DNA of 60,342 nucleotides, filler included. It is 8 parts of 8 records of this genome, joined end to end, with 100 filler letters (N's around TTAATTAATTAA, not from the genome) between each part and the next. Parts side by side here need not be neighbours in the genome. Positions count along the whole stretch, not along the records: positions 50,237 to 60,342 come from SRR31156797_67711; 7 more parts are not named here. One strand, written 5' to 3'. The translations under genes were made by a program, and so were the position numbers. Below are positions 1 through 60,342 of this stretch, piece after piece. Numbering within the stretch: position 1 is the first letter of the stretch; every line of letters starts with the position of its first letter. Under the pieces are notes generated by a model. That model had not been told where the DNA came from. It made no database searches and saw nothing but the letters and a program-made list of their open reading frames with translations.

Positions 1-54
1 ACAAGTTACCGAACAAGTTACCGAACAAGTCACCGAACAAGTTACCGTACAAGT
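1..54 (+). repeat. 12-bp coding tandem repeat (ACCGAACAAGTY), about 4.5 copies
   Basis: Directly visible; the contig begins inside the repeat. Confidence 0.9.
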
Positions 55-265
55 GCTTAAGCTATTAAACATTATGGGAGATGATGCTAGATCTACGAAT
101 GAGCTAATGCAATTGTTAGAGATAAAACATCGACCCACTTTTCTTTACAGTTACTTACAGCCTGCGATTGAGAAAGGATATGTAAAAATGACTATCCCTG
201 AAAAGCCTCAAAGTAGTAAACAACAGTATTTACTAACAGAAAAGGGAAAGAAAGCAATATTGTAA
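2..265 (+). CDS. C-terminal part (5'-truncated) of a Fic-family or ATP-binding protein with TEQV repeats and a C-terminal wHTH
   Basis: Frame is open from base 2: QVTEQVTEQVTEQVTVQV, then LMQLLEIKHRPTFLYSYLQPAIEKGYVKMTIPEKPQSSKQQYLLT, typical of the Fic-associated C-terminal HTH. Confidence 0.75.
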   Translation, partial: QVTEQVTEQVTEQVTVQVLKLLNIMGDDARSTNELMQLLEIKHRPTFLYSYLQPAIEKGYVKMTIPEKPQSSKQQYLLTEKGKKAIL

Positions 266-465
266 ATACTTTAATCATTGCTTTACTTTTCAACTCTGTT
301 TTCTCACGAATTAAACCGTATTATTTATCATTTTTTTATTCCTATAATTAACATTGAATCAATCTATTATATTCGATTGTCTAATTGTTCTCCTCTGGTT
401 CACCCCTTGTGATTTTATAATTGTTTAATAGGCTGAAAATAAGGTTTATGTATTTCGAAAATATG

Positions 466-747
466 AATCCCGCCGGAGTCACTAAAAGGCTTTTACCAAG
501 TGGTAGAAGCCTTTACTTTTTTACGGAAATTAAGTTGTTTGCCAACCCGTTAGGCGGGATCACGAGCAGCTCGTGTGGTGGGCTTTTGTGGGCGCGAGCT
601 AATCCGCCGGAGTCACTAAAAGGCTTTTACTTAATTGTAAAGGCCTTTACTTTTGTACCCTATTACATATTTGTTAACCCGGTAGGCGGGATCACGAGCG
701 GCTGGTGGGATTGGCTTTTGTGGGCGCGAGTAATCCGCCGGAGTCAC
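466..747. repeat. REP/BIME-like ~132-bp tandem intergenic repeat, about 2.2 copies
   Basis: CCGCCGGAGTCAC at 470, 604 and 735; AACCCGNTAGGCGGGATCACGAGC at 544 and 676; internal hairpins AAAGGCTTTTAC...GTARARGCCTTT. Confidence 0.8.
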
Positions 748-764
748 CATGCAGTTACGAGTGT

Positions 765-903
765 GAGTTTAGAGTTTAGAGTCTAGAGCTGCGAGTATAG
801 AATATAGTCTAGTGGAAGAGTTCAATTCTCATTGCTCAAACCTCAATACACAATACTCACAACTCAAACCTCAGTACTCAATACTCAAACCTCAAACCTC
901 AAT
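765..903. repeat. Degenerate 7-mer low-complexity repeats (GAGTTTA, then CTCAAAC/CTCAATA)
   Basis: Directly visible heptamer periodicity. Confidence 0.65.
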
Positions 904-1065
904 TCTGTTTTCTTTTTCGTATACAAAATTCCCCGACTTGTTGATTCTTATTGCTGCTTTTAACTAACAACACGACATTTGTAGTACCATAAAACCCTAC
1001 TTTATGAGGATTTGCCGGAGCATTGTTTCCTGTAATTTTGCCTCATAATCATTAAAACCCAAACT

Positions 1066-3426
1066 ATGAAAAACCTAAAATTTGTTTTTTTAACGTCATG
1101 CTTGTTTTTTGCGAGCTTTGCTTTTTCTCAGTCTAAATTTGTTACCCGTGTAATCTCCAAATCTTCTAATCAACCTCTGGAATATGCCATTGGCCAGCTT
1201 TATAATAATGATGACAGTGTGGTTGCACAAGCGGTTACCAATAGCAAAGGTAAATTAGAATTGGATAATTTAAGGCCAGGAAGTTATCATTTAAAAATGC
1301 AATATCTGGGATATGAAACGCAAAGTATTCCGGTTGAAATTAATAAATCTGGTAAAAATGAATTGACAAATATTGAGTTGAATCCAATGGATTATAAACT
1401 GGGAGAGGTCAATGTAACCGGAGAGTCTAATCCTGTTGAATTTCGCATCGATAAACAGGTAATCAATGTGAGCAAGCAACTGAGTGCTCAAGGTGGAACC
1501 GCAGCTGATGCTTTGCAACATTCTGCGGCAGTACAAGTGGATGCGGAGGGAAATGTGTCGCTGCGTGGTAGTGGAGACTTTTTATTGCTAATTGATGGCC
1601 GTCCAGGTGTATTGGATGCTTCTACCGTACTCACAACTATGCAATCTGATGCCATTGACCAGATAGAGATAATAACGAATCCCTCTGCCAAATATACTGC
1701 TGAAGGCAATACCGGTATTATAAACATCATTACAAAAAGTAAAAATTTTGAATCTACAAGTGGTATGGTGAATGCCATGGTGGCCACTGGTGAAAAGTAT
1801 GCAGTTTCTGCTCAAATGCAGTCGGGGTTAGGTAAGTTCAATGTATATGGTGGTGTGAATGCATCCAATAGACTTAAAATTAATGAAGATGATATTAAAC
1901 GTTATGACGATAATGACCCAAACTTTTTAGAAAGCTATAGTTCTGAGCGTGAAGTGTTGAAAGAGTCCTATGATGCCAATGTGGGTGTGGATGCAAAACT
2001 GAATGAAAGCAATATGTTGAAGCTTGATTTTCAATCTGGATCGTGGAAATACAGTCGTTTTGTTACTTCTACATTTCAATCTACAAACCTGGCAAATAGC
2101 GTGAATGCTACTGATGATTTTGCAGATGAAAACTTCTTTTATAAACCGGGCTTAAACTATGTGCATCAGTTCGATAAGGACCATAAGCTTACACTGGATG
2201 CTCAAATGAGTTATGTTGAAAATAAGATACCTGTGATTTATACGGAATTAGATCCATTTTACCGACGCGACAATTCCAATAAAGTGGATAAAATGCAAAG
2301 CGATGTTCGATTGGATTATGAATTGCCCATTGGCGAAAAAGCGAAGTTTGAATCGGGTTTGGCTTATCACGGATTTAATGGTGCTAACCACATAACTTAT
2401 CAAACACAAACAGGGTTAGGTAGTGATTGGGTAGTGGATGATAATCTAAGTAATAACTATGATTTTTTGACTGGTAATATGGCCGGTTATGCAATTTTTA
2501 ATACAGATGTTAATGCGTATAAGTTGCAGCTTGGCATAAGAGCAGAACTGAATCAACGCAAATTTTCAGGTCTTGCAGATAATTATCAAAAGGAAAAAGT
2601 TGATTGGTTTCCCTCTTTACATATCTCTCGCAACCTGACTAAAACCCAGAAAGTAGGATTTAGCTATAGCAGGCGGGTAAACAGACCAACTGAGTGGCAA
2701 TTGTATCCGGCGGTTTGGGCTGGAGACAGGTTGAACTTAGTGCAAGGAAATCCTGATTTGAAAGATGAGTTTAACCATTCTCTTGAGTTCAGTTATAGCT
2801 ATTTGTCCAAAAAATTACGAATGAATACGCAGCTTTATTATCAGCTCATTTCTGATCAGATATCCTCCTACGTTTTATATGATGGTGCCGATTTTATTAA
2901 TACATACGAGAACCTTATGGATGGATCGAGTTCAGGAATTGATGCAATGGTAAGTTATAACGCAATGCAATGGTTAAGCTTGTCGCTAAGTGCTTCCGGT
3001 TATCGTAACGATTGGAACGGAAAAACTCGTGATGATGTGAAACTGAAAGGAAGTACGTATGGCGCCATGTCAAATTTCAGGACTACCTTCAAATATAAAA
3101 AGAGCACAGTTTTTCAATTCATGGTAATTTATTATGCACCTCAAAACACCCCTCAGGGTGACATAGATGCTTTCTACTATTTTGATTTTATACTGAAGCA
3201 ATATTTCCTTGATAGAAAACTAAGCCTGATGCTTCGTACTCATAACACATTTGATACAGGAGTCATGAAATATAAAGTACGCAATGATCAATATCTGACT
3301 AAAGGAGACTATGTGTATGAAGGACCAACAGTAATGTTCAGTGTTTCTTATAAATTCAATAATTATAAGAAAAAGCAAGAAAGAGAAGGGTTTAAGTCTG
3401 ATTTTGATACTGGTTTAGACCATTAA
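1066..3426 (+). CDS. TonB-dependent receptor / outer-membrane beta-barrel protein
   Basis: Signal peptide, carboxypeptidase-regulatory-like N-domain, plug motif IEIITNPSAKYTAEGNTGIINII, barrel motifs FSYSRRVNRP and GNPDL. Confidence 0.9.
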   Translation: MKNLKFVFLTSCLFFASFAFSQSKFVTRVISKSSNQPLEYAIGQLYNNDDSVVAQAVTNSKGKLELDNLRPGSYHLKMQYLGYETQSIPVEINKSGKNELTNIELNPMDYKLGEVNVTGESNPVEFRIDKQVINVSKQLSAQGGTAADALQHSAAVQVDAEGNVSLRGSGDFLLLIDGRPGVLDASTVLTTMQSDAIDQIEIITNPSAKYTAEGNTGIINIITKSKNFESTSGMVNAMVATGEKYAVSAQMQSGLGKFNVYGGVNASNRLKINEDDIKRYDDNDPNFLESYSSEREVLKESYDANVGVDAKLNESNMLKLDFQSGSWKYSRFVTSTFQSTNLANSVNATDDFADENFFYKPGLNYVHQFDKDHKLTLDAQMSYVENKIPVIYTELDPFYRRDNSNKVDKMQSDVRLDYELPIGEKAKFESGLAYHGFNGANHITYQTQTGLGSDWVVDDNLSNNYDFLTGNMAGYAIFNTDVNAYKLQLGIRAELNQRKFSGLADNYQKEKVDWFPSLHISRNLTKTQKVGFSYSRRVNRPTEWQLYPAVWAGDRLNLVQGNPDLKDEFNHSLEFSYSYLSKKLRMNTQLYYQLISDQISSYVLYDGADFINTYENLMDGSSSGIDAMVSYNAMQWLSLSLSASGYRNDWNGKTRDDVKLKGSTYGAMSNFRTTFKYKKSTVFQFMVIYYAPQNTPQGDIDAFYYFDFILKQYFLDRKLSLMLRTHNTFDTGVMKYKVRNDQYLTKGDYVYEGPTVMFSVSYKFNNYKKKQEREGFKSDFDTGLDH

Positions 3427-3429
3427 GTA

Positions 3430-3552
3430 GTCTTTGCAAGAAAACCCCAAATACTGCGTTATGCTAATTTTTGAAACAGTCACTTACATCAGTAAACTCC
3501 TTGATTTCAAAAATATAGCAGGCCTTGTATTTGTGCTCTTCTTATCAAAGAC
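3430..3552. repeat. 123-bp imperfect long inverted repeat (REP/MITE-like)
   Basis: Arms GTCTTTG..AAATAC..TGCTA.TTTTTGAAA pair with TTTCAAAAA.TAGCA..GTATTT..CAAAGAC. Confidence 0.65.
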
Positions 3553-3613
3553 GTATTAATAGATGTTTAGTTTTGGAATATTTGGTTTCAATTTACTAAC
3601 TATAATATTAAAG

Positions 3614-5023
3614 ATGATGAAAAATATTTTACTTTTTGTTCTGGTGCTTCAATTAATACAATCTCAATTAATTGCATGTACTATTATATTCTCAAATGAT
3701 GGTAAAAATGTATATGTAGGTAATAATGAGGATTTTCTTAATGATATAAAGTCAAAGATATGGTTTGTGCCCGCTACTGCTAAAAAGTATGGAGCTGCCT
3801 ATTGGGGCTTTAATTATTTTCCGTTTAAAGCTGAAAGGATTCCTCAGGGAGGAATGAATGAGTATGGATTGTTTTTCGATAAAACATCGGTTCCTGAGAA
3901 GGCACTCAAGATGGATAAAGATAAACGCAACGCAGGTGCTTTTTATTTAAGTCGGATTTTAGAGCGCTGCAAAACCGTGGATGAGGCCATTGAAATGATT
4001 CAAACGCGAAATTTAAAACATTTCACAAAAGGTCAGATCTTATTAGCCGATAAAACCGGGAATTATGCCATAATTGACAATAATATCATTACAAAAAAGA
4101 CTAAAAATTATGCTGTGGTCACTAATTTCAGGGTTTCTGAACCGGAGTTGGGCGGGTTTCCATCGCAAAAATATAGCAGTGCAGTAAATATGTTTGAAAG
4201 TAATAAAGAAGCTACTGTAGAAAATTTTAAAAGCATATTAAATGAAGTGCACCAAGTAGGATCGAAATACTCAACCATATATTCTCAAATTTGTGATTTG
4301 AAAAATGGTAAAATCAATTTGTATTATTTTCACAACTTTGAGCATAGTAAAACATTTGATTTACTGGAGGAGTTGAAAAAAGGAAAACATGCGTATTACA
4401 TAGCTGATTTGTTTCCCGCGAGAGTATTTCCTATGATTTATGAAACATACTTGTCATCGGGTTTGGATGCAGCACTTTCGAATTTGGATCAGTTTAATAT
4501 TCAGCAATATTGTTTTTCTGAAAGTGAATTGTATTTTTTCGCCCATCATTTGTTTGAACACTTTCTGTATGATAATACAATACAGGTGTGTGATACGATT
4601 TTAACTTATTTTCCCGAATCAGATGAGGCATTATTGCTAAAAGCAAAATGTATGGTTTCTAAGAATGAATTAGAAAAGTCAATACAGTTAGTAAAGCAAT
4701 CATTTCAAATTAATCCTTTTAACTTTTCGGCTGGAAGAATTATCCAGCAGTTAGACAATCCAAAGAAAGATGGTAATACTCATTTCAAATTGAAAGGGTT
4801 TGAGGATGCTACGTTTGTTACTATCGTTATGAGCACAGAAAATTGGGAAGATTTGTACCACATCATGTATCGCGATGGCGATTCCTGGAAATACTCAGTT
4901 GATTTGCCAAAGGGACATTACGAGTACATTTATAAAGTTGATGGCAAATTCGTGTTGGATCCATCCGTTTCGAACACAAAGGTTTATCCTACAACAATTG
5001 TGATGTTACTGGAGAAGGAGTAG
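3614..5023 (+). CDS. Secreted Ntn-hydrolase (choloylglycine hydrolase/C45-like) fused to TPR and a CBM48/AMPK-like domain
   Basis: Signal peptide then nucleophile CTII..GNNED; GGMNEYGL; TNF; STIYSQICDL; C-terminal LPKGHYEYIYKVDGKFVLDP. Confidence 0.75.
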   Translation: MMKNILLFVLVLQLIQSQLIACTIIFSNDGKNVYVGNNEDFLNDIKSKIWFVPATAKKYGAAYWGFNYFPFKAERIPQGGMNEYGLFFDKTSVPEKALKMDKDKRNAGAFYLSRILERCKTVDEAIEMIQTRNLKHFTKGQILLADKTGNYAIIDNNIITKKTKNYAVVTNFRVSEPELGGFPSQKYSSAVNMFESNKEATVENFKSILNEVHQVGSKYSTIYSQICDLKNGKINLYYFHNFEHSKTFDLLEELKKGKHAYYIADLFPARVFPMIYETYLSSGLDAALSNLDQFNIQQYCFSESELYFFAHHLFEHFLYDNTIQVCDTILTYFPESDEALLLKAKCMVSKNELEKSIQLVKQSFQINPFNFSAGRIIQQLDNPKKDGNTHFKLKGFEDATFVTIVMSTENWEDLYHIMYRDGDSWKYSVDLPKGHYEYIYKVDGKFVLDPSVSNTKVYPTTIVMLLEKE

Positions 5024-5229
5024 GGGCGTTTTTATTCCGGTTTCAACAACCTCTTCACACAAAACTGACATATTATATCGCCCCTAAAGAATTTGTGCAA
5101 TTTGGTGGGGATGATTTGGACAGCGGTGTGAAACCTTGAGAAAATATCTTAACTTTTTCTCTTATAGTGAATAACTGTTTAATTTTTTGCATACATTTCG
5201 TTCAAATTATTATTATATATTTTAGCAAA

Positions 5230-6492
5230 ATGCAAATTGATAATATTGAAATTACTTTCCTCAAAATTGATGATTATGAGGATGTTAAGAGTGCGATGAT
5301 TGAGGTGTATGCCAATATAGAATATTCATATTGGAACGAGGCTCATATTAAAAAGCTTATTCGGAAGTTTCCGGAAGGGCAGGTGGCGATAAAAATCGAT
5401 GGTGAATTGGCCGGCTGTGCGCTTTCAATTATGGTTGACTTCGATAAATTTAATTTAAAGCATACATACAAAGAAATTACTGGTAATTATACTTTTGATA
5501 CACATGATGATAAGGGTGATTTTTTGTATGGAATCGATATTTTTATTCGACCTAAATACCGTGGATTGAGACTTGGTCGCAGGTTGTATGATTATCGTAA
5601 GGAGCTATGCGAGAGATTAAACCTTAAAGGCGTGCTTTTCGGTGGACGAATTCCCAATTATCACAAATTTGCTGATGAAATTACCCCAAAAGAATACATA
5701 GAGAAGGTGAGGAAAAAGGAGATACACGATCCGGTGTTTAATTTTCAAATGTCCAATGATTTCCACCCTAAAGCAATTCTAAAGGGTTACCTCGAAGGAG
5801 ATAGTGAATCTAATGAGTATGCAGTGTTGTTGGAATGGCGCAATGTGTATTATGAAAAGCCAAGTAAAGAAGTTTCTGTGCAGAAAAAAATTATTAGGTT
5901 GGGTTTAGTTCAATGGCAAATGAGGCTTTACGCTGATTTGGATGAATTAATGCAGCAGGTAGAATATTTTGTGGATGCGGTTTCCGGTTATAGATCAGAT
6001 TTTGCACTTTTTCCGGAATTTTTTAATGCCCCGCTCATGTCTGAGTATAACCATTTGAGCGAGCCTGAAGCCATTCGAAAGTTGGCAGAGTTTACACCGG
6101 AAATAGTGAATCGTTTCGGAAAATTGTCTATTGCTTATAATATCAATATTATTACGGGAAGTATGCCCGAAATAGTAGGTGATGAACTATTAAATGTTGG
6201 TTATCTCTGTAAAAGGGATGGAGGAATTGAGCGTTTTGAAAAGCTTCATGTAACGCCAGATGAACACAAGGTTTGGGGTATGCGTGGAGGTAATATGCTT
6301 AAAACTTTTGATACGGATTGTGGTAAAATAGGCATATTGATTTGTTATGATGTTGAGTTTCCGGAATTGAGCAGGATATTATCTGATCGAGGAATGGATA
6401 TTTTATTTGTGCCATTTTTGACAGATACGCAAAACGGATATTCACGTGTCCGCAATTGTGCCCAAGCCAGAGCTATTGAAAATGAATGCTAT
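5230..6492 (+). CDS. Bifunctional GNAT acetyltransferase / carbon-nitrogen hydrolase (3'-truncated)
   Basis: GNAT motif YRGLRLGRRLY; nitrilase triad motifs FPEFF, EKLH, ICYDVEFPE. Confidence 0.9.
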
Positions 6493-6592
6493 NNNNNNNN
6501 NNNNNNNNNNNNNNNNNNNNNNNNNNNNNNNNNNNNTTAATTAATTAANNNNNNNNNNNNNNNNNNNNNNNNNNNNNNNNNNNNNNNNNNNN
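6493..6592. other. Artificial contig linker (Ns with TTAATTAATTAA); identical linkers at 11688-11787, 16969-17068, 23912-24011, 29234-29333, 40520-40619 and 50137-50236
   Basis: Identical 100-nt structure with six-frame stops; composition and gene style change across the linkers. Confidence 0.98.
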
Positions 6593-6593
6593 A

Positions 6594-8957
6594 GTTGTAG
6601 AAGATGTAAATGAGTGTCTATTTTATGGACTTGGAGCAGATGGAACTGTTGGAGCAAATAAAAACTCAGTAAAGATTATAGGTGATAAAACTGAGCTTTA
6701 TGCACAAGCATATTTTGCTTATGATTCTAAAAAAAGTGGTGGTTATACAAGGTCACATTTAAGATTTAGTAAGAACCCTATTCGTTCAACCTATCTTGTA
6801 TCAAATCCAAGTTTTGTAGCCTGTTCAAAAGAGGTTTATTTAGAACAATATGAAGTTGTAGATAAACTAAAAGAGAATGGTACTTTTTTATTAAACTCTA
6901 TTCACTCAAAAGATGAGATAGAGAGTAAAATTCCAAATAGAGTTAAAAAAATACTTGCTGATAAAAACATCAAGTTTTATATCATAAATGCTACAAAGCT
7001 AGCTCATGATATTGGACTTGGAAATAGAACAAATACTATAATGCAAGCTGCCTTTTTCAAGTTAGCAAATATCATTCCCTATGAAGAAGCAAAAGAGTAT
7101 ATGAAAGAGTATGCAAAAAAAGCTTATGGAAACAAAGGTGAAGAGATAGTTAGAATGAACTATCTTGCAATTGACCAAGGGGAGCATGGTGTTGAAGAGG
7201 TTGAAGTAAAACAACAGTGGACAGAGTATGAAGCTAAAGAGCTTGTGATAAATAGTGATTACAAAGGTTCTCAATATGTAGAAAACTTTGCAAAAATTGT
7301 TAATGCTGCAAAAGGTGATGAAATACCAGTTTCTACAATAGTAGAACTTGGAATGGAATGTGGTACCTTTGAAAATGGTTCAACTAAATATGAAAAAAGA
7401 GGAATTGCAACTATGGTTCCTCAATGGAATGAAGATACCTGTATTCAGTGTAATCAATGTGCCTTTGAGTGTCCACATGCTGTTATTAGACCATTTTTAT
7501 TAGATGAAAAAGAGTATGAGAATGCTCCAAATGGAGTAAAAGAACACTCACTTGATGCAAAAGGAAAAGAGTTTAAAGGCAAAGACTTAAAATATAAAAT
7601 CCAAGTATCTATTCTAGATTGTACTGGTTGTAATATCTGTGTTGATATTTGTCCTACAAAAGAGAAGTCTTTAAAAATGGTTCCATATGGTGTTGAAGAT
7701 GAAAATAATGAACAAGAAAATGCTGACTATTTATTTAATGACGTATCTTATAAAGACTATTTAGTAGAAAAAAACAATGTAAAAAACTCACAATTTGCAC
7801 AACCACTTTTTGAGTACCACTCAGCTTGTCCAGGTTGTGGAGAAACTCCATATATCACTCTAGCAACACAACTGTTTGGTGATAGAATGATGATTGCAAA
7901 TGCTACGGGATGTTCTTCTATTTATTCTGCTTCTGCTCCATCAACACCTTATACTAAAAATGAAAAAGGTGAAGGTCCTGCATGGGCAAACTCTTTATTT
8001 GAAGATACTGCTGAATTTGGATATGGAATGCATGCAGCAAATGAGACTATTAGAAATAGAATTGCAAGAATTATGCTAAAGAGTATGGATGAAGTATCAA
8101 ACCCTCTTAAAGTACTTTATAAAGAGTGGCTAGAGCATAGAAACAATGGAGTTAAAACTCAAGAGATAAGAGATAAACTTGTGCCTCAACTTGAAAATAA
8201 TCAAGACCAAAATGGAGTGAAAGAGTTACTATCTCTAAAAAAATATCTTGTAAGAAAATCACAATGGATGATTGGTGGAGATGGTTGGGCTTATGATATT
8301 GGATATGGTGGAGTTGACCATGTTTTATCAACGGGTGAAAATGTAAATATCTTAGTTGTAGACACTGAGGTTTATTCAAATACTGGTGGACAATCATCTA
8401 AAGCTGCAAGAGCTGGTTCTATTGCTGATTTTACAAATGATGGTAAACCAAATGCTAAAAAAGATTTAGGCTATATCTCTATGACATATGGAAATATCTA
8501 TGTAGCCCAAATAAACTCAAGGGCAAATCAAAAGCAAGCAGTACAAGCTATGAAAGAAGCAGAGGCTTATGATGGACCATCTCTAATCATCTGTTACTCT
8601 CCATGTATTGCCCACGGCATTCAAGGTGGACTTATGAAATCAGTTGAGCAAGGACAACTTGCAACTGATTGTGGATACTGGCCTATATATACTTTTGACC
8701 CAAGAAAAATAGATGAAGGTCAAAATCCTATTAAAATATATGGGAAAAAACCAAATTGGGATAGATATGAAGAGTTCTTACTAAGAGAGAACAGATATAG
8801 GTCTTTAAAGAAACTAAACCCAGAGCATGCCGATGAACTATTAAATAAAAACCAGAAAGATGCTCAATATAGATATAGACAACTTCAAAGATGGGCTTCT
8901 ATGGATTATAGTGATGAACTAGAAGTAAGTGTTATAGAAGAGGCTAAGGTTGAATAA
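6594..8957 (+). CDS. nifJ: Pyruvate:ferredoxin/flavodoxin oxidoreductase, single chain (5'-truncated)
   Basis: Frame is open from 6594 (YGLGADGTVGANKNS, YDSKKSGG); two ferredoxin motifs; ACPGCGE; GGDGWAYDIG TPP motif. Confidence 0.96.
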   Translation, partial: VVEDVNECLFYGLGADGTVGANKNSVKIIGDKTELYAQAYFAYDSKKSGGYTRSHLRFSKNPIRSTYLVSNPSFVACSKEVYLEQYEVVDKLKENGTFLLNSIHSKDEIESKIPNRVKKILADKNIKFYIINATKLAHDIGLGNRTNTIMQAAFFKLANIIPYEEAKEYMKEYAKKAYGNKGEEIVRMNYLAIDQGEHGVEEVEVKQQWTEYEAKELVINSDYKGSQYVENFAKIVNAAKGDEIPVSTIVELGMECGTFENGSTKYEKRGIATMVPQWNEDTCIQCNQCAFECPHAVIRPFLLDEKEYENAPNGVKEHSLDAKGKEFKGKDLKYKIQVSILDCTGCNICVDICPTKEKSLKMVPYGVEDENNEQENADYLFNDVSYKDYLVEKNNVKNSQFAQPLFEYHSACPGCGETPYITLATQLFGDRMMIANATGCSSIYSASAPSTPYTKNEKGEGPAWANSLFEDTAEFGYGMHAANETIRNRIARIMLKSMDEVSNPLKVLYKEWLEHRNNGVKTQEIRDKLVPQLENNQDQNGVKELLSLKKYLVRKSQWMIGGDGWAYDIGYGGVDHVLSTGENVNILVVDTEVYSNTGGQSSKAARAGSIADFTNDGKPNAKKDLGYISMTYGNIYVAQINSRANQKQAVQAMKEAEAYDGPSLIICYSPCIAHGIQGGLMKSVEQGQLATDCGYWPIYTFDPRKIDEGQNPIKIYGKKPNWDRYEEFLLRENRYRSLKKLNPEHADELLNKNQKDAQYRYRQLQRWASMDYSDELEVSVIEEAKVE

Positions 8958-9053
8958 CCTTAGTCTACTGTCTATACAAAAGATTAAAAACTATACAACT
9001 AAATTTACACGACTTTTTACTAACTTGATATACTAAAATAAAAAAGGTTAGCA

Positions 9054-9428
9054 ATGAGCCTATTTAATATATCAATAAAAGAGACTCTAAAAAGAGATAA
9101 ACATGAGTTCTTAGACTCTTTATACACAAAACTATTAGACAACAATGACTATGAATCAATCAAAGGAAAAAATAGTTTTGAAATCAATAAATGTAGACTA
9201 AATACTTTTCTTAGCTTTAATACAAAAGTCTTAATTGACTCAAAAGAGATTCAAGTAGATGCAGAACTACATGATACACTTCTTTTAACTATTATTATAG
9301 TTCTTGCAATTTTATTGACCTATGGAATTGGAGTTGTTATAGTAGTTGCATTTGCATACTTACAAAAAAGAAAAGCAGAAGCTTATCTAAAAGATATTAT
9401 TTCAAAAGTCAATATAAACAATAACTAA
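9054..9428 (+). CDS. Hypothetical membrane protein
   Basis: RBS AAGG; C-terminal hydrophobic hairpin. Confidence 0.7.
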   Translation: MSLFNISIKETLKRDKHEFLDSLYTKLLDNNDYESIKGKNSFEINKCRLNTFLSFNTKVLIDSKEIQVDAELHDTLLLTIIIVLAILLTYGIGVVIVVAFAYLQKRKAEAYLKDIISKVNINNN

Positions 9429-9496
9429 AATCTATTTTGGATATTTTTTAGACAGTTATTCTAAAACCCATAGTCTATATTCTGTTATACTGATAT

Positions 9497-9620
9497 TATG
9501 TTTTTAAGAGATAGCAGCCTCTTAAAATTCAATATCATATCAAATAGCCTACCCGTCAAGTACTCCTACTTCTAACATCGTCCTTTCTAAAGCTATTTGA
9601 TATGATAAATACTACTTTTT
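9497..9620 (+). ncRNA. Candidate small RNA with two hairpins and an anti-SD-rich loop
   Basis: Extended -10 TGtTATACT at 9483-9491; stem 9502-9510/9519-9527; perfect 16-bp stem 9533-9548/9592-9607; T-run after it. Confidence 0.45.
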
Positions 9621-9689
9621 AATACTAATCACCCATTTAACTTTATTTAGCTAAAATCCAAAAATAATTACAAAAGAAAGGTTTATAAA

Positions 9690-10205
9690 ATGCCATTATT
9701 AGATAGTTTTAGAGTTGACCACACAATTATGCCAGCACCAGCGGTAAGAGTTGCAAAGACTATGAAGTCACCATCTGGTGATATTATCACAGTATTTGAT
9801 TTAAGATTCTGTGTACCAAATGAAAAAATGTTAGGGGAAAAAGGTATTCACACTTTAGAGCACCTTTTTGCAGGATTTATTAGAGAGCATTTAAACTCTG
9901 ATACAGTAGAAATCATTGATGTATCTCCTATGGGTTGTAGAACTGGTTTTTATATGAGTTTATTAGGAGCTCCAAGTGAAGAGCAAGTTGCAACTGCATG
10001 GAAACAAGCTATGGAAGATGTATTAAATGTACAATCACAAAATGATATTCCAGAGTTAAATGAGTTCCAATGTGGTACTTATAAAATGCACTCACTTGAT
10101 GAAGCAAAAGAGATTGCACAAGATATTTTAAACCAAAACATTGGTGTAATGTCAAATAAAGAACTTTTCCTTTCAGAAGAGAAGTTAAACTCTTTAGGAA
10201 ACTAA
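9690..10205 (+). CDS. luxS: S-ribosylhomocysteine lyase
   Basis: [33 protein letters not shown] motifs. Confidence 0.98.
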
Positions 10206-10218
10206 TACTAAGCCCTTC

Positions 10219-10962
10219 ATGGGCTTAGATTCAAATATGATAGTAAAAACTAACGATAACTCAAATACACTATATTCTAAAAAATATAATCAACATTTTC
10301 ATGATATAAAAACAGGTGCAATTCAAGAATCACTGACAAAACATGTTATTCCTAGCTTTGATTTTCACAAAGACAAAAAATATTTAAGAATACTTGATAT
10401 CTGTTTTGGACTAGGATACAACACCTTTTCTACTATAAACTATGCATTAGAAAATGCTCTTAATAAAAAGCTAGAAATCTTTTCACCAGAACTTGATGGG
10501 GAACTAATTGAGTCATTAAAAGAGTTTGAATTTCCACAAGAGTTTGAAAAGATATCTCATATCATAAAAGAACTTCTTGAAACAAAAAAATACAAAGATG
10601 AAAATATACAAATAGAACTTTTCATAGGTGATGCAAGAGAGTACATAAAAACACTTGATAATCTAGATATAGTATACCAAGATGCTTTTAGCTCTGAAGT
10701 TAATGGTGAGCTTTGGACAGTTGAATACTTCACTGAGCTATTTTCTATAACAAATGAAAATGCAGTGGTAACCACTTATTCAATAGCAAGCAATGTAAGA
10801 CTATCTTTATATGAAGCTGGTTTTGAGATTTATGAAGTAAATCCTACTGGAAAAATGAAACAAACAATTGCAATTAAAAATAAAAAAGATATGGAAGCTA
10901 AGTATATTGATATGCAGTTAAAACAGGAAAGAAATAAAGAGCTAAAAGCCCTTTATGATTAA
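10219..10962 (+). CDS. mnmD: MnmC-type tRNA methyltransferase domain protein (MnmD-like)
   Basis: GAIQESLTKHV, LDICFGLGYN, YQDAFS, ELWT, TTYS motifs. Confidence 0.8.
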   Translation: MGLDSNMIVKTNDNSNTLYSKKYNQHFHDIKTGAIQESLTKHVIPSFDFHKDKKYLRILDICFGLGYNTFSTINYALENALNKKLEIFSPELDGELIESLKEFEFPQEFEKISHIIKELLETKKYKDENIQIELFIGDAREYIKTLDNLDIVYQDAFSSEVNGELWTVEYFTELFSITNENAVVTTYSIASNVRLSLYEAGFEIYEVNPTGKMKQTIAIKNKKDMEAKYIDMQLKQERNKELKALYD

Positions 10963-11459
10963 TCTTCTACAAGATTATCTAAGATATATCTTTCTAAATC
11001 TTTTTTAGAAATTTCTTCTTTGATAGCTTGTTCATAGATTTCTTCGATTTTTTGATTATACTCTTCATATGAGAAGTATGGAAATCTAAGTCTCCATGAT
11101 TTCTTGATTTGTCTTTTTGTAATTTCATCTCTAAGTCTAGCTCTAAAAAAGTTAAAACCAATAAAAATCACAGCAGTAATAACCATCGCCCCTAAGATAG
11201 AGATATGAGGGTCAATATTTGCTAAGGGCTTATGTAATATTGCAGAAATAGGCACAATAATTGCTAATACAATCATAATATACATAAAATAAGCTCGTCC
11301 AAGTTTTAATCTAAAACCTAATCTTGCTGGGTCTACATGCATACCTTCATTGTATTGTCTATTTGCATCTAATAAATCTCTTAATAAAATCGGTTGTTTT
11401 GATAAAATATAAACAAAGTCTAATACTCTATCTTTAATCGTTTTTTCTCTATGAGGCAT
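10959..11459 (-). CDS. Hypothetical membrane protein
   Basis: RBS AGGA; two transmembrane segments. Confidence 0.75.
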   Translation of the reverse strand: MPHREKTIKDRVLDFVYILSKQPILLRDLLDANRQYNEGMHVDPARLGFRLKLGRAYFMYIMIVLAIIVPISAILHKPLANIDPHISILGAMVITAVIFIGFNFFRARLRDEITKRQIKKSWRLRFPYFSYEEYNQKIEEIYEQAIKEEISKKDLERYILDNLVED

Positions 11460-11509
11460 TTGTTTTCCTATTTTATAATTGAAATCATTTTATCTAAGAT
11501 TTCTTTATA

Positions 11510-11686
11510 TTATACATTGTAGTAGTTTGCTTTATGGTGAGGCACTACTATTGCACACGTTGACTGCTCTGGGTGAATTTGGAATGTTTCAGAAAGCTCT
11601 ATTCCAAACTCTTCAGGTTTTAATAAATCAAACATATCTCTACTTTGTTCTAAATCAGGGCAAGCTGCATATCCAGGAGAGTATCT
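11510..11686 (-). CDS. metH: C-terminus of B12-dependent methionine synthase (absent from the ORF track)
   Basis: Manual translation RYSPGYAACPDLEQSRDMFDLLKPEEFGIELSETFQIHPEQSTCAIVVPHHKANYYNV*, the activation-domain signature. Confidence 0.9.
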   Translation of the reverse strand, partial: RYSPGYAACPDLEQSRDMFDLLKPEEFGIELSETFQIHPEQSTCAIVVPHHKANYYNV

Positions 11687-11787
11687 ANNNNNNNNNNNNN
11701 NNNNNNNNNNNNNNNNNNNNNNNNNNNNNNNTTAATTAATTAANNNNNNNNNNNNNNNNNNNNNNNNNNNNNNNNNNNNNNNNNNNN

Positions 11788-12624
11788 GACCTCAAAATAG
11801 GCGTTAAGCATCTGGACTACCTGTTCCGGTTCAAGACGCTCGGATAGGGCGGTAAAACCCCTCAGGTCCGTCATCATGATTGTAACGCTCCTTCTCTCAC
11901 CCCCTAATTCCAGAGTAGTCGGATCCTCGATGAGCGAGTTCATGACCTCGGTCGAAAGATACCGCCCGAACATCTTCTTGAGAAGAGAGGCCATCTCCGC
12001 CAGCCTTTTTCGTTCTTCCATGAGGTTGTCTTCCGTTTTATTCACTAAATATTTTGCGGACATCATGCCGAGAATTAATACGATGAAAACAGTATAGATA
12101 ACAATCTGATTCTGTAGAGCAAGGGTAGGTTTATCCATTTGATGAGTGGGCTCCACGTGTTCGTAAAGAACCATTATGGCAAGGTAACAAATGAAGCCAA
12201 AAAATATTGTAATGATCATCGATGTTTTTTCTTTCCTTGGGAAAACCAGGAAAGCATAAGCTATGGGGGTAAGAACAAAATAATGATCCACAATGTTCTT
12301 GCCGCTCAATGGGTATGAAAATAGGGCTAAAGCGTAAAAAAGTGAGAAGAGATATATTCTGGCTGTATTATAGCGGCCGAGCATTTGAAGTTTATATACC
12401 AGCAGGCTCAGAACAGAAGCTGCGATATTGGGAATAGCTAAAATGATGCCAATTTTTTCATCAGCGAGATTTATAAAAAAAAAGCAGAAATTTACTACAC
12501 ATAGTATAAAAGCACCGATGTTCACAAAACGAATGTGTTTTACTTCTTCAGGCCTTATTTCCGGAGTAACGCCGATGTCCCAGATAGCCCGAAACCCCTT
12601 ACTTACCGTATTAAGAAATACCAT
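11788..12624 (-). CDS. Membrane-bound class III adenylate/guanylate cyclase (3'-truncated)
   Basis: About 6 TM segments, then FGRYLS..LGGERRSVTIMMTDLRGFTALSE; RBS GGAGG before MVFLN. Confidence 0.9.
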
Positions 12625-12993
12625 TGTTCCACCTCCTTCAAAAGTCAAAGACATTCCGTTAGGATCGCTGGCGAGCTCTCCAAGGCTACTGTTTTTATTT
12701 CACGGAAATCCTTCAGCTTACACCGTAGCTTTTCATTATTTGAGTTTCGAATTAGAAATAAAGAGCAAATTGGGTTTTGGGATTTACAGGAACCTGTTGA
12801 TGAATTAAATTGCCAGATGGGATTCCGGTTGTAGGTCAATTATGATCCGTCACACTGCTACGTGGGCATATCTTATTCCGTATCTCAGGTTTTGCATATG
12901 TTTTGGTATATTGAGCGTATGCAATAAAAATGACCCCGCTTGGCCATTGTGCGGCATCCGTATAGGCATGGAAGGCTTTACATCACAGGTTTC

Positions 12994-14781
12994 TTAATTT
13001 TTGTTGGCTGGCAATGTAACATGCGATACGGAATTTTCGATAATACGTCCCTTGTCAACCGCTACGATCCTGTCCACCCGCAGGGTATCAGGAGGGCGGT
13101 GGGCAATCATCAAGATGGTCAATTTGCCGTGTAGTTTGTTCAACGCCTCATGGATCCGATGCTCGTTTTCAGAGTCCAAGGAGTTCGTTGCCTCATCCAT
13201 CAGCAATAGGGTGGGTTTTCGCAACAACGCCCTCGCCAGGGCGATCCTCTGGCGCTCGCCGCCGGAAATCCGGACCCCTCGGTCACCAACGATGGTATCC
13301 AGGCCCTTTGATGTTTGGGAGACAAACCCATCCGCCGCAGCCATGCGTAGCGCGGACCAGAGGTCAGTATCAGTGGCATCGGGGAGGGCCCAGAGCAGGT
13401 TGGCCCGAATGGTATCGTGGAATAGAAAGGTTTCCTGAGGCACATATCCCACCGAACGTCTCCATTGATGCAACAGGGAGCCGGTCAAGGGCTTGCCATC
13501 AATGCTCACAACTCCCTGTTCAGGTGACAGCAACCCCAGAATCAGATCGGCGAGGGTGCTCTTGCCGGCCCCTGAGGGTCCTACAACGGTCGTCATGCTG
13601 CCTACGGGTATGATGACATTAATATCCTGCAAGGCCCAGGTGTCAGCGTTCTTATGATAGCGAAAGGAGACATGGGAGAATCGCACCTCCTCGCGCAGAT
13701 GTATAGGCTTTATGGCGTTGTTAAAAGGCGGCTCTTTTGTCGCGTCAAGCCCTTTTTCCATGTCAAAGACCGCCTGAAAGGAGGGAAGTGCGTTTGCGAT
13801 GCGCTGCACCGTCTGCTGAATCAATGAAAAGCGCGGCAGCAGACGGGCAAACAGAAAGACCATCAGCAGCAAACTTGGTGCGGGCATCTTGACCTTTTCA
13901 ACCGCCACAAAGAAAAAAGCCGCCAGGATGGTCGCCGCTCCGATTTCGTAATACATCCGCGTAGACGAGTTGACCCTTGTGAAACGGACCATCTGATTCG
14001 TCACACCCTCGGTGATGTTCCTGAAATTCTTCTCCCGGCCGGCCTCAAGGCCGAGACTTTTGGCAATCTTCATGCCGCCCAGGTGCTCGGTAACCGCCGA
14101 ATACATGGCATTCATGGAACCGCGCAAGGCTTCTCCTGCGCCGTGGGCACGACGATTGAGCGGACGGAGGATGAGCAGAAAGCCTGCGCCGCACCCCAGG
14201 GCCAACAGGGTCATGGGGACGGAGATCATAAACGCAACGACCATATGCACGCCTGCTATGATGATGGTCCCTGTCAACTGGAGCGATTGTTGCGTGGCGA
14301 ATCCCACCCGTTGCAGATCACCTGTCAGCACATGGGTGATATCCGACGTCTTCATTTGCAGAAACCCCAGCCAACCGACACGGCAGAGTCCCTGGTAAAG
14401 CCGGTCCCTGAGAGCCTGGGTAAATCCGTAAATAATGGTGGTGTTGAGGACGTCCCGGTACCGTGTGACCATGGCGTGGAGAGTCACAATGCCCACGTAA
14501 AGGCACAGGACCGACGGCAAAGTCAACGGCAGACCGAACCACGCAAATGCCTTGGCAACATGAGATACAATACCGCCGGGACCTTCCGTGCCGCCCAGAC
14601 CGATCAAACTGAGAAAAGGTACCAGCATGACCAGCCCCACCCCTTGGGTCAAGCCCAGAAAGACCATCAAGGCCAGTGAAAGCCATGGCCTGAAACCTGA
14701 ATGACGGAGCAGGGTTCTGATATAGGGGATGACCTTGCGGCGTCCAAAATGTTTCCGCGAATGCATCTTTTCATTGTCCAT
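12994..14781 (-). CDS. ABC exporter (TMD+NBD) of the lasso-peptide cluster
   Basis: Walker A GPSGAGKST, signature ISGGERQR, Walker B LLLMDE; follows B2. Confidence 0.9.
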   Translation of the reverse strand: MDNEKMHSRKHFGRRKVIPYIRTLLRHSGFRPWLSLALMVFLGLTQGVGLVMLVPFLSLIGLGGTEGPGGIVSHVAKAFAWFGLPLTLPSVLCLYVGIVTLHAMVTRYRDVLNTTIIYGFTQALRDRLYQGLCRVGWLGFLQMKTSDITHVLTGDLQRVGFATQQSLQLTGTIIIAGVHMVVAFMISVPMTLLALGCGAGFLLILRPLNRRAHGAGEALRGSMNAMYSAVTEHLGGMKIAKSLGLEAGREKNFRNITEGVTNQMVRFTRVNSSTRMYYEIGAATILAAFFFVAVEKVKMPAPSLLLMVFLFARLLPRFSLIQQTVQRIANALPSFQAVFDMEKGLDATKEPPFNNAIKPIHLREEVRFSHVSFRYHKNADTWALQDINVIIPVGSMTTVVGPSGAGKSTLADLILGLLSPEQGVVSIDGKPLTGSLLHQWRRSVGYVPQETFLFHDTIRANLLWALPDATDTDLWSALRMAAADGFVSQTSKGLDTIVGDRGVRISGGERQRIALARALLRKPTLLLMDEATNSLDSENEHRIHEALNKLHGKLTILMIAHRPPDTLRVDRIVAVDKGRIIENSVSHVTLPANKN

Positions 14782-14828
14782 GGGGCCTTACCGGTAGATC
14801 TTGTTTTGGGGATGAAATACTTGAAAAA

Positions 14829-15272
14829 TTATGATCTGTCTCCAAAGGTGGCCACCACCGTGAATTGACGGTGGGAGCCTGCGCCCGTGAGGATGGTGTC
14901 GCCACAGCGGATCCAGGCATGGGCGCTCAGGCCTTTATGCCCCTCCTTCAACAGGCCCAGATAGAGGGTGCTGGGAATCTTGCGGCGTTTGAGCATCATT
15001 TTGGCGGCCATGGCCTGGGCCAGGCATTTGCTTTCCCAGGGGGTGTGGCGGCCCGCGGTCCGGACGGCCCAGGAAATGTGTCGGATCAGGGGGCGGAACT
15101 CGGAAGCATCGGTGGACGTTTCAGCCATGGTGCGGCCTAAAAAAGGTGCAATACGACGAAAAGGGAGCACCGAAAGTGCCAGGCGGGCCAGTGCAAGCCA
15201 GAAGAAGGCTTCCACAAAAAGGGGTCTTTCAAGGGCGGAACGGCGGAAGAATTTCTTCAATATCGATCGCAA
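14829..15272 (-). CDS. Lasso peptide leader peptidase B2 (transglutaminase-like)
   Basis: PWESKCLAQA, LYLG and AHAW motifs. Confidence 0.92.
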   Translation of the reverse strand: MRSILKKFFRRSALERPLFVEAFFWLALARLALSVLPFRRIAPFLGRTMAETSTDASEFRPLIRHISWAVRTAGRHTPWESKCLAQAMAAKMMLKRRKIPSTLYLGLLKEGHKGLSAHAWIRCGDTILTGAGSHRQFTVVATFGDRS

Positions 15273-15335
15273 TCCGGATTTTTCCCTTCGAGGTGATGCC
15301 GTAAAAAAGAGCGAGCGGATCCCTTTCCAAAATGG

Positions 15336-15620
15336 TCAAACAAGCTCAATGATCTTTTCACCGTATAGTTCGTTTAAAAAACCGACTACGTCGGTAAAGC
15401 ATTGCGCCCGATCGACATCGTAGCGGACCAGCAGCGCTTCGCACAGGGCCTCGACCGTGATCGGCTTCTCCAACTCTGTCCAGATCACCTTGCCGATATC
15501 ATCCAGAACGAAGTAAGAATTGCTTTCAATACTCATCATGGCCAACTCGTCTTCCATCTCTGTGGCAAGAAAGCCATCGCTACGGACAACGACCGTGTCC
15601 GCGGAAATCGATTCTGACAT
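15336..15620 (-). CDS. Lasso peptide B1 / PqqD-family RiPP recognition element
   Basis: EMEDELAMMSIESNSYFVLDDIGKVIW...YDVDRAQC; GGAG RBS before the ATG at 15620. Confidence 0.9.
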   Translation of the reverse strand: MSESISADTVVVRSDGFLATEMEDELAMMSIESNSYFVLDDIGKVIWTELEKPITVEALCEALLVRYDVDRAQCFTDVVGFLNELYGEKIIELV

Positions 15621-15694
15621 ATGGCACTCCTTTGAAAACCACTTTGTTGACGGCAATCCGATCGGCATAATTCCTTTTTTGTCCATTTCCAGAC

Positions 15695-16540
15695 TCAATA
15701 AACCGGTGCGCCGTCTTCCGTCAAATAGCCAAAGCGGCGCATTACCGGGCCATGGGCCTCGATCAATTGCCGCACCTGGCGGGCGGTCAGTTCCTCCCCC
15801 CAGGAACCGATTCTTCCCTTGCGGAAAAAAGCACTCGCCTTTTGAGGTTTTTCCCTAAACCCCGCATTTTCCTCCTGGGCCTTCAGCCGATCGAAGCTTG
15901 CAGCATCGATTGCTTTGCCGAGCCGGACGGTATCCACATGAAACCCGGCAAAACCGAGCATGGCGCCAAAGGTGGCTTCCGGTACATTCACCATGTCTTC
16001 ATAACGGGAAACGTGAACCGGAAGGTCCGAATCGTCCACCCAGCTTGTCACATGGCGGCTCCAGGAAAACAACTGCTGTGCCACCTGGTTTCTCGTTTTG
16101 CCGATCTTGGCCTCCGGCCGGCACAACAAATCAACGGTGCCCTGGATCGGCCGGGATCTGTGATGGGCGAAGGAGACGGCCACATCGAGGGGATTCCGCA
16201 ACAGGTAAATCACCCCTTTCGTTGCGTCAACCGGGACAAGCCCCATCCCATCCGAATTGCGGGTGAACGCGTCGTGAATCTTGACGAAAATATCGTGTGA
16301 CTGGTAAACTGCAAGACTCCGATATAGTTGCGGGCGGTACCGTTCAATTTCATCCGGGGTCAATTCAGAGACATCGATGCCCGCAAAGTTGTCAAACAAC
16401 TGCCGACTGCTGGCGATGACCCCGCCCAGGCGATTGATTTCAATGGGGGTCTCCTGATTACCGCGATAATTGGCCAGCACCAGACGGGTCCAGGTGTTGC
16501 CCGATTTGGGATAGGATGCAAGCCAGTATATCCTGCCCAT
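15695..16540 (-). CDS. PAPS-dependent sulfotransferase
   Basis: 5'-PSB ASYPKSGNTW, 3'-PB RNPLDVAVS, RYED, FFRKGRIGSW. Confidence 0.93.
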   Translation of the reverse strand: MGRIYWLASYPKSGNTWTRLVLANYRGNQETPIEINRLGGVIASSRQLFDNFAGIDVSELTPDEIERYRPQLYRSLAVYQSHDIFVKIHDAFTRNSDGMGLVPVDATKGVIYLLRNPLDVAVSFAHHRSRPIQGTVDLLCRPEAKIGKTRNQVAQQLFSWSRHVTSWVDDSDLPVHVSRYEDMVNVPEATFGAMLGFAGFHVDTVRLGKAIDAASFDRLKAQEENAGFREKPQKASAFFRKGRIGSWGEELTARQVRQLIEAHGPVMRRFGYLTEDGAPVY

Positions 16541-16959
16541 CAGCCCAAATCCGATTCGATGGCATCGGCCACAGCGTGAAAATCTCCCCCGCTACGGGGC
16601 CGGTAAAGCGCTTTAACGCTGATTTTCGTGCTGATCAGCGTAACCAGTTGGAAATGATCGGCCCGCAGTCCCAGACCGTCCATAAAGGGCATGCCGTTTG
16701 TCCGATAGAGCATCATCTGCATTTTCCGGGTGTTGCTTAACGTCTTGAATTCGATTTGAGGCCGTTCGCTGGGGACCAGGACATAAACGGCCCGCAAGGG
16801 TACGGGTGCTGCTGAAAATCTGGATGCGGAAACCCCGTATTTGTCCACCCGTGCATCCCGCCGGATCAGAGGGAGGTCCTTAACCGGAAGGAGCAATTCC
16901 CTGGCGGCATCTCCGCATATTTTCATGTAGGGATAAGCGGGTCGGACCGAAAGCGCCGA
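16540..16959 (-). CDS. C-terminal part of an HPr-kinase-related (PadeK-like) kinase
   Basis: VRPAYPYMKI..D, RVDKY and PVPLRAVYVL motifs; position in a lasso cluster; truncated at the contig edge. Confidence 0.7.
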   Translation of the reverse strand, partial: SALSVRPAYPYMKICGDAARELLLPVKDLPLIRRDARVDKYGVSASRFSAAPVPLRAVYVLVPSERPQIEFKTLSNTRKMQMMLYRTNGMPFMDGLGLRADHFQLVTLISTKISVKALYRPRSGGDFHAVADAIESDLG

Positions 16960-17069
16960 TTAAAACCGNNNNNNNNNNNNNNNNNNNNNNNNNNNNNNNN
17001 NNNNNNNNNNNNTTAATTAATTAANNNNNNNNNNNNNNNNNNNNNNNNNNNNNNNNNNNNNNNNNNNNT

Positions 17070-18593
17070 ACCTGTTCCCAGGACACCCAGGACAAGATGA
17101 CCGAAGTCATTAGGGAAAACAACCTCAACAGAATTGTTGTGGCCGCCTGTTCTCCCAGGACCCACGAACCCTTGTTCCAGGAAACCCTGGTCAACGCCGG
17201 CTTGAACAAGTATTTGTTCGAAATGGCCAATATTCGAAACCACAATTCCTGGGTTCATTCGGACGATCCCGACGCGGCCACGGAAAAGGCCAAGGATCTG
17301 GTCCGGATGGCTATAGCCAAGGCCGCACTCTTGTCTCCGCTCCAGGAAACCACAATCAATGTAGATCCCTCGGCCCTTGTTATCGGCGGGGGCGCCGCCG
17401 GTCTGAACGCCTCACTGGCCCTTTCCGCACAGGGCTTCAAGGTCGATCTGGTCGAAAAAACCGACCAGCTCGGCGGAATAGCCAACCAGCTCGCCCACAC
17501 GGCCAAGGGAGAGGACATTCAGGCTTATGTCAAGGACTTGATCGCAGAAGTGCAGGCCGACGATAACGTTTCGGTCCATCTTGAAACCACCGTGGCCGAC
17601 GTGGACGGTTTTATCGGCAACTTTACCACCAAGCTGTCGAACGCAGCAGAAGTAAAACACGGCGCAGCCCTCATCACCACAGGGGCCAGGGAATACAAGC
17701 CGGCCGAATACCAATACGGCGAGGACGAGCGGGTCCTGACTTCCCTTGAAATGGACGCTCTGTTAATGAAGGACGAGCCGGGTTTGAAAACGGCCCAAAA
17801 CTTCGCTTTTATCCAGTGCGTGGGATCAAGGGATTCCGAGCATCCTTATTGTTCCAAGGTCTGCTGCACCCATTCGGTGGCCAACGCCCTGGAAATCAAG
17901 GAACGCAATCCGGAAGCCAGGGTTTATATCCTGTACCGGGATATGAGGACCTACGGCGGCCGCGAGGATCTATACAAGGAAGCCCGTTCCAAGGGCGTCA
18001 TTTTCATCAGGTACGACCTTGATCACAAGCCCGTTGTCGCCAAGAACGGATCCGAACTGGAAGTTACGGTCCACGATCCGATTCTGACCCGCAAAGTGAC
18101 CATTTCCGTGGACTACCTGACCCTGGCCACGGCCATTGTCAGCCAGAAAGACAATGAGCTGGCTCAGATGTTCAAGGTGGCCATGGATGACGACGGTTGG
18201 TTCCTGGAAGCACACCAGAAGCTTCGCCCGGTCGATTTCGCGACAGACGGCGTTTTCGTAGCCGGTTTGGCCCATTATCCCAAGCCGCTCGATGAATCCG
18301 TCGCCCAGGCTCAGGCAGCATCTTCAAGGGCGGTCACGGTTCTGACATCGACCGAACTACAGGTCGGCGGAGTCGTTGCAGAAATGAATCACGCCCGCTG
18401 CACCGGCTGCTCCCTGTGCATTTCGGTCTGCCCTTATAATGCGATTGAGCTGGATGAAAACAGCAAGGCTGTCGTCAACGAGGCCCTGTGCAAGGGCTGC
18501 GGAACATGCGTCTCCTCTTGCCGTTGCGGATCTCCACAACTGAGAGGCTTCACCAACGCCGGAATATTCGCTCAAATTGCAGCTTGTTTTTAA
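17070..18593 (+). CDS. hdrA: Heterodisulfide reductase subunit A-like flavoprotein (5'-truncated)
   Basis: VVAACSPRTHEPLF, ANIRNH, GGGAAG, IQCVGSR, CSKVCC, two C-terminal ferredoxin motifs. Confidence 0.93.
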   Translation, partial: TCSQDTQDKMTEVIRENNLNRIVVAACSPRTHEPLFQETLVNAGLNKYLFEMANIRNHNSWVHSDDPDAATEKAKDLVRMAIAKAALLSPLQETTINVDPSALVIGGGAAGLNASLALSAQGFKVDLVEKTDQLGGIANQLAHTAKGEDIQAYVKDLIAEVQADDNVSVHLETTVADVDGFIGNFTTKLSNAAEVKHGAALITTGAREYKPAEYQYGEDERVLTSLEMDALLMKDEPGLKTAQNFAFIQCVGSRDSEHPYCSKVCCTHSVANALEIKERNPEARVYILYRDMRTYGGREDLYKEARSKGVIFIRYDLDHKPVVAKNGSELEVTVHDPILTRKVTISVDYLTLATAIVSQKDNELAQMFKVAMDDDGWFLEAHQKLRPVDFATDGVFVAGLAHYPKPLDESVAQAQAASSRAVTVLTSTELQVGGVVAEMNHARCTGCSLCISVCPYNAIELDENSKAVVNEALCKGCGTCVSSCRCGSPQLRGFTNAGIFAQIAACF

Positions 18594-18603
18594 GGATGAC
18601 ATT

Positions 18604-19056
18604 ATGACTAACGAAGAAAAAAGCGCAGAACAGTACGAACCGAAAATAGTGGCATTCTTTTGCAACTGGTGCACCTACGGGGGCGCGGACCTGGCCGGCG
18701 TCAGCCGGCTGCAGTATCCCCCCAACTTCAGGGCCATCAGGCTGCCCTGCACCGGTAGAATGAGTCCCAAGTTCATTTTGGAAGCCTTCCGTCGTGGAGC
18801 CGACGGGGTTTGGGTTTCCGGCTGCCATCCCGGCGACTGTCATTTTATCGAGGGCAACTATTTCGCCCGCAGGAAATTCACCCTGATGAACAATATGCTT
18901 CACGCCATGGGACTGGAACAGGGCCGCCTGCATTTCAGCTGGATATCTTCAGCCGAGGCGACCAAGTTCCAGGACACGGCCAAAACGGTCATTGAAGCGG
19001 TCAAGGCCCTGGGCCCGAATACCCAGTTCGTCAAGAATAGACTCGAGGTGGCCTAA
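18604..19056 (+). CDS. flxD: MvhD/FlxD [2Fe-2S] subunit
   Basis: FFCNWCTYGGAD, PCTGR, GCHPGDCHF, WISSAE. Confidence 0.9.
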   Translation: MTNEEKSAEQYEPKIVAFFCNWCTYGGADLAGVSRLQYPPNFRAIRLPCTGRMSPKFILEAFRRGADGVWVSGCHPGDCHFIEGNYFARRKFTLMNNMLHAMGLEQGRLHFSWISSAEATKFQDTAKTVIEAVKALGPNTQFVKNRLEVA

Positions 19057-20001
19057 ATGGAATCTCTAACAGCAAAAATACGTGAGACGGCAAAGGAGTT
19101 ACTGGCCGACGGCAAGGTCGATGTGGTAATCGGCTATCGTGCTGGCACACTGCCCCTGAAGACGGCGCCTTATTTTGCTTATACCCCCGAAGAAGCCGAA
19201 AACCTGGTTTGGGATTCCAATTGCCGGATTAATCTGGCCAATTTCCTTCCCAGGCGGCAAGGTAAATTCGCCGTGGTCGCCAAAGGGTGCGACGCCCGCA
19301 ACATAGCGGGTCATATTTTGGAAAACCAGATCAGCAGGGACCAGGTATACATTATCGGCGTACCCTGTTCGGGCATGATCGAGCCGGATCTTGTCATGGA
19401 AAAAGAATCGCGCCCGGTTCTGGAAGCTTCAGAGGCCGACGGCAAAATCACGCTCAAGGGCAAGGATTTTGAAACCGTAATAGACCGGGATGAAGTATTA
19501 CGGAGGAATTGCACTGTCTGCACTCACAGGAATCCTCCGGTTTATGACGTTCTTGTCGGCGAGGAAACCCCGGAACAGGATGTGGACAGGTACGCGGACC
19601 TTAACGAACTCCTGTCCAGACCGGAAAATGAACGTTACGCATACTTTGAGGATCTGGTCAAAACCTGCATCCGGTGTTACGCATGCCGTGACGCCTGTCC
19701 GTTATGCTACTGCCAGGTATGTTTCGTGGATGAATCCATGCCTCAGTGGGTCGGCAAGTCTCAGGACAAGGCCGATGTCATGACATACCACATACTGCGG
19801 GCTTTCCATTGCGCCGGCCGTTGTACGGATTGCGGCGCGTGCGAAACAGCCTGCCCCATGGGCATCAAGGTAAGGCAGTTCACAAGGATTCTCGAAAAGG
19901 ACGTCAATGAGTTGTATGGGTACGAGGCGGGCTTGTCCCTTGACGAAAAACCGCCGCTGACCGTCTATCGCCCTGACGATCCTCAAGAATTCATCAAGTA
20001 A
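19057..20001 (+). CDS. flxC: FlxC-like 4Fe-4S subunit
   Basis: KGCD, CIRCYACRDACPLCYC, HCAGRCTDCGACETACP; hdrA-flxDCBA gene order. Confidence 0.8.
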   Translation: MESLTAKIRETAKELLADGKVDVVIGYRAGTLPLKTAPYFAYTPEEAENLVWDSNCRINLANFLPRRQGKFAVVAKGCDARNIAGHILENQISRDQVYIIGVPCSGMIEPDLVMEKESRPVLEASEADGKITLKGKDFETVIDRDEVLRRNCTVCTHRNPPVYDVLVGEETPEQDVDRYADLNELLSRPENERYAYFEDLVKTCIRCYACRDACPLCYCQVCFVDESMPQWVGKSQDKADVMTYHILRAFHCAGRCTDCGACETACPMGIKVRQFTRILEKDVNELYGYEAGLSLDEKPPLTVYRPDDPQEFIK

Positions 20002-20014
20002 GGACGGTTTGGTC

Positions 20015-21046
20015 ATGGCAGCAAAAATCCTGAAGAAAAGCGACATAGGAGAGTTCATCAAATCTCTGTCCAACGATTACCAGGTTCTGGGCCCGGTGGA
20101 AAAAGACGGCCGGGTCGGCTTTTACCCCGCGGAAGGCGAGGAATTGGCTCTTGATTTCCAGAACTCTTACCTTTCCCCCAAGGACCTGTTTTTCCCACAG
20201 TCGGAAAAATTGTTCGAGTTTTCAACCGACCCGAACAACGGGGACGCCCATATAATGAAGGAAGTCGAACAGGACATCGGACCGAAGGTTGTCTTCGGAA
20301 TAAGGCCCTGCGACGCCAAGGCGTTTTTCGTATTGGACAAGATTTTCAAAAATGACGAATATACCGACCCCTATTGGCAGGCAAGAAGGGACGCAACCGT
20401 TCTGATCGGTCTGGGATGTAACGATCCCTGTCCGACCTGCTTCTGCACCAGCGTTAATTGCGGTCCTTTCCACGAGGAAGGACTGGACGCCCTGGCCGTG
20501 GATTTGGGCGAGGAAATACTAATCAAATCATTAACGGAAAAAGGCGAGGCAGCCCTTGCCAAGGCCGCGAAACTGAGCGAACCCACGGGCAAGGTCGATG
20601 AAAAGGCCGCGGCCCTGGCGGCCGCGGCAGTGGAAGCCGTCGACAGCCAGGTTGAAACAGCGAATATATTCAAGCGGAGCGTAATGGAGCTTTATGAGGC
20701 GGATCACTGGAACCGCGTCAATGAAGGCTGCCTTAATTGCGGGACCTGCACTTATGTCTGTCCGACCTGTCATTGTTTCGACATCCAGGACGAGGTTTAC
20801 GGAACGGATGGAGATCGCGTCCGCAATTGGGACTCATGCATGTCCTGGCTTTTCACCTACCATGGTTCCGGGCATAACCCAAGGCCCGGCAAGATGGAGC
20901 GTGTACGCCAGAGGTTTATGCACAAGTTCAAATACATCCCGATAAAACGTGATGGTGAGATCGGCTGCGTGGGCTGCGGTCGTTGCGTGACTCTGTGCCC
21001 GGTCAATATTGACGTTCGGGACGTTGTCCGGAATATGAACGCCTGA
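20015..21046 (+). CDS. flxB: FlxB-like (AsrA-type) 4Fe-4S subunit
   Basis: FGIRPCD, CLNCGTCTYVCPTCHC, WDSC, CVGCGRCVTLCP. Confidence 0.82.
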   Translation: MAAKILKKSDIGEFIKSLSNDYQVLGPVEKDGRVGFYPAEGEELALDFQNSYLSPKDLFFPQSEKLFEFSTDPNNGDAHIMKEVEQDIGPKVVFGIRPCDAKAFFVLDKIFKNDEYTDPYWQARRDATVLIGLGCNDPCPTCFCTSVNCGPFHEEGLDALAVDLGEEILIKSLTEKGEAALAKAAKLSEPTGKVDEKAAALAAAAVEAVDSQVETANIFKRSVMELYEADHWNRVNEGCLNCGTCTYVCPTCHCFDIQDEVYGTDGDRVRNWDSCMSWLFTYHGSGHNPRPGKMERVRQRFMHKFKYIPIKRDGEIGCVGCGRCVTLCPVNIDVRDVVRNMNA

Positions 21047-21063
21047 GAGAAGAGGGAATAGCC

Positions 21064-21903
21064 GTGCAGAATCCATACAAGCCCTATCCGGTCAGAATTG
21101 ACAAGATTACCGTTGAGACCGAAGACAAGAACCTGAGGTCCTTCCGCTTTGTATTCCTTAACCCCGAGGATGAAGAGGCTTTTGCTTATACCCCCGGGCA
21201 GTTCGCCGAATTGTCGGTAGCCGGAGTCGGTGAAATACCGATCGGCATCGCCTCCTCCCCCACGGAAAAAGGATTTGTTCTTTTTACCGTGAACAAGGTC
21301 GGAGCAGTGAGCAGCCACATGCATAACATGAAAGAAGGGGACATCATGGGCATCCGGGGGCCTCTCGGAAACTCATATCCCCTCAAGGAAATGGAAGGCA
21401 GAAATGTGGTTATTGCGGCCGGCGGTTTTGCCGTTACAACGCTGCGCTCGACCGTAACCTGGATGCTCGATCCGGCCAATCGCGACAAATACGGCAAGAT
21501 CACCTTTATATACGGCGCCCGTACTCCGGGCATGCTGTTGTATGAAGACCAGTGGTCCGAGTGGCAGAAACGCGACGACATCGACGCCTTCATAACCGTG
21601 GACCGGGAATTCCCCGGTTGGGACGGCAAGGTCGGCTTTGTTCCGGCCGTGGCCGAAGAAGTCTGCCCGCCTCCGGAAGCCACGGTGGCTCTCATCTGCG
21701 GACCTCCGGTTATGATCAAGTTCACCCAGCCGGTCTTTGAAAAAGCCGGGTACGCGCCTGAACAGATCGTCATGAGTCTTGAAAACCGCATGAAATGCGG
21801 AATCGGCATCTGCGGCCGATGTAATGTGGGCCCGGAATACGTCTGTAAGGACGGCCCGGTCTTCACCTTGGCCCAGCTTAACGATCTGCCGAAAGAATAT
21901 TAA
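21064..21903 (+). CDS. flxA: FlxA-like FAD/NAD-binding subunit (AsrB/PyrK family)
   Basis: PGQF, RGPLGN, CGPPVM, MKCGIGICGRC, CKDGPVF. Confidence 0.87.
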   Translation: MQNPYKPYPVRIDKITVETEDKNLRSFRFVFLNPEDEEAFAYTPGQFAELSVAGVGEIPIGIASSPTEKGFVLFTVNKVGAVSSHMHNMKEGDIMGIRGPLGNSYPLKEMEGRNVVIAAGGFAVTTLRSTVTWMLDPANRDKYGKITFIYGARTPGMLLYEDQWSEWQKRDDIDAFITVDREFPGWDGKVGFVPAVAEEVCPPPEATVALICGPPVMIKFTQPVFEKAGYAPEQIVMSLENRMKCGIGICGRCNVGPEYVCKDGPVFTLAQLNDLPKEY

Positions 21904-21935
21904 TAGCAAATCGTTTAAAACAATAAATGATAAAT

Positions 21936-21967
21936 CGAGTCCGTCCGGCATTAGCCGGCCGGACTCG
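21936..21967. terminator. Intrinsic terminator hairpin between convergent genes
   Basis: CGAGTCCGTCCGGC ATTA GCCGGCCGGACTCG followed by TTTGTTT. Confidence 0.7.
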
Positions 21968-22038
21968 TTTGTTTATGGCACGAATTATGGACCTGGGTTA
22001 GCGCAACGAAACCCAACATTTCTTTAATCTTTTACAAA

Positions 22039-22839
22039 TTATAAAAACAATTCCGGCTCTTTCCGCTCTTTATACAGTGAATTCAGCCGTATGGCGGCAT
22101 CTTTGACCGGACCTGGTTTCATTGTCCTGGCGCTTTGCGGACAGTTCTTGATGCAGGCGCAGCACGTGATGCATTTTTCCTTATCAATCAGGTTGCTATC
22201 TCCTGCATCGATGGCGCCGACAGGACACCCCTCCGCACAAATACCGCATTGCGTACACTCATTACTGACTGCTATAAAATCGACGCTCCATAGCTCCGTA
22301 ACTCCACCATAGGGATAGTCGCCGGGTATATTTAAATCAGCAATGTGATCGGCTGATGAAACAGATAGTAGTTTTTCCTTTATTTTACGCCCAAATAATT
22401 CTGCGTGATTCAGGTCGCTTGCATCAGGGCGGCCTTCGGCTGTCGGCGTTTCTGAACTGGAAAAGGAATGTTCTCCTATATATGCCGCACCGGCAATCGG
22501 TTTACATCCGCATTTTTTCAATACATCCTTAAGCTCAAGCAGTGCATTTTCATACGCACGATTACCATAAACGACTATACATACAGCAGGTGTATTACGA
22601 GCTTCAATCGAATGCAGCCATTCGCTTAAAAGTGCGGGAACCCTTCCCATATAAACCGGGACTGCGACAACAAGTAATTCATTTTCCGATGTTTGTAATG
22701 GCTGTTTTCTCGCATCTGGTTTGGTTATATCTATCAGTTCCACATTACTTTGATTAATTCCGCGCGCGACGCCTTGAATAACCGCTTTTGTTGTCCCCGT
22801 AGGTGAAAAACAAACCAGTTTCAGGGATTGTATTTCCAT
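22039..22839 (-). CDS. EFR1-family flavodoxin-ferredoxin fusion
   Basis: FSPTGTT, PVYMGR, VYGNR, two CxxCxxCxxxCP motifs. Confidence 0.88.
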   Translation of the reverse strand: MEIQSLKLVCFSPTGTTKAVIQGVARGINQSNVELIDITKPDARKQPLQTSENELLVVAVPVYMGRVPALLSEWLHSIEARNTPAVCIVVYGNRAYENALLELKDVLKKCGCKPIAGAAYIGEHSFSSSETPTAEGRPDASDLNHAELFGRKIKEKLLSVSSADHIADLNIPGDYPYGGVTELWSVDFIAVSNECTQCGICAEGCPVGAIDAGDSNLIDKEKCITCCACIKNCPQSARTMKPGPVKDAAIRLNSLYKERKEPELFL

Positions 22840-22896
22840 TGGACGTCCTCCTTTGAATCTGTAGACCTTCGACAGTAAAAATCTGTATTTAAATGC

Positions 22897-23223
22897 CTAC
22901 TTGAACTGTTTTGCCCAGTTGACCGACCAGTCTTGAAAAGGTTCCAGAATTCTGAAAAGATCCATACCCGTGGCGGTCAACCTATAGCCGTCAATGGTCC
23001 GCTCGATTAAACCCGCTTCGGATAAGTCCTTTATCCTTCTGCTCAGTATGGTCGGTGAAATTGTGGTGCACTTTTTTTGCAGCTCGCTAAAGCGCAGGCA
23101 GCCGTCTGAAAGCTGCCAGATAATTCCCATCGCCCAACGACGCCCTAAAAGGTCGAACAACGCCATAATCGGAGCGCCGGATTTTGATCCTCTTACAGGT
23201 TTTCCGGGTTTTGGTATCGGCAT
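22897..23223 (-). CDS. HxlR-family winged-helix regulator
   Basis: FDLLGRRWAMGII, RFSELQ, ISPTILSRRIKDL, YRLTATG. Confidence 0.9.
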   Translation of the reverse strand: MPIPKPGKPVRGSKSGAPIMALFDLLGRRWAMGIIWQLSDGCLRFSELQKKCTTISPTILSRRIKDLSEAGLIERTIDGYRLTATGMDLFRILEPFQDWSVNWAKQFK

Positions 23224-23294
23224 ATATCTCTCTCTTGATTTTGATTTTTATTCATTCAAGTTATTGTGCACTGCTTATCTGTAAAAAATAATAG

Positions 23295-23322
23295 TCCGTC
23301 ATCCCCAAACGGGGATGACGGA
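23295..23322 (-). terminator. Hairpin terminator after the tautomerase gene
   Basis: Perfect 12-bp stem TCCGTCATCCCC/GGGGATGACGGA; T-rich tail on the minus strand. Confidence 0.7.
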
Positions 23323-23330
23323 AAAGCGCT

Positions 23331-23522
23331 TTATAAACCTCTGATCTCTTTAATCGTTTTGCCGCCATGACCGATATTCTCGTACGGCAGTTCGTGTATC
23401 AGAACAGTAAAGTGCTCGGCGCTTATTTGGGTAATTTCCATGGCTTCTTTGGTGAGGTTTTGGACAAGTTTTTTCTTCATCTCTTCGCTTGTCTGTCCCA
23501 TCGTAATAGTAATTACCGGCAT
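23331..23522 (-). CDS. 4-oxalocrotonate tautomerase family protein
   Basis: N-terminal catalytic Pro (MPVITI); IHELPYENIGHGG; 63 aa; RBS AGGAGG. Confidence 0.92.
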   Translation of the reverse strand: MPVITITMGQTSEEMKKKLVQNLTKEAMEITQISAEHFTVLIHELPYENIGHGGKTIKEIRGL

Positions 23523-23547
23523 TTTTGCCTCCTGTATTTAAGTTTGT

Positions 23548-23621
23548 GATACATATTGTGTAGCGTGCTACGAAAATTGTATCAAGCTACATATTCTGTA
23601 TCAGGCTACACATTTTGTATC
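23548..23621. promoter_or_regulatory. Four tandem operator boxes GMTAC-N7-GTAKC at 19-bp period
   Basis: Boxes at 23548, 23567, 23586 and 23605 upstream of the tautomerase gene. Confidence 0.7.
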
Positions 23622-24056
23622 AAGTAAAAAAATCCTTTTTTTAGAATTTTTATTTGAAAATGGAGTCAGGTCCGCCCTTGACTCTATTTATTGCGTAAAA
23701 AGGATAGCCTGGACATGCCCGTCCAGGCGCGAAGTATAGGAGGGCTTCCGAAATGCTATATATTGCCTGATATGATTATTCCATATCATGATATGAAGAT
23801 ATAATTATCCACATTAGTGTCCGGGTGTTATTTTTCACAATATAAATAATCAATGTAATAACAAGTAATTAAATAGTGTTTAATCGTTATCGATATAAAT
23901 TTCAGTTAAGANNNNNNNNNNNNNNNNNNNNNNNNNNNNNNNNNNNNNNNNNNNNTTAATTAATTAANNNNNNNNNNNNNNNNNNNNNNNNNNNNNNNNN
24001 NNNNNNNNNNNAACAATACATATACTTTGCTTTAATAGAACTGGTAAGAAATAATG

Positions 24057-24761
24057 TTATGTAGAATCTGAATCGATTTGATTTAAATGAGTAAATATTA
24101 TTGTCAAAATGAAAAAAGGAATAATTGTAAAAGTATCAAGAATACCAAGCAATATACTTTTATAGATATTAGTAAAAATAAAGATTTTGATTATTGATGA
24201 AATAAAACTAGGTAAGAAAAACAAAAATATAAATGGATAACTTAAGACCCAATTATTTTTGAGGAAACCAATTGATAATTTAAGATTATTGAATCCACCA
24301 ACACTAATAGAGGCTGCAATAATCAATGAGTATTTGTACAATATATATATTGGTAAATATAATAGATAATATATAAGGCCCTGAAGACGATTTGATGCTA
24401 CTATATCTAAGTTTATAATTTTTGAAACAATAAAGGAAATGGGGATTAGTTGAATATAAATTAGTATAAAAGCAGTAACACTTGCTATGTATGAATTAAA
24501 TAATTTTTTATTAAAAGAAAAATCTAATCTATGTAAGGATAACCAAATAAAGCGTATATAGGCAACAGTAAAAAATGCAGATAAAATATTAAAAGTAATA
24601 GATAGTGATGATAATAATATATGATCAACTAATCTAGAATAAAATGAAACAAAGGATTTGCAAAACAAAAGGATGAACATGAGTAAAAACCAAAGAATGT
24701 ATTTCTTATTTGATTTGAATGTATTGAATGCAATGATAATGACTTCTTTGCTGTTTTTCAA
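24057..24761 (-). CDS. Hypothetical multi-pass membrane protein
   Basis: About 6 hydrophobic segments; TTG start after GAGG. Confidence 0.65.
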   Translation of the reverse strand: MKNSKEVIIIAFNTFKSNKKYILWFLLMFILLFCKSFVSFYSRLVDHILLSSLSITFNILSAFFTVAYIRFIWLSLHRLDFSFNKKLFNSYIASVTAFILIYIQLIPISFIVSKIINLDIVASNRLQGLIYYLLYLPIYILYKYSLIIAASISVGGFNNLKLSIGFLKNNWVLSYPFIFLFFLPSFISSIIKIFIFTNIYKSILLGILDTFTIIPFFILTIIFTHLNQIDSDST

Positions 24762-24794
24762 ACTAACCTCATATTAAATGTAAAGGATGCTTCA

Positions 24795-25391
24795 ATGAAA
24801 TACTATAAATTACTATTAATTACACTAATATTATCATCATGTAATGGTAAAATGCTAGATATAGAACATAACTATATACTATATCTTGAAGAATTTGGAA
24901 AAGATCCTGTTGAAATTAAGGATAATACATTTAAACCTCCAAATAAAAAGCGTATGTATGTGTATCCAAGAGGACTTAACTCATATGAAATACGGAAAAA
25001 AAGATATTCTACTTCTGATGGTGAATCCATTGAATTAAAAATTATAATTACATATCAAATAACAAATCCAATTGATTTTTATCGAAATGATATAAAAATA
25101 AAATCCTTAGGATTTAAAGTTAGTTGGAGTTTAGAAAAAGATATTGAGAAATATTTTAGTCTGAAAAAGTATGAAATACTAATAAATGAAATTAGAAGCA
25201 ACAAATCAAAGATAGATAATGAATTGACAAAGTATATTATAGAGAATTCGAATTTGACTTATTTAATTGATGAAAAAATTGAGGGATTAGATATTGTCAA
25301 TTTACAAATTGACTATGATGATGTAAAAAATGAATTAGATCAAAGACCATTATTAGAAAGGTTAAAAGAATCGATGATGGGAAAATCATAA
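24795..25391 (+). CDS. Putative lipoprotein with a weak SPFH-like segment; cassette ORF
   Basis: Lipobox LILSSC; TSDGESIELKIIITYQITNP; followed by attC. Confidence 0.6.
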   Translation: MKYYKLLLITLILSSCNGKMLDIEHNYILYLEEFGKDPVEIKDNTFKPPNKKRMYVYPRGLNSYEIRKKRYSTSDGESIELKIIITYQITNPIDFYRNDIKIKSLGFKVSWSLEKDIEKYFSLKKYEILINEIRSNKSKIDNELTKYIIENSNLTYLIDEKIEGLDIVNLQIDYDDVKNELDQRPLLERLKESMMGKS

Positions 25392-25398
25392 TATATCT

Positions 25399-25504
25399 AC
25401 ATAACAAAGATTTGGAGCAGACAAATTCTTTGTTATAGTTTTTGCGACGCAAAAACACATGCCAAGCCTTCGGCACGGCTTTGCAGCTCAAATCGATGTT
25501 ATAT
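25399..25504 (+). mobile_element. Integron attC site 1
   Basis: R'' ACATAAC...R' GTTATAT; arms ATAACAAAGATTTG / CAAATCGATGTTAT; internal hairpins; lies just after a stop codon. Confidence 0.82.
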
Positions 25505-25531
25505 GTACAAAGTTTATAAGAAGAAGGTTAA

Positions 25532-26191
25532 ATGGAACTATTTGACAGTGACTTTGATATCAAAGAGATTATCAGAATCGATAAAGATCCCCTTAAACGA
25601 GAATCTGATAGAGGCTGTGTATTAATTTGTGCGTCAAATTTAGAGAATAAATTAGAATACTTATTAACTCAATATTTCAAAGGCGCATCTCAATTAGGTA
25701 AAAAATCTACAAATGAAATCTTTGATTTTAATGGAGCATTAGGAACTTTTTCTTCAAAAATTCAAATTTCTAGAGCAATGGGTATTATTGATCAGGATTT
25801 ATATAATGATATTAATAAAATTCGAAAGATTAGAAATATAGCTGCACACAATGACCAGAATTTTTCATTATCAAATCAAAAAATAAAAGAAATTGTGGGA
25901 ACAATGGTCTTTGATCATTCCAAAACAGGGAAATTACCAACTTATCAATTAGTAAAAGCTGATCGGAATGATGTCCCAGAAGATGAAATCGAAAATGAAA
26001 CATTAATGAAAGGCTATGGAATTCTTAGAGTAGACAAGATTAATTTTATTTTTACATATAAAACGATCATATTTGAGTTAGAAAAACTTGATAATGTTGT
26101 AAATAATATGGGATCAGAAAACACTAAGATCAGGAAACAATATTTGAAAATGATAAATGATTTAATCTTAAATAAGTCAAATAAAGCATAA
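25532..26191 (+). CDS. MltR/YggD-like protein (HEPN-type Rx4H)
   Basis: ESDRGCVLICAS, GALGTFSSKIQIS, IRKIRNIAAH. Confidence 0.72.
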   Translation: MELFDSDFDIKEIIRIDKDPLKRESDRGCVLICASNLENKLEYLLTQYFKGASQLGKKSTNEIFDFNGALGTFSSKIQISRAMGIIDQDLYNDINKIRKIRNIAAHNDQNFSLSNQKIKEIVGTMVFDHSKTGKLPTYQLVKADRNDVPEDEIENETLMKGYGILRVDKINFIFTYKTIIFELEKLDNVVNNMGSENTKIRKQYLKMINDLILNKSNKA

Positions 26192-26202
26192 TTGGAGTTC
26201 TT

Positions 26203-26817
26203 ATGGTTCCTGTTGGTTCTTATCAAGTATTTGTTGAAAAGCTAAAGAAAAGAGAAAATATAGAAATTCCTATAACAATTGGAGTTCTAATCGCTGATTT
26301 TAGACAAACAAAGTGTAGGGAATATATTATTAACTATATGAACCGGTTCAATGATGTATCATGGAAATATATTGATTTTTATATACCTGGTTATATTAAA
26401 GATGAGTATGTATGTGATGAGCCTGACATGGTAGTTAATGAAAAAAACTATAGTTTTAATGATTTTTATTTTGATGAATTCCAATCTAAATTAGTTACTG
26501 ATTTCAATATAGATTATGCATATAACCCAAGATTGATTCTTATCGAGTATTTTAAAGGACATTTTAGAACATCTCGAAAGATCATTGTTGAACTTGATAA
26601 TAGTGATTCGGATATAAAAAGAACTGGAGAATTATTTGAAGAATTATTTACTATAGCAAAGTCAGAAATAGATATTTCGAGAATATCACAAAAACTTACA
26701 CAAAAGAATATTACATCAAATTTCCTTGATAAAGTAATTCAGTCACTAGGTAGTTCATTTTTAAACTCACTAAATAGTGAGCGTAAGATATATGAAAGGT
26801 ATCGATTAAAGAAATGA
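26203..26817 (+). CDS. Hypothetical protein, second ORF of a two-gene cassette
   Basis: GGAG RBS; its stop overlaps the start of attC2. Confidence 0.75.
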   Translation: MVPVGSYQVFVEKLKKRENIEIPITIGVLIADFRQTKCREYIINYMNRFNDVSWKYIDFYIPGYIKDEYVCDEPDMVVNEKNYSFNDFYFDEFQSKLVTDFNIDYAYNPRLILIEYFKGHFRTSRKIIVELDNSDSDIKRTGELFEELFTIAKSEIDISRISQKLTQKNITSNFLDKVIQSLGSSFLNSLNSERKIYERYRLKK

Positions 26818-26818
26818 C

Positions 26819-26916
26819 ATATAACAAAGATTTGCTACTGAATTGCCTATGTCACAGTTATTGCTATTCGCAATAACTCCGCCAAATACGGCAATCAGCA
26901 GAAATCGACGTTATAT
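26819..26916 (+). mobile_element. Integron attC site 2
   Basis: ATATAAC AAAGATTTG ... AAATCGAC GTTATAT; same family as attC1. Confidence 0.85.
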
Positions 26917-26961
26917 CGAATAAAAATTATTGATAAAAGTTATTAATGTTTAAACATTAAT

Positions 26962-27639
26962 ATGAAAGGAATAATAGTGAAAAAAACAATATTATTTGCA
27001 CTCTTTTTGACAATATCTACAGGACTATTTTCACTTGATTGTGAAATAAAAATATGGGAAGAAGCATACTATGATATTTCAGGAATATGGTACTACGAAG
27101 GATTTAAAGATATAAAACCGCTTTGGTTACGTAGCAATGATTTTTCTTGGGGATATATAGAAGATTATGATCCCGAGCAAGGTTCAATTATCGACATAGG
27201 TGCGGAAAATGTCACAATTGATCCCTATACTATAATATCAATAGAAAAAGAAAATGGGATATACAAATTAGGTGTAGCAGATGATTTAGGAAGTGTAATT
27301 GACACAAGAGGATTCATATATATAAGATTACAAGATAATAAATTATTATTTTTAGATAAAGTAGATTCATTAACAGGCAATGCCACTTTTGAAAAACGAT
27401 CAGGACCTACTAAGGACAAAATCAATCATACAGCAGTTAGTTCTATTTCAAGTAATTTATACATTATTCCTTCTAATTATTCTCCAATAATAGGTGGTGT
27501 AAAAAAAAATGAAACTCTCAAAGTAAATTGGATAACTACTAAATCAGAAGATGTAAAGAATTTAATAACATGGGTAAAAGTTAGACTTGAAAATGGAACA
27601 GAAGGTTGGATTGAGGAAGACAAGCTTCAATATAAGTAA
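26962..27639 (+). CDS. Secreted protein with a C-terminal bacterial SH3 domain
   Basis: Signal peptide; WVKVRLENGTEGWI. Confidence 0.72.
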   Translation: MKGIIVKKTILFALFLTISTGLFSLDCEIKIWEEAYYDISGIWYYEGFKDIKPLWLRSNDFSWGYIEDYDPEQGSIIDIGAENVTIDPYTIISIEKENGIYKLGVADDLGSVIDTRGFIYIRLQDNKLLFLDKVDSLTGNATFEKRSGPTKDKINHTAVSSISSNLYIIPSNYSPIIGGVKKNETLKVNWITTKSEDVKNLITWVKVRLENGTEGWIEEDKLQYK

Positions 27640-27667
27640 AATAGATACAACACGAATGTGAATAGTA

Positions 27668-28387
27668 ATGGGTGTTATTACTGGAGAAGGTATAGGAAAT
27701 ATGTTATCAATGAAATTATTAGAAGAAAGAATTAGATGTTTGGATGATGAGCGTTTAATACGTGAAATTGAAAATGGACCTAATTCATTTCAAAAAGGAG
27801 TTTTTCCCTTATACTTAAAAATTGCTTATGAGAAAGGCATAAAAATATGCTTTAATGAGGAATTAAATCTATATTATTATGAAAATGAAACTGATTATAG
27901 TAATATAAGTTATAATATTATAAATGAAATAATTTGGAAAGGTAGAATGAATCTAAGACTTATTATCCCATATATAATATTAGCAATGTTTTCATCAATG
28001 CTTATATTTTATGGTGTAATACAATTTATACCAGTACTTTTAATTTCATTATTTGCAATATGCAGTTCATTTCCAATGGATATAATATTAAATGAAGAAT
28101 CGATATCACAACGTAATATATTTAATCAAGAAATGCTTATTAAATGGACTAATATACTTAATGTTCATGAACAAGAAATAAATCATTGGAAAGGATCATT
28201 AAATATAATAATAAATATTTTCTTTTTTGGATGGGTATCTCTTCTTTTATATAGAAATAAATTTAATGTGATTACTATAACTTATAGTGAATACCAAGAA
28301 TTTAATATTAGCAGCTACTCAATTAAAAATTATGATAATCTAAGAGAATATATATTTTGGAATATAAATAATAAAAAAAATGATTAG
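27668..28387 (+). CDS. Hypothetical membrane protein (start uncertain)
   Basis: Long ORF with TM segments in AT-rich DNA. Confidence 0.6.
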   Translation: MGVITGEGIGNMLSMKLLEERIRCLDDERLIREIENGPNSFQKGVFPLYLKIAYEKGIKICFNEELNLYYYENETDYSNISYNIINEIIWKGRMNLRLIIPYIILAMFSSMLIFYGVIQFIPVLLISLFAICSSFPMDIILNEESISQRNIFNQEMLIKWTNILNVHEQEINHWKGSLNIIINIFFFGWVSLLLYRNKFNVITITYSEYQEFNISSYSIKNYDNLREYIFWNINNKKND

Positions 28388-29182
28388 TAAATTCGTTCTA
28401 ATATTACTTCTTACGCTTACATTGAATAATATATTTGGTGAAGAATACAAAGAAATTAATGCTCAAGTAATATCAGAAGGTACTGACTTAAAATCAAAGC
28501 CAGTAGAAACATCATTATACACAGGTAGAGTTTACAGTAGCTCAAAAATAAATGTTATAAAAAGAACTTCATGGAAAGATGAAATTAATGGAGAAATAGA
28601 TTACTGGTATTTTGTTAGAAAACGAAATACGAAAGGATGGATTTTGGAAAAGATATAGTTTTATTGGCTACAGAAGAGGATTTGGAGCTGCTGAAAATAG
28701 ATGAAGAATTCATAAGTAAAGTATTCAAACCATATAATCTTACACAATTCACAGAAAATCCATTTAATAATGATTTTAGAATCCCACCTTTAGAATTAAC
28801 TGGTTTTAATGAAATTAAACATAATTATGGAAATGAATTATCAATTGAAAGTAAAAATGTAGAAAATAGATATGATAATACTATCATTGATACATTTTAT
28901 CATCTAATCGATGATTATATCGAAATAACATATAAAAAATCTAAAACAGGAAAATTTGTTTTAATACGTTACAGTATAAAGGCCTTCAGTATCTTAAATA
29001 ATGACATTGCCGAACTAACAAATAAGCAGGGATTGACAAGATTGTTAGGGGAACCTCTATCTGAATCAATATACAAAGGTGATGACATATATTTTTATTA
29101 TGATGATTATGATAGAAGTATTAACTTTTACTATAAAGATAATGAATTAAAAGAAATAGTAATTTGGTACTATGAAGGATAG
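28380..29182 (+). pseudogene. Secreted SH3-domain protein split by a single-base frameshift (ORFs 28380-28658 and 28637-29182)
   Basis: Adding one T to the run at 28642-28645 restores the SH3 motif YWYFV..KGWIFGKDI. Confidence 0.65.
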
Positions 29183-29333
29183 TTTCAACATAACACATAT
29201 AATGCTATCCGTCTGATTTCAAAAACAGGCTACNNNNNNNNNNNNNNNNNNNNNNNNNNNNNNNNNNNNNNNNNNNNTTAATTAATTAANNNNNNNNNNN
29301 NNNNNNNNNNNNNNNNNNNNNNNNNNNNNNNNN

Positions 29334-30638
29334 AATTTCTCCCATGGCACCCATGACGAACACCTGAAAAAAATCGAACGTATCCGGGAGATCTCCAGGG
29401 AACTTGAAACTCCCGTGGCCATTCTCCAGGACCTGTGCGGTCCGAAGATACGCACCGGGGTCATCGAGGGAGCCGGCATCGAGCTTGTGCCGGGCAAGGA
29501 ACTTATCCTTACAAACGAAAACATAACCGGAACGGGCAACCGGGTATCGGTTTCCTACACTAACCTGCCCCGGGAAGTCCAAAAAGGGGACACCATCCTC
29601 CTTGCCGACGGCATGTTCGAACTGACCGTAAAAGACAAAACCGACACCGACATCTCCTGCGAGATCGTCCATGGCGGGCTTCTCACCTCCAACAAGGGCA
29701 TCAACCTGCCCGGCACCACCCTCAACATTCCGGCCCTCACGGAAAAAGACAAGGAAGACCTTTGCTTTGGATTGAAAAACGATGTGGACTTCGTTGCCCT
29801 CTCCTTTGTCAAGAGCCGTGACGATGTCATGGAGATCAAGGAGCTTATCAAAGCCGCCGGGAAAGACACCCCTGTTATCTCAAAGATCGAAAAGCATGAG
29901 GCCATCGAGAACATCGACGATATCATCGAGGCCACCGACGGCATCATGGTTGCCAGGGGCGACCTGGGGGTTGAAATTCCCCTTGAAGATGTGCCGGGAA
30001 TTCAAAAAATGCTGGTCAAAAAAGCGGTGGCCGCAGGGAAACCCGTGATCATCGCCACCCAGATGCTGCGATCCATGGTGGAATCCCCGCGCCCCACCCG
30101 GGCCGAAGCGGCGGATGTCGCCAACGCGGTCATCGACGGCACGGACGCCCTGATGCTTTCCGAAGAGACGGCCAACGGCGATTTCCCGGTGGAGGCCCTC
30201 AGCTACATGGGTAAAATCGCCCTCAAGGCCGAAGAAAACTACCGGCATGACAAGTTCCTCGAAACCACCGGAACGCCGGATATCGCGGCTTCCGTGTCCT
30301 ATGCCGCCTCCGTGCTGGCCGAGAGTCTCCACGCCAAGGCCATTGTCGCGTCGACAAAATCCGGTTTTACAGCGAAACAGATCTCAAGGTGCCGGCCCGA
30401 CGCCGAGATCATTGCCCTTTCCCCTGATAAAAGGGCCCTGAGGCAGCTCTGCCTCTGCTGGGGATGTGTGCCAAGCTACATCTGCGACCCCAAGGATACG
30501 GACGAAATGATCGAAAAGGGAACCGGGGGCGCCCTGCGCACCGGCCTTGTCCGCGAAGGAGACACCATCATCATCACCGCGGGACACCCCATGTGGGTTC
30601 CCGGAACAACCAATATGGTCAAAGTAAAACAAATTTAG
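29334..30638 (+). CDS. pyk: Pyruvate kinase (5'-truncated)
   Basis: NFSHG, DLCGPKIRTG, SKIEK, MVARGDLGVE, ATQML, MLSEETA. Confidence 0.97.
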   Translation, partial: NFSHGTHDEHLKKIERIREISRELETPVAILQDLCGPKIRTGVIEGAGIELVPGKELILTNENITGTGNRVSVSYTNLPREVQKGDTILLADGMFELTVKDKTDTDISCEIVHGGLLTSNKGINLPGTTLNIPALTEKDKEDLCFGLKNDVDFVALSFVKSRDDVMEIKELIKAAGKDTPVISKIEKHEAIENIDDIIEATDGIMVARGDLGVEIPLEDVPGIQKMLVKKAVAAGKPVIIATQMLRSMVESPRPTRAEAADVANAVIDGTDALMLSEETANGDFPVEALSYMGKIALKAEENYRHDKFLETTGTPDIAASVSYAASVLAESLHAKAIVASTKSGFTAKQISRCRPDAEIIALSPDKRALRQLCLCWGCVPSYICDPKDTDEMIEKGTGGALRTGLVREGDTIIITAGHPMWVPGTTNMVKVKQI

Positions 30639-30653
30639 ACACTATTTTTTTGA

Positions 30654-31937
<1,284 letters not shown>

Positions 31938-31993
31938 CGCCGGACACCGCAACGGTGTTCCGATTAGAAAATATCACATTCGTATACGAACTC

Positions 31994-32022
31994 CCGGCTT
32001 GGATTTTACAATCCCAAGCCGG
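31994..32022 (+). terminator. Hairpin after eno
   Basis: CCGGCTTGG...CCAAGCCGG. Confidence 0.55.
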
Positions 32023-32177
32023 ATACGAATTATTGGCTTATGACCAGCAAACTCAATATATACAGAATAATTAAACAATTAGCACCGTTTGTTCAGCAAA
32101 AAAGATTATTTTCGTTTTCGAATATATTTTGCTTGCAATTTTCACATTACAACTATACATAGTTGGTGAACTTTAAT

Positions 32178-32204
32178 TGTTATTGTAAGGGATTAGCAAT
32201 AACA
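32178..32204. promoter_or_regulatory. Inverted repeat upstream of glpF, possible operator
   Basis: TGTTATTG-N11-CAATAACA in the AT-rich promoter region. Confidence 0.35.
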
Positions 32205-32262
32205 GATTGGCAATAGTCCAACGGTTTTATTAATTTTTTTTTTAAGTTTTGCGGAGGTTTGT

Positions 32263-32973
32263 ATGTCTAGTTTTATGGGTGAACTGCTCGGAACAATGAT
32301 CCTCATTATCTTTGGCGGCGGCGTTGTCGGAGGCGTTGTTTTAAACAAATCCAAGGCTCAGGATTCGGGTTGGATCGTGATAACAGTGGGCTGGGGTTTG
32401 GCAGTCGCAATTGCAGTTTACGTTGTCGGCAAATTCTCAGGTGCGCACATCAACCCTGCTGTGACCATCGGTCTTGCATCAATCGGAGCATTCCCTTGGG
32501 CACAGGTTCCCATGTATGTAGCAGCCCAGATGATCGGCGCATTCCTCGGCGGTGTTGTCGTATACCTGCACTACCTTCCCCACTGGGAAGCAACTGAAGA
32601 CAAGGACGCAAAACTTGCCGTCTTTTCAACCGGCCCTGCAATCAACAACCCGGTTGCCAACCTGATCAGCGAAATCATCGGTACCGCCGTTCTGGTATTT
32701 GGCATCCTCGGCATCGGCGCAAACGAATTCGCCAAGGGTCTCAACCCCATGATCGTAGGTGTCCTGATCATCGCAATCGGCCTCTCCCTGGGCGGCACCA
32801 CCGGTTACGCCATCAACCCTGCCCGGGATCTCGGTCCCAGAATCGCCCACTTCTTCCTGCCCATCGCAGGCAAAAGGGATTCCGACTGGTCCTATGCATG
32901 GATTCCGGTTGTCGGCCCCATCATCGGCGGTGTAGCCGGCGCAATGCTTTACCAGTTGGCCTTCGCCGCATAG
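32263..32973 (+). CDS. glpF: Glycerol uptake facilitator (aquaglyceroporin)
   Basis: SGAHINPAVT and GYAINPARD NPA motifs. Confidence 0.96.
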   Translation: MSSFMGELLGTMILIIFGGGVVGGVVLNKSKAQDSGWIVITVGWGLAVAIAVYVVGKFSGAHINPAVTIGLASIGAFPWAQVPMYVAAQMIGAFLGGVVVYLHYLPHWEATEDKDAKLAVFSTGPAINNPVANLISEIIGTAVLVFGILGIGANEFAKGLNPMIVGVLIIAIGLSLGGTTGYAINPARDLGPRIAHFFLPIAGKRDSDWSYAWIPVVGPIIGGVAGAMLYQLAFAA

Positions 32974-32995
32974 CCAACACAGCTATCAAGAATAG

Positions 32996-34543
<1,548 letters not shown>

Positions 34544-34742
34544 ACGACCCATGTCGGTTCTCTCCCATGGAGTGAACTGACGACAGGCCTGACGGCTGGG
34601 GAAACTTCGACCCCTTCCCCGGCCGTCAGCCGTCATTTTTCATGTTCGCCGTATCATCCGCCCCATGGCCTGGAAACGGCCGATGCCTGATTCATCAACC
34701 GTGGTGAGCCTGAAGCCCCACCCTACAACTCAAGAGGAAGAA

Positions 34743-35489
34743 ATGAGAAAACCCATTATCGCCGGAAACTGGAAAATGAACAAAACCATTGACCAGGGGA
34801 TCAGCTTTGTTAATGATATAAAAGAAAAATTCGCGGGAACCGATGTGGAAGTGGTCCTGTGCCCGCCCGCCACCATGCTTGCCCACCTGAAGCAGGCCGC
34901 CTCCGGAACCGGCATCAAGATCGGCGCACAGAACATGCACCAGGCCGAAGACGGTGCGTTTACCGGCGAAATTTCAGCAGCCATGCTGTCCGATCTTAAG
35001 ATCGACTATGTCATCATCGGCCACTCGGAAAGACGGCAATACTTCAACGAGACCGATCAGGGTGTCAACGAGAAAGTACTCAAGGCTCTTGAGACCGGCA
35101 TCACCCCGATCCTGTGCTGCGGCGAAACCCTCGAGGAGAGGGAAGCCGGCAACACAAACGAAGTGGTGAAAAAACAGGTACTGGCCGGCCTTGAAGGCGT
35201 ACCCGCCGCAAAAGCCGCCACCGTCGTGATCGCCTATGAACCCATCTGGGCCATCGGCACCGGCAAAACCGCCACCAGCGAAGACGCCAATACGGTGATC
35301 TCCTTTGTGCGGGACAGCGTGGACGCCGTTTACGGCAAGGACGTTTCCGAAGCCATCCGCATTCAATACGGCGGCAGTGTTAAACCCTCTAACGTTAAGA
35401 CCCTTATGGCTGAAACAGACATTGACGGTGCCCTTGTCGGCGGGGCCAGCCTTGATCCGGAAAGCTTTCTGGGCCTATTGGATTTCTAA
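34743..35489 (+). CDS. tpiA: Triosephosphate isomerase
   Basis: AGNWKMN, GHSERR, AYEPIWAIGTG, YGGSV, LVGGASL. Confidence 0.98.
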   Translation: MRKPIIAGNWKMNKTIDQGISFVNDIKEKFAGTDVEVVLCPPATMLAHLKQAASGTGIKIGAQNMHQAEDGAFTGEISAAMLSDLKIDYVIIGHSERRQYFNETDQGVNEKVLKALETGITPILCCGETLEEREAGNTNEVVKKQVLAGLEGVPAAKAATVVIAYEPIWAIGTGKTATSEDANTVISFVRDSVDAVYGKDVSEAIRIQYGGSVKPSNVKTLMAETDIDGALVGGASLDPESFLGLLDF

Positions 35490-35512
35490 AACAGCCTTCA
35501 AGGAGAGAAAAA

Positions 35513-37066
35513 GTGAAAACCGAGGTACTCATCATCGGCGGCGGTGCCACCGGCACCGGCATTGCCAGGGATCTTGCCCTCAGGGGCATAAAGACCCTTC
35601 TCGTGGAAAAAAATGACATCAATGCAGGTGCTTCCGGAGGCAACCACGGACTGCTGCACAGCGGCGGCCGGTATGTTTCCAACGATTCGGAAAGCGCCAT
35701 AGAGTGCATGGAAGAGGGCAAAATCCTCAAGCGGATCGCCCCCACCTGTATCGATGACTGCAAGGGACTCTTTGTGGCCGTGGAAGGGGACGATGAAAAA
35801 TACGCGGCCGACTTCCCCGGGTTCTGCGAGAAGAGCGGCCTTGCCTGCCGGAAGCTCTCAGTCAAAGAGGCCCTTGAACGGGAGCCCGTGCTTTCGGAAA
35901 AAACCATTGCCGCCTATGAGGTCGAAGACGCCGCCATCGATCCGTTCATGCTTTCCCTGGAAAACATTGCCCATGCAAAGGCGCTTGGGTCCAAGCTGTT
36001 ATGCCACACAGAGGCGGTCAAGTTTGAAACCAGCGGCCGGCGCATCACCAAGGTATGGCTCAGGGACACCCGTTCGGGCAAGGAATTCTTCGTGGAACCG
36101 GAGCAGGTCGTGAACGCCGCCGGTGCCTGGGCCGGCAAGATCGCCTCCCAGGTGGGGGCCCACATCAACATTCTCTATTCCATGGGCACCCTGCTGGTGA
36201 CCCAGTCAAGGCTCACCAACGGCGTTGTGAACCGCCTGAGGCCCCCCTCCGATGCGGACATTCTCGTTCCCGGCGGCACCGTATCCATCCTTGGCACCAC
36301 CTCCGTCACGGTTGAGGATCCCGACCTGATCATCCCCACCGTGGCTGAAACCGACCTCATCGTCCGAAAAGGGGCGGAGATGATCCCAAGCCTGGAGCAC
36401 ACACGGTATATCCGGGCCTATTCAGGGGTCAGGCCCCTGGTCAGCCATGGTGAAGGCGGTGACGGCAGGAACGTCAGCCGGGGCTTTGTACTCCTGGATC
36501 ATGAGGACAGCAACGTTGAGAACCTCGCCACCATCACCGGCGGTAAGCTCACCACCTTCCGGCTCATGGCGGAGAAGACCTCGGACCTGGTGGCCAAGCG
36601 CCTGGGCAACACCAACCCCTGCCTGACCCGCACGGAACCCCTTCCGTCCTCCATGGAGGGCAAATGGACCGAACCCGGCATTGCCCCCAAAAGATGGATC
36701 ACAAAGAACAGCGACGTAAAGGACAAGATCCTGTGCGAATGTGAAATGATATCCGAACATACCATTGACGATATCGAACAGGAACTCAAAAAGAACGGGG
36801 AAACACCGGATCTCCTGAACATCGGCATGCGAAGCAGGCTTGGAAAGGGCCCCTGCCAGGGCGCCTTCTGCAGCGTAAGGGTTCTGGCCCACATGTATGA
36901 CAAGGGGTCTTTGACAGGAGACAATGGCATCCATGATATCAAGGCTTTTCTGAACGAAAGATGGAAAGGCCAGCACCCCATCTTCTGGGGCGATCAGATC
37001 GTCCAGGCGGAACTGACCGAAGCGATCCACTGTGGTCTGTTTGACCTGGAACTTTGCAAGGAATAA
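35513..37066 (+). CDS. glpA: Anaerobic glycerol-3-phosphate dehydrogenase subunit A
   Basis: GGGATG, NHGLLHSGGRY, ITGGKLTTFRLMAE, C-terminal CECE..GKGPCQG..C. Confidence 0.94.
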   Translation: MKTEVLIIGGGATGTGIARDLALRGIKTLLVEKNDINAGASGGNHGLLHSGGRYVSNDSESAIECMEEGKILKRIAPTCIDDCKGLFVAVEGDDEKYAADFPGFCEKSGLACRKLSVKEALEREPVLSEKTIAAYEVEDAAIDPFMLSLENIAHAKALGSKLLCHTEAVKFETSGRRITKVWLRDTRSGKEFFVEPEQVVNAAGAWAGKIASQVGAHINILYSMGTLLVTQSRLTNGVVNRLRPPSDADILVPGGTVSILGTTSVTVEDPDLIIPTVAETDLIVRKGAEMIPSLEHTRYIRAYSGVRPLVSHGEGGDGRNVSRGFVLLDHEDSNVENLATITGGKLTTFRLMAEKTSDLVAKRLGNTNPCLTRTEPLPSSMEGKWTEPGIAPKRWITKNSDVKDKILCECEMISEHTIDDIEQELKKNGETPDLLNIGMRSRLGKGPCQGAFCSVRVLAHMYDKGSLTGDNGIHDIKAFLNERWKGQHPIFWGDQIVQAELTEAIHCGLFDLELCKE

Positions 37067-37076
37067 GGAAGCGTTG

Positions 37077-38366
37077 ATGATAACCAAAATAAACACCACA
37101 ATAAAAACGGACCTGGCCATTCTGGGATCGGGCTTGACCGGCTTTGCCGCCGCCCTCTTTGCTACCAACCGCGGCATCTCCACCGTACTTGCAGGCCAAA
37201 GCAAGGCCATCGGTTTTGCCAGCGGCCTCATGGACCTTCTCGGGGTTCACCCCTGCCAGGCATCCTGGGACGACCCCTGGGCCGGTATGGAACAACTGCG
37301 AATCGATATCCCGGGGCACCCCTACGGCAAGATCGAGAACAAAACCATCCGCCAGTCCTTCCAGGAGGTCCATGATTTCCTGAACGACCAGGGACTTGCC
37401 TACCGTAAAGATGAGGCCTGTAAGAACGTCGACACCATCACCTCCCTGGGCAGTATGAAAAAGAGCTACATGGTACCGGAGGGGATGTGGCACGGCATCG
37501 TCGCCTTTGAAAAAAAGACCCCCGCCCTGCTGGTTGATTTTGCGGGCCTGAAGATTTACTCTGCCAAGCAGATCGCGTCCTCCCTTGGGGACCAATGGCC
37601 CGGCCTCCGGGCGGAACGCATCGAGTTTCCCGGCACCGAACACCTGGAGGAGCTCCATGGGGAACACCTGGCAAGAAGCCTGGATCTCTCCGCCAACCGG
37701 GTAAAGCTGGCGGAACGGGTCAAGCCCCTCATCAAGGACGCAGAGTGCATCGGTTTTCCCGCGGTTCTCGGCATGTACCAGTCCAAGGAAGCCATCGAAG
37801 AGCTGGAAGAGCTCCTGGGACTGCCCGTGTTTGAGATCCCCACGCCCCCTGTCTCCGTTCCCGGCGTCAGGCTCAAGGAAACCCTTTCAATGGGACTTGA
37901 AAAGCGGGACCTTCTCCAGGAACTGCCCCTGATGATCAACAAGGTCACACAGGTTCCCGGTGAGGGTTTCAGGATCTCCCTTGGAACGGGCGAAACGGAA
38001 ACAACCGTGGAAGCAAAGGCCGTCATCCTTGCCACCGGCCGGTTCCTGGGCAAGGGCCTTACGGCCGAGCGGACAGGCATCCGGGAGAGCCTGCTGGATC
38101 TTCCCGTTTACCAGCCCGCGGATAGAACGACGTGGCACAAGCAGGATCTTTTCGATCCCCAGGGCCATCCTGTCAACCAGGCGGGCATCGAGACCGACGA
38201 CATGTTCCGGCCGGTCAACGGCGCTTCGGAACCCGTTCTCGAGAACCTGTTCTGCGCAGGCTCCATGCTGGCCCACAGCGACTGGACACGCCTGAAATCC
38301 GGCGCGGGGGTTGCCATCTCCACCGCCCTTGCGGCAGTAAACGCCTTCGAGAAAACCACCGCTTAA
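37077..38366 (+). CDS. glpB: Anaerobic glycerol-3-phosphate dehydrogenase subunit B
   Basis: GSGLTG, FPAVLG, EIPTPPVSVPGVRL, LATGRFLGKGL, KSGAGVAI. Confidence 0.92.
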   Translation: MITKINTTIKTDLAILGSGLTGFAAALFATNRGISTVLAGQSKAIGFASGLMDLLGVHPCQASWDDPWAGMEQLRIDIPGHPYGKIENKTIRQSFQEVHDFLNDQGLAYRKDEACKNVDTITSLGSMKKSYMVPEGMWHGIVAFEKKTPALLVDFAGLKIYSAKQIASSLGDQWPGLRAERIEFPGTEHLEELHGEHLARSLDLSANRVKLAERVKPLIKDAECIGFPAVLGMYQSKEAIEELEELLGLPVFEIPTPPVSVPGVRLKETLSMGLEKRDLLQELPLMINKVTQVPGEGFRISLGTGETETTVEAKAVILATGRFLGKGLTAERTGIRESLLDLPVYQPADRTTWHKQDLFDPQGHPVNQAGIETDDMFRPVNGASEPVLENLFCAGSMLAHSDWTRLKSGAGVAISTALAAVNAFEKTTA

Positions 38367-38392
38367 TTCACACAGCTAAAGTCACACCCCAT

Positions 38393-38427
38393 GGCGGGTA
38401 ACAGGCATTTGCCACCTGTTACCCGCC
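38393..38427 (+). terminator. Hairpin ending the glp operon
   Basis: Perfect 13-bp stem GGCGGGTAACAGG/CCTGTTACCCGCC. Confidence 0.65.
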
Positions 38428-38624
38428 CTTCAAGAATACTGTCCATATGGTATTCGATCAACCGGCCATTTTTCGGCCATGTAATTATCGAACAGGACCA
38501 GACACCGAAGCCTATAAATGGCTTTTCATTTGCCCGCCGTTGATGTAAGAGATTCAGTTTCGGGGAACCTTGATAGAGGTGAGATTAAACCGGCTGCTCC
38601 CGGTTCCCGGCTCCGGGGGGCGGC

Positions 38625-40400
38625 GTGAGGCATGGATGGAATAAGTTGATAAAAATCTGGGGATTTATCGTTTTGGGCCTGCTGGCGGTATTGCCGGTGA
38701 CCTGTGGAGCTGCTGAGGTTCTAACGCTTGAGCGGACAGGGGAATCCTATGAATTCGCCCGTAATGTGGAGATACTGGAGGATCCCGGCCAAGGGTTGAC
38801 ATTAAACCAGGTCATGGCACTTGACGGCAAAGGTTTTGAGGCCAATCCCCATGGGGTAATCTCCATTGGCAGGTCTGCTTCCGCTTTCTGGTTCCGGTTC
38901 AGGCTTGCCCCTGCACCGAAAGCACAAACGCCGGCCGGTGCCCAGGGATGCAAATGGCTCTTGGAGGTGGCCAAGCAGGGAATCGGCGCCCTGGATCTTT
39001 ACGTGCCGGTGGTGTCTGATACCGGAAACAGCTGTTATCAAAAAACCGATTTCGGCACCTGGCGGCCGCCTTCCCTCCGGCATATTCCGGCCCGGACTGC
39101 CGTAACCGCCCTGCCGGTAACCTGGGACGGACAGTCCTGGTTCTATCTGAGGGTAAAAAGCGACGTCTCCATTAATTTCGCCCTGAGGATCCATTCTACG
39201 GCCGGATATATCAAACACATGCTGCCTGACCTATACGGGTTCGGCATCCTCTTCGGCATCCTTGCCGGTATGATCCTGTACAATCTGTCCATTTATCTGT
39301 TTTTGCAGGATCTGACCTATTTGCTTTATGTGCTTTACATTTTTTCCTTGTTCTGGTTTATGACCCTTTTGTACGGCCATTTTGAACTGGTGTTCCATCC
39401 GGATCCAACGGTAATGCGCATTTGCTTTTTTGCGGCCTCCGGGTGCACCTGGTTTTTCGGCGGGGCCTTCGGCCGTCTGTTTTTAAATACAAAAACCTAT
39501 GCCCCGGTACTCGACAAAATTATTCTGACCCTGATGTTGCTGAGTCTTGGGGTCCCCGCAATCGCCTTTGCAGGATTTACCTATCTGGCCCATCAACTCA
39601 ACCCTCTTTTGGGCATCACCTGTCCGCCAATCGCCATTCTGGCGGCGTTGAGGGTTTGGCAAAAGGGATTTGCCCCGGCCAAGTATTTTCTGGCAGCCTG
39701 GCTGGGCCTGGTATTGGGCATCACCCTTTACTCCATCGGCGGGACCCTCATCCCCAGAACCCCGGTGACCATCTACACCTTTGCCGTCGGCGCAGGTGTG
39801 GAGTCCATTCTATTATCCCTGGCCCTGGCAGACCGTATCCGGATGCTGCAAAAAGAAAAGGATGCCTTGCGCCTGAGTGCAAAACGGTTCCGGGCGGCTG
39901 CGATCACCGACCCCATGACCGGGCTGTTCAACCGCCGCTATCTTAAGGACATCCTGGATCGTGAAGTTCCCAAGGCCCGGAAGGATCACACCCCCTTGTC
40001 CCTATTGATGATGGATGTGGATAATTTTAAACGGTTCAATGATACCTTTGGCCATCCCGAAGGGGACCGGGTGCTCAAGACCATGGCCGAGGTGTTGTTT
40101 CAGCAGGTCCGGGAACAGGACATTCCCTGCCGCTACGGGGGGGAGGAATTTGTGGTGGTGCTGCCCAATACCGGAATGACGGCCGCCACGGGGGTTGCCC
40201 AACGCATCAGGGATACCTTTGCCGCCAGGACGTTCCGCCCCAAAGCCCATGATGCCGGGAACCCGGAGACACAGATGACCGTGAGTATCGGGGTGGCAAC
40301 GCTTACCGCCGGGGAAACGGGTGCGGAACTGATTCAAAGGGCGGACAAGGCCCTGTACCGGGCAAAAGCCAATGGAAAAAACCGGGTGGTTTCAGCCTAA
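38625..40400 (+). CDS. 7TMR-DISM sensor diguanylate cyclase
   Basis: DISMED2-like WFRF and YLRVKS, 7 TM segments, DNFKRFND, I-site REQD, active site GGEEF. Confidence 0.92.
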   Translation: MRHGWNKLIKIWGFIVLGLLAVLPVTCGAAEVLTLERTGESYEFARNVEILEDPGQGLTLNQVMALDGKGFEANPHGVISIGRSASAFWFRFRLAPAPKAQTPAGAQGCKWLLEVAKQGIGALDLYVPVVSDTGNSCYQKTDFGTWRPPSLRHIPARTAVTALPVTWDGQSWFYLRVKSDVSINFALRIHSTAGYIKHMLPDLYGFGILFGILAGMILYNLSIYLFLQDLTYLLYVLYIFSLFWFMTLLYGHFELVFHPDPTVMRICFFAASGCTWFFGGAFGRLFLNTKTYAPVLDKIILTLMLLSLGVPAIAFAGFTYLAHQLNPLLGITCPPIAILAALRVWQKGFAPAKYFLAAWLGLVLGITLYSIGGTLIPRTPVTIYTFAVGAGVESILLSLALADRIRMLQKEKDALRLSAKRFRAAAITDPMTGLFNRRYLKDILDREVPKARKDHTPLSLLMMDVDNFKRFNDTFGHPEGDRVLKTMAEVLFQQVREQDIPCRYGGEEFVVVLPNTGMTAATGVAQRIRDTFAARTFRPKAHDAGNPETQMTVSIGVATLTAGETGAELIQRADKALYRAKANGKNRVVSA

Positions 40401-40403
40401 GCG

Positions 40404-40459
40404 CAGGCCCCTTGTCAGCCATGGTGAAGGCGACGACGACCGGTTCCTGGCAAGGGCCT
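40404..40459 (+). pseudogene. Chimeric glpA::glpB remnant
   Basis: 40404-40432 matches glpA 36430-36458 at 28/29; 40440-40459 matches glpB 38039-38059 with a 1-nt deletion. Confidence 0.7.
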
Positions 40460-40619
40460 GGAAATCCATAAAACGTCTCGCTGAAGTTCGAATAAAAAAG
40501 CTCGAATCCCACTTGATTANNNNNNNNNNNNNNNNNNNNNNNNNNNNNNNNNNNNNNNNNNNNTTAATTAATTAANNNNNNNNNNNNNNNNNNNNNNNNN
40601 NNNNNNNNNNNNNNNNNNN

Positions 40620-40940
40620 CACTACCACGATTTTGGACGGGTCGGCCATGACCTCCATACAGCCGGCAAAGAGGGCGTAGATGCCTTCTTCCGAAACCCG
40701 CTGATCGCAGGATTTCATCACCCCGCCAATGGAATCTACCGTATACTGGTTGGAAAGGCTGCGACCTTCCAAAAAGTCATGGCTGGCTGTAAAACCGCTG
40801 TCAATGTCCTTGCGCTCGATGCCGGCGTCATCCATGGCCTGGCGCGTGGCATAGAATAGCATTTCCTTATGCGACAGTTCGCAGACCGGATCCTCCGGTT
40901 CGTACAGGCCCATTCCAACAATACAGACCTGGTTATCCAT
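40620..40940 (-). CDS. Thiolase-like (SCP2-type) protein N-terminus (3'-truncated)
   Basis: VCIVGMG, LFYATRQAMDDAGIERKDID, DFLEGRSLS. Confidence 0.7.
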
Positions 40941-40993
40941 TTTTCCCTCCATTAGCTGATTTTGTTTTCACAATCTTGGACCATTCTTAGTTT

Positions 40994-41017
40994 AGCCTAC
41001 CGGCCAGCCGGTAGGCT
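40994..41017. promoter_or_regulatory. Palindromic operator (TetR-type) upstream of the thiolase-like gene
   Basis: AGCCTACCGGC-CA-GCCGGTAGGCT; related site ACCGGCCGGCCGGT at 41803-41816. Confidence 0.6.
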
Positions 41018-41123
41018 TTTTGGTGAAAATTTTTTCGGAAAATTTCCGATTGAAAAACTTAACTCCGTTTTATACATTTAAAACATCAGGTTACAGTTTT
41101 AGGCCAGATATAAATATCCAGAT

Positions 41124-41741
41124 TTAATCAGCCTCTTTTTTTAATACCCCCTCTGTGAATATATTTGAAAATATTTTAGCGATTTGATTGAATTGAAGTC
41201 TTCCTTCCGAAGAGGCCCATTTGTAAACCCAGTTGCACATTCCAATCGCGGCCCATCTCATCACCTTTGCATCCAAATCCTGCCTGACGACGCCCAGTTC
41301 AATCCCTTCGTTCAGAATATTTTCCCAGAGAGTAATATATTCCCGGAATTTTCCTTTTATCACCTTTTCCTGCTCTGGATGAAGGGAATCAGTATTTTCG
41401 TGGAGCATGACGCTTGCGCCGGGGTGGTGCGTCAAATAAAACTGAAAATGCTGCCGAAAGGCCAGATCAAGCTTTTCCTCTGTTCCTATGGGCAGCTCCG
41501 AAATATGTTTCATTCGGCTGATGGCATCGGAAATGCTCCTATCGGCAATTTCGAATAGAAGGTCGTGTTTGCTTTTGAAGTAATGGTAAAGTGTGGCTTT
41601 TGTCAGGCCGATCTCACCTGCAATATCTTGAAGGGTCGTTCGTTCGTATCCTTTTTCCTTGAACATGTTGGCGGCTGCCTCAATTATTTGGGATTTCCTG
41701 TCGCCCTTGGTTGATGAATAAATATATGCGTTTTTTTCCAT
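41124..41741 (-). CDS. TetR/AcrR-family regulator (KstR2-like C-terminus)
   Basis: FKEKGYERTTLQDIA..GLTKATLYHYFKSK; GMCNWVYKW. Confidence 0.93.
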   Translation of the reverse strand: MEKNAYIYSSTKGDRKSQIIEAAANMFKEKGYERTTLQDIAGEIGLTKATLYHYFKSKHDLLFEIADRSISDAISRMKHISELPIGTEEKLDLAFRQHFQFYLTHHPGASVMLHENTDSLHPEQEKVIKGKFREYITLWENILNEGIELGVVRQDLDAKVMRWAAIGMCNWVYKWASSEGRLQFNQIAKIFSNIFTEGVLKKEAD

Positions 41742-41802
41742 TCAAGACCCTTCCGTCATTCGTCCTGGCGTGTATGCGCAATGTCAACAACGGCCATTTT
41801 CT

Positions 41803-41816
41803 ACCGGCCGGCCGGT
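41803..41816. promoter_or_regulatory. Palindromic operator upstream of the TetR gene
   Basis: Perfect palindrome ACCGGCCGGCCGGT. Confidence 0.55.
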
Positions 41817-42077
41817 TGACTCCACTTTATCCAACCATCTAACCCCTGTCAAGGGAAATATCCAGGTCAGCCCTATTGTCGCGCGCCCCGGAACCTGAAC
41901 TGATGCGGGCCATCCTTTTTGGTTGCTCCTGGCATTCAATGTAACCGAACTCCAATCACTTCTTTACTTTTTAACTATGTTACCGGACATCTTAATAATG
42001 TGCTAACATCGAATGAATGAATTGTCCACAATATATGATGCCTTTTAAAGCGACATCCCCAATGAATAATTTAGACT

Positions 42078-43211
42078 CTATTTTAACAACTCCGCCGCAA
42101 TAAGCAATCGCCTGATCTCCGAGGTCCCGGCCCCGATTTCCAGCAGTTTAATGTCCCTGAACAGGCGACTCACGTGAAATTCGTCCATATACCCATATCC
42201 ACCATGTATCTGCACGGCTTCCGTACAGACCTTGCTGGCCATCTCGCACGAAAACAGGGCGGCCGCAGCGGATTCCTTACGAAGCTTGGCCTCGTGTTCT
42301 ATTCTCACGGCGGTGTCATAAGTAAGCAGCCTGGCCGCTTCGATATAGGTAAACATATCAGCCAGCTTGGCCTGGATTAGCTGGAAATCGGCGATCGGCC
42401 GCCCGAACTGTTCCCGTTCCTTTGAATATTTCAAGGACTCGGTAAAGGCGGCTTGGGCGACGCCCAGGGCGCAGGCCGCCACCATCACCCGTTCAATGTC
42501 CAGACCGGACATGGTCACGGTCACTCCTTTGTTTTCTTCTCCAATTACGTTCTCCACCGGAACCAGGCAGTTATCTAAAACAAGCTCCCCGGTTGGAGAA
42601 CATTTGGCGCCCAATTTTTTCAGTTTCCGTGAAACAGAAAACCCCTCGAATCCCTTTTCAACTATAAATGCCGTTATGCCATGGGCGCCAGCAGCCTTAT
42701 CGGTTTTGGCATACACAAGAAAAACATCCCCGTTCGGTGCGTTTGTGATGAACATTTTGTTCCCATTCAGCCGATAACAATCTCCATCTCGGACTGCGGT
42801 CGTCTGGATGCCCATGGCATCCGACCCGGCGCCCGGTTCGGTCAGAGCCAATGCCCCGACTTTTTCTCCCGCGCAAAGCGGCGGCAGGTATTTGGAACGC
42901 TGAATGTTGTTACCGTTTTTGTATATATTGTGAGCGCAAAGGTTAGCATGAGCCAGGTAGCTTATGCCGACCCCCACACCGACCCGGCTCAATTCCTCTA
43001 TGATTAGGACCTGGGTTAATGGATTGCTGCCCAATCCCCCATATTCCTCGGATATAGTCGGACCAAGTATTCCAAGCTCCCCGAATTTGGGAAATAGATC
43101 CTCCGGCCAATAGCTTTCGGCATCCATCCGCTCGGCCAGGGGAAGCAGTTCACTTTCCGTAAATTTATTGACCGTCTGCTGGATTAATCTCTGCTCTTCC
43201 GTTAGTTGCAT
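42078..43211 (-). CDS. Acyl-CoA dehydrogenase (isovaleryl-CoA dehydrogenase-like)
   Basis: [48 protein letters not shown]. Confidence 0.93.
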
Positions 43212-43299
43212 TCATAACCTCTTAATACTATGTTGAAAGGTCGACAACGAAAATTAACCCTTCATTATGAATCAGCAAAGAGTTCCTTCCTGATCGTCC

Positions 43300-44094
43300 T
43301 CAGGAAAGCCATCGTTTCCGCCTCTTGTAGTGCTTCACTTCCTTATAACTCTTTCGGGCGCCGACATTGCTCAGGCCCAAATAGAATTCTTTTACGTCTT
43401 CATTTTCCTTGATCTTTTCAGCAGGCCCATCCATTACTATTCGCCCATTTTCCATAACGTAGGCATGATGAGCAATTTCAAGGGCCGCCGAAGCATTCTG
43501 TTCCACGAGAAGTATGGCGGCCTCACTTTCCTCGTTTATCCGCTCAATCGTCTCAAAAATAGCTTTTATTACCAGGGGGGCAAGGCCCAAAGATGGCTCA
43601 TCCAGCAACATAATCCTTGGTGAAGCCATTATGGCCCGGCCGATGACCGACATCTGCTGCTGGCCGCCGGATAAAAAACCGCTCGTGCGCTGCTTCATTT
43701 CACGAAGTACAGGAAAAAGTTCATAAACCTTTTGTAGTCGTTCCCGGACTTCCTTGTCGCCCCCCTGGCCGACATATCCCACTCTCAGGTTTTCTTCCAC
43801 GGTCATGTGCTGGAAGACGCGTCTGCCTTCAATTACCTGAACAATACCCAGTTTGGCTATTTTGTGGGCCAGTTCATTATCTATTCTCTCTTTTCGGAAG
43901 AAGATTTCGCCATCGGTCACTTCCCCTGACTGAGATTTAAGAAGGCCTGAAATGGATTTCAAGGTGGTTGATTTTCCTGCGCCATTTGCACCCAACAAAG
44001 ACACAATTTGTTTTTCTCCGACTTCAAGGGAGACACCCTTTAAAACATGGATGACTTTGTGGTAAAAAACTTCTATTTGACTAACCGCTAAGAT
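43300..44094 (-). CDS. livF: LivF-type ABC ATPase; probable non-AUG start (ATC at 44094)
   Basis: GANGAGKST, LSGGQQQM, LLDEPSLGLAP; homology continues 30 codons upstream of the called GTG. Confidence 0.88.
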   Translation of the reverse strand: MLAVSQIEVFYHKVIHVLKGVSLEVGEKQIVSLLGANGAGKSTTLKSISGLLKSQSGEVTDGEIFFRKERIDNELAHKIAKLGIVQVIEGRRVFQHMTVEENLRVGYVGQGGDKEVRERLQKVYELFPVLREMKQRTSGFLSGGQQQMSVIGRAIMASPRIMLLDEPSLGLAPLVIKAIFETIERINEESEAAILLVEQNASAALEIAHHAYVMENGRIVMDGPAEKIKENEDVKEFYLGLSNVGARKSYKEVKHYKRRKRWLS

Positions 44095-44357
44095 AATACC
44101 ACCCCCCTTTTGTCAAAGACGCACAGGGTCGCCTTTCAATTTCACCTCTCTGAAAATGATGCCCAACAGCGATATTAAGCGGCCCTTTTTTAAAAATCAC
44201 ACTGACTTTATTCATATCCGCTCTATGGAAGCTTCACGCAATTCATTATCACTAAAATAAACATTGGTTGATAACGGGCCTGCCTCAAACCGGTCGCCCA
44301 CGCTATTTCAATTTACTTTTCATGGCCGATTTTGAAGCAGACCTTAGGAAACATGCA

Positions 44358-45590
44358 TCAACGGAATTTTGCCGGCATTAAGTCCGGAACCTTGACCAGA
44401 TCGGGATGAACCGGATAAAATTTACCCTCTTTGATTTTCATTATGCTTACCCAACTCGGGGTGCGGCGCTTTTCCGTATAATCCACATGGAAAAGCTGAT
44501 CCATGGGTGCATAATCCATCTGGTTCATTTCCCGTTTAATGGCCTCCGCATCCAGTTTATCCCAATCCCCTTTCTTCACCGCCGCCTGAATAGCCTTATG
44601 TAGGGTAAGGACAAACTCCCAACCGGTTATGTAGAAGTTGCTGATTTCTTTTTCACCTCGATTATACTTTGCCATGAGTTCATTGATCTTTTTAATGCCT
44701 TTATGTTTCGGATCATCGAAAGACGCGGTATGCATAACCGTGATGCAACCGTTAAAAAGTTCAGGATTGATTCGAACCGTTGACCAGTCACCGGCAAACC
44801 CGTTAACCAGTTTGACGTTCATACCTAAATCAGTAACGGCTTTCATGATGGCGACTGGTCCATGCAAAGTACAGTTTGTGGCAAGCCAATCCGGTTTTTT
44901 GGCTCGAATTCGAACCATATGGGTCGTCAGATCCACATCCCTGATGCCGAACAGCTCTTCGGCCACGATATCGACCTTAATCTTCTTGCAGTAGTCATAG
45001 AATTCTGGGGTCAGGAAAGCCCGTCCAAATGCAGTGTCCCAAGTTATGAGGGCCACCCGCGGATTTCTTTTCTCCTTCCAGTTGTCCCGAATGTATTTTA
45101 GACCTGTGGCCACCTGTTCCGCGTACAGGGCAAAAATTCCATAAGTATTTCCCTGCGGATATATTTGGGGGACGCTTGTGGGGAACATTCCGACGATACC
45201 GTCGGCCAGGACCTTTTTACGTAAAGCCTCGCCCGTCGGGGAATGGAATACGAACAGTCCCTTTATCTTCGGCTTGACTTCTATCAATTGGGCGTACTGC
45301 TGCAGCCCCAGGGAGGCCTTGCCGGTATTATCCTTGACAATAATTTTGATAGGCACGCCGTCCACTCCACCCAGGACTTCATTCACGTAATTGGCCGCAT
45401 CCTCCATCCCCGGTACACTTGCTCCCCCGATAGCGGCGTAGGGACCGGTGGCGTCGCCAATGGCTCCCAGGTATACCACCTCTGGTTTTTTGGCCTGGCT
45501 CTCGGCCGACCATGAGAAAATCAAAACCAGCGAAACAAGAAATGCTACAAGAAAAAATTGATTTTTCTCGTTTAACTTTCCGGACTTCAT
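44358..45590 (-). CDS. LivK-type periplasmic substrate-binding protein
   Basis: Signal peptide; GDATGPYA, GGVDGVPI. Confidence 0.87.
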   Translation of the reverse strand: MKSGKLNEKNQFFLVAFLVSLVLIFSWSAESQAKKPEVVYLGAIGDATGPYAAIGGASVPGMEDAANYVNEVLGGVDGVPIKIIVKDNTGKASLGLQQYAQLIEVKPKIKGLFVFHSPTGEALRKKVLADGIVGMFPTSVPQIYPQGNTYGIFALYAEQVATGLKYIRDNWKEKRNPRVALITWDTAFGRAFLTPEFYDYCKKIKVDIVAEELFGIRDVDLTTHMVRIRAKKPDWLATNCTLHGPVAIMKAVTDLGMNVKLVNGFAGDWSTVRINPELFNGCITVMHTASFDDPKHKGIKKINELMAKYNRGEKEISNFYITGWEFVLTLHKAIQAAVKKGDWDKLDAEAIKREMNQMDYAPMDQLFHVDYTEKRRTPSWVSIMKIKEGKFYPVHPDLVKVPDLMPAKFR

Positions 45591-45641
45591 GGTTCCCTCC
45601 TTTAGCCTGTTGGGCATTAATAATAATTAAACGCTTTCCTA

Positions 45642-46700
45642 CTAATAGGAATATGGCCATCTCCTATAGAAGTGCTTTATTATCTCCCAGCGATGATATA
45701 ATCCCCGGGGCTCGAAAATTATGAACAATAACAACACCAGGCCGAAAATAAGCGGACTGATGCCGTTCTTGATGGCTTGTTCAAGGGCGGCGGGAAATAG
45801 CGAGGCGATCGGGGCTCCCACGGCCTGGACCGCCAAATCCAGGCATCGAATGAAAATGACTCCAAAGACCGATCCGGCCACGGAACCCAGGCCGCCGACA
45901 ATGATCATGCCCAGGTACCAGATGGAATCATCCAGAGTGAAAGAATCAACACTGATGGCCCCCATCCAAAGGGTCCACATGCAACCGGCCAACCCCGCCA
46001 GCATGGAACTGATAAAAAAGGAGAGCAGTTTATATTTAAAAATCTCAACACCCATGATTTCAGCGGCGAGGTCGTTGTCGCGAATAGCCACGAAAGCGCG
46101 CCCTATCTTCGATCGAGCCAGGTTCCTCGCCATATAGACCACCACGACCGCAAAAAACATAATCACATAGTAAATCCTGGACTGGGTGGTCAGGGGTATG
46201 CCAAAGAACTCGGGATATGAAATATTAACCGTGTCGGTCCCTCCGGTCAGGTCGGGCCTAATATTGACAATCAGCCATGGGATAAGAAACTGGGCGGCCA
46301 GAGTGGCCATGGCCAGGTAGAAACCCTTTATGCGCAAGGAAGGCAGACCGAATATTAAGCCGACTACTCCGGCCATGATCATTCCCATGGGAAGGGCCAA
46401 CCAGAAGGACAACCCGAGATGGTTCATCAACATCATCAGGGTGTAGGCCCCGACGCCCATAAAAGCGCCCTGCCCGAGAGAAATCTGTCCGGTCAGCCCG
46501 GTCAGGATCGAGAGGCCTTGAGCGCTGATTATGGAAACGGCAATCAGGTTAACCGTGGTTATGGTTCCGCCGCTGACGACATGCGGTAAAATGACCAGAG
46601 CCAGCAATAAGGCCGCGGTGAGGCCCCATTGTTCAGGCGTTCTGATGATGGCCATATCCTTTTCATAGGTGTCGTCAAACGTGGCGCAGGGTCTCCACAT
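45642..46700 (-). CDS. livM: LivM-type permease
   Basis: GLTGQISLGQGAF, GFYLAMATLA, GRAFVAIRDNDLAA. Confidence 0.9.
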   Translation of the reverse strand: MWRPCATFDDTYEKDMAIIRTPEQWGLTAALLLALVILPHVVSGGTITTVNLIAVSIISAQGLSILTGLTGQISLGQGAFMGVGAYTLMMLMNHLGLSFWLALPMGMIMAGVVGLIFGLPSLRIKGFYLAMATLAAQFLIPWLIVNIRPDLTGGTDTVNISYPEFFGIPLTTQSRIYYVIMFFAVVVVYMARNLARSKIGRAFVAIRDNDLAAEIMGVEIFKYKLLSFFISSMLAGLAGCMWTLWMGAISVDSFTLDDSIWYLGMIIVGGLGSVAGSVFGVIFIRCLDLAVQAVGAPIASLFPAALEQAIKNGISPLIFGLVLLLFIIFEPRGLYHRWEIIKHFYRRWPYSY

Positions 46701-46701
46701 G

Positions 46702-47577
46702 CTAAATCCTTTCTATCCTTTTAAGGCCGAACAATCCTTCGGGTCTGAAAATCAGAACCAGTAAAAGGAGAATATAGGCCGATATCTCACCCATGTTGGG
46801 ATCGATGTATCCACCGACCATGCTCTCAATAACACCGATGACCAATCCACCGACTACGGCGCCGATAACCGATTCCAGGCCGCCAAAAATCACTGCCGGG
46901 AAGGCCTTGAGGGCGATAAGAGGTGTAATTACAGGGGTGAGGCCAATACGATTTCCCAACAACAGGCCGGATAGACTGCCGAAAATTATGGCGATGATCC
47001 AGGTGATGGCAAACAGGGCGGTAATGTTTACGCCGCACGACATGGAGAGTTCATGATCCTCCGAAATGGCCCTCATTCTTAAACCCGTCCTGGTTCTCAT
47101 AAAGAAGTAGCCAAGAACCGCCAGGGCGATCATGGTGATGCCGAAGGCCCACAATAGTTCATGAGATATGGCTATGCTTCCGACCAGTAAGGTTTTTCCC
47201 GGCAGCATGTTCCTGGGGAATGTCAGCGTATACCCGGTCCATATGATCAGCATCAAACCTTTCAAAAAGACGGCCAAAGCCAATGTGCCCATAATAATGG
47301 CTAAAATGGGCTGACCAAGCAGCGGCCGAAACACAAGGCGTTCGACCAGGGCCCCGAGAATCAGGGCCATTATCAATGTTGCCCCAAGGGCCAGAATTAA
47401 GGGGAGATGAAACCAGGCCACAAAGGAATAACAAATAAGTCCGCCAAGCGCCAGCAGCTCACCCACGGCAAAGTTGAATATCCTCGTCGATTTATAGACA
47501 AGGACGATACTGACGGCGATGAGGGCGTAAATCCCGCCTGTTAGCAACCCGGTCACAAGAAACTGTAAAAATATCAA
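46702..47577 (-). CDS. livH: LivH-type permease (TTG start)
   Basis: GGIYALIA, FNFAVGE, TGLRMRA, FRPEGLFG; SD AAGGGGGG. Confidence 0.9.
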   Translation of the reverse strand: MIFLQFLVTGLLTGGIYALIAVSIVLVYKSTRIFNFAVGELLALGGLICYSFVAWFHLPLILALGATLIMALILGALVERLVFRPLLGQPILAIIMGTLALAVFLKGLMLIIWTGYTLTFPRNMLPGKTLLVGSIAISHELLWAFGITMIALAVLGYFFMRTRTGLRMRAISEDHELSMSCGVNITALFAITWIIAIIFGSLSGLLLGNRIGLTPVITPLIALKAFPAVIFGGLESVIGAVVGGLVIGVIESMVGGYIDPNMGEISAYILLLLVLIFRPEGLFGLKRIERI

Positions 47578-47587
47578 AGCGCCCCCC

Positions 47588-49501
47588 TTACACCATGTTG
47601 ACATTTATCAAGCTTGTGGTTGTTCCCGTACGGCCGTCACGATAGGTGATCTGGGAGACAACCTCGATCGATTTCACCTGGCTGAAAATTGCATCAATCA
47701 TTTGTTTGAAGCGTTCCTCGACAAATGTCCGCCGCAGTTTCCGGGTTCGCGTCATCTCCGCCTCATCCGGATCAAACTCCTTGTGCAGATTGATGAATTT
47801 TTTAATGTGAGAAAATTCCGGCAGGATGCCGTTGACCTTGTTGACTTCCTCCTGAATCAGATTGATGACCTCGGGTTTTTGCGAAAGATCGGTAAATGTT
47901 GTGTACGCAACCTTTTTTGATTCAGCCCAATGTCCCACGTTGTTTAAGTCAATATTAATCAGGGCGCCGGCGAAACTTTCACTTTCACGGGCCACAACCA
48001 GCGCATCTTTTATATAGGGAGAAAACCGCAGCCGAATTTCGCAAAATTGAGGTGAAAACTTTTGACCGCCGGCCAGATCCAAAAGATCCTCCATACGATC
48101 CATGACCACAAGGTGGCCGTCTCCGTCAACAAAGCCGAAATCTTCCGTGCGATACCAGCCATTATTGAGTTTTACAGCGGTCTTTTCTTCATCCTTGTAA
48201 TATCCCACGAACATGTTGGGGGTTTTGACGATAATTTCTCCCTCCCCGGATATTTTAATACCCACTTCCTGCAACGGCGGACCGCACGTTTCCGCTTTGA
48301 TGTCGTTGTCTCTATGGCAGGTGACAACCCCTACCTCGGAACTCCCATATAACTGCTTCACATTTATTCCTATTGCGTGGAGATAGCGGATCACCTCCGG
48401 GCCCAGGGCTGAACCGGCGCTGTACCCGATCCTTGTATTGGAAAGTCCCAGGTTGTCGTGCAAGGGCCTGAAAACGAGACGATGAGCAAGGAAATGAAGC
48501 AATGATAATAAAGGCCCTTCCCGGCCTCTCGTCATACGGATATCAGCCCTCCGGTAGCCGATCTTTAGTGCGGCCTTGTAAAAAAGCCGGTGCAGCCAGC
48601 TGGAATCAAGAATATTGACTTGGATCTCACGGATGAGGTTTTCCCAAAGCCGAGGCCCGAAAAAGACAACCTGGGGCCCGATCTCACGGATATTCTGTTG
48701 GACCGTTTCAGGTTTTTCCGGGAAGTTCACTCGCAGGCCGTATATGAGTGAACAGGCCACGCCCATGATCTGTTCCACAAGCCAGGCCACGGGTAAAAAG
48801 GAAAGATACTCCTCTTTGGGCTTATATTGGTCCACATCATGAAGAGCCGCGGCCATGCCGAGAAGCGCTTGATGGGTTACCATGCCGGCCTTGGGCCGAC
48901 CCGTTGTGCCGGATGTATAGAAAAAGACAGCCACGTCCTCACCCCGGGTCCTGGCCACGGACTCCTCGAACAAACCCGGAGTATCCTGGTTCTCTTTTTT
49001 GCCAATTTCTATCAATTGGTCGATGCTCATGAGTAGAGGGTCCGTGTAACGCCATAGCCCCTTCTCATCCCAGAAAACCACCTTTTCCACTGAAGGAACC
49101 CGTTCCTTTATCTCCAGTAGCTTATCGACTTGTTCCTGGTCCTGGCAGATCACAAACCGGGACTCCGAATGGCCTACATAATGCTCGACCTCCGGGGGAG
49201 TGCAATCGGCAAATATACCCACAATCACGCCCCCGGCCGCCTGGACGGCCAATTCGAACCAGTAAATGTGAGGCTTGTTTTCACCCAAAATCGCAACGCG
49301 GTCGCCGGGTTTCATACCCAAATTCAAGAAGGATAGACAAAGATATTTAACCAACTGATAATAATCCGCCCAGGAATAGCTCTGCCAGATGCCAAACTCC
49401 TTCTCCCGGATGGCAACCTGTTCTGCGCCGAAATCCTGATAATTTTTCAAAAGAAGCTTGGGAAGCGTATCGTTTTTTTCTAGAAGATGGGAATCTTTCA
49501 T
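47588..49501 (-). CDS. Long-chain acyl-CoA synthetase (AMP-binding)
   Basis: YTSGTTGRPKA, QLYGSSE, ELT-like EMTRTRKLRR. Confidence 0.9.
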   Translation of the reverse strand: MKDSHLLEKNDTLPKLLLKNYQDFGAEQVAIREKEFGIWQSYSWADYYQLVKYLCLSFLNLGMKPGDRVAILGENKPHIYWFELAVQAAGGVIVGIFADCTPPEVEHYVGHSESRFVICQDQEQVDKLLEIKERVPSVEKVVFWDEKGLWRYTDPLLMSIDQLIEIGKKENQDTPGLFEESVARTRGEDVAVFFYTSGTTGRPKAGMVTHQALLGMAAALHDVDQYKPKEEYLSFLPVAWLVEQIMGVACSLIYGLRVNFPEKPETVQQNIREIGPQVVFFGPRLWENLIREIQVNILDSSWLHRLFYKAALKIGYRRADIRMTRGREGPLLSLLHFLAHRLVFRPLHDNLGLSNTRIGYSAGSALGPEVIRYLHAIGINVKQLYGSSEVGVVTCHRDNDIKAETCGPPLQEVGIKISGEGEIIVKTPNMFVGYYKDEEKTAVKLNNGWYRTEDFGFVDGDGHLVVMDRMEDLLDLAGGQKFSPQFCEIRLRFSPYIKDALVVARESESFAGALINIDLNNVGHWAESKKVAYTTFTDLSQKPEVINLIQEEVNKVNGILPEFSHIKKFINLHKEFDPDEAEMTRTRKLRRTFVEERFKQMIDAIFSQVKSIEVVSQITYRDGRTGTTTSLINVNMV

Positions 49502-49531
49502 TATTTATTCACCACCACTTCAAACAGGTTT

Positions 49532-50136
49532 TTACTTGCCTAGGTAGGCGCTGATAACTTCCTGGTTTCCCTTTATTTCCGAAGGCGTGCCGTCGGCCAG
49601 TTTCAGACCGAAGTCCAGGACAACCACCCGGTTGGCAATGTCCATGACCACGCCCATGTCATGTTCGACAATGACGATGGGAATATGCTGTAATTCGTGG
49701 ATGTCTAAAATAAACCGGGCCATGTCTTCCTTCTCCTCAACATTCATCCCGGCCATGGGCTCGTCCAGGAGAAGAAGTTTCGGTTCAAGAGCAATGGCCC
49801 TGCCCAAATCGACCCGTTTCCTCAAGCCGTAGGGGAGAGACTCAACTACCTGGTAGCGAATCTCCTCCATCTCCAGGAGGTCTATAATCTTCTCGATTAT
49901 TATTCTGTTCTGTACTTCTTCTTTTCTCGCTTTTCCCAAAAAGAGCGCCCCCGCAAACGGGCCGTAGTTGATGAACACATGCCGGGCCGCCATCAGGTTG
50001 TCCAAAGCCGTCAGGCCGGTGTAAAGCTCGATGTTTTGAAAGGTCCGGGAAATGCCGAGTTTCGCCCTTTTACTCGGCGACAGCCTGCTAATGTCCTTAT
50101 CATTAAAGATGAGATTTCCCTTGTCATGGTGATAAA
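49532..50136 (-). CDS. livG: LivG-type ABC ATPase (5'-truncated)
   Basis: LPYGLRKRVDLGRA, LLDEPMAGM, VEHDMGVV, AYLG. Confidence 0.9.
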
Positions 50137-50237
50137 NNNNNNNNNNNNNNNNNNNNNNNNNNNNNNNNNNNNNNNNNNNNTTAATTAATTAANNNNNNNN
50201 NNNNNNNNNNNNNNNNNNNNNNNNNNNNNNNNNNNNA

Positions 50238-50750
50238 GTCAAAGAGCCGTCGTCGTCGTTTTCTTCCCATGATTTGAATGATCTCATGCAGGCTGTGAAG
50301 TCCAAACACCGAACCAAAGAGGTTGAGGCCAGGGTTACCAGAGCATTGAAAGATGGTCATAATCTTGAATATCTTCGTCGATGCATCGGGTACGCCAATG
50401 AGAAGAGCAATGGAAGTGATTACAAGGCGTATTTGGGCAAAAGCATTGATCACCCTGAATGGCATGAGGGCTTTGATCCTGATGAGCATATCAAGAAACT
50501 TCAGGCCGATATCGACAAACTAAGGGAACGGCAGGAAGAGCAGCAACTAGAACAAAACAAACTGAGAACGCGTCATGAGAAAATAACCGCCATGATCGAT
50601 GAGGTAGACACCGACGCTTTGGATGCCTTCATAGACGGCCAGGAACTCAACACCGTGGATCGAGGCAGGTTTAAGCGTGGGAAACGGGCAATGTTGCGGA
50701 GGAGGTTTGTGTCTGAATTTGCCGACCGGGGCCGGAAAAAAACGTCATGA
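50238..50750 (+). CDS. C-terminal half of the HTH replication-initiator-like protein that starts at 59850
   Basis: In frame across the junction; DnaD/replisome-organizer-like segment DYKAYLGKSIDHPEW. Confidence 0.75.
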   Translation, partial: VKEPSSSFSSHDLNDLMQAVKSKHRTKEVEARVTRALKDGHNLEYLRRCIGYANEKSNGSDYKAYLGKSIDHPEWHEGFDPDEHIKKLQADIDKLRERQEEQQLEQNKLRTRHEKITAMIDEVDTDALDAFIDGQELNTVDRGRFKRGKRAMLRRRFVSEFADRGRKKTS

Positions 50751-51025
50751 GCCATTCAGACCGAATTATCAGCTTACACACGAATGCACCGGAGGGAAGT
50801 CTTTCCGAGTGGGAAGACGAATTCATAATTGATAGTGAGTTTGAGATACCGAAATACAGTAGCGTGTGTCATCGCTGCGCTCATTTGACAAATGGATATG
50901 AAAGGCGATGCTTGGCGTTTCCTAATGGCATCCCCATGGAAATTTGGATGGGAGAAAATAATCATTCGGAAGTTCATCCAGAGCAAGAGAATGACATTGT
51001 CTTTGAGTCGTTGCTGGATGAATGA
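50747..51025 (+). CDS. Small Cys/His-rich hypothetical protein
   Basis: ATGA overlap with the upstream stop; CHRCAH..CLAFPNGIPMEI..H..QENDIVFE. Confidence 0.7.
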   Translation: MSHSDRIISLHTNAPEGSLSEWEDEFIIDSEFEIPKYSSVCHRCAHLTNGYERRCLAFPNGIPMEIWMGENNHSEVHPEQENDIVFESLLDE

Positions 51026-51333
51026 TCCCCTTTCCCCTGCCCGGTGACGGATCTTGCCTTGTCTGCAAAAACGAAAAAGTTTTCGTATCTGGTAACAAAT
51101 CGTTCAAAAACGGTACCCGAGTTCCGTTTTCACCACCTCGAATCTCGAACCGATTTTCAGGCAAAAAACCGGCAAAAGCGCAGTCAATTGCGCTTTTCTA
51201 CGACATTCGAAGCGCTCAAAACGGTGTTGTTTCCAACCCCAAACGAATAATATTCTGCCTGCACGATCTGTAACCATTGACGTTCAACAGTCTGGAATTA
51301 CACCATAACAACCACACAACGTATCGAACCTTT

Positions 51334-51361
51334 ACGTACGATAAGATGTATTATGTTAACT
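51334..51361 (+). other. dif-like XerC/XerD site 1
   Basis: ACGTACGATAA-GATGTA-TTATGTTAACT versus E. coli dif GGTGCGCATAA-TGTATA-TTATGTTAAAT. Confidence 0.8.
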
Positions 51362-51502
51362 TTTTTGAGGGGTCGGAGCACTAAGGTATCCACCGCATGA
51401 GTATGACAAAACCCATGCCGGGTGGGTGTTTTGATGGAATACACGGATTCCGGAATTTTGATGGGCGCTGGTTGCTGGATATCGAATAGAAACTTTAGAC
51501 GC

Positions 51503-51531
51503 TTGACATAACTTTTGTTGAGTAGTAGACT
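51503..51531 (+). promoter_or_regulatory. Sigma70-type promoter
   Basis: TTGACA-17 bp-TAGACT. Confidence 0.65.
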
Positions 51532-51669
51532 GCTTGCACAAATTGTGAAGCACGAGCCATTGCCTCATCCTTAGGGACTCGCTTTGGCCTAAGCCGACTC
51601 GCTTAAATGGAAAACATCCTTCGACCTCCGCGTAATGGTGAGCATCGTAGGATACGCCAAAAGCACCAT

Positions 51670-51737
51670 AAGGGCCTCATCGGAGAGATAAATCAACGCC
51701 ATAGTTGTTTTGTTTCTCTGATGAGGCCCTTTTTTTT
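51670..51737 (+). terminator. Leader terminator/attenuator before the HTH-primase operon
   Basis: 17-bp stem AAGGGCCTCATCGGAGA/TCTCTGATGAGGCCCTT followed by a T-run. Confidence 0.65.
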
Positions 51738-51758
51738 GTAATTTTTTTGGAGGTATTT

Positions 51759-52001
51759 ATGAGTAGCAATCTGTTGAAAGAACTCTCAATAAAGCAACCG
51801 CACCCTTGCAAAATCCATTTCGAGGGACTCAACAACCAGCCACTTGCCCGAGCACTCGGGATCAGTCCGAACTATTGCTATGACGTTTTGAATGGATCGA
51901 AGAGGCCAGGGCCGGACCTGAATAAACGGATCTATGATCTGGCTGAACGGGTCATGGCTGAGAGAGAGGCGGAAGAGCAGGCCGAATGCGCGCATGCGTA
52001 A
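51759..52001 (+). CDS. Small Cro/Xre-like HTH protein
   Basis: GGAGG RBS; NQPLARALGISPNYCYDVLNGSKRPG. Confidence 0.75.
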   Translation: MSSNLLKELSIKQPHPCKIHFEGLNNQPLARALGISPNYCYDVLNGSKRPGPDLNKRIYDLAERVMAEREAEEQAECAHA

Positions 52002-52080
52002 TTTTCAAACTCCAGAAACAGCAAAGCCCAACGATCTTTTAGGCGGGGATTAGTCGGGCTTTGCAAAGGAAAATTTATAG

Positions 52081-54798
52081 ATGGATACTACCAAAACTGA
52101 GACTCAAAAGCAATCAAAAGTTAAACTTTCACCGGATGCTATCAGCCGCCTCTATGCTGCATGCAATGACATACTCACGTATGATGACTTAGATCTACGG
52201 GGACAGAAGAATGGTAGAGAATTTCAAAAAATCGACTGCATTCATTGTGGTGGAAAGGGATGCTGTTTTACTGATCCGAACAAAAAGCAGATCACATGTC
52301 GGAAGTGCAACCGAACCGAAGATTACGCCGGATATTATAAATATAAGCATGGTTTCAAATCATTTGAGATGTTCAAGGCAATCGTTCCGGTATTGTTCAA
52401 CGATGAGATGGAGGCCGTCAGGTATCAGGGTGCTAAAGAGGATTTTCTGAATTTCAATACCGCCCCTAAACAATCTACCGGGCAGGAAGAAAGAGGTCCC
52501 GATCCGGCAACCATCGACCCGGAGACCGCTAAGGCCATCAAGAAGAACCAGGACATTTTCAATCGGTTCTGCAACGGCCAGGTAAAACACAATCAAATTC
52601 TAAACCTATTCAAACTCCGAGGCATCCCTGAAGAGCATGTCAGGCCGGAACTCGGAGATAGCATCCGTTGGAAAAGCAATCACGGCGACCCGAAAAAACC
52701 GGATGAGCAGCGTGACGTGGTGGTGATAGCCTGTCATTCCCTGCCCGGTAAAGAACACACTTCACAGCAGTACTTCACGCCGGACAATTCATATTTCCCT
52801 GGGACAAAGACCCGTAGAAAATCTTCACCTGCCATCGGACATGGATTTCATTTTGCTGGCGCTCCCCTGGATGCTCCTACCACAAACAAGCTGTACGTCA
52901 CTGAGAGCATCATGAATGCGTTTTCACTGCTCCCCTATGTGGATACCTCCACCTCTTGCGTTGTCTCTATTCTAAGCAGTAGTGAGGCCCGGAAGAAGGC
53001 GGAGATGCTGAAGCCGTGGGTTAAGGATTTCAAGGTGGTGGTCTCATGTGGTGACAATGACAAGGCCGGTAATGGAATGGATAACACCATTGCCAAAGTC
53101 CTAAAAGATACCGTCGCTGTATGGGGGCTTAATTGGGGGCGAGACGACCCGGATGATACCAATAAGCTCCAACAGGCCGGGAGTTGTGATCGACTGCGAG
53201 AGCTGGTGAAAAAGCCGATGCCTATTAAGATCAAGGATGATGATCCGCCTATAAAAACCACCAAAAATGATGAAGAGTGGGAAGACCCGCAGGCCATAGA
53301 AGAAGAGTTACTACCCGTTGACAGTCTGCCAGATGACGCCATTCCAACGCCGTATAAGGCATGGGTTAGGGACATATCCCACAGGTGGGCTGTTCCTGCC
53401 GATTTTCCGTTCATCTCAACTCTTATTGTCACAAGTGCCATTATCGGCACCGGAGCAGTCATCAAACCAAAAAAACGTGACGACTGGACAGTTGTACCGA
53501 ATCTATGGGGTGGGATCATTGGAGATCCATCTGTTATGAAATCGCCGGTTTTAAATGAGGTCATTAATAAATCTATGGGCCGGTTGGAAGCAACTGCAAG
53601 GCAAAAACTCCATGATGACCTGGACGAGTTTAAAGCTGATAAATTTATTTTTGATGAGACCGTCAAGGCGAAAGAGAACGATATCAAAAAGGCCATCAAA
53701 AATGGAGGGACAACTGATGAGCTTAAATCTGAATTAAAAGATCTGAATCGGCACGTTATGGATAAACCGACCGAGCGAAGATACAAAGTCAACGACTGCA
53801 CCATTGAAAAATATGTTGAACTGAACAAGGAAAACCCCAGGGGGCTCCTTTATTTTCGAGATGAGTTGATTGGTTTTTTTAAGCGATTAGACAAAGAGGG
53901 AAATGAGGCTGATAGGGCGTTATGTATGGAGGCATGGAACGGCCAGGGCAACTATACACAAGACCGGATAGGTAGGGGCAGTATTCGAGCAAAAAACCTT
54001 TGCATGTCCCTAATTGGGGGGATTCAGCCGGATAAAATCATTGGATATCTCAATGATGCCATGAATGGTGGAAATGATGGTTTTGTTCAACGACTACAGA
54101 TGATGGTTTATCCAGATAGAAAGAAGTGGGAATTCATAGACCAATATCCAGACACCGACGCCAAAAACACTTTTTACACCGTGATTGAGGTGCTGGCTGA
54201 AATGCGTGATTCTGACTTTATAGAAGCTGGCGCAGATATGCCGGATGATGAAGATTTTCCACATTTCAAGTTTGATGAACCATCCTACCAACTTTTCAAA
54301 GCCTGGATGTCCGACCTTCAACAAAAAATTGAAAACGTTGATGAGCATCAAATCATTCGGGAACATCTCAGTAAATATAAATCCCTAATGCCATCGTTGG
54401 CGCTTATTTACCATTTGATCGAAGTTGCATCTGGTGTGAGTGGTAGTGAGTCTATCCCGGAGCATTGCACTAAACAGGCCATAGCATGCGTCAAATACCT
54501 TGAATCCCACGCAAGGCGTATCTATGGCATGGCTATTGATTCGAGTAGCACGGGTGCAGTGGCATTATCTCAAAAGATACTTGCGGGAAAGGTGAAGAGT
54601 CCGTTCACCGCCAGGGATATCTACATCTCCGGTTGGAGCAAATTGAACAACTCAGATGATGCTCAAAAGGCTATTGATTATTTGGATGGTAAGAACTGGA
54701 TCAAAGAGACCGAACAGAGAAACCCACTGAAAGGTGGTAGGCCGAAAACCGAGTATATTATCAATCCGAAAGTGTTTGATATCCAAAAAGCACAATAG
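52081..54798 (+). CDS. Zn-finger / Toprim primase fused to a DUF3987 (YfjI-family) helicase-like domain
   Basis: CIHC..CRKC; VTES..GDNDKAG; VPNLWGGIIGDPSVMKS, RDEL, DRIGRG, GGIQP, DGFVQR; C-terminal wHTH GGRPKTEYIINP. Confidence 0.85.
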   Translation: MDTTKTETQKQSKVKLSPDAISRLYAACNDILTYDDLDLRGQKNGREFQKIDCIHCGGKGCCFTDPNKKQITCRKCNRTEDYAGYYKYKHGFKSFEMFKAIVPVLFNDEMEAVRYQGAKEDFLNFNTAPKQSTGQEERGPDPATIDPETAKAIKKNQDIFNRFCNGQVKHNQILNLFKLRGIPEEHVRPELGDSIRWKSNHGDPKKPDEQRDVVVIACHSLPGKEHTSQQYFTPDNSYFPGTKTRRKSSPAIGHGFHFAGAPLDAPTTNKLYVTESIMNAFSLLPYVDTSTSCVVSILSSSEARKKAEMLKPWVKDFKVVVSCGDNDKAGNGMDNTIAKVLKDTVAVWGLNWGRDDPDDTNKLQQAGSCDRLRELVKKPMPIKIKDDDPPIKTTKNDEEWEDPQAIEEELLPVDSLPDDAIPTPYKAWVRDISHRWAVPADFPFISTLIVTSAIIGTGAVIKPKKRDDWTVVPNLWGGIIGDPSVMKSPVLNEVINKSMGRLEATARQKLHDDLDEFKADKFIFDETVKAKENDIKKAIKNGGTTDELKSELKDLNRHVMDKPTERRYKVNDCTIEKYVELNKENPRGLLYFRDELIGFFKRLDKEGNEADRALCMEAWNGQGNYTQDRIGRGSIRAKNLCMSLIGGIQPDKIIGYLNDAMNGGNDGFVQRLQMMVYPDRKKWEFIDQYPDTDAKNTFYTVIEVLAEMRDSDFIEAGADMPDDEDFPHFKFDEPSYQLFKAWMSDLQQKIENVDEHQIIREHLSKYKSLMPSLALIYHLIEVASGVSGSESIPEHCTKQAIACVKYLESHARRIYGMAIDSSSTGAVALSQKILAGKVKSPFTARDIYISGWSKLNNSDDAQKAIDYLDGKNWIKETEQRNPLKGGRPKTEYIINPKVFDIQKAQ

Positions 54799-54824
54799 AG
54801 ATTGTTTTTTTACCGATAATACTT

Positions 54825-55091
54825 TTACCGGGCAGAAGGAAAGGGTTTTGATGGTTTTGATGGTGCTGTTCCTGGGCATATCTCTATTTTTTTTTGATGG
54901 CTTTGAGGTACCCCTCTTAATATCCATTTTATATATATATACATATATATATAAATGAACTATATAATACGAAATGTGGTGTGAATTGATAAAAAAAAAT
55001 AGGATATCCCTAAAAGGGGCACCATCAAAACCTACAAAACCCCCAAGCCCATTAAATGAGCCAGAATAAACTCTTCCCTTCTGCCCGGTAA
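54825..55091. promoter_or_regulatory. Putative replication origin: nested inverted repeats and iterons around an AT-rich core
   Basis: TTACCGGGCAGAAGG 54825-54839 with its complement at 55077-55091; GGTTTTGATGGTGC 54853-54866 with its complement at 55019-55032; repeated TTTTGATGG; (TA)n core. Confidence 0.65.
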
Positions 55092-55361
55092 TAATCCTGC
55101 CGGGTGGAGAGGTGCCGTTGTCCCGATCTGACCCACCACAACATATAGTGTTGTCAGGAAAGTATACCTTGTTGGTTGGTTTGGAAATAATGACGATCAT
55201 TTCAAATTTGTCTAAAAGTTGTTGAACACGTTTTGAGATAAAACTCTTGCGTTTTGTTCATTACTACGGCTATTATATATAGAAAAGTAATGGTTTTTGT
55301 ATAGTAATAAATCCTGAGATTGGCATAATTTCGGGAAATTCGATCTGGGGCGGGGGAATCA

Positions 55362-55613
55362 ATGGCAACAAAAATTAGAAAACACCGGTTGATGAGATTG
55401 ACGGATCTGCGGCGGTTCATGGCTGCTAAGGTCAATCAACTCAATGCCGGTGAGATCGATACGGACACCGCCAGGGCGTTTGGGTATTTGTGTTCATGCC
55501 TGAAAGACATCATCAAGGAGTCCGACATTGAGAGCCGGGTCAAGGAACTTGAAACGCAACTGGCAGAACGGGATGCAGCTACGACAGGGAATGGACGGAG
55601 GACATATCGATGA
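55362..55613 (+). CDS. Small hypothetical protein (helical, coiled-coil C-terminus)
   Basis: GGGGG RBS; ATGA-coupled to the next gene. Confidence 0.7.
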   Translation: MATKIRKHRLMRLTDLRRFMAAKVNQLNAGEIDTDTARAFGYLCSCLKDIIKESDIESRVKELETQLAERDAATTGNGRRTYR

Positions 55614-55891
55614 ACAGGTCATTGGAAAAACGAGTATCTCGGTTGGAGCTGGAACTGAACCCACCGCCACCGGATCAGCAGATTGTGATCACCGCCAATT
55701 TTGGCCGGAAAGATGCGCCGGTGAAATCATGGAGCGGTGTGGAGCGGTTGCCAGATGAGGCGCCGGATGAGCATCGGGAACGTGCTGTTGATACCCTGGT
55801 GGAGCGATCCCGACAGCGGGGCCATGGGGTGACACTGATCGTTGCGGAACCGGACAATGAAATGAATAATGGAGAGATAAAAAATGATTGA
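55610..55891 (+). CDS. Small hypothetical protein, paralog of 56581-56898
   Basis: SLEKRVSRLE ... ERLPDEAPDEHRERA. Confidence 0.65.
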   Translation: MNRSLEKRVSRLELELNPPPPDQQIVITANFGRKDAPVKSWSGVERLPDEAPDEHRERAVDTLVERSRQRGHGVTLIVAEPDNEMNNGEIKND

Positions 55892-56579
55892 TAGAATTAA
55901 AAATGTAGCATCTCAATACCGAAAACAGTTGGGGGAAATTAGTCCCGACCTGAAAAATGAAGTGCAGAATCAAAAAAAAGCTGAGGTCCACAAAGCTCTC
56001 AAATCTGGTGTGGAGGCATTACGGGTCGAGGCAGACACATTGGTTCGAGATTTCCGGCAGGTTCGGGAGCGGAACCTTGACCGCCGGTATCTGGTGGCGA
56101 CCAGGGCAACCAACGGGATCAAAGATCTGACCCTGGGTGAATCTCAGTTGATCAACATGATTGATAAGCTGCCCCCCTCTCTTCTGCCCGGTCTGGCATC
56201 GGATGACAAAGTTACTGGGTATCATCCCCTTGTCCGATTGAGCCTATTGAACCGTGCTGAAGGGATGACAAATCCGGTCGATGGAGTCAAGGTGGGTGGA
56301 TCTGCCGCCTATGCTGAGGCCGTTGATGGTCAGAAGGTGGGGCATGCCATTGTTGATTCTATCCTAAAATCCGAGTCGGTCAATATCGATGGGTTGCGTT
56401 CCGAGGCTGCTAAAATTTCCGAGACGTGTTTAGCTATGGCTGATCTCATGGATGCCTCCCAGCAGTCGAACCGAGGCTATCAGAAAATGTATTCAAAGTA
56501 TGCGGAAGAGGTGATCAATGACACCCAGGACGCCATAGAATCGTTTCAGAATGCGTTTCAGCCAAAACAGGTGGGTTGA
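55884..56579 (+). CDS. Hypothetical protein
   Basis: GGAG RBS; overlapping operon structure. Confidence 0.7.
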   Translation: MIDRIKNVASQYRKQLGEISPDLKNEVQNQKKAEVHKALKSGVEALRVEADTLVRDFRQVRERNLDRRYLVATRATNGIKDLTLGESQLINMIDKLPPSLLPGLASDDKVTGYHPLVRLSLLNRAEGMTNPVDGVKVGGSAAYAEAVDGQKVGHAIVDSILKSESVNIDGLRSEAAKISETCLAMADLMDASQQSNRGYQKMYSKYAEEVINDTQDAIESFQNAFQPKQVG

Positions 56580-56580
56580 C

Positions 56581-56898
56581 ATGGGTAATCTGCAAAAGCG
56601 CATAGAACGGTTAGAAAAGCACATTGTGATCGATGATGATCAACCCGCATGTATTGTCATCAGCACCGTGGATGCCCGGAGGGGCGCACCGGAGCCACCG
56701 GATGATGTGGATGATTATCATGTCCTCCGCACTGATCGTGGTCGAACGTATGAGCGTGGGAAAGATGAGGCGCCGGAAGACTTCAAATATCGTGCTGCCG
56801 ATGCGGAACGTGCGGTCATGCAGCCGGGGGCCGTGCCGGTATTTTTCGGGGAGAGATCCACGGATTCAGAAAATCAGAGCGTTGTTTATAACGAATAA
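56581..56898 (+). CDS. Small hypothetical protein, paralog of 55610-55891
   Basis: NLQKRIERLE ... ERGKDEAPEDFKYRA. Confidence 0.65.
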   Translation: MGNLQKRIERLEKHIVIDDDQPACIVISTVDARRGAPEPPDDVDDYHVLRTDRGRTYERGKDEAPEDFKYRAADAERAVMQPGAVPVFFGERSTDSENQSVVYNE

Positions 56899-56982
56899 TT
56901 GAGATGTTCAGGAATGAGCATGTTACACACTAGAGTTACAAAAAACCTGAAAACCCCCGTCAATAGGGCGTCTTCAGGTTTT

Positions 56983-57010
56983 GGGTACGATAATATACAT
57001 TATGTTAACT
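56983..57010 (+). other. dif-like XerC/XerD site 2
   Basis: GGGTACGATAA-TATACA-TTATGTTAACT; same orientation as site 1. Confidence 0.82.
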
Positions 57011-57352
57011 TTATGAGTGTGTCCAATTCAAGTATCTGAAATAACATAGAAAAGTGTCAAATCCACCATGTTGCAATGTAGTATTGGATTTCGACTCTGT
57101 TTATAAATGTATCGGTATTTTGTGACATTCCCGAGATAAATACCGATGCCCCACCACGAATATCGAATGTGGGAATCACCGGCGATTGTGCATTAAAAAA
57201 TAAAAAAAAATACAGGAAACGGGATGGCTGGTGATTCCCTCCCCTTTTTTAAACCGTATCAAAAAGCATTGCCTAAAAGCCCCTCCATCAGCCGTTCGGC
57301 ACCTGCCCCATATCATAGCATTCGGATAGAAAACACCTCTTAAATCAGAGGC

Positions 57353-57402
57353 TTGACACCACCCATAGATTTGTGTATTATATCGTTATAAACAACGATA
57401 AT
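57353..57402 (+). promoter_or_regulatory. Sigma70 promoter with an overlapping operator
   Basis: TTGACA(57353)-17 bp-TATTAT(57376), then inverted repeat TATCGTT-N6-AACGATA. Confidence 0.7.
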
Positions 57403-57417
57403 CACATGGGGGATGTT

Positions 57418-58233
57418 ATGGCAGCCAAAAGACTGGATATCACCGGAGCGGAGTACAGGCATCGAGTCAGGGAACAGCAAAAAGCCCGGTTCAAAAGGCA
57501 TCAAGAGAAAATGAAATCCGATGGGTTCAAGATGACATCGGTGTTCATGAGTGAGGGGTTGAGATCTGAGATTGACCGGATCATGAAAACCGATGGCGTC
57601 ACCAAATGGCAGGCCATGGAGCGGATCTACCAAGAGTACTTAAATAACGTTAGAAATAACGATAATGGCAAAAGAGAGATCCATCGAATATACCCAATTC
57701 CTGATGCCGTCATTGATGCAATCCCTAAAGAGTACATGGGAGATGGAGTCAAAAACATTGTCCATAGCGCTCTTATTTTCCACACACAACGTGCTGTGAC
57801 CGACGCCCTGCGTTCAGTGTACCGAAATAATCAATGCACCGGTATCGGCAAATTCATAGAGTTGCTGAAAAAGTCGTTGAGGGTGGATACCGAGCAGGAA
57901 CGAAAAAAACTTACTCCGCCGGAAGAGTACCCCAATCAGCAGCCGCTTTTGTTCGATGATGAGCCGAAACACAACCGCGTTTGCGGTGGGCCAACAGATC
58001 TGTCATTCATCGACCCGTGTGAGGGTATGACCAGGGCCGAACGCCGGGAGTACATTGATAAATTCATCATGGATCGATTGGAGGTTGCCGGGCAGGGTGG
58101 GAAAATGACGTACCAGCAGGTGTGCGAGGCGCTGGAATATGCCGGTATCAAAACCCCGAGGGGTAATGATAAATGGGCGATTGGTAGCGTCAACACCGCA
58201 TTCAGACGGATCATGAAAAACCGGGAGGAATGA
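57418..58233 (+). CDS. DNA-binding protein with an RHH-like N-terminus and a recombinase-domain-like C-terminal HTH
   Basis: MTSVFMSEGLRSEID; TYQQVCEALEYAGIKTPRGNDKWAIGSV; no catalytic serine-recombinase domain seen. Confidence 0.65.
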   Translation: MAAKRLDITGAEYRHRVREQQKARFKRHQEKMKSDGFKMTSVFMSEGLRSEIDRIMKTDGVTKWQAMERIYQEYLNNVRNNDNGKREIHRIYPIPDAVIDAIPKEYMGDGVKNIVHSALIFHTQRAVTDALRSVYRNNQCTGIGKFIELLKKSLRVDTEQERKKLTPPEEYPNQQPLLFDDEPKHNRVCGGPTDLSFIDPCEGMTRAERREYIDKFIMDRLEVAGQGGKMTYQQVCEALEYAGIKTPRGNDKWAIGSVNTAFRRIMKNREE

Positions 58234-58271
58234 TCATGTAACCATGGCGCTGGCTGATTCAATATGTTGGT

Positions 58272-58627
58272 GTCTGACCCCTGGGCGGGTGGGGAAAATC
58301 TTCAAATGTGCGCCAAGCGCACATTTAGAAAAGTCTGACCCCTGGGCGGGAATGGGCTGTTTACCGAGTAAACTTATTAACCGTTGGTAAACTTCTGCCC
58401 CACGCGGGCGGGTGGATGAAAATGTCAACTTGTCGCGACGTCGCGACATTTTAAAAGTCTGACCCATGCGGATGCGGTGCAAGCAAAGTGTTTTTTTGAA
58501 TTTTTAGACTCCATAAAAAAGGCGTCAATTTTCACGATGTCGTGAGGAATTAACAGTCTAACCCGTGGGCGGGTGGGGGGAAATGGTAGATTTCTACCAT
58601 TTTGGTCAGATGCCATGTCTGACCCGT
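58272..58627 (+). repeat. Non-CRISPR repeat-spacer array: six degenerate GTCTGACCCNTGGGCGGGTGG repeats with palindrome-centred spacers
   Basis: Repeats start at 58272, 58333, 58393, 58457, 58556 and 58617 (last one truncated). Confidence 0.8.
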
Positions 58628-58860
58628 CATTGGTGGCTTGGAGATTGGTGGAATGCCTGTAAGTGGGGGGATGATAGGCGGAAAGAGATTTGTAAGCAGA
58701 TTGGTGTGGAATACGATACTGCTAAAGATTGTGGTTGGGTTGCAAGAAACTTTAAATTGTCTTTACGTAAAGACAATTTAACATTCAGCCACCACAAAGA
58801 AGTCTGCCAAATAAATGACTCTGCCACCAAATGTCAACTTCTCGACTGGTGCCTATCTAG
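58628..58860 (+). pseudogene. Internal fragment of an LmbU-like HTH gene
   Basis: WWLGDW..IGVEYDTAKDCGWVARNFKLSLRKDNLTFSHHKEV..LLDW; begins right after repeat 6 without its own start. Confidence 0.6.
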
Positions 58861-59047
58861 TGCCTACCTGGGAAACCTTCCTCCCTGCCCGGTGATCAAT
58901 CTCATTTTTCTCTTGACCACGACCCCACTTTCATTCTATCCAAAAAGAGCCGTGGCAAAATCCACGGTGTCGGTTTGACAGCCGATAAGTTCGGCGCAGG
59001 TGAGCGCATTCAATCCATCACCACCTGTGTATCTATACGCCGAAAAC

Positions 59048-59118
59048 GGGCAGTATAGGTGGGAGACTTTCGGGTCTGCCGGTTCCGAACTCCGGTCTGT
59101 CAACCCACCTTGCTGTCC
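59048..59118 (+). ncRNA. c4-type antisense RNA (P1 C4 / P4 CI family)
   Basis: Cloverleaf closed by GGGCAG..AGGTGGG/CCCACCT.GCTGTCC; hairpin AGACTTTCGGGTCT; b' CCGAACT and a' CTGTCAA have complementary targets on both sides. Confidence 0.85.
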
Positions 59119-59173
59119 TTTTCTATTTTGACAGGTAGAAAGGGCGTAACCCCTTAAGTTCGGAGCACCCACC

Positions 59174-59596
59174 ATGCAAAACGAAACCATCATGAACACC
59201 ATTCCCCAGCCGTTACCACGGAACTATGATCCCAGAGACAAAATTGTACAGGATCTGTCGGTACGCCATTCAAAACTATATTTTTACGTTTCAGTTTTAG
59301 GCACTGAAACCCCCATCGATACGGTTCAATTGGATTTATTCGATGACGTCCTATCCTATGAAGTTGAAAAATTAGAAGGGCTTTGCCGACTGCACCTTGA
59401 GACCGATGAGGGGCGCTCAACGATCCTCGGAGATATCATGCTGAGTCAGATAAAATCATTTGCAGATCGGTTAAATGAAATGTCATTTCATGTTGGGAGA
59501 AATATTGGTGATATTGAGTTGACATGCGCCTATCTTCACGCCAGAAGCTTCGATCCGGGCACCGTATTTGATGCAGAGTTGAAGCCTGTTCAATAA
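59174..59596 (+). CDS. Hypothetical protein under c4 control
   Basis: RBS GGAG overlaps the b2 target; no family recognised. Confidence 0.7.
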   Translation: MQNETIMNTIPQPLPRNYDPRDKIVQDLSVRHSKLYFYVSVLGTETPIDTVQLDLFDDVLSYEVEKLEGLCRLHLETDEGRSTILGDIMLSQIKSFADRLNEMSFHVGRNIGDIELTCAYLHARSFDPGTVFDAELKPVQ

Positions 59597-59679
59597 TGAG
59601 ATCGCTTGGAGCGATGGCGCAGGAAAAATAAATAGTCCTTGACGATATCGTCTGAATATCGCTTTTATGACGAAGTGAA

Positions 59680-59765
59680 AATAAAAAAACCCCGTTGATG
59701 CGACGAACATCAACAGGGTTTAGAAATTGGTATGGAGCGTTCATGCAGGAACACTCACCGCCACC
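59680..59765 (-). ncRNA. Candidate counter-transcribed copy-control RNA
   Basis: Minus-strand TTGAAT(59800-59795)-17 bp-TATCCT(59777-59772); hairpin 59687-59721 followed by a U-run. Confidence 0.55.
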
Positions 59766-59849
59766 GAGTGAAGGATAAGACAATCCTGATTTAGATTCAA
59801 GAGTTTTATCCGTTTTTCTGCCAGCGCTCCCAAAACTAAGGGAGTTCTC

Positions 59850-60342
59850 ATGAGTACCATACGTGTATCCAAGTCCGATAATTTCAGCATCATTTCTAAC
59901 CATCATCTCCGTAATAAAAATCTATCTCTGAAGGCGGTTGGGCTTTTAACCATACTGTTATCGCTCCCCGATAATTGGAATGCCAATGTCAATCACCTTG
60001 TCACTATCTGCCGGGACGGAAAGAAGGCCATTTATTCAGCCATAAAAGAGTTAAAAGAGGCGGGATACATTGAACATGTGACTATCAGGGATGCCAATGC
60101 AAAGATTTTAAAATGGGAGTACATTGTCTATGAGCACCCCATTGAAAAGGCCGTGAACAGTGAAGAAAAGCTACTTTCCCAAAAGGGACAAGTAGCTAAG
60201 GTACAAGTAGCTAAGGGCGATGGAATAATAAAGACTAAAAGTCCTTTACGAAAAACTAATAGTATTAAAAACGACGACGTACCGGCACCACTCACACCTC
60301 CACCTGACCCGATACCGGAAGTCAAAGAGCCGTCGTCGTCGT
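59850..60342 (+). CDS. N-terminal half of a 327-aa HTH replication-initiator / replisome-organizer-like protein (continues at 50260)
   Basis: Manual translation MSTIRVSKSDNFSIISNHHLRNKNLSLKAVGLLTILLSLPDNW..DGKKAIYSAIKELKEAGYI..WEYIVYEHP; missing from the ORF track. Confidence 0.8.
   Translation, partial: MSTIRVSKSDNFSIISNHHLRNKNLSLKAVGLLTILLSLPDNWNANVNHLVTICRDGKKAIYSAIKELKEAGYIEHVTIRDANAKILKWEYIVYEHPIEKAVNSEEKLLSQKGQVAKVQVAKGDGIIKTKSPLRKTNSIKNDDVPAPLTPPPDPIPEVKEPSSS

Follow-up and report, generated by a model that had tools for sequence, protein, structure and literature searches.

The last contig of the DNA analysed here (the window, a stretch of 60,342 nt) is best explained, with a probability of roughly 0.55, as a circular extrachromosomal plasmid-like replicon of about 10.1 kb from an uncultured, Desulfamplus-like Desulfobacterota host, with a Rep/primase origin, C4-type control and maintenance by the host Xer machinery. 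The window consists of eight unrelated contigs (GC 0.26-0.56) joined by spacers of the form N44+ttaattaattaa+N44, and the element under study occupies positions 50237-60342 (10,106 nt; Table 1). The best relatives of its helicase come from Desulfamplus and other Desulfobacterota, and the host is most likely an uncultured relative of these sulfate-reducers. The combination of a Rep, a primase-helicase, an origin-like region and a plausible circular closure with the lack of any integrase, capsid or relaxase match upholds the plasmid side of an earlier note, which had described a plasmid/satellite hybrid; we read the element as a variant of a plasmid or IMEX-like replicon.

Table 1. Coordinates of the features recognised in the element (positions along the window)
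Feature	Position	Strand	Remarks
Terminal overlap, 23 nt	50237..50259	+	identical to 60320-60342; within Ser-rich linker of Rep
Rep, C-terminal half	50260..50750	+	joined protein 327 aa
Two small ORFs, 92 aa (CxxC...C) and 83 aa	50747..51273	+	overlap Rep stop; no family
dif-like Xer site 1: ACGTACGATAA / GATGTA / TTATGTTAACT	51334..51361	+	
Second cluster of origin-type 9-mer: two TTTTGATGG repeats	51429..51464	+	
Promoter-like TTGACA-17-TAGACT	51503..51740	+	followed by ~200 nt without ORF, then hairpin with 28-nt arms and T-run
80-aa HTH protein	51759..52001	+	ATG at 51759, Shine-Dalgarno GGAGG; directly 5' of primase-helicase
Primase-helicase, 905 aa	52081..54798	+	Zn-finger, Toprim and DUF3987 (YfjI-type) helicase
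Origin-like imperfect palindrome, 267 nt	54825..55091	.	GC 0.35; pure-TA core at 54923-54963
Four-gene block: 83 aa, 93 aa, 231 aa (all-alpha), 105-115 aa	55362..56898	+	no family
dif-like Xer site 2: GGGTACGATAA / TATACA / TTATGTTAACT	56983..57010	+	5,649 nt 3' of site 1
Best sigma-70-like promoter, TTGACA-17-TATTAT, 11/12	57353..57400	+	followed by palindrome TATCGTTATAAACAACGATA, operator candidate
271-aa protein, candidate regulator	57418..58233	+	N-terminal ~75 aa common to proteins preceding Rep in L022
23-nt direct repeat x4, GTCTGACCCCTGGGCGGGTGGGG-like	58272..58578	+	palindromes interspersed; candidate iteron or operator array
137-aa ORF	58565..58978	+	LmbU-family-like DNA-binding region (residues 22-86); 3' end enters C4 target region
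Upstream C4 target pair TTTGACAG ... AAGTTCGG	58974..58994	+	Rfam c4-a1b1-like
C4-type antisense RNA	59043..59123	+	MFE -35.1; hairpin loop UUCCGAACU, unpaired CUGUCAA
Downstream C4 target pair TTTGACAG ... AAGTTCGGA	59127..59164	+	second target overlaps GGAG Shine-Dalgarno of o140
o140, 140 aa	59174..59596	+	translation start is predicted C4 target
15-bp hairpin with long T-run	59687..59721	-	between o140 and rep
Rep, N-terminal half	59850..60342, continues at 50260	+	wHTH, DnaD-like initiator domain; HTH_36, phrog_4707/428

Circle closure and replication genes

The longest exact overlap between the contig ends measures 23 nt, as previously stated, and gives a circle of 10,083 nt; no end overlap of at least 8 nt was found in the seven other contigs of the window. 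The sequence is present in a single public run (Logan k=31 contigs), which may itself be the source and is thus not independent. In these graph contigs the two ends are joined via a separate 37-nt contig (depth 600), and the 23 nt correspond to the k-1 overlaps with this node, because 30+30-37 = 23. A contig of 1,900 nt also enters the node, matching positions 50237-50293 with two differences before diverging, so that the path of closure includes a branch node. The element has a depth of 350, the competing branch one of 280 and the node they share one of 600, values that fit self-closure plus a second molecule. Of the earlier claim of a complete circular element, the exact overlap and a plausible closure thus stand, but with the branch node in its path the circular topology is likely rather than proven.

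Joining the ends, as had been noted, yields an uninterrupted Rep reading frame of 327 codons from 59850 through the junction to a first stop at 50750. The protein matches HTH_36 in Pfam (5.5e-8) and the replication initiation families phrog_4707 and phrog_428 in PHROGs (2.6e-23 and 3.8e-21, respectively). Its N-terminal half is 68-70% identical to P0121, a protein of 329 aa, and its C-terminal half is 39% identical to the corresponding half of the same protein (E 4e-28). Both halves are likewise united in single proteins in P0124, L022 (Rep#1, 345 aa) and L102. The primase-helicase matches DUF3987 (2.8e-67), Toprim_2 (4.2e-6) and phrog_2373 DNA helicase (1.7e-25), its residues K487, D594 and E595 are invariant, and the closest of its 817 relatives, 55-63% identical over the C-terminal half, are found in Desulfamplus MAGs.

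Downstream lies an imperfect palindrome with outer ACCGGGCAG arms and TTTTGATGG x3 with one copy inverted, which coincides with the GC minimum of the element. Each of these two 9-mers occurs seven times in the element, exceeding the maximum of five reached by any 9-mer in 200 shuffles, where TTTTGATGG averaged 0.10. Judging from their families, Rep and the primase-helicase would act at an origin with TTTTGATGG and ACCGGGCAG repeats on either side of its TA-rich core. The promoter-like segment with its distal hairpin 5' of the HTH-primase genes may represent a leader/attenuator or a small RNA, and the hairpin between o140 and rep is read as a putative minus-strand terminator or weak plus-strand attenuator.

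Profile scans with Pfam, PHROGs, NCBIfam and PADLOC covered 13 plus-strand and two minus-strand ORFs (a further ORF of 297 aa, antisense to the helicase gene, lies outside this set). The sole family matches in these four HMM libraries were those of Rep, the primase-helicase, a weak HTH_3 and a sub-threshold LmbU-family hit; the two minus-strand ORFs matched nothing, and integrase, capsid, terminase, portal, relaxase and defence families were found in none of the 15 ORFs, in agreement with the reported lack of integrase, capsid and relaxase. Partition, toxin-antitoxin or mobilisation genes were not recognised in the element either. About eight ORFs have no known family, so that a packaging or hijacking function may still lie among them. 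The HTH_3 match of the 80-aa protein (6.3e-4) falls under the cut-off, and both L001 and L002 encode weak relatives of this protein 5' of the helicase or close to it. The 137-aa ORF scores 52 bits (7.1e-14) against NF038070, for which the cut-off is 125. The 271-aa protein is 40% identical to its L022 counterpart over 73 aa and, judged by eye, its N-terminus appears RHH-like; its AF2 model (pLDDT 51) is unusable. Within the four-gene block, o93 and o115 are weak paralogs (27% identity, E 2e-4). The predicted model of o231 has a pLDDT of 89 but found no significant structural match (Foldseek E 0.085 at best; VIA Z 9.8, a value inside helical-bundle noise); only five relatives of this protein were detected among 1.84e9 representatives.

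A C4-type RNA module and two dif-like sites

Two features had escaped the earlier note. One is a C4 module with a complete P1/P4-type layout just 5' of the o140-Rep genes. The RNA matches Rfam RF01695 (C4) with 41.3 bits (E 4e-6), under the GA of 45, and the upstream target region matches RF03163 (c4-a1b1) with 28 bits (E 1.1e-4), under the GA of 46.7. In the MFE fold, only the segments complementary to TTTGACAG and AAGTTCGG stay unpaired; these 8-mers occur exactly twice each in the element, once on either side of the RNA, and the target pattern was reached in 3 of 20,000 flank shuffles. A c4-2 RNA scoring 54.3 bits (GA 41) precedes an o140-like ORF and then Rep in the Desulfamplus contig L017, although the flanking-target pattern was not found around it; the L017 ORF (194 aa, directly 5' of Rep) is 31% identical to o140 over 84 aa and is its only homolog, and the gene order is thus kept. 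C4-clan RNAs were present in one of 19 related loci scanned. The characterised members of the C4 family named in the excerpt of PMC8201110 are those of phages P1 and P7.

By sequence logic and P1/P4 precedent, an RNA of about 80 nt would be transcribed within the o140-rep leader, and its two unpaired regions would pair with the target pairs on the same transcript. Because the downstream target pair covers the o140 ribosome-binding site, o140, probably along with rep behind it, would be throttled as copy number rises. If true, such control would provide copy-number regulation together with incompatibility or 'immunity'.

The other feature consists of two dif-like 28-mers that point the same way and are separated by 5,649 nt; three of the six positions of their central regions differ. 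Within the order of Desulfamplus, 36 of 61 genomes carry the dif core exactly once, as do four of five related genomes, and a reversed-pattern control gave 2 and 0 matches in these sets. The XerD arm of both sites is identical to that of the single D. magnetovallimortis site and to the D. vulgaris dif arm as tabulated in the excerpt of PMC2731167. GC skew changes sign at the site in two of the five genomes; no switch was found within +/-20 kb of it in the other three. A 4,945-nt contig of the same run (depth 92) matches positions 56982-57012, i.e. only the 28-mer and 3 nt more, with one difference. The full 28-mer was found in none of 301 genomes at up to three mismatches. Across 133 related loci (18 of them genomic helicase loci) there was neither a dif-like site nor an integrated copy of the element. 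A loose pattern matched 4 times in these 1.6 Mb and 11 times in the control, and reliance on Xer is accordingly no trait of the family.

Host XerC/XerD should recognise both 28-mers, the element appearing to lack a recombinase of its own; the two sites, with a core that is single-copy in most of the 61 genomes surveyed, thus give sequence support to the proposed reliance on host Xer. Their main role is most likely multimer resolution, with IMEX-like integration at the host dif a possible addition, and the direct pair may be the scar of an Xer-mediated fusion or module gain. Two direct Xer sites should, however, tend to split a circle, and the persistence of both counts against this reading, although their central regions are not the same.

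Alternative readings and known systems

The branch node admits a different topology, in which the contig is a stretch of a larger plasmid, phage or array between two copies of a conserved 37-nt Rep-linker sequence and the overlap a de Bruijn-graph effect. The ends indeed meet solely via this node, the second contig entering it is Rep-like for 57 nt, the node depth is also about twice 300, and in L022, a real contig, two regulator-then-Rep modules that share this 'VKE(P/T)SSS' linker lie about 6 kb from each other. We nevertheless consider this unlikely: the depths of 350 and 280, 25% apart, suit two molecules better than one, no second contig among the four compared enters the node from the opposite side, and the contig holds a full replication gene set with no other truncated gene, the join restoring a natural Rep architecture and a length close to that of P0121. 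That the circle is instead a P4-like phage-plasmid satellite, in which host Xer replaces the integrase, C4 checks primase-helicase replication, a helper packages the DNA and the four-gene block acts on that helper, is possible but doubtful. Its size, its genes on one strand, half of which are orphans, and a phage-associated RNA family would suit this reading, and the nearest helicase relatives have a small terminase as neighbour in L001 (Terminase_2 1.2e-10) and an integrase in L002 (5e-29); we take the RNA and these neighbours as circumstantial hints. Yet neither Pfam nor PHROGs revealed a packaging family, a terminase, a capsid or anything Sid/Psu/Delta-like, the o231 fold is unspecific, IMG/VR holds no close relative of the primase-helicase (single-protein scan) or of o231, and none of 50,697 phage records gave a megablast match. 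The Rep domain is about equally common in plasmid (303) and phage (277) records, and recognising a cos/pac site presupposes a known helper. The dependence on a helper phage that had been suggested thus finds no direct support.

Least probable is that we see an IMEX, single or made of two IMEX-type modules in tandem (5,649 and 4,434 nt), after Xer excision or fusion; its usual home would be the chromosomal dif of the host. Two direct dif-like sites are the expected remnant of Xer integration or cointegration, the element has no integrase, and the depth-92 contig with its near-identical 28-mer could carry the host dif. Excerpts of the literature describe Xer-mediated plasmid cointegrates in Acinetobacter (PMC5790767) and establish integrase-less IMEXs (PMC5357621; PMC9765430). 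However, the two arcs are alike in composition (GC 0.463 versus 0.458), their tetranucleotide distance ranking at the 55th percentile of rotations. No junction with chromosomal DNA turned up, and the depth of 350 contrasts with 92 for the candidate host contig. In L017, moreover, the helicase and the C4/o140/Rep genes share one contig and are not separated by a dif-like site, which argues that these genes form one replicon.

In P4, too, a C4-type RNA precedes the replication genes, an arrangement that suits the satellite reading. The known IMEXs, as described in the excerpt of PMC5357621, are filamentous phages or large islands rather than replicons of this kind, which speaks against the IMEX reading.

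The element contig, its genes and their relatives

The element (50237-60342; 10,106 nt, GC 0.46) is the last of eight unrelated contigs, with GC contents ranging from 0.26 to 0.56, which are separated in the window by artificial N/ttaattaattaa spacers; the seven others (window positions 1-50136) are without DNA or protein similarity to it. Its two ends overlap exactly over 23 nt, as an earlier reading of the sequence had claimed, and this is the longest exact overlap between them; none of the seven other contigs has an end overlap. A circle closed at this overlap would measure 10,083 nt. The Rep-like ORF which the same reading had placed across the junction is likewise uninterrupted and comprises 327 codons, from the ATG at 59850 over the junction to a stop at 50750.

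Pfam, PHROGs, NCBIfam and PADLOC were used to annotate fifteen ORFs, two of them on the minus strand (see table). Both minus-strand ORFs gave zero matches and every supported gene lies on the plus strand, in agreement with the single-strand organization noted earlier. The reported lack of an integrase, capsid or relaxase also holds, none being matched among the 15 ORFs in the four collections, and the same scans returned no recombinase, portal, terminase, Zot-type ATPase or defence protein. PADLOC yielded one chance-level match and nothing else, and no tRNA was found in a tRNA scan. The element does possess its own replication initiator: HTH_36 is matched with 32.9 bits against a cut-off of 25, and PHROG replication-initiation families are matched with values down to 2.6e-23.

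Features of the element and of two related loci (window positions, unless a locus is named)
Feature	Position	Strand	Description
Predicted Xer site 1	51334-51361	+	XerC arm ACGTACGATAA; centre GATGTA; XerD arm TTATGTTAACT
Leader-like region	51503-51740		Promoter-like site, ~200 nt without ORF, hairpin with 28-nt arms and T-run
HTH protein, 80 aa	51759-52001	+	Weak HTH_3; directly 5' of the helicase gene
Primase-helicase, 905 aa	52081-54798	+	Cys-rich N-terminus; Toprim_2 4.2e-6; DUF3987 2.8e-67; phrog_2373 DNA helicase 1.7e-25
Imperfect palindrome, 267 nt	54825-55091		Just 3' of the helicase gene; pure-TA core
93-aa ORF	55610-55891
~105-aa ORF	56581-56898
Predicted Xer site 2	56983-57010	+	XerC arm GGGTACGATAA; centre TATACA; XerD arm TTATGTTAACT
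Separate repeat array	58272-58578		Four 23-nt repeats with palindromes
o137 (137-aa ORF)	58565-58978	+	LmbU-family match below threshold, 7e-14
Candidate a1/b1 target motif	58936-58987		Rfam 28 bits, E 1e-4; gathering score 46.7 not reached
Predicted C4-type RNA	59043-59123		Rfam C4 (RF01695, clan CL00128), full-length, 41.3 bits, E 4e-6; gathering score 45 not reached
Terminator-like hairpin	59687-59721	-	Strong hairpin and long T-run, between o140 and rep
Rep N-half, wHTH initiator domain	59850-60342	+	HTH_36 5.5e-8; phrog_4707 2.6e-23; 'DnaD-like helicase loader' phrog_186 7.9e-19
Tyrosine integrase of L002	88-858		Upstream of the helicase gene
Small terminase of L001	5680-6135		Downstream of the helicase gene
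Fic protein of L001	7360-8427
Type I specificity subunit of L001	8484-9380

The ORFs of 92, 83, 83, 93, 231, ~105, 271 and 140 aa are without a family in Pfam, PHROGs, NCBIfam and PADLOC; four of them (83, 93, 231 and ~105 aa) form a block at 55362-56898. For the 231-aa ORF, the ESM Atlas returned unnamed clusters only (recognition 1549 against a mark of 2300), its model had no Foldseek match at E <= 1e-3 in PDB and BFVD, the best VIA wide Z was 9.8, below the noise level of ~13 expected for helical proteins, and a scan of viral sequences with its alignment retrieved no relative. The 271-aa ORF, o286, fell into unnamed ESM Atlas clusters at 0.90 or below and its AF2 model has a pLDDT of 51; a word search with the 140-aa ORF, o140, gave no homolog. 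The 93-aa and ~105-aa ORFs are weak paralogs of one another (27% identity, E 2e-4), with a common N-terminal 'L(E/Q)KR(V/I)xRLE' helix and no known family for either.

For the helicase half, 817 relatives were retrieved, with the best (55-63% identical) in Desulfamplus and other Desulfobacterota; their N-terminal priming modules differ by swapping. In the nearest relatives, the loci L001 and L002 from Desulfamplus genomes, a small HTH gene is followed by a ~900-aa primase-helicase with a C-half 48-55% identical to that of the element. Since L002 carries a tyrosine integrase and L001 a small terminase nearby, the helicase lineage is often found in island- or satellite-like settings, and the extra genes of the two loci, which in L001 include a Fic protein and a type I specificity subunit, look like satellite- or island-type cargo in Desulfamplus. 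The Rep domain is about equally common in plasmids and phages (303 versus 277 records, all below 60% identity). By megablast the whole element has zero matches in the plasmid and phage collections; with the helicase as tblastn query, 20 plasmid records and 5 phage records matched, all below 36% identity and within the helicase half. When this protein was scanned singly, neither genome contigs nor viral contigs yielded a close relative, and PDB sequences gave no match. One viral contig (L123) has o137-like and Rep genes, its PHROGs matches being Rep and a homing endonuclease only.

Predicted C4-type RNA, dif-like sites and repeats

Ahead of rep, Rfam detects a full-length C4 RNA and the a1/b1 target motif, both with scores under their gathering thresholds. 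The minimum free energy fold of this RNA (-35.1) leaves exactly two segments unpaired, the hairpin loop UUCCGAACU and the junction CUGUCAA, and the sequences complementary to them, AAGTTCGG and TTTGACAG, are present exactly two times each within the 10 kb. The resulting target pairs flank the RNA, upstream at 58974 and 58987 and downstream at 59127 and 59156, the downstream AAGTTCGGA overlapping the GGAG Shine-Dalgarno sequence of o140 (ATG at 59174). When the flanks were shuffled, two non-overlapping C4-complementary 7-mers appeared in both of them in 3 of 20,000 trials. The arrangement that defines C4 RNAs, with exposed segments complementary to both flanks and the downstream target at a ribosome-binding site, is therefore present at the sequence level, and the predicted RNA together with its targets is a complete C4-type antisense RNA module.

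The order helicase, c4-2 RNA, 108-aa ORF, o140-like ORF (31% identity) and Rep (33%) is found in L017, a contig of a Desulfamplus metagenome-assembled genome, which indicates that the RNA-o140-Rep arrangement has been conserved at least once. The c4-2 RNA of L017 scores 54.3 bits (gathering score 41), without clear flanking-target pairs like those of the element; L017 was the one locus with a C4-clan RNA among 19 related loci scanned. For P1, c4 is described as controlling icd and ant (PMC8201110), the same logic as that of the module predicted here.

A 33-nt repeat of the element resolves to two 28-mers, lying in direct orientation 5,649 nt apart. Both fit chromosomal dif, with an 11+6+11 layout and conserved inner arms ATAA ... 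TTATGT.AA, when set beside the delta-proteobacterial dif sequences of PMC2731167; the D. vulgaris dif from that paper has the same XerD arm and GATAA. The D. magnetovallimortis site is also identical to the element's in its XerD arm and GATAA. The core ATAATRTAYATTATGTHAA occurs exactly once in four of five Desulfobacterota genomes (4-8 Mb), with 0 occurrences of the reversed pattern, and a looser core is present, always once each, in 36 of the 61 genomes sampled from the order of D. magnetovallimortis (2 hits for the control). A sign change of GC skew within +/-20 kb of the site is seen in two of the five genomes and in none of the other three.

The complete site-2 28-mer was absent from all 301 genomes searched with up to 3 mismatches. 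Its arms with a free centre occur in four unrelated IMG/VR contigs, which is near the chance number by a hand estimate, and those contigs have no protein in common with the element. One IMG/VR contig (L148; 10,262 nt), with no protein in common with the element, is 93% identical to site 2 over 29 nt near one of its ends (228-252) and may represent another Xer-exploiting element. Within the source run, a 4,945-nt contig (depth 92) agrees with the element at all but one position of 56982-57012, a span limited to the 28-mer and 3 nt; its site could be the host dif or belong to a second element with an Xer site. None of 133 related loci contains a dif-like site, which makes the Xer sites a trait of the element rather than of the family it belongs to. 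The proposal that the element relies on host Xer is thus supported by two predicted XerC/XerD sites that resemble dif and by the lack of a recombinase gene among the matches.

Just 3' of the helicase gene lies the imperfect palindrome, the GC content of which (0.35) is the lowest of the element; repeats of ACCGGGCAG and of TTTTGATGG lie on either side. No other non-simple 9-mer is as frequent when words are counted without bias: both have seven occurrences, against a maximum of 5 and a mean of 3.3 for any 9-mer in 200 shuffles (shuffle mean of 0.10 for TTTTGATGG alone). A further TTTTGATGG pair is situated at 51429-51464, and ACCGGGCAG is found at 51037, 52477, 52741, 54827, 55081, 56184 and 58885, on both strands, within genes as well as in the palindrome. 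Repeated sites beside an AT-rich stretch, as in plasmid origins, are thus present as a sequence pattern only, and together with the separate array of 23-nt repeats they are typical of iteron-type origins or operators, the function that we infer for them.

Two further structures were observed. The leader-like region, followed by the HTH and primase genes, has no Rfam match and may act as a leader/attenuator or encode a small RNA. The terminator-like hairpin on the minus strand might be where a transcript running counter to the rep leader stops; a promoter scan detected no minus-strand promoter.

Closure and competing readings

The sequence is present in one public run, in the form of Logan k=31 contigs, which is possibly the window's own source and is called the source run here; a second run of the same sample contains next to none of the element's words. 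A single contig of the source run (depth 350) is identical to all 10,106 nt. In the source run a separate 37-nt contig of depth 600 fits each element end over 30 nt, which accounts for the 23-nt overlap (30+30-37 = 23). The same node is entered by a 1,900-nt contig (depth 280), which follows 50237-50293 with two differences before it diverges. The node thus allows two pairings, of which closure is one, and the contig is not a clean circular unitig. The depths are compatible with self-closure, since a molecule that enters and leaves the node at 350 and another at ~250-280 would together give its ~600. Self-closure is further supported by the joined Rep, because it reproduces a natural protein: P0121, a Rep-like protein of 329 aa, shares 68-70% identity with the Rep N-half and 39% (E 4e-28) with the C-half, and both halves also occur in the single proteins P0124, L022 Rep#1 (345 aa) and L102. 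The rival explanation, in which the contig is an incomplete segment of a larger molecule, draws on L022, a 7.7-kb metagenome contig with two diverged modules (151-1930 and 6311-7702, about 6.2 kb apart), each consisting of a protein resembling the o286 N-terminus and then Rep; self-closure is weakened because this one contig has two such regulator-then-Rep modules sharing a 'VKE(P/T)SSS' linker. The linker of both L022 Reps is the one that forms the element's end overlap, and Reps of this family may recombine or exchange domains at it. The complete circle proposed earlier is likely: the overlap and the coherent joined Rep speak for it, whereas the closure runs through a shared 37-nt node in contig-level data. 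We estimate the probability that the element is circular at roughly 0.8.

A plasmid-like replicon is the best reading. Such an element would replicate by means of its own Rep and primase-helicase, a C4-type RNA from the leader of the replication genes would limit those genes, and host XerCD would act at the dif mimics, most simply for multimer resolution, integration at dif being conceivable as well. A P4-like satellite in its plasmid state would be expected to combine a large primase-helicase (here Toprim and DUF3987) with a C4/CI-type RNA, and both are found at the sequence level; the helper-phage dependence put forward in the earlier note has circumstantial support only, and no helper-manipulating family was matched in Pfam or PHROGs. 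An excised tandem of an IMEX would likewise explain a dif-like site in an element without its own recombinase, which is what we see, and the contigs of the one run contain no joint to other DNA that would reflect integration at chromosomal dif. The idea of a cointegrate gains no support from composition, in which the two arcs between the Xer sites do not differ. A filamentous phage or inovirus was rejected, as a Zot/pI-type ATPase and a rolling-circle Rep are lacking (15 ORFs; Pfam, PHROGs). We regard as improbable the most elaborate proposal, a plasmid-IMEX-satellite hybrid of Desulfobacterota in which a P4-like replicon without capsid would use host XerCD in place of an integrase, replicate as a plasmid under C4-type 'immunity' control, enter and leave the chromosomal dif or fuse and split at its own two dif mimics, and spread by means of a helper phage exploited through its orphan genes.

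In the plasmid-like replicon favoured here, each part is known; what is new, as a variant, is that a small Rep and primase-helicase replicon from a Desulfobacterota host combines a C4-type RNA before rep with two dif mimics and has no recombinase. Literature searches on Xer, dif and IMEX listed no such replicon, and to our knowledge very little has been described of the mobile elements that sulfate-reducing and related Desulfobacterota carry. The evidence, which is that of the sequence, is solid. Should the circle, the RNA circuit and the use of Xer be confirmed, the range of Xer-exploiting elements, so far filamentous phages and large islands, would come to include a small double-stranded replicon, the element would exemplify how a replication initiator is controlled by a C4-type RNA outside enterobacterial phages, and vectors for organisms with few genetic tools might be built on the compact set of origin, Rep and helicase; otherwise, the element would be one more cryptic environmental plasmid.

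Comparison with known systems

Among elements that depend on host Xer recombination, the IMEXs (CTXphi, VGJphi, TLCphi, GGI, EludIMEX-1 and Legionella LME-1) share with the element the lack of an own recombinase and a mimic of host dif (background in PMC5357621 and PMC9765430). Those named are either filamentous phages with rolling-circle replication or islands 29-57 kb in size, whereas the element has a Rep and primase-helicase module and two canonical-looking direct sites, none seen integrated. Plasmid-borne XerC/XerD sites are likewise known from ColE1 (cer), pSC101 (psi) and Acinetobacter (pdif), pdif pairs being in inverted orientation; the element differs in having two direct 28-mers with 6-nt centres, no recognisable accessory sequences and a host of a different phylum. 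Plasmid Xer sites are reported to serve multimer resolution or to bound exchangeable modules and cointegrates (PMC5790767, PMC6449649). The PICI- or P4-like DUF3987/YfjI islands represented by L001 and L002 have a small HTH gene followed by the primase-helicase, as in the element, which is without the integrase of L002 and the small terminase of L001; the integrase and packaging module of a PICI, whether small terminase or capsid-redirecting genes, are not found in it (Pfam, PHROGs).

With immI of P1 and P7 (c4 RNA - icd - ant) the predicted module shares the C4 fold, two antisense segments and targets on both sides, the downstream one lying where ribosomes would bind for the following gene. 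In the element, however, it is an orphan 140-aa ORF and then a replication initiator that follow, not icd and ant, host phylum and element type are different, and the Rfam score of 41.3 compares with a gathering score of 45.

Satellite P4 of E. coli possesses an integrase, a cos site and the helper-manipulating genes sid, psu, delta and epsilon, and its alpha helicase belongs to a family other than that of the element. The integrase and helper-manipulating genes were not found in the element (Pfam and PHROGs, and NCBIfam for the integrase), and no ORF within 55362-58233 has any PHROG or Pfam match. Conversely, the element adds a wHTH Rep and dif-like sites, and its helicase is of the DUF3987/YfjI type. 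The two are alike in size class, in having one large primase-helicase and in a C4/CI-type RNA before the replication genes. P4 can live as a plasmid; its left operon comprises the CI RNA and then the replication genes, including the alpha primase-helicase. The CI RNA, derived from the leader of this replication operon, acts on flanking complementary sites, the same logic as that of the module predicted here, and short binding motifs form two clusters around the helicase gene of P4, as do the candidate motifs of the element.

Follow-up and report, generated by a model that had tools for sequence, protein, structure and literature searches.

Two direct dif-like sites divide a small circular element, best read as a cryptic plasmid, into two blocks with different replication genes

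Recombination sites of the dif type span 28 bp, made up of an 11-bp arm, a 6-bp central region and a second 11-bp arm, with the motifs ATAA and TTAT flanking the center. The elements grouped as IMEX (CTX-phi, VGJ-phi, TLC-phi and GGI) share, by definition, integration at the chromosomal dif. The plasmid sites cer and psi require ~180 bp of accessory sequence, including PepA and ArgR/ArcA sites, and recombine only when directly repeated in a dimer. To our knowledge, Xer sites as points of plasmid fusion and gene shuffling have been studied experimentally almost only in resistance plasmids of Acinetobacter. In this genus, fusion of two replicons at Xer sites and their resolution have been demonstrated experimentally (PMC5790767; PMC11705084). 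In the experiments described there, compatibility is set by the central region: no recombination was seen where the central regions were unrelated, cointegrates arose only when the two central regions were identical or nearly so, leaving two like centers, and excision required direct sites with identical central regions (PMC11705084). Strand exchange by XerC alone has been described as possible at cer (PMC5357621). For cyanobacteria, CyRepA, a protein with a Toprim-like part and a helicase part, is described as supporting plasmid replication by itself (PMC10079941).

The window analyzed here is a stretch of 60,342 bases composed of eight contigs that are separated by N...TTAATTAATTAA...N spacers. 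Only the last of the eight contigs (50237-60342) has a terminal overlap, of 23 nt (Table 1). The reading frame of its replication protein (Rep) spans the resulting junction, and a single 329-aa homologue aligns on both sides, so that the circle proposed for this contig in the initial annotation is borne out. We rejected the idea that the circle is an assembly artefact, with two circles merged via a common repeat, because the longest exact string common to both Xer site regions is only 14 nt. The two sites cut the circle into arcs of 5,649 bp (block A) and 4,434 bp (block B), and all confident genes are on the + strand. Megablast of the entire circle found nothing similar among plasmids and phages. 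None of 10 ORF products searched by exact match was present in a collection of 15 billion proteins, and there is thus no second observation of the plasmid. No integrase, resolvase or relaxase family was detected in 16 ORF translations (Pfam, NCBIfam) or 13 (PHROGs), and the circle carries no resistance, toxin or virulence genes. The element is best read as a small cryptic plasmid. Its DNA has no match to plasmids, and its host is probably not Acinetobacter.

Table 1. Features of the circular element, in window coordinates.
Feature	Position	Strand	Description
Whole element	50237..60342	.	10,106-nt record with 23-nt terminal overlap, giving a 10,083-bp circle
Rep, C-terminal part	50238..50750	+	Matches residues 161-326 of P0121, a 329-aa homologue (39% identity, E = 4e-28)
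Two small ORFs, 92 and 83 aa	50747..51273	+	After Rep, ending 60 nt ahead of site 1; no family
Xer site 1	51334..51361	+	XerC-type arm ACGTACGATAA, central region GATGTA, XerD-type arm TTATGTTAACT
Small HTH protein	51705..52001	+	HTH_3 E = 6e-4, below curated cut-off
Primase-helicase, 905 aa	52081..54798	+	DUF3987 E = 2.8e-67; Toprim_2 E = 4e-6; PHROG DNA helicase and primase
Origin-like region	54825..55091	.	AT-rich core with (TA)12 amid nested inverted repeats
Four overlapping ORFs, 83, 93, 231 and 115 aa	55362..56898	+	No family (Pfam, NCBIfam, PHROGs)
Terminator-like hairpin	56937..56987	+	3' arm overlaps the first bases of the site 2 XerC-type arm
Xer site 2	56983..57010	+	Arm GGGTACGATAA, central region TATACA, arm TTATGTTAACT
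Orphan ORF, 286 aa ("regulator" of the initial annotation)	57373..58233	+	No family above any cut-off
Four copies of a 23-nt repeat	58272..58578	+	GTCTGACCCCTGGGCGGGTGGGG type, irregular spacing; iteron- or operator-like
137-aa ORF	58565..58978	+	Partial LmbU-family match, E = 7e-14, 52 bits (cut-off 125)
C4-like antisense RNA (59043-59123) and a1/b1-like target element (58936-58987)	58936..59123	+	Both sub-threshold
140-aa ORF	59174..59596	+	Between C4-like RNA and Rep; no family (Pfam, NCBIfam, PHROGs)
Rep, N-terminal part	59850..60342	+	HTH_36 E = 5.5e-8; PHROG replication initiation protein E = 2.6e-23; DnaD-like

The sites had been described as two direct copies of GTACGATAA-N6-TTATGTTAACT with different spacers, and the window indeed contains just two instances of this pattern (51336-51361 and 56985-57010), each on the + strand, with zero mismatches and with the spacers GATGTA and TATACA as given. 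None of 100 shuffled sequences held two matches (mean 0.00). The central regions are the same at three of six positions, and the three differences fall mostly on the XerD side. Over the full 28-mers, 23 positions are identical; the likeness reaches TTT..GTACGATAA on one side and AACTTT on the other, and the flanks have nothing in common past 3 nt on each side. Both sites lie between transcription units. Site 1 follows the last ORF of block B and precedes a promoter-like site of block A, and site 2 comes directly after the hairpin that ends block A, ~340 nt ahead of the best promoter-like site of block B. This hairpin (arms at 56937-56958 and 56966-56987; -22.1 kcal/mol, z = -3.8, with none of 200 shuffles equally stable) corresponds to an inverted repeat noted earlier at 56942-56982 and reads as the terminator of the upstream operon. 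Relaxed patterns yielded no other good Xer site in either orientation. The best extra candidate in the circle, at 53426 on the minus strand with one mismatch, was rejected, as its TTAT core is broken and it lies inside the primase gene.

Both sites show the 28-bp dif layout with an ATAA-N6-TTAT core. They were compared with four reference difs (E. coli, D. vulgaris, Anaeromyxobacter and Geobacter; Table 1 of PMC2731167). The XerD arm (TTATGTTAA-type) agrees with that of D. vulgaris at 11 of 11 positions and with that of E. coli at 10 of 11, and the XerC arm of site 1 agrees with that of Anaeromyxobacter at 10 of 11. As a whole, site 1 matches the Anaeromyxobacter dif at 24 of 28 positions and the E. 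coli dif at only 17 of 28, while no 28-mer in the window matches the difs of E. coli (20/28) and D. vulgaris (22/28) better than site 2. Among all 28-mers on both strands of the window, the two sites rank at the top against three of the four references (Anaeromyxobacter, Geobacter and D. vulgaris). These comparisons support the assignment of both as dif-type XerC/XerD sites with predicted Xer binding, and agree with the earlier description of dif-like sites in direct orientation at the block borders.

Similar sites are found on other plasmids. A 35-nt query around site 1 matched 1,123 plasmid records, 1,057 of them from Acinetobacter, at up to seven places per record; these multiple places are the multi-copy pdif/xrs sites. 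The corresponding query around site 2 matched 92 plasmid records (44 Priestia, 18 Bacillus, 8 Acinetobacter, 4 Sphingobium and others). The single blastn E-values of such short queries are weak (0.007 to 4). In alignments, an intergenic site on Priestia filamentosa plasmid p5 has identical arms, and a Sphingobium plasmid and an Elusimicrobiaceae MAG share the same site core, both in intergenic positions. An exact-arm scan of 185,579 species genomes returned three loci, which is about the chance expectation for 19 specified bases; one of them is chance-like, and none is accompanied by genes like those of this circle. Priestia pS1, which has two matches, was rejected as a second two-site example: one and the same protein accession recurs at a distance of roughly half the record, which is a head-to-tail dimer. 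No dif-like core was found in four fetched DUF3987 plasmids.

Block A begins with a small HTH protein that is likely to start at the ATG at 51759, with a GGAGG ribosome-binding site, followed by the primase-helicase. For the N-terminal 40% of the latter, the search gave no close relative. One Atlas look-alike cluster, from cyanobacteria, combines DUF3854 and DUF3987. Look-alikes in the Atlas also pointed to Verrucomicrobiota, Pseudomonadota and phages for the primase-helicase and to Bacillota for Rep, a signal too soft for naming a host. The putative origin downstream contains GGTTTTGAT repeats enclosed by outer arms TTACCGGGCAGAAGGAAAGGG. In the four-gene operon, the 93- and 115-aa products are weak paralogues. 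The 231-aa ORF had five matches, one of them close (52%), in a full HMMER search of 1.84 billion representatives, with no functional lead, and no match by tblastn against plasmids.

In block B, the 286-aa ORF likewise had no tblastn match among plasmids, and a word-index protein search gave 431 candidates, none at E <= 1e-5. The C4-like RNA and its target element are located upstream of the 140-aa ORF and Rep, and both scores are below the thresholds (41.3 bits against a gathering value of 45, and 28.0 against 46.7). The gene content reported for the two modules in the initial annotation is thus largely confirmed, and its "ori", "regulator" and "array" stay descriptive labels.

Each arc encodes a different replication protein, a Toprim and DUF3987 primase-helicase in block A and an HTH_36 Rep in block B, and elsewhere these two types occur mostly apart. 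Matches to the Rep N-terminus were found in 303 plasmid records and matches to the primase-helicase in 20, leaving at least 283 Rep-positive records without a primase-helicase. Conversely, none of four whole small plasmids with a DUF3987 relative has a Rep relative, and in one of them, pOSC7112.05 (7,645 bp), the DUF3987 protein is the sole recognizable replication gene. The Rep relatives with 68, 64, 59 and 47% identity come from contigs of 4,169, 6,112, 3,251 and 2,547 bp, and the primase-helicase relatives with 63 and 62% from contigs of 12,790 and 4,423 bp; none of the latter has the same size as a contig with a Rep relative, and these contigs may be fragments.

Like the Acinetobacter pdif/xrs (XerC/D-like) plasmids, the circle is a small plasmid without a recombinase of its own, and its 28-bp sites, built of an XerC arm, 6 bp and an XerD arm, lie at the borders of gene blocks. 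Site 1 aligns with a site of pACICU1, but the XerC arm differs from that of pACICU1. There are only two sites here and both are direct, whereas the Acinetobacter modules in the published account are mostly bounded by opposite sites (XerC/D then XerD/C). The circle also has HTH_36 and Toprim/DUF3987 proteins, with no Rep_3 domain (Pfam), and no resistance genes. It therefore falls outside the definition of an Acinetobacter dif module, that is, opposite sites on a Rep_3 plasmid. With the IMEX it shares a dif-like site, the lack of an integrase and a predicted use of the host XerCD, and the XerD-side mismatch of its central regions resembles that of the VGJ-type site, which is described as processed by XerC alone (PMC5357621). 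Unlike an IMEX, it is seen only as a free circle with plasmid-type replication genes. Similar to cer and psi, a core XerC/XerD site is present on a small multicopy-type plasmid, but here there are two sites on a monomer. Finally, the primase-helicase resembles CyRepA and proteins of the DUF3987/YfjI family as a multi-domain, primase-like and helicase protein on a small plasmid, with a predicted role in replication as in the accounts of those proteins; it differs in that its identity to plasmid-database proteins is at most 35% and confined to the helicase half.

We give an even chance to the reading that two small replicons were fused at Xer sites and have been kept joined because their central regions mismatch. 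Fusion by the host Xer system is a reasonable proposal, since dif-type direct sites stand at the block borders, the replication genes differ and no recombinase is encoded. Two small plasmids, each with one Xer site for multimer resolution, would have been joined by the host XerC/XerD, leaving one hybrid site at each junction. Block A would then represent one minimal replicon, with the HTH protein, the primase-helicase, the origin-like region and a four-gene cargo operon with its terminator, and block B another, with the orphan ORF, the repeat array, the C4-like RNA and the DnaD-like HTH_36 Rep. With central regions that differ at three of six positions, mostly on the XerD side, a complete XerC and XerD exchange between site 1 and site 2 would be inefficient, and the fusion would thus be held together. 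In a dimer, each site could still pair with its duplicate and recombine, keeping the plasmid monomeric. Any remaining splitting or fusion would proceed by XerC-only strand exchange, with replication or a junction resolvase completing the reaction, as happens at cer and in VGJ/CTX-type integration.

Some of the evidence does not sit easily with this reading. The circle has what is expected at the replicon junctions of a cointegrate, two direct sites (both +) with a different replication gene on each arc, but the sister sites lack the identical or near-identical central regions seen in Acinetobacter cointegrates. Because the central regions are unlike, a complete XerCD exchange would not by itself have produced sites 1 and 2, and the circle should not readily split; the pair would have to stem from an XerC-only pathway, from subsequent mutation or from a history of several steps. 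Seven copies of the exact 9-mer ACCGGGCAG are present in the window, all in the circle (five in block A and two in block B, with 0.35 expected), which speaks against a recent joining of unrelated replicons and for one plasmid whose parts evolved together. The tri- and tetranucleotide signatures of the two blocks correlate (r = 0.90 and 0.78) as do halves of one block, but they are equally like those of three unrelated contigs of the window, and this comparison is therefore powerless. No separate circle of 5.6 or 4.4 kb was seen. Since a Rep initiator and a primase-helicase can serve one replicon, we only infer that each block is autonomous.

The last point leads to a different history, in which the circle is one plasmid with two exchangeable arcs, with Rep (as initiator or loader) and the primase-helicase serving a single replicon. 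A related plasmid with both sites would join at one of the two pairs of like sites and separate again at the second, thereby swapping an arc, as in the two-step model proposed for the Acinetobacter dif modules (Balalovski and Grainge; PMC11705084). The unlike central regions, a difficulty for simple fusion, are required here, each site pairing only with its like on another plasmid, and the presence of the 9-mer in both arcs, the uniform direction of the genes and the indistinguishable composition of the arcs agree with it as well. We consider this history possible but rather unlikely, as the two types of replication gene are seldom on the same plasmid record, their nearest relatives come from separate small contigs, and a candidate origin or iteron region and a regulator are present on each of the two arcs; moreover, the Acinetobacter modules are typically bounded by opposite rather than direct sites. 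The sites might instead serve merely for multimer resolution in the manner of cer and psi, or one might be a decaying duplicate, the blocks having been joined otherwise and the border position being incidental. Small plasmids commonly use the host Xer system for dimer resolution (PMC5357621), and the large Priestia and Sphingobium plasmids carry a single intergenic dif-like site per record. This appears improbable for a 10-kb circle with two intact sites, each at the border of a replication block and with fully conserved core arms, given that a decaying copy is expected to lose arm positions earlier than spacer positions.

The initial annotation favored a composite IMEX, in which the circle would have been excised from the host chromosome, where two elements lacking an integrase integrate in tandem at dif. 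A tandem array that leaves by recombination of its outer sites would form a circle with two sites in direct orientation, a recombinase gene was not found, and the divergence on the XerD side recalls the VGJ-type attP/dif relation, described as using XerC only (PMC5357621). We nevertheless judge it quite improbable: the contig closes on itself, with the Rep ORF over the junction and no chromosomal flank; both blocks have plasmid-type replication genes and nothing like filamentous-phage or island functions; and in none of the 185,579 species representatives do these arms flank such genes. Thus, co-integration by Xer stands as a reasonable part of that proposal, whereas the IMEX label is unsupported, and in place of the tandem stacking of CTX, TLC and GGI the fitting precedent is the Xer-site fusion and resolution of plasmids in Acinetobacter. 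It is very improbable that the repeat is not an Xer site at all and arose by chance or binds another protein. The weak E-values of the short queries and the prediction of Xer recognition from sequence leave some room for this, but the lack of any double match in the shuffles, the rank of the sites among the dif-like 28-mers of the window, arm matches on unrelated plasmids of two phyla, the conserved core and the fully matching XerD arm all speak against it. Returning to fusion, a reversible form of it, in which two autonomous mini-replicons, the first driven by the primase-helicase and the second by the DnaD-like Rep under C4-type RNA control, join and separate by XerC-only exchange as a fusion-fission plasmid outside Acinetobacter, at sites with central regions alike only toward XerC, is in our view unlikely. 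If true, the cell would hold a mix of 10.1-, 5.6- and 4.4-kb circles, and either part might enter the host chromosome at dif.

Plasmid fusion at Xer sites is already known from Acinetobacter, and the circle probably adds another such case. Lacking genes for resistance, toxins or virulence, it is of mechanistic and evolutionary, not medical, value. It would offer a minimal natural substrate for the control of fusion versus splitting by central-region mismatch. A circle with two sites and two replicons from an unrelated host would suggest that this mechanism is general among small cryptic plasmids.

Of the eight contigs in the window, the last (50237-60342) alone has a terminal overlap, in which its first 23 bases are repeated at its end, and the Rep reading frame leaves its 3' end and resumes at base 50238. 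The two halves of this frame align to a single 329-aa homologue (residues 1-141 at 77% identity and 161-326 at 39% identity). Given the overlap and the frame spanning the junction, the contig represents a circle that closes at 10,083 bp, as the initial annotation had proposed. The window as a whole is not one molecule: its eight contigs are unrelated, range in G+C from 26% to 58%, and are joined by N runs around TTAATTAATTAA. Every confident gene of the circle lies on the + strand, with GGAGG-type ribosome-binding sites upstream.

The circle is divided into two arcs, blocks A and B, by two directly oriented sites that had been described as dif-like. The pattern of their shared arms occurs exactly twice in the window (51336-51361 and 56985-57010, both +), where chance predicts 0 copies. 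Sites 1 and 2 share 23 of their 28 positions; their six-base central regions differ at three positions and agree at positions 2 and 3. Relaxed pattern searches in either orientation recovered no further credible Xer site in the circle. Assembly misjoining of circles through a repeat is not credible, as the longest exact string common to both site regions is only 14 nt. The inverted repeat noted beside site 2 does fold into a stable hairpin (-22.1 kcal/mol, z = -3.8), and an A run ahead of it and a T run behind it indicate that it is the terminator of the upstream operon.

Likeness to dif was assessed against references from Table 1 of Carnoy and Roten 2009 (PMC2731167). The right arm common to both sites matches the Desulfovibrio vulgaris dif at 11 of 11 positions and the E. 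coli dif at 10 of 11, the left arm of site 1 matches the Anaeromyxobacter dif at 10 of 11, and site 1 overall agrees with the Anaeromyxobacter and Geobacter difs at 24 and 23 of 28 positions, respectively. In a scan of both strands of the entire window with four reference difs, sites 1 and 2 took the first two places among all 28-mers for three of the references; with the E. coli dif, site 2 ranked top and site 1 reached only 17/28. Blastn searches against plasmids used 35-nt site queries, so short that single E-values are weak (0.007 to 4). The site 1 query matched 1,123 plasmid records at up to seven places per record, and the 1,057 Acinetobacter records among them are matched at multi-copy pdif/xrs sites. 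The site 2 query matched 92 records (including Priestia, 44; Bacillus, 18; Acinetobacter, 8; Sphingobium, 4). In an alignment of the site relatives (A1), both arms of site 1 recur around a different spacer at an intergenic position on Priestia filamentosa plasmid p5, and the core GTACGATAA-N6-TTATGTTAAC is common to the plasmid sites, a Sphingobium plasmid and an Elusimicrobiaceae metagenome-assembled genome (MAG). Judged by sequence, sites 1 and 2 are very probably XerC/XerD-type sites.

Two records met in these searches deserve mention. On a 21-kb contig of the Elusimicrobiaceae MAG (L003), GCGTACGATAA-TATATA-TTATGTTAACA lies between convergent ORFs at 2001-2025, plausibly a chromosomal dif whose core arms are those of the plasmid sites. 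The Priestia megaterium pS1 record (NZ_CP130476.1; 18,072 bp) carries the same protein accession at 935 and 9977, about half the record apart, and appears to be a head-to-tail dimer.

Features of the circle, listed from site 1 onward, and of the window
Feature	Position	Strand	Description
Site 1	51334-51361	+	ACGTACGATAA-GATGTA-TTATGTTAACT
Block A arc	start of site 1 to start of site 2		5,649 bp
Promoter-like site (A)	51503-51531
Small HTH protein (A)	after promoter-like site	+
Primase-helicase (A)		+	905 aa; Toprim_2 and DUF3987 (E = 2.8e-67); PHROG helicase and primase families
Origin-like region (A)			AT-rich core with (TA)12, nested inverted repeats on flanks
Four-gene operon (A)		+	overlapping ORFs, then terminator hairpin
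Site 2	56983-57010	+	GGGTACGATAA-TATACA-TTATGTTAACT
Block B arc	from site 2, remainder of circle		4,434 bp
Promoter-like site (B)	57353-57381		11/12 matches; best in circle
Orphan ORF (B)		+	286 aa; no homologue by protein word-index search or plasmid tblastn
Repeat array (B)			23-nt repeat, 4 copies
ORF with LmbU-family match (B)		+	match below threshold
C4-like antisense RNA and a1/b1-like target element (B)	58936-59123		upstream of 140-aa ORF and Rep
140-aa ORF (B)	between C4-like RNA and Rep	+
Rep (B)		+	~327 aa (estimate from two ORF halves); HTH_36/DnaD-like N-terminal domain
Two small ORFs (B)	after Rep	+	last one ends 60 nt upstream of site 1
9-mer ACCGGGCAG	51037, 52477, 52741, 54827, 55081, 56184, 58885		exact copies
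N...TTAATTAATTAA...N spacers	about 6493, 11688, 16969, 23912, 29234, 40520, 50137

Each block has its own replication gene. The best homologues of the block A primase-helicase align over its C-terminal 57% only; the N-terminal ~40% (52081-53250), which lacks a close relative, combines a Cys-rich zinc-ribbon-like stretch with Toprim. The AT-rich region with its nested inverted repeats looks like a candidate origin. None of the four operon genes belongs to a known family (0/4), and a search of 1.84 billion representatives gave only a single clear relative for the 231-aa product. Two further operon ORFs, 55610-55891 (93 aa) and 56551-56898 (115 aa), are weak paralogues (27% identity, E = 2e-4) with a 29-nt DNA repeat in common (55742 and 56752). 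In block B, the C4-like RNA scores 41.3 bits (Rfam gathering threshold 45) and the a1/b1-like element 28 bits (46.7), both below threshold; together they are apparently a P1-immunity-type switch placed to control the plasmid replication operon. Within the Rep gene, a 15-nt tandem repeat of 2.3 copies (60183-60217) encodes a KGQVAK-type linker repeat between the HTH and C-terminal domains. Searches of the circle's ORFs with Pfam, NCBIfam and PHROG profiles returned no integrase, resolvase, relaxase, partition or toxin-antitoxin family.

Plasmid and phage collections contained no close match to the circle, and relatives of its genes were found apart. The primase-helicase matched 20 plasmid records, at no more than 35% identity and in the helicase half only, and the Rep N-terminus matched 303, mostly from Leptospira, Bacillus, Piscirickettsia and further genera distinct from those in the primase-helicase list. 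At least 283 Rep-positive records are thus without a primase-helicase relative. Conversely, none of four whole small plasmids carrying a DUF3987 relative has a Rep relative (0/4), and in one of the four, pOSC7112.05 (7,645 bp), the DUF3987 protein is the sole recognisable replication gene. In cyanobacteria, a Toprim-like and helicase protein has been reported to drive plasmid replication alone (PMC10079941). Within a large protein collection, Rep has its best relatives (68, 64, 59 and 47% identity) on contigs of 4,169, 6,112, 3,251 and 2,547 bp, and the primase-helicase (63 and 62% over the C-terminal 57%) on contigs of 12,790 and 4,423 bp. A further primase-helicase relative is on a contig of 3,556 bp, and the relative of the 231-aa protein on one of 8,822 bp. 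No size is common to the three lists, although these contigs may be fragments. Such a distribution suggests separate movement of the three gene sets.

XerC and XerD bind the two arms of their site and swap strands inside the central region (PMC5357621, PMC11705084, PMC5790767), and plasmids resolve dimers through them (PMC5357621). In Acinetobacter, Xer sites on plasmids let co-resident plasmids fuse, and these fusions are in turn able to resolve (PMC11705084, PMC5790767); excision is described as requiring direct sites with identical central regions, and recombination between sites with unrelated central regions is reported as not observed (PMC11705084). The simplest account of the circle's origin is a fusion, by host Xer, of two replicons with one site each; it would leave one hybrid site at each junction. 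Because the central regions are unlike, a complete exchange between like sites would not by itself have produced this pair. The pair calls for a XerC-only exchange that replication or a junction resolvase then completes, a pathway described for cer and VGJ/CTX-type integration (PMC5357621); each central region would then remain with its XerD arm. Later mutation of a central region would be an alternative. The central regions diverge mostly on their XerD side, in which they would resemble a VGJ-type site. With unlike central regions, recombination between sites 1 and 2 should be poor and the fusion therefore stable, and each site could still resolve dimers using its own copy.

The strongest observation against a two-replicon fusion is the 9-mer ACCGGGCAG. 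All seven exact copies in the window, where 0.35 are expected, are inside the circle (five in block A and two in block B); most are followed by a purine run, and two form the outer inverted repeat around the origin-like region. The 9-mer may be a binding site for a plasmid protein, and its presence in both blocks and nowhere else in the window means that they have something specific in common. This fits blocks with a long common history, or one plasmid that exchanges arcs with relatives at its two sites, as in the two-step model discussed for Acinetobacter; the Rep initiator and the primase-helicase could also make one replicon. Oligonucleotide signatures separated blocks A and B neither from each other nor from unrelated window contigs, so this comparison is without power. 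The initial annotation had taken the circle for a composite IMEX, two integrase-less elements co-integrated by Xer at dif-like sites. Its observation is confirmed and its interpretation partly supported: direct dif-type sites and a replication gene in each arc agree with Xer co-integration. For the IMEX itself there is no positive support: the geometry fits and an integrase is absent, but the circle also lacks a chromosomal flank, the replication genes of both blocks are plasmid-type, and a scan of species genomes found none with these arms around such genes.

Within the 2009 table (PMC2731167), the site arms are closest to delta-proteobacterial difs, and they are nonetheless identical to those of a site on a Priestia (Bacillota) plasmid. 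Rep look-alikes are mainly from Bacillota, and those of the primase-helicase from Verrucomicrobiota, Pseudomonadota and phages. The species-genome scan for the arms returned three loci. The circle is best filed as a fresh example of a kind already known, plasmids with several host-Xer sites that are built or rebuilt by Xer recombination. What sets it apart is that its sites are in direct orientation, that it combines two unlike replication systems, and that the central regions do not match.

Follow-up and report, generated by a model that had tools for sequence, protein, structure and literature searches.

The repeat–spacer array studied here probably consists of inverted, head-to-tail, diverged partial copies of a palindrome-bearing HTH segment, lying beside a shortened LmbU-like gene. 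Our best overall explanation, about which our confidence is evenly divided, is that this stack of duplicated LmbU-gene segments would act as a cluster of operator-like sites. The array is found in the last contig (50237–60342) of the window, i.e., of the whole 60,342-nt stretch of DNA analysed, in which N-spacers link unrelated contigs. It is real and far beyond chance, comprising five G-rich boxes and a 9-nt stub, each followed by a dyad. It is located between a gene for an RHH+HTH regulator and the 5′-shortened LmbU-family regulator gene, after which comes a c4 antisense-RNA module. The flanks named in the initial annotation, an HTH gene and the c4 region, were correct, with the LmbU-like gene intervening before c4.

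A 21-nt box consensus, searched with up to three mismatches, matched at 58272, 58333 and 58556, where 0 matches were expected (100 shuffles). The 9-mer GTCTGACCC, which forms the start of the box, was found exactly at 58272, 58333, 58457 and 58617 alone in the 60-kb window, and with one mismatch at 58556 (box R5). The boxes are 64–91% alike overall. Six G-rich repeats had been described at the outset; five boxes stand, with GTCTGACCC confined to the array, but R3 and R4 are degenerate, and the sixth repeat comprises only the first 9–10 nt of a box, the DNA homology to the gene of a relative beginning at 58628. The spacings, previously given as 61, 60, 64, 99 and 61, are 61, 61, 63, 99 and 61 when measured from start to start.

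The five dyads of the initial annotation were all found where it had placed them. Dyads 1, 3 and 5 are perfect with 9–10-bp stems and share a common AAATG...CATTT frame, and dyads 2 and 4 have 6-bp stems only. The 10,083-bp contig contains 13 perfect palindromes (stem of at least 7, loop of at most 8), five of which fall within 58304–58781. Two palindromes had been overlooked, one at 58604–58624 and one with 15+15 arms at 58752–58781. The spacers are not all unrelated, as had been supposed: spacers 1/3 and 3/4 align over their length (0/500 shuffles each), and spacer 3 has paralogues in spacers 1 and 4b. The remaining comparisons among the ten spacer pairs were not significant, apart from reverse-strand echoes of 1/3 and 3/4, and spacers 2 and 5 aligned to no other spacer. 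The half-sites of dyad 2, TTTAC/GTAAA, resemble the core of the 58752 palindrome; the similarity of dyad 2 to the LmbU-like gene was not significant. Dyad 5 overlaps a candidate in-frame ATG of the LmbU-like ORF at 58583.

Boxes 1, 2 and 5 are 87–91% alike and their dyads are wholly different, a combination that plain duplication followed by drift does not explain.

Table 1. Features of the array and of the element that carries it (positions along the window).
Feature	Position	Strand	Basis or remark
Separate contig, plasmid- or satellite-like circle	50237–60342		N-spacers; 23-bp terminal overlap, giving 10,083 bp
Putative regulator, 271 aa, with CopG/RepB-like ribbon-helix-helix N-terminus and serine-recombinase 'Recombinase'-domain-like HTH C-terminus	57418–58233	+	Remote homologues, profile matches
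Box R1, reference copy	58272–58294	+	Consensus match
Dyad 1, 10+3+10	58304–58326		Perfect-palindrome scan; spacer 1 paralogous to spacer 3
Box R2, 87% identical to R1	58333–58355	+	Consensus match
Dyad 2, 6+3+6	58359–58373		Read from sequence
Box R3, degenerate, with indel	58394–58418	+	Repeat families D4/D12, family profile alignment
Inverted copy of LmbU-like recognition-helix segment (S-R-R-R-D), contains dyad 3	58421–58467	-	Smith-Waterman, family profile
Dyad 3, 9+0+9, CG-rich	58431–58448		Within the inverted gene copy 58421–58467
Box R4, 70% identical to R1	58457–58479	+	Repeat search, alignment to L075
Inverted scrap homologous to the small ORF between c4 and the LmbU-like gene in L075	58478–58525	-	Alignment score 34
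Dyad 4, 6+2+6, in spacer 4b	58532–58545		Read from sequence; spacers 3 and 4 align
Box R5, 91% identical to R1	58556–58578	+	Consensus match
Dyad 5, 10+2+10	58581–58602		Palindrome scan
Stub of sixth box, 9-mer only	58617–58625	+	At junction with direct-orientation gene fragment; right arm of hairpin 58604–58624
LmbU-family DNA-binding-domain gene (by similarity), 5′-shortened relative to L075	58628–58860	+	NF038070, 52 bits (52.1), E 7e-14
c4 target-like leader (a1/b1)	58936–58987	+	RF03163, 28 bits, E 2.7e-4, under gathering score
c4-type antisense RNA	59043–59123	+	RF01695, 41.3 bits (gathering score 45), E 9.8e-6
b2/a2 target sites	59128–59165	+	7- and 8-nt complementarity to c4 59097–59103 and 59084–59091; repeat family D8

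The assignment of the array to copies of a gene segment is based above all on its third unit. Reverse-complemented, spacer 3 together with the initial 11 nt of box 4 aligned to positions 4227–4278 of the viral contig L075 with a Smith-Waterman score of 50. Shuffled sequences gave 16.0±2.6, 0/300 reaching 50, and 0/1073 real 250-nt windows reached this score, the background maximum being 33. A family profile built without the window's own row had unit 3, on the minus strand, as its only match (QTFKMSRRRDKLTFSS, E 0.0018, 878 residues). From the profile alignment, the G-rich 3′ half of box 3 is the reverse complement of the F-S-H-H codons of the family, its minus strand encoding T-F-S-S. The 5′ half of box 4 is the reverse complement of the W-V-x-R codons, and the first 11 nt of this box extend the alignment to the L075 gene at W-V-S-R. 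This order in boxes 3 and 4 is expected where inverted copies of a segment join head to tail. Six viral contigs contain an exact match to the 18-nt dyad of spacer 3, and in L095 it lies inside a family gene at S-R-R-R-D.

The 99-nt unit 4 contains a scrap of another L075 gene (Table 1), whose score compares with 18.9±3.1 for shuffled sequences (0/200) and was reached by 0/1073 background windows (maximum 32). This scrap and the spacer 3 copy are colinear on the minus strand and lack the ~270 nt that separate them in the L075 order. For units 1, 2 and 5, a tandem-segment model gave no significant direct homology (42 vs 36.2±4.9, a score reached by 22/172 controls), and their origin is therefore argued from the shared boxes and from the paralogy of spacers 1 and 3. 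The earlier suggestion that the dyads derive from phage regulator genes accordingly holds for spacer 3, which copies a segment of an LmbU-like gene, and is plausible for other units, although it was not borne out by a significant match of units 1, 2 and 5. When the gene homology was extended leftwards into units 5/6 from a right anchor, the score was zero, and units 1 and 5 matched the 5′ end of the L075 gene weakly (8/300 and 28/300 shuffles, respectively). With unit 1 aligned to the beginning of the small ORF of L075, 49/1073 background windows reached the score, tblastn of N-terminal peptides returned noise, and BLAST of the L075 record against the array gave no match.

The ORF to the right of the array starts at 58565, 58583 or 58610 and ends at 58978. 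L075 is its nearest relative at the DNA level: BLAST aligned the region 58628–58860 to L075 4121–4353 without gaps over 233 columns, with 78% DNA identity. The homology to the L075 gene ends right after the 9-nt stub, and this location of the box stub, precisely where the array joins the direct gene copy, was counted in favour of the segment-stack explanation. Residues 22–86 of the ORF align to positions 30–95 of the NF038070 model. The phage relatives matched this model with 83–124 bits and the window ORF with 52, all under the curated cut-off of 125 bits; as judged from these scores, the ORF shows significant similarity to the LmbU family, which is not certified membership. Six protein homologues of the ORF were found. 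The domain was not found in Pfam and PHROGs, and a search of the PDB by sequence returned no relative. A C-terminal MT-A70 methyltransferase was present in 4/7 full-length relatives tested. The central arginine of the S-x-R-x-D/E motif was invariant in 22 aligned sequences. According to the text of PMC6510168, LmbU of Streptomyces lincolnensis is a homodimeric regulator that binds the palindrome CGCCGGCG; its HTH spans residues 80–102 and ends in R101 and R102, of which R101 is essential for DNA binding. The S-R-R-R motif may correspond to R101/R102 of LmbU, going by the description in that text (PMC6510168).

The LmbU-like ORF carries the perfect 15+15 palindrome 58752–58781 on its codons S-L-R-K-D, a symmetry that was reached in 0/300 cases under a synonymous-codon null. 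Similar palindromes were found throughout the family. In a first set of 20 members (the window and L075–L093), the region between the V-A and H-H motifs contained a perfect dyad with a stem of at least 8 in 16/20 members; 15 of these dyads had no spacer, and the sequence was different in every member. Compared with synonymous-codon resampling, in which the mean best stem was 4.0–4.8, the dyad had p≤0.01 in 15/20. A wider set, overlapping the first 20, was drawn from 62 of 63 loci, and 56 distinct members were left after identical, short and motif-less rows had been dropped. Here, a stem of at least 8 was found in 32/56, 29 of the 32 dyads were spacer-free, all 32 sequences were different, and p≤0.01 was obtained in 19/56 under a stricter null that resampled synonymous codons over the whole region. 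The remaining 24/56 members had no dyad, and most of the 24 also lacked the S-R-R-R motif. In nearly all family dyads, the centre falls one base inside a shared arginine codon. In 168,932 nt of related loci plus the plasmid, 22 perfect palindromes (stem of at least 9, loop of at most 3) were counted, and 14 of them lie at this in-gene site.

The residues flanking the invariant arginine obey the complement rule of the palindrome (R/R, I/I, L/K, L/N, F/N, E/S, Q/C, V/T), so the symmetry of the DNA overrides the conservation of the residues. The outer residues of the dyad region are S with D/E, or C with Q. Based on these data, we suggest that the in-gene palindrome is the predicted cognate operator of the encoded domain. 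We describe a widespread phage gene family in which a member-specific perfect palindrome lies on the codons of a DNA-binding arginine motif, under a symmetry constraint strong enough to force mirror-paired amino-acid changes. We did not find this arrangement in print: a literature search for the dyad sequence, and for LmbU together with phage or methyltransferase, returned nothing relevant (for the latter, among the titles listed). If the palindrome is the cognate operator, the family would offer a natural, readable code between recognition-helix residues and half-site bases, and it would show how mobile elements diversify the specificity of their regulators and avoid cross-talk. If true, the array would be the first case of such modules, each both site and reading head, being stockpiled.

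Among known systems, LmbU-family regulators and their palindromic operator come closest. The neighbouring ORF and the phage relatives match NF038070, and CGCCGGCG, the published LmbU site, lies inside 9/32 family dyads; this site is described in PMC6510168 as a short CG-rich palindrome bound via an HTH that ends in two arginines. Dyad 3 (9+0+9) and the in-gene 15+15 palindrome are of the zero-spacer form of the LmbU operator, and dyads 1, 2, 4 and 5 are not. However, the published sites, as presented in PMC6510168, are located in target-gene promoters of actinomycetes, whereas here the palindrome lies inside the coding sequence of the regulator, on the arginine codons. In addition, the palindrome varies here by member and belongs to phage genes that are often fused to MT-A70, and in this element it is multiplied as gene-fragment copies, in a family whose scores are all under the curated cut-off. 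Binding sites inside the gene of their own binder are known from parS within spo0J/parB and from the lambda origin iterons within gene O. As in these cases, the site presumed to be cognate lies within the gene of its binder and differs between lineages. The difference is that the site predicted here falls on the codons of the DNA-contacting motif itself, and consequently site and residues would change together under the complement rule.

We suggest the following pathway for the formation of the array. One ~61-bp segment of an LmbU-family gene would have been copied in part about five times, the diverged copies being stacked head to tail in inverted orientation. The copied segment would be the arginine-rich end of the HTH region, which in most phage relatives carries the member-specific, spacer-free palindrome, and each spacer dyad would represent this variable palindrome of the family. 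Each G-rich box would be the joint of two copies, with the reverse complement of the W-V-x-R codons followed by that of the F-S-H-H codons. The stack may have arisen by local duplication and recombination at a hairpin-prone site, and the dyads may have been kept symmetric as operator-like sites or hairpins for LmbU-like dimers, either from the element itself or from co-resident phages. The dyads could then gate or titrate entry into the LmbU-like ORF, the c4 module and the rep module downstream. To the resulting function, that of a cluster of operator-like or hairpin sites ahead of the control region of the LmbU-like ORF, c4 and rep, we give an even chance. A role of the array dyads as decoys or sensors is also conceivable. 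Because dyads 1, 2, 4 and 5 have centres of 2–3 nt and the family sites almost always have none, the array dyads may be bound differently from the family sites. A more far-reaching version of this function seems unlikely to us, namely that in this phage and plasmid branch of the LmbU family the module is self-referential: the DNA encoding the arginine motif would also be the binding site of the protein itself, open to mirror-symmetric change only, and the array would be a shelf of alternative modules, used to switch the specificity of the neighbouring gene by gene conversion or as a multi-phage sensor/decoy ahead of the c4/rep control region.

The main rival of the segment stack with selected sites holds that the array is functionless debris, produced by slippage and illegitimate recombination at a hairpin-prone segment and including scraps of a second, inverted c4-type module. 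The palindromes would then stay perfect only through hairpin-templated repair (template switching), in which one arm is copied onto the other. We consider this rather unlikely, although it has several points in its favour: scraps of two neighbouring L075-type genes are colinear and inverted with sequence missing between them, the dyad centres are irregular (0, 2, 2, 3 and 3 nt), the adjoining 79-codon gene piece is 5′-shortened, and unit 4 weakly matches the c4 leader of the element itself (score 29; 1/200 shuffles, 15/1073 background windows). On the other hand, three perfect 9–10-bp stems of different sequence stand beside boxes that differ by 9–13%, which calls for a symmetrising force, and in the coding genes of the family this force is selection that changes conserved residues in mirror pairs. 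Moreover, the 10-kb element is otherwise tightly packed with genes. It is also possible, though quite improbable, that the inverted partial copies form a library of silent cassettes that donate by gene conversion to the neighbouring LmbU-like gene, one conversion event swapping the recognition-helix residues together with the palindrome by which they are encoded. Silent-cassette arrays serve antigenic variation in the vls system of Borrelia, with units of several hundred nt. As there, the copies are partial, promoterless and inverted, have conserved flanks and variable cores, and adjoin a gene of their family; in the family, the residues beside the central arginine also change in complement-rule pairs together with the dyad. 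However, the units here are of ~61 nt, most copies have frame-breaking lengths, and their 2–3-nt centres would not give family-type sites. The neighbouring gene is itself shortened, and in the single contig of the sole holder run no alternative joint or indel was reported within the array, so that neither population variation nor conversion is seen in it.

Two further readings concern the boxes rather than the dyads. The boxes could serve replication, copy control or partition as iterons or centromere-like sites, recognised by Rep or by the RHH+HTH protein, with the dyads being incidental. Direct repeats adjoining the gene of an RHH-type DNA-binding protein on a small replicon, as well as an AT-rich stretch in unit 4, are in line with this, but we hold it to be very improbable: the spacings show no helical phasing, a scan of 10 ORFs brought up no partition NTPase, the AT-richest stretch of the contig lies elsewhere (54.88–55.02 kb, just after the primase gene), the regulator gene has its own, different palindrome in its promoter region (57381–57400), and the boxes are explained by gene flanks. 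Finally, the array could be what is left of an orphan CRISPR mini-array, or it could mimic a CRISPR repeat as a decoy against a type III system, in the manner of an RNA anti-CRISPR. The period of 61–63 nt would suit repeats of 23–30 nt with spacers of 31–38 nt, the final repeat is truncated, and both spacers for which homology was found lie antisense to phage genes. At 15/16 positions, the opening 16 nt of the box agree with the beginning of a bona fide 36-nt type III repeat; this repeat belongs to L071 and L068, which a metagenome scan with a box-derived pattern brought up and which are true type III arrays with RT-Cas1 and RAMP genes. However, the pattern behind this match was built from the box itself, the other 20 nt of the repeat are unmatched, and in contigs of high GC content this word is frequent in REP-like inverted repeats, which make up most of the other pattern matches. 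The box gave no Rfam CRISPR-DR match at E≤10, and the statement of the initial annotation that no cas genes are seen was confirmed for the 10 ORFs scanned. Near-identical direct repeats were not found (87%, 70% and 91% to box 1), R3 is related only via an indel, and the spacers are neither unrelated nor bounded by the repeats, as the homology to the source gene crosses the spacer–box borders. The CRISPR reading is, in our opinion, scarcely credible. The likeness to CRISPR mini-arrays and to the solitary-repeat RNA anti-CRISPRs treated in PMC10651486 consists of the repeat–spacer look, the period of ~61 nt, the mobile element and the lack of an adjacent cas gene; the degenerate repeats, the palindromic and paralogous spacers and the homology across their borders are the differences from what PMC10651486 describes. 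The capture system proposed initially is not supported, since the box is best explained as gene flanks, the homology enters boxes 3 and 4, and spacers 1, 3 and 4b are paralogous. A false lead is thereby removed: the array is not a CRISPR without cas genes, and not a new machine for capture either.

A decayed c4 gene was also considered as the source of the array, and no significant alignment and no C4 match within the array were obtained. G-quadruplex/R-loop, terminator, oriT, Chi, dif and BIME were considered from the sequence and dropped for want of a test or a fit; the terminator scan called none of the dyads.

To assess the distribution of the array, several collections were searched. BLASTN had been proposed as a way of locating the spacers inside phage genes, and the dyads matched nothing in the phage and plasmid collections. 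The array at E≤10 gave matches there to the AT-rich part of unit 4 only, at chance level, and blastn of 57300–59700 against phages and plasmids gave no match. No related array, in which a gain or loss of spacers might be traced as the initial annotation suggested, was found in the collections scanned. No relatives were found in viral contigs by scans seeded with the 271-aa protein, the 140-aa ORF and the primase, or in metagenome contigs by the primase alignment. The box pattern gave one single match in viral contigs and 59 single matches in genome contigs, with no arrays, and the loci of the 19 gene relatives contained no similar array. The full 271-aa family is too diverse to seed a scan, and a narrower alignment of it found nothing. 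The 42-nt palindrome region of L096 had no match in the phage collection.

An identical 10,106-bp Logan contig was present at a depth of 350 in the sole holder run among public runs. Among these runs, the element was not found outside the source sample, and no RNA run was listed as a holder. The genes of the element include Rep (HTH_36), which wraps round the contig ends, a Toprim+DUF3987 primase-helicase and several orphan ORFs; no integrase family was matched among the 10 ORFs scanned. The gene directly upstream of the array encodes the 271-aa protein, for which a word-seeded search returned no relatives and an exhaustive search returned 45 remote homologues. PF07508 was matched by 10/22 aligned members of this family and RepB-RCR_reg by 3, and the family profile touches CopG (E 0.005). 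Because of these matches, we read the protein as a putative RHH+HTH regulator and not as a recombinase. The gene had been called recombinase-like, which is appropriate for the HTH but not for the protein as a whole, which has an RHH N-terminus and is without a catalytic domain. Its Atlas look-up gave unnamed clusters only, with scores <0.9.

The c4 module to the right of the LmbU-like gene includes target pairs on both sides of the c4-type RNA. In the leader, complementarity to c4 was read from the sequence at UUGACAG (58975–58981) and AGUUCGG (58988–58994), and downstream the a2 target overlaps the GGAG ribosome-binding site of a 140-aa ORF (59174–59596). The relative L075, with a C4 match of 60 bits (RF01695), has the order promoter, a1/b1, C4, small ORF and a 417-aa member of the LmbU-like family. 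In the immI module of phage P1, the order is c4-icd-ant, and the LmbU-like gene of L075 occupies what we take to be the position of ant. The element resembles immI in having a c4-like RNA with target pairs up- and downstream, the downstream pair lying over a ribosome-binding site. It differs in that both Rfam scores of the window (RF01695 and RF03163) are under the gathering scores, the LmbU-like gene fragment lies upstream of c4, and the 140-aa ORF, followed by rep, lies downstream.

The spacer 3 dyad, a perfect 18-nt palindrome of the array of G-rich boxes and dyads, was found inside a 26-bp perfect palindrome that is identical in L096 and L098, two Mu-like viral contigs. The 26-bp palindrome sits within two unrelated ORFs, one for a 301-aa protein and the other for an XRE-type repressor, and both translate it in the frame that gives N-V-A-T-S-R-H-L. 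In the examined parts of these two contigs, no LmbU-like gene was found. Of seven full-length relatives tested from the family of phage LmbU-like regulators, four carry the LmbU-like domain at the N-terminus of an MT-A70 DNA methyltransferase; the genes named for this observation are those of L076, L083, L085 and L087. Some of the in-gene dyads of the family contain GANTC or GATC words.

In the 10-kb element carrying the array, the AT content is maximal (up to 87%) directly 3′ of the primase-helicase gene, where a 13+2+13 palindrome of TA-run type is also located. These features and its position make this region more likely than the array to be the replication origin. Two other kinds of site, a 33-nt sequence with copies in two intergenic regions (85% identity) and a 7+6+7 palindrome overlapping the promoter-like site of the 271-aa regulator gene, are probably operators for the element's own regulators. 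With up to one mismatch allowed, the two strands of the whole window together contain 12 copies of the 10-mer CCTGCCCGGT, versus 2.8 expected; 10 of these copies fall in the element, including one just upstream of the c4 leader. This 10-mer could be a dispersed asymmetric operator of a repressor.

Three records (3, 5 and 6) of X1, the sequencing run of the source sample, match the element. They show that other contigs of this sample have a primase that has diverged, the 33-nt repeat of the intergenic regions and a variant of the c4 3′ end, and therefore related elements with other c4 specificities seem to coexist there.

Coordinates of the features in the element and in the compared contigs
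Feature	Location
CCTGCCCGGT copies in the element	51036, 52477, 52740, 54827, 55080, 55096, 56183, 57889, 58087, 58884
AT maximum, candidate origin	54880-55016
33-nt intergenic repeat	51331-51363, 56980-57012
7+6+7 palindrome	57381-57400
Matches to records 3, 5 and 6 of run X1	52261-52884, 56982-57012, 59092-59135
26-bp palindrome	L096:3578-3603, L098:3032-3057
CRISPR arrays, 36-nt repeat	L071:5291-6473, L068:9700-10650

It should be noted that the window is made up of at least eight contigs with a GC content ranging from 26% to 58%; the joints at 6493-50236 consist of 44 N, 12 nt and 44 N, and genes are cut near the junctions, e.g., that of an ABC ATPase ending at 50005.

Genuine CRISPR arrays were present in two metagenome contigs, adjoining an RT-Cas1 fusion in L071 and RAMP proteins in L068; in L068, two repeat variants occur within one array. 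Intergenic inverted repeats of the 11-mer GGGTCAGACCC / GGGTCTGACCC, often with TGGGCG on the 3′ side, were found in L061-L066, L069, L073 and L074, all metagenome contigs of high GC content (65–72%), and look like a REP-like family. L072 contains a 29-nt direct repeat in two copies, separated by a 32-nt spacer.
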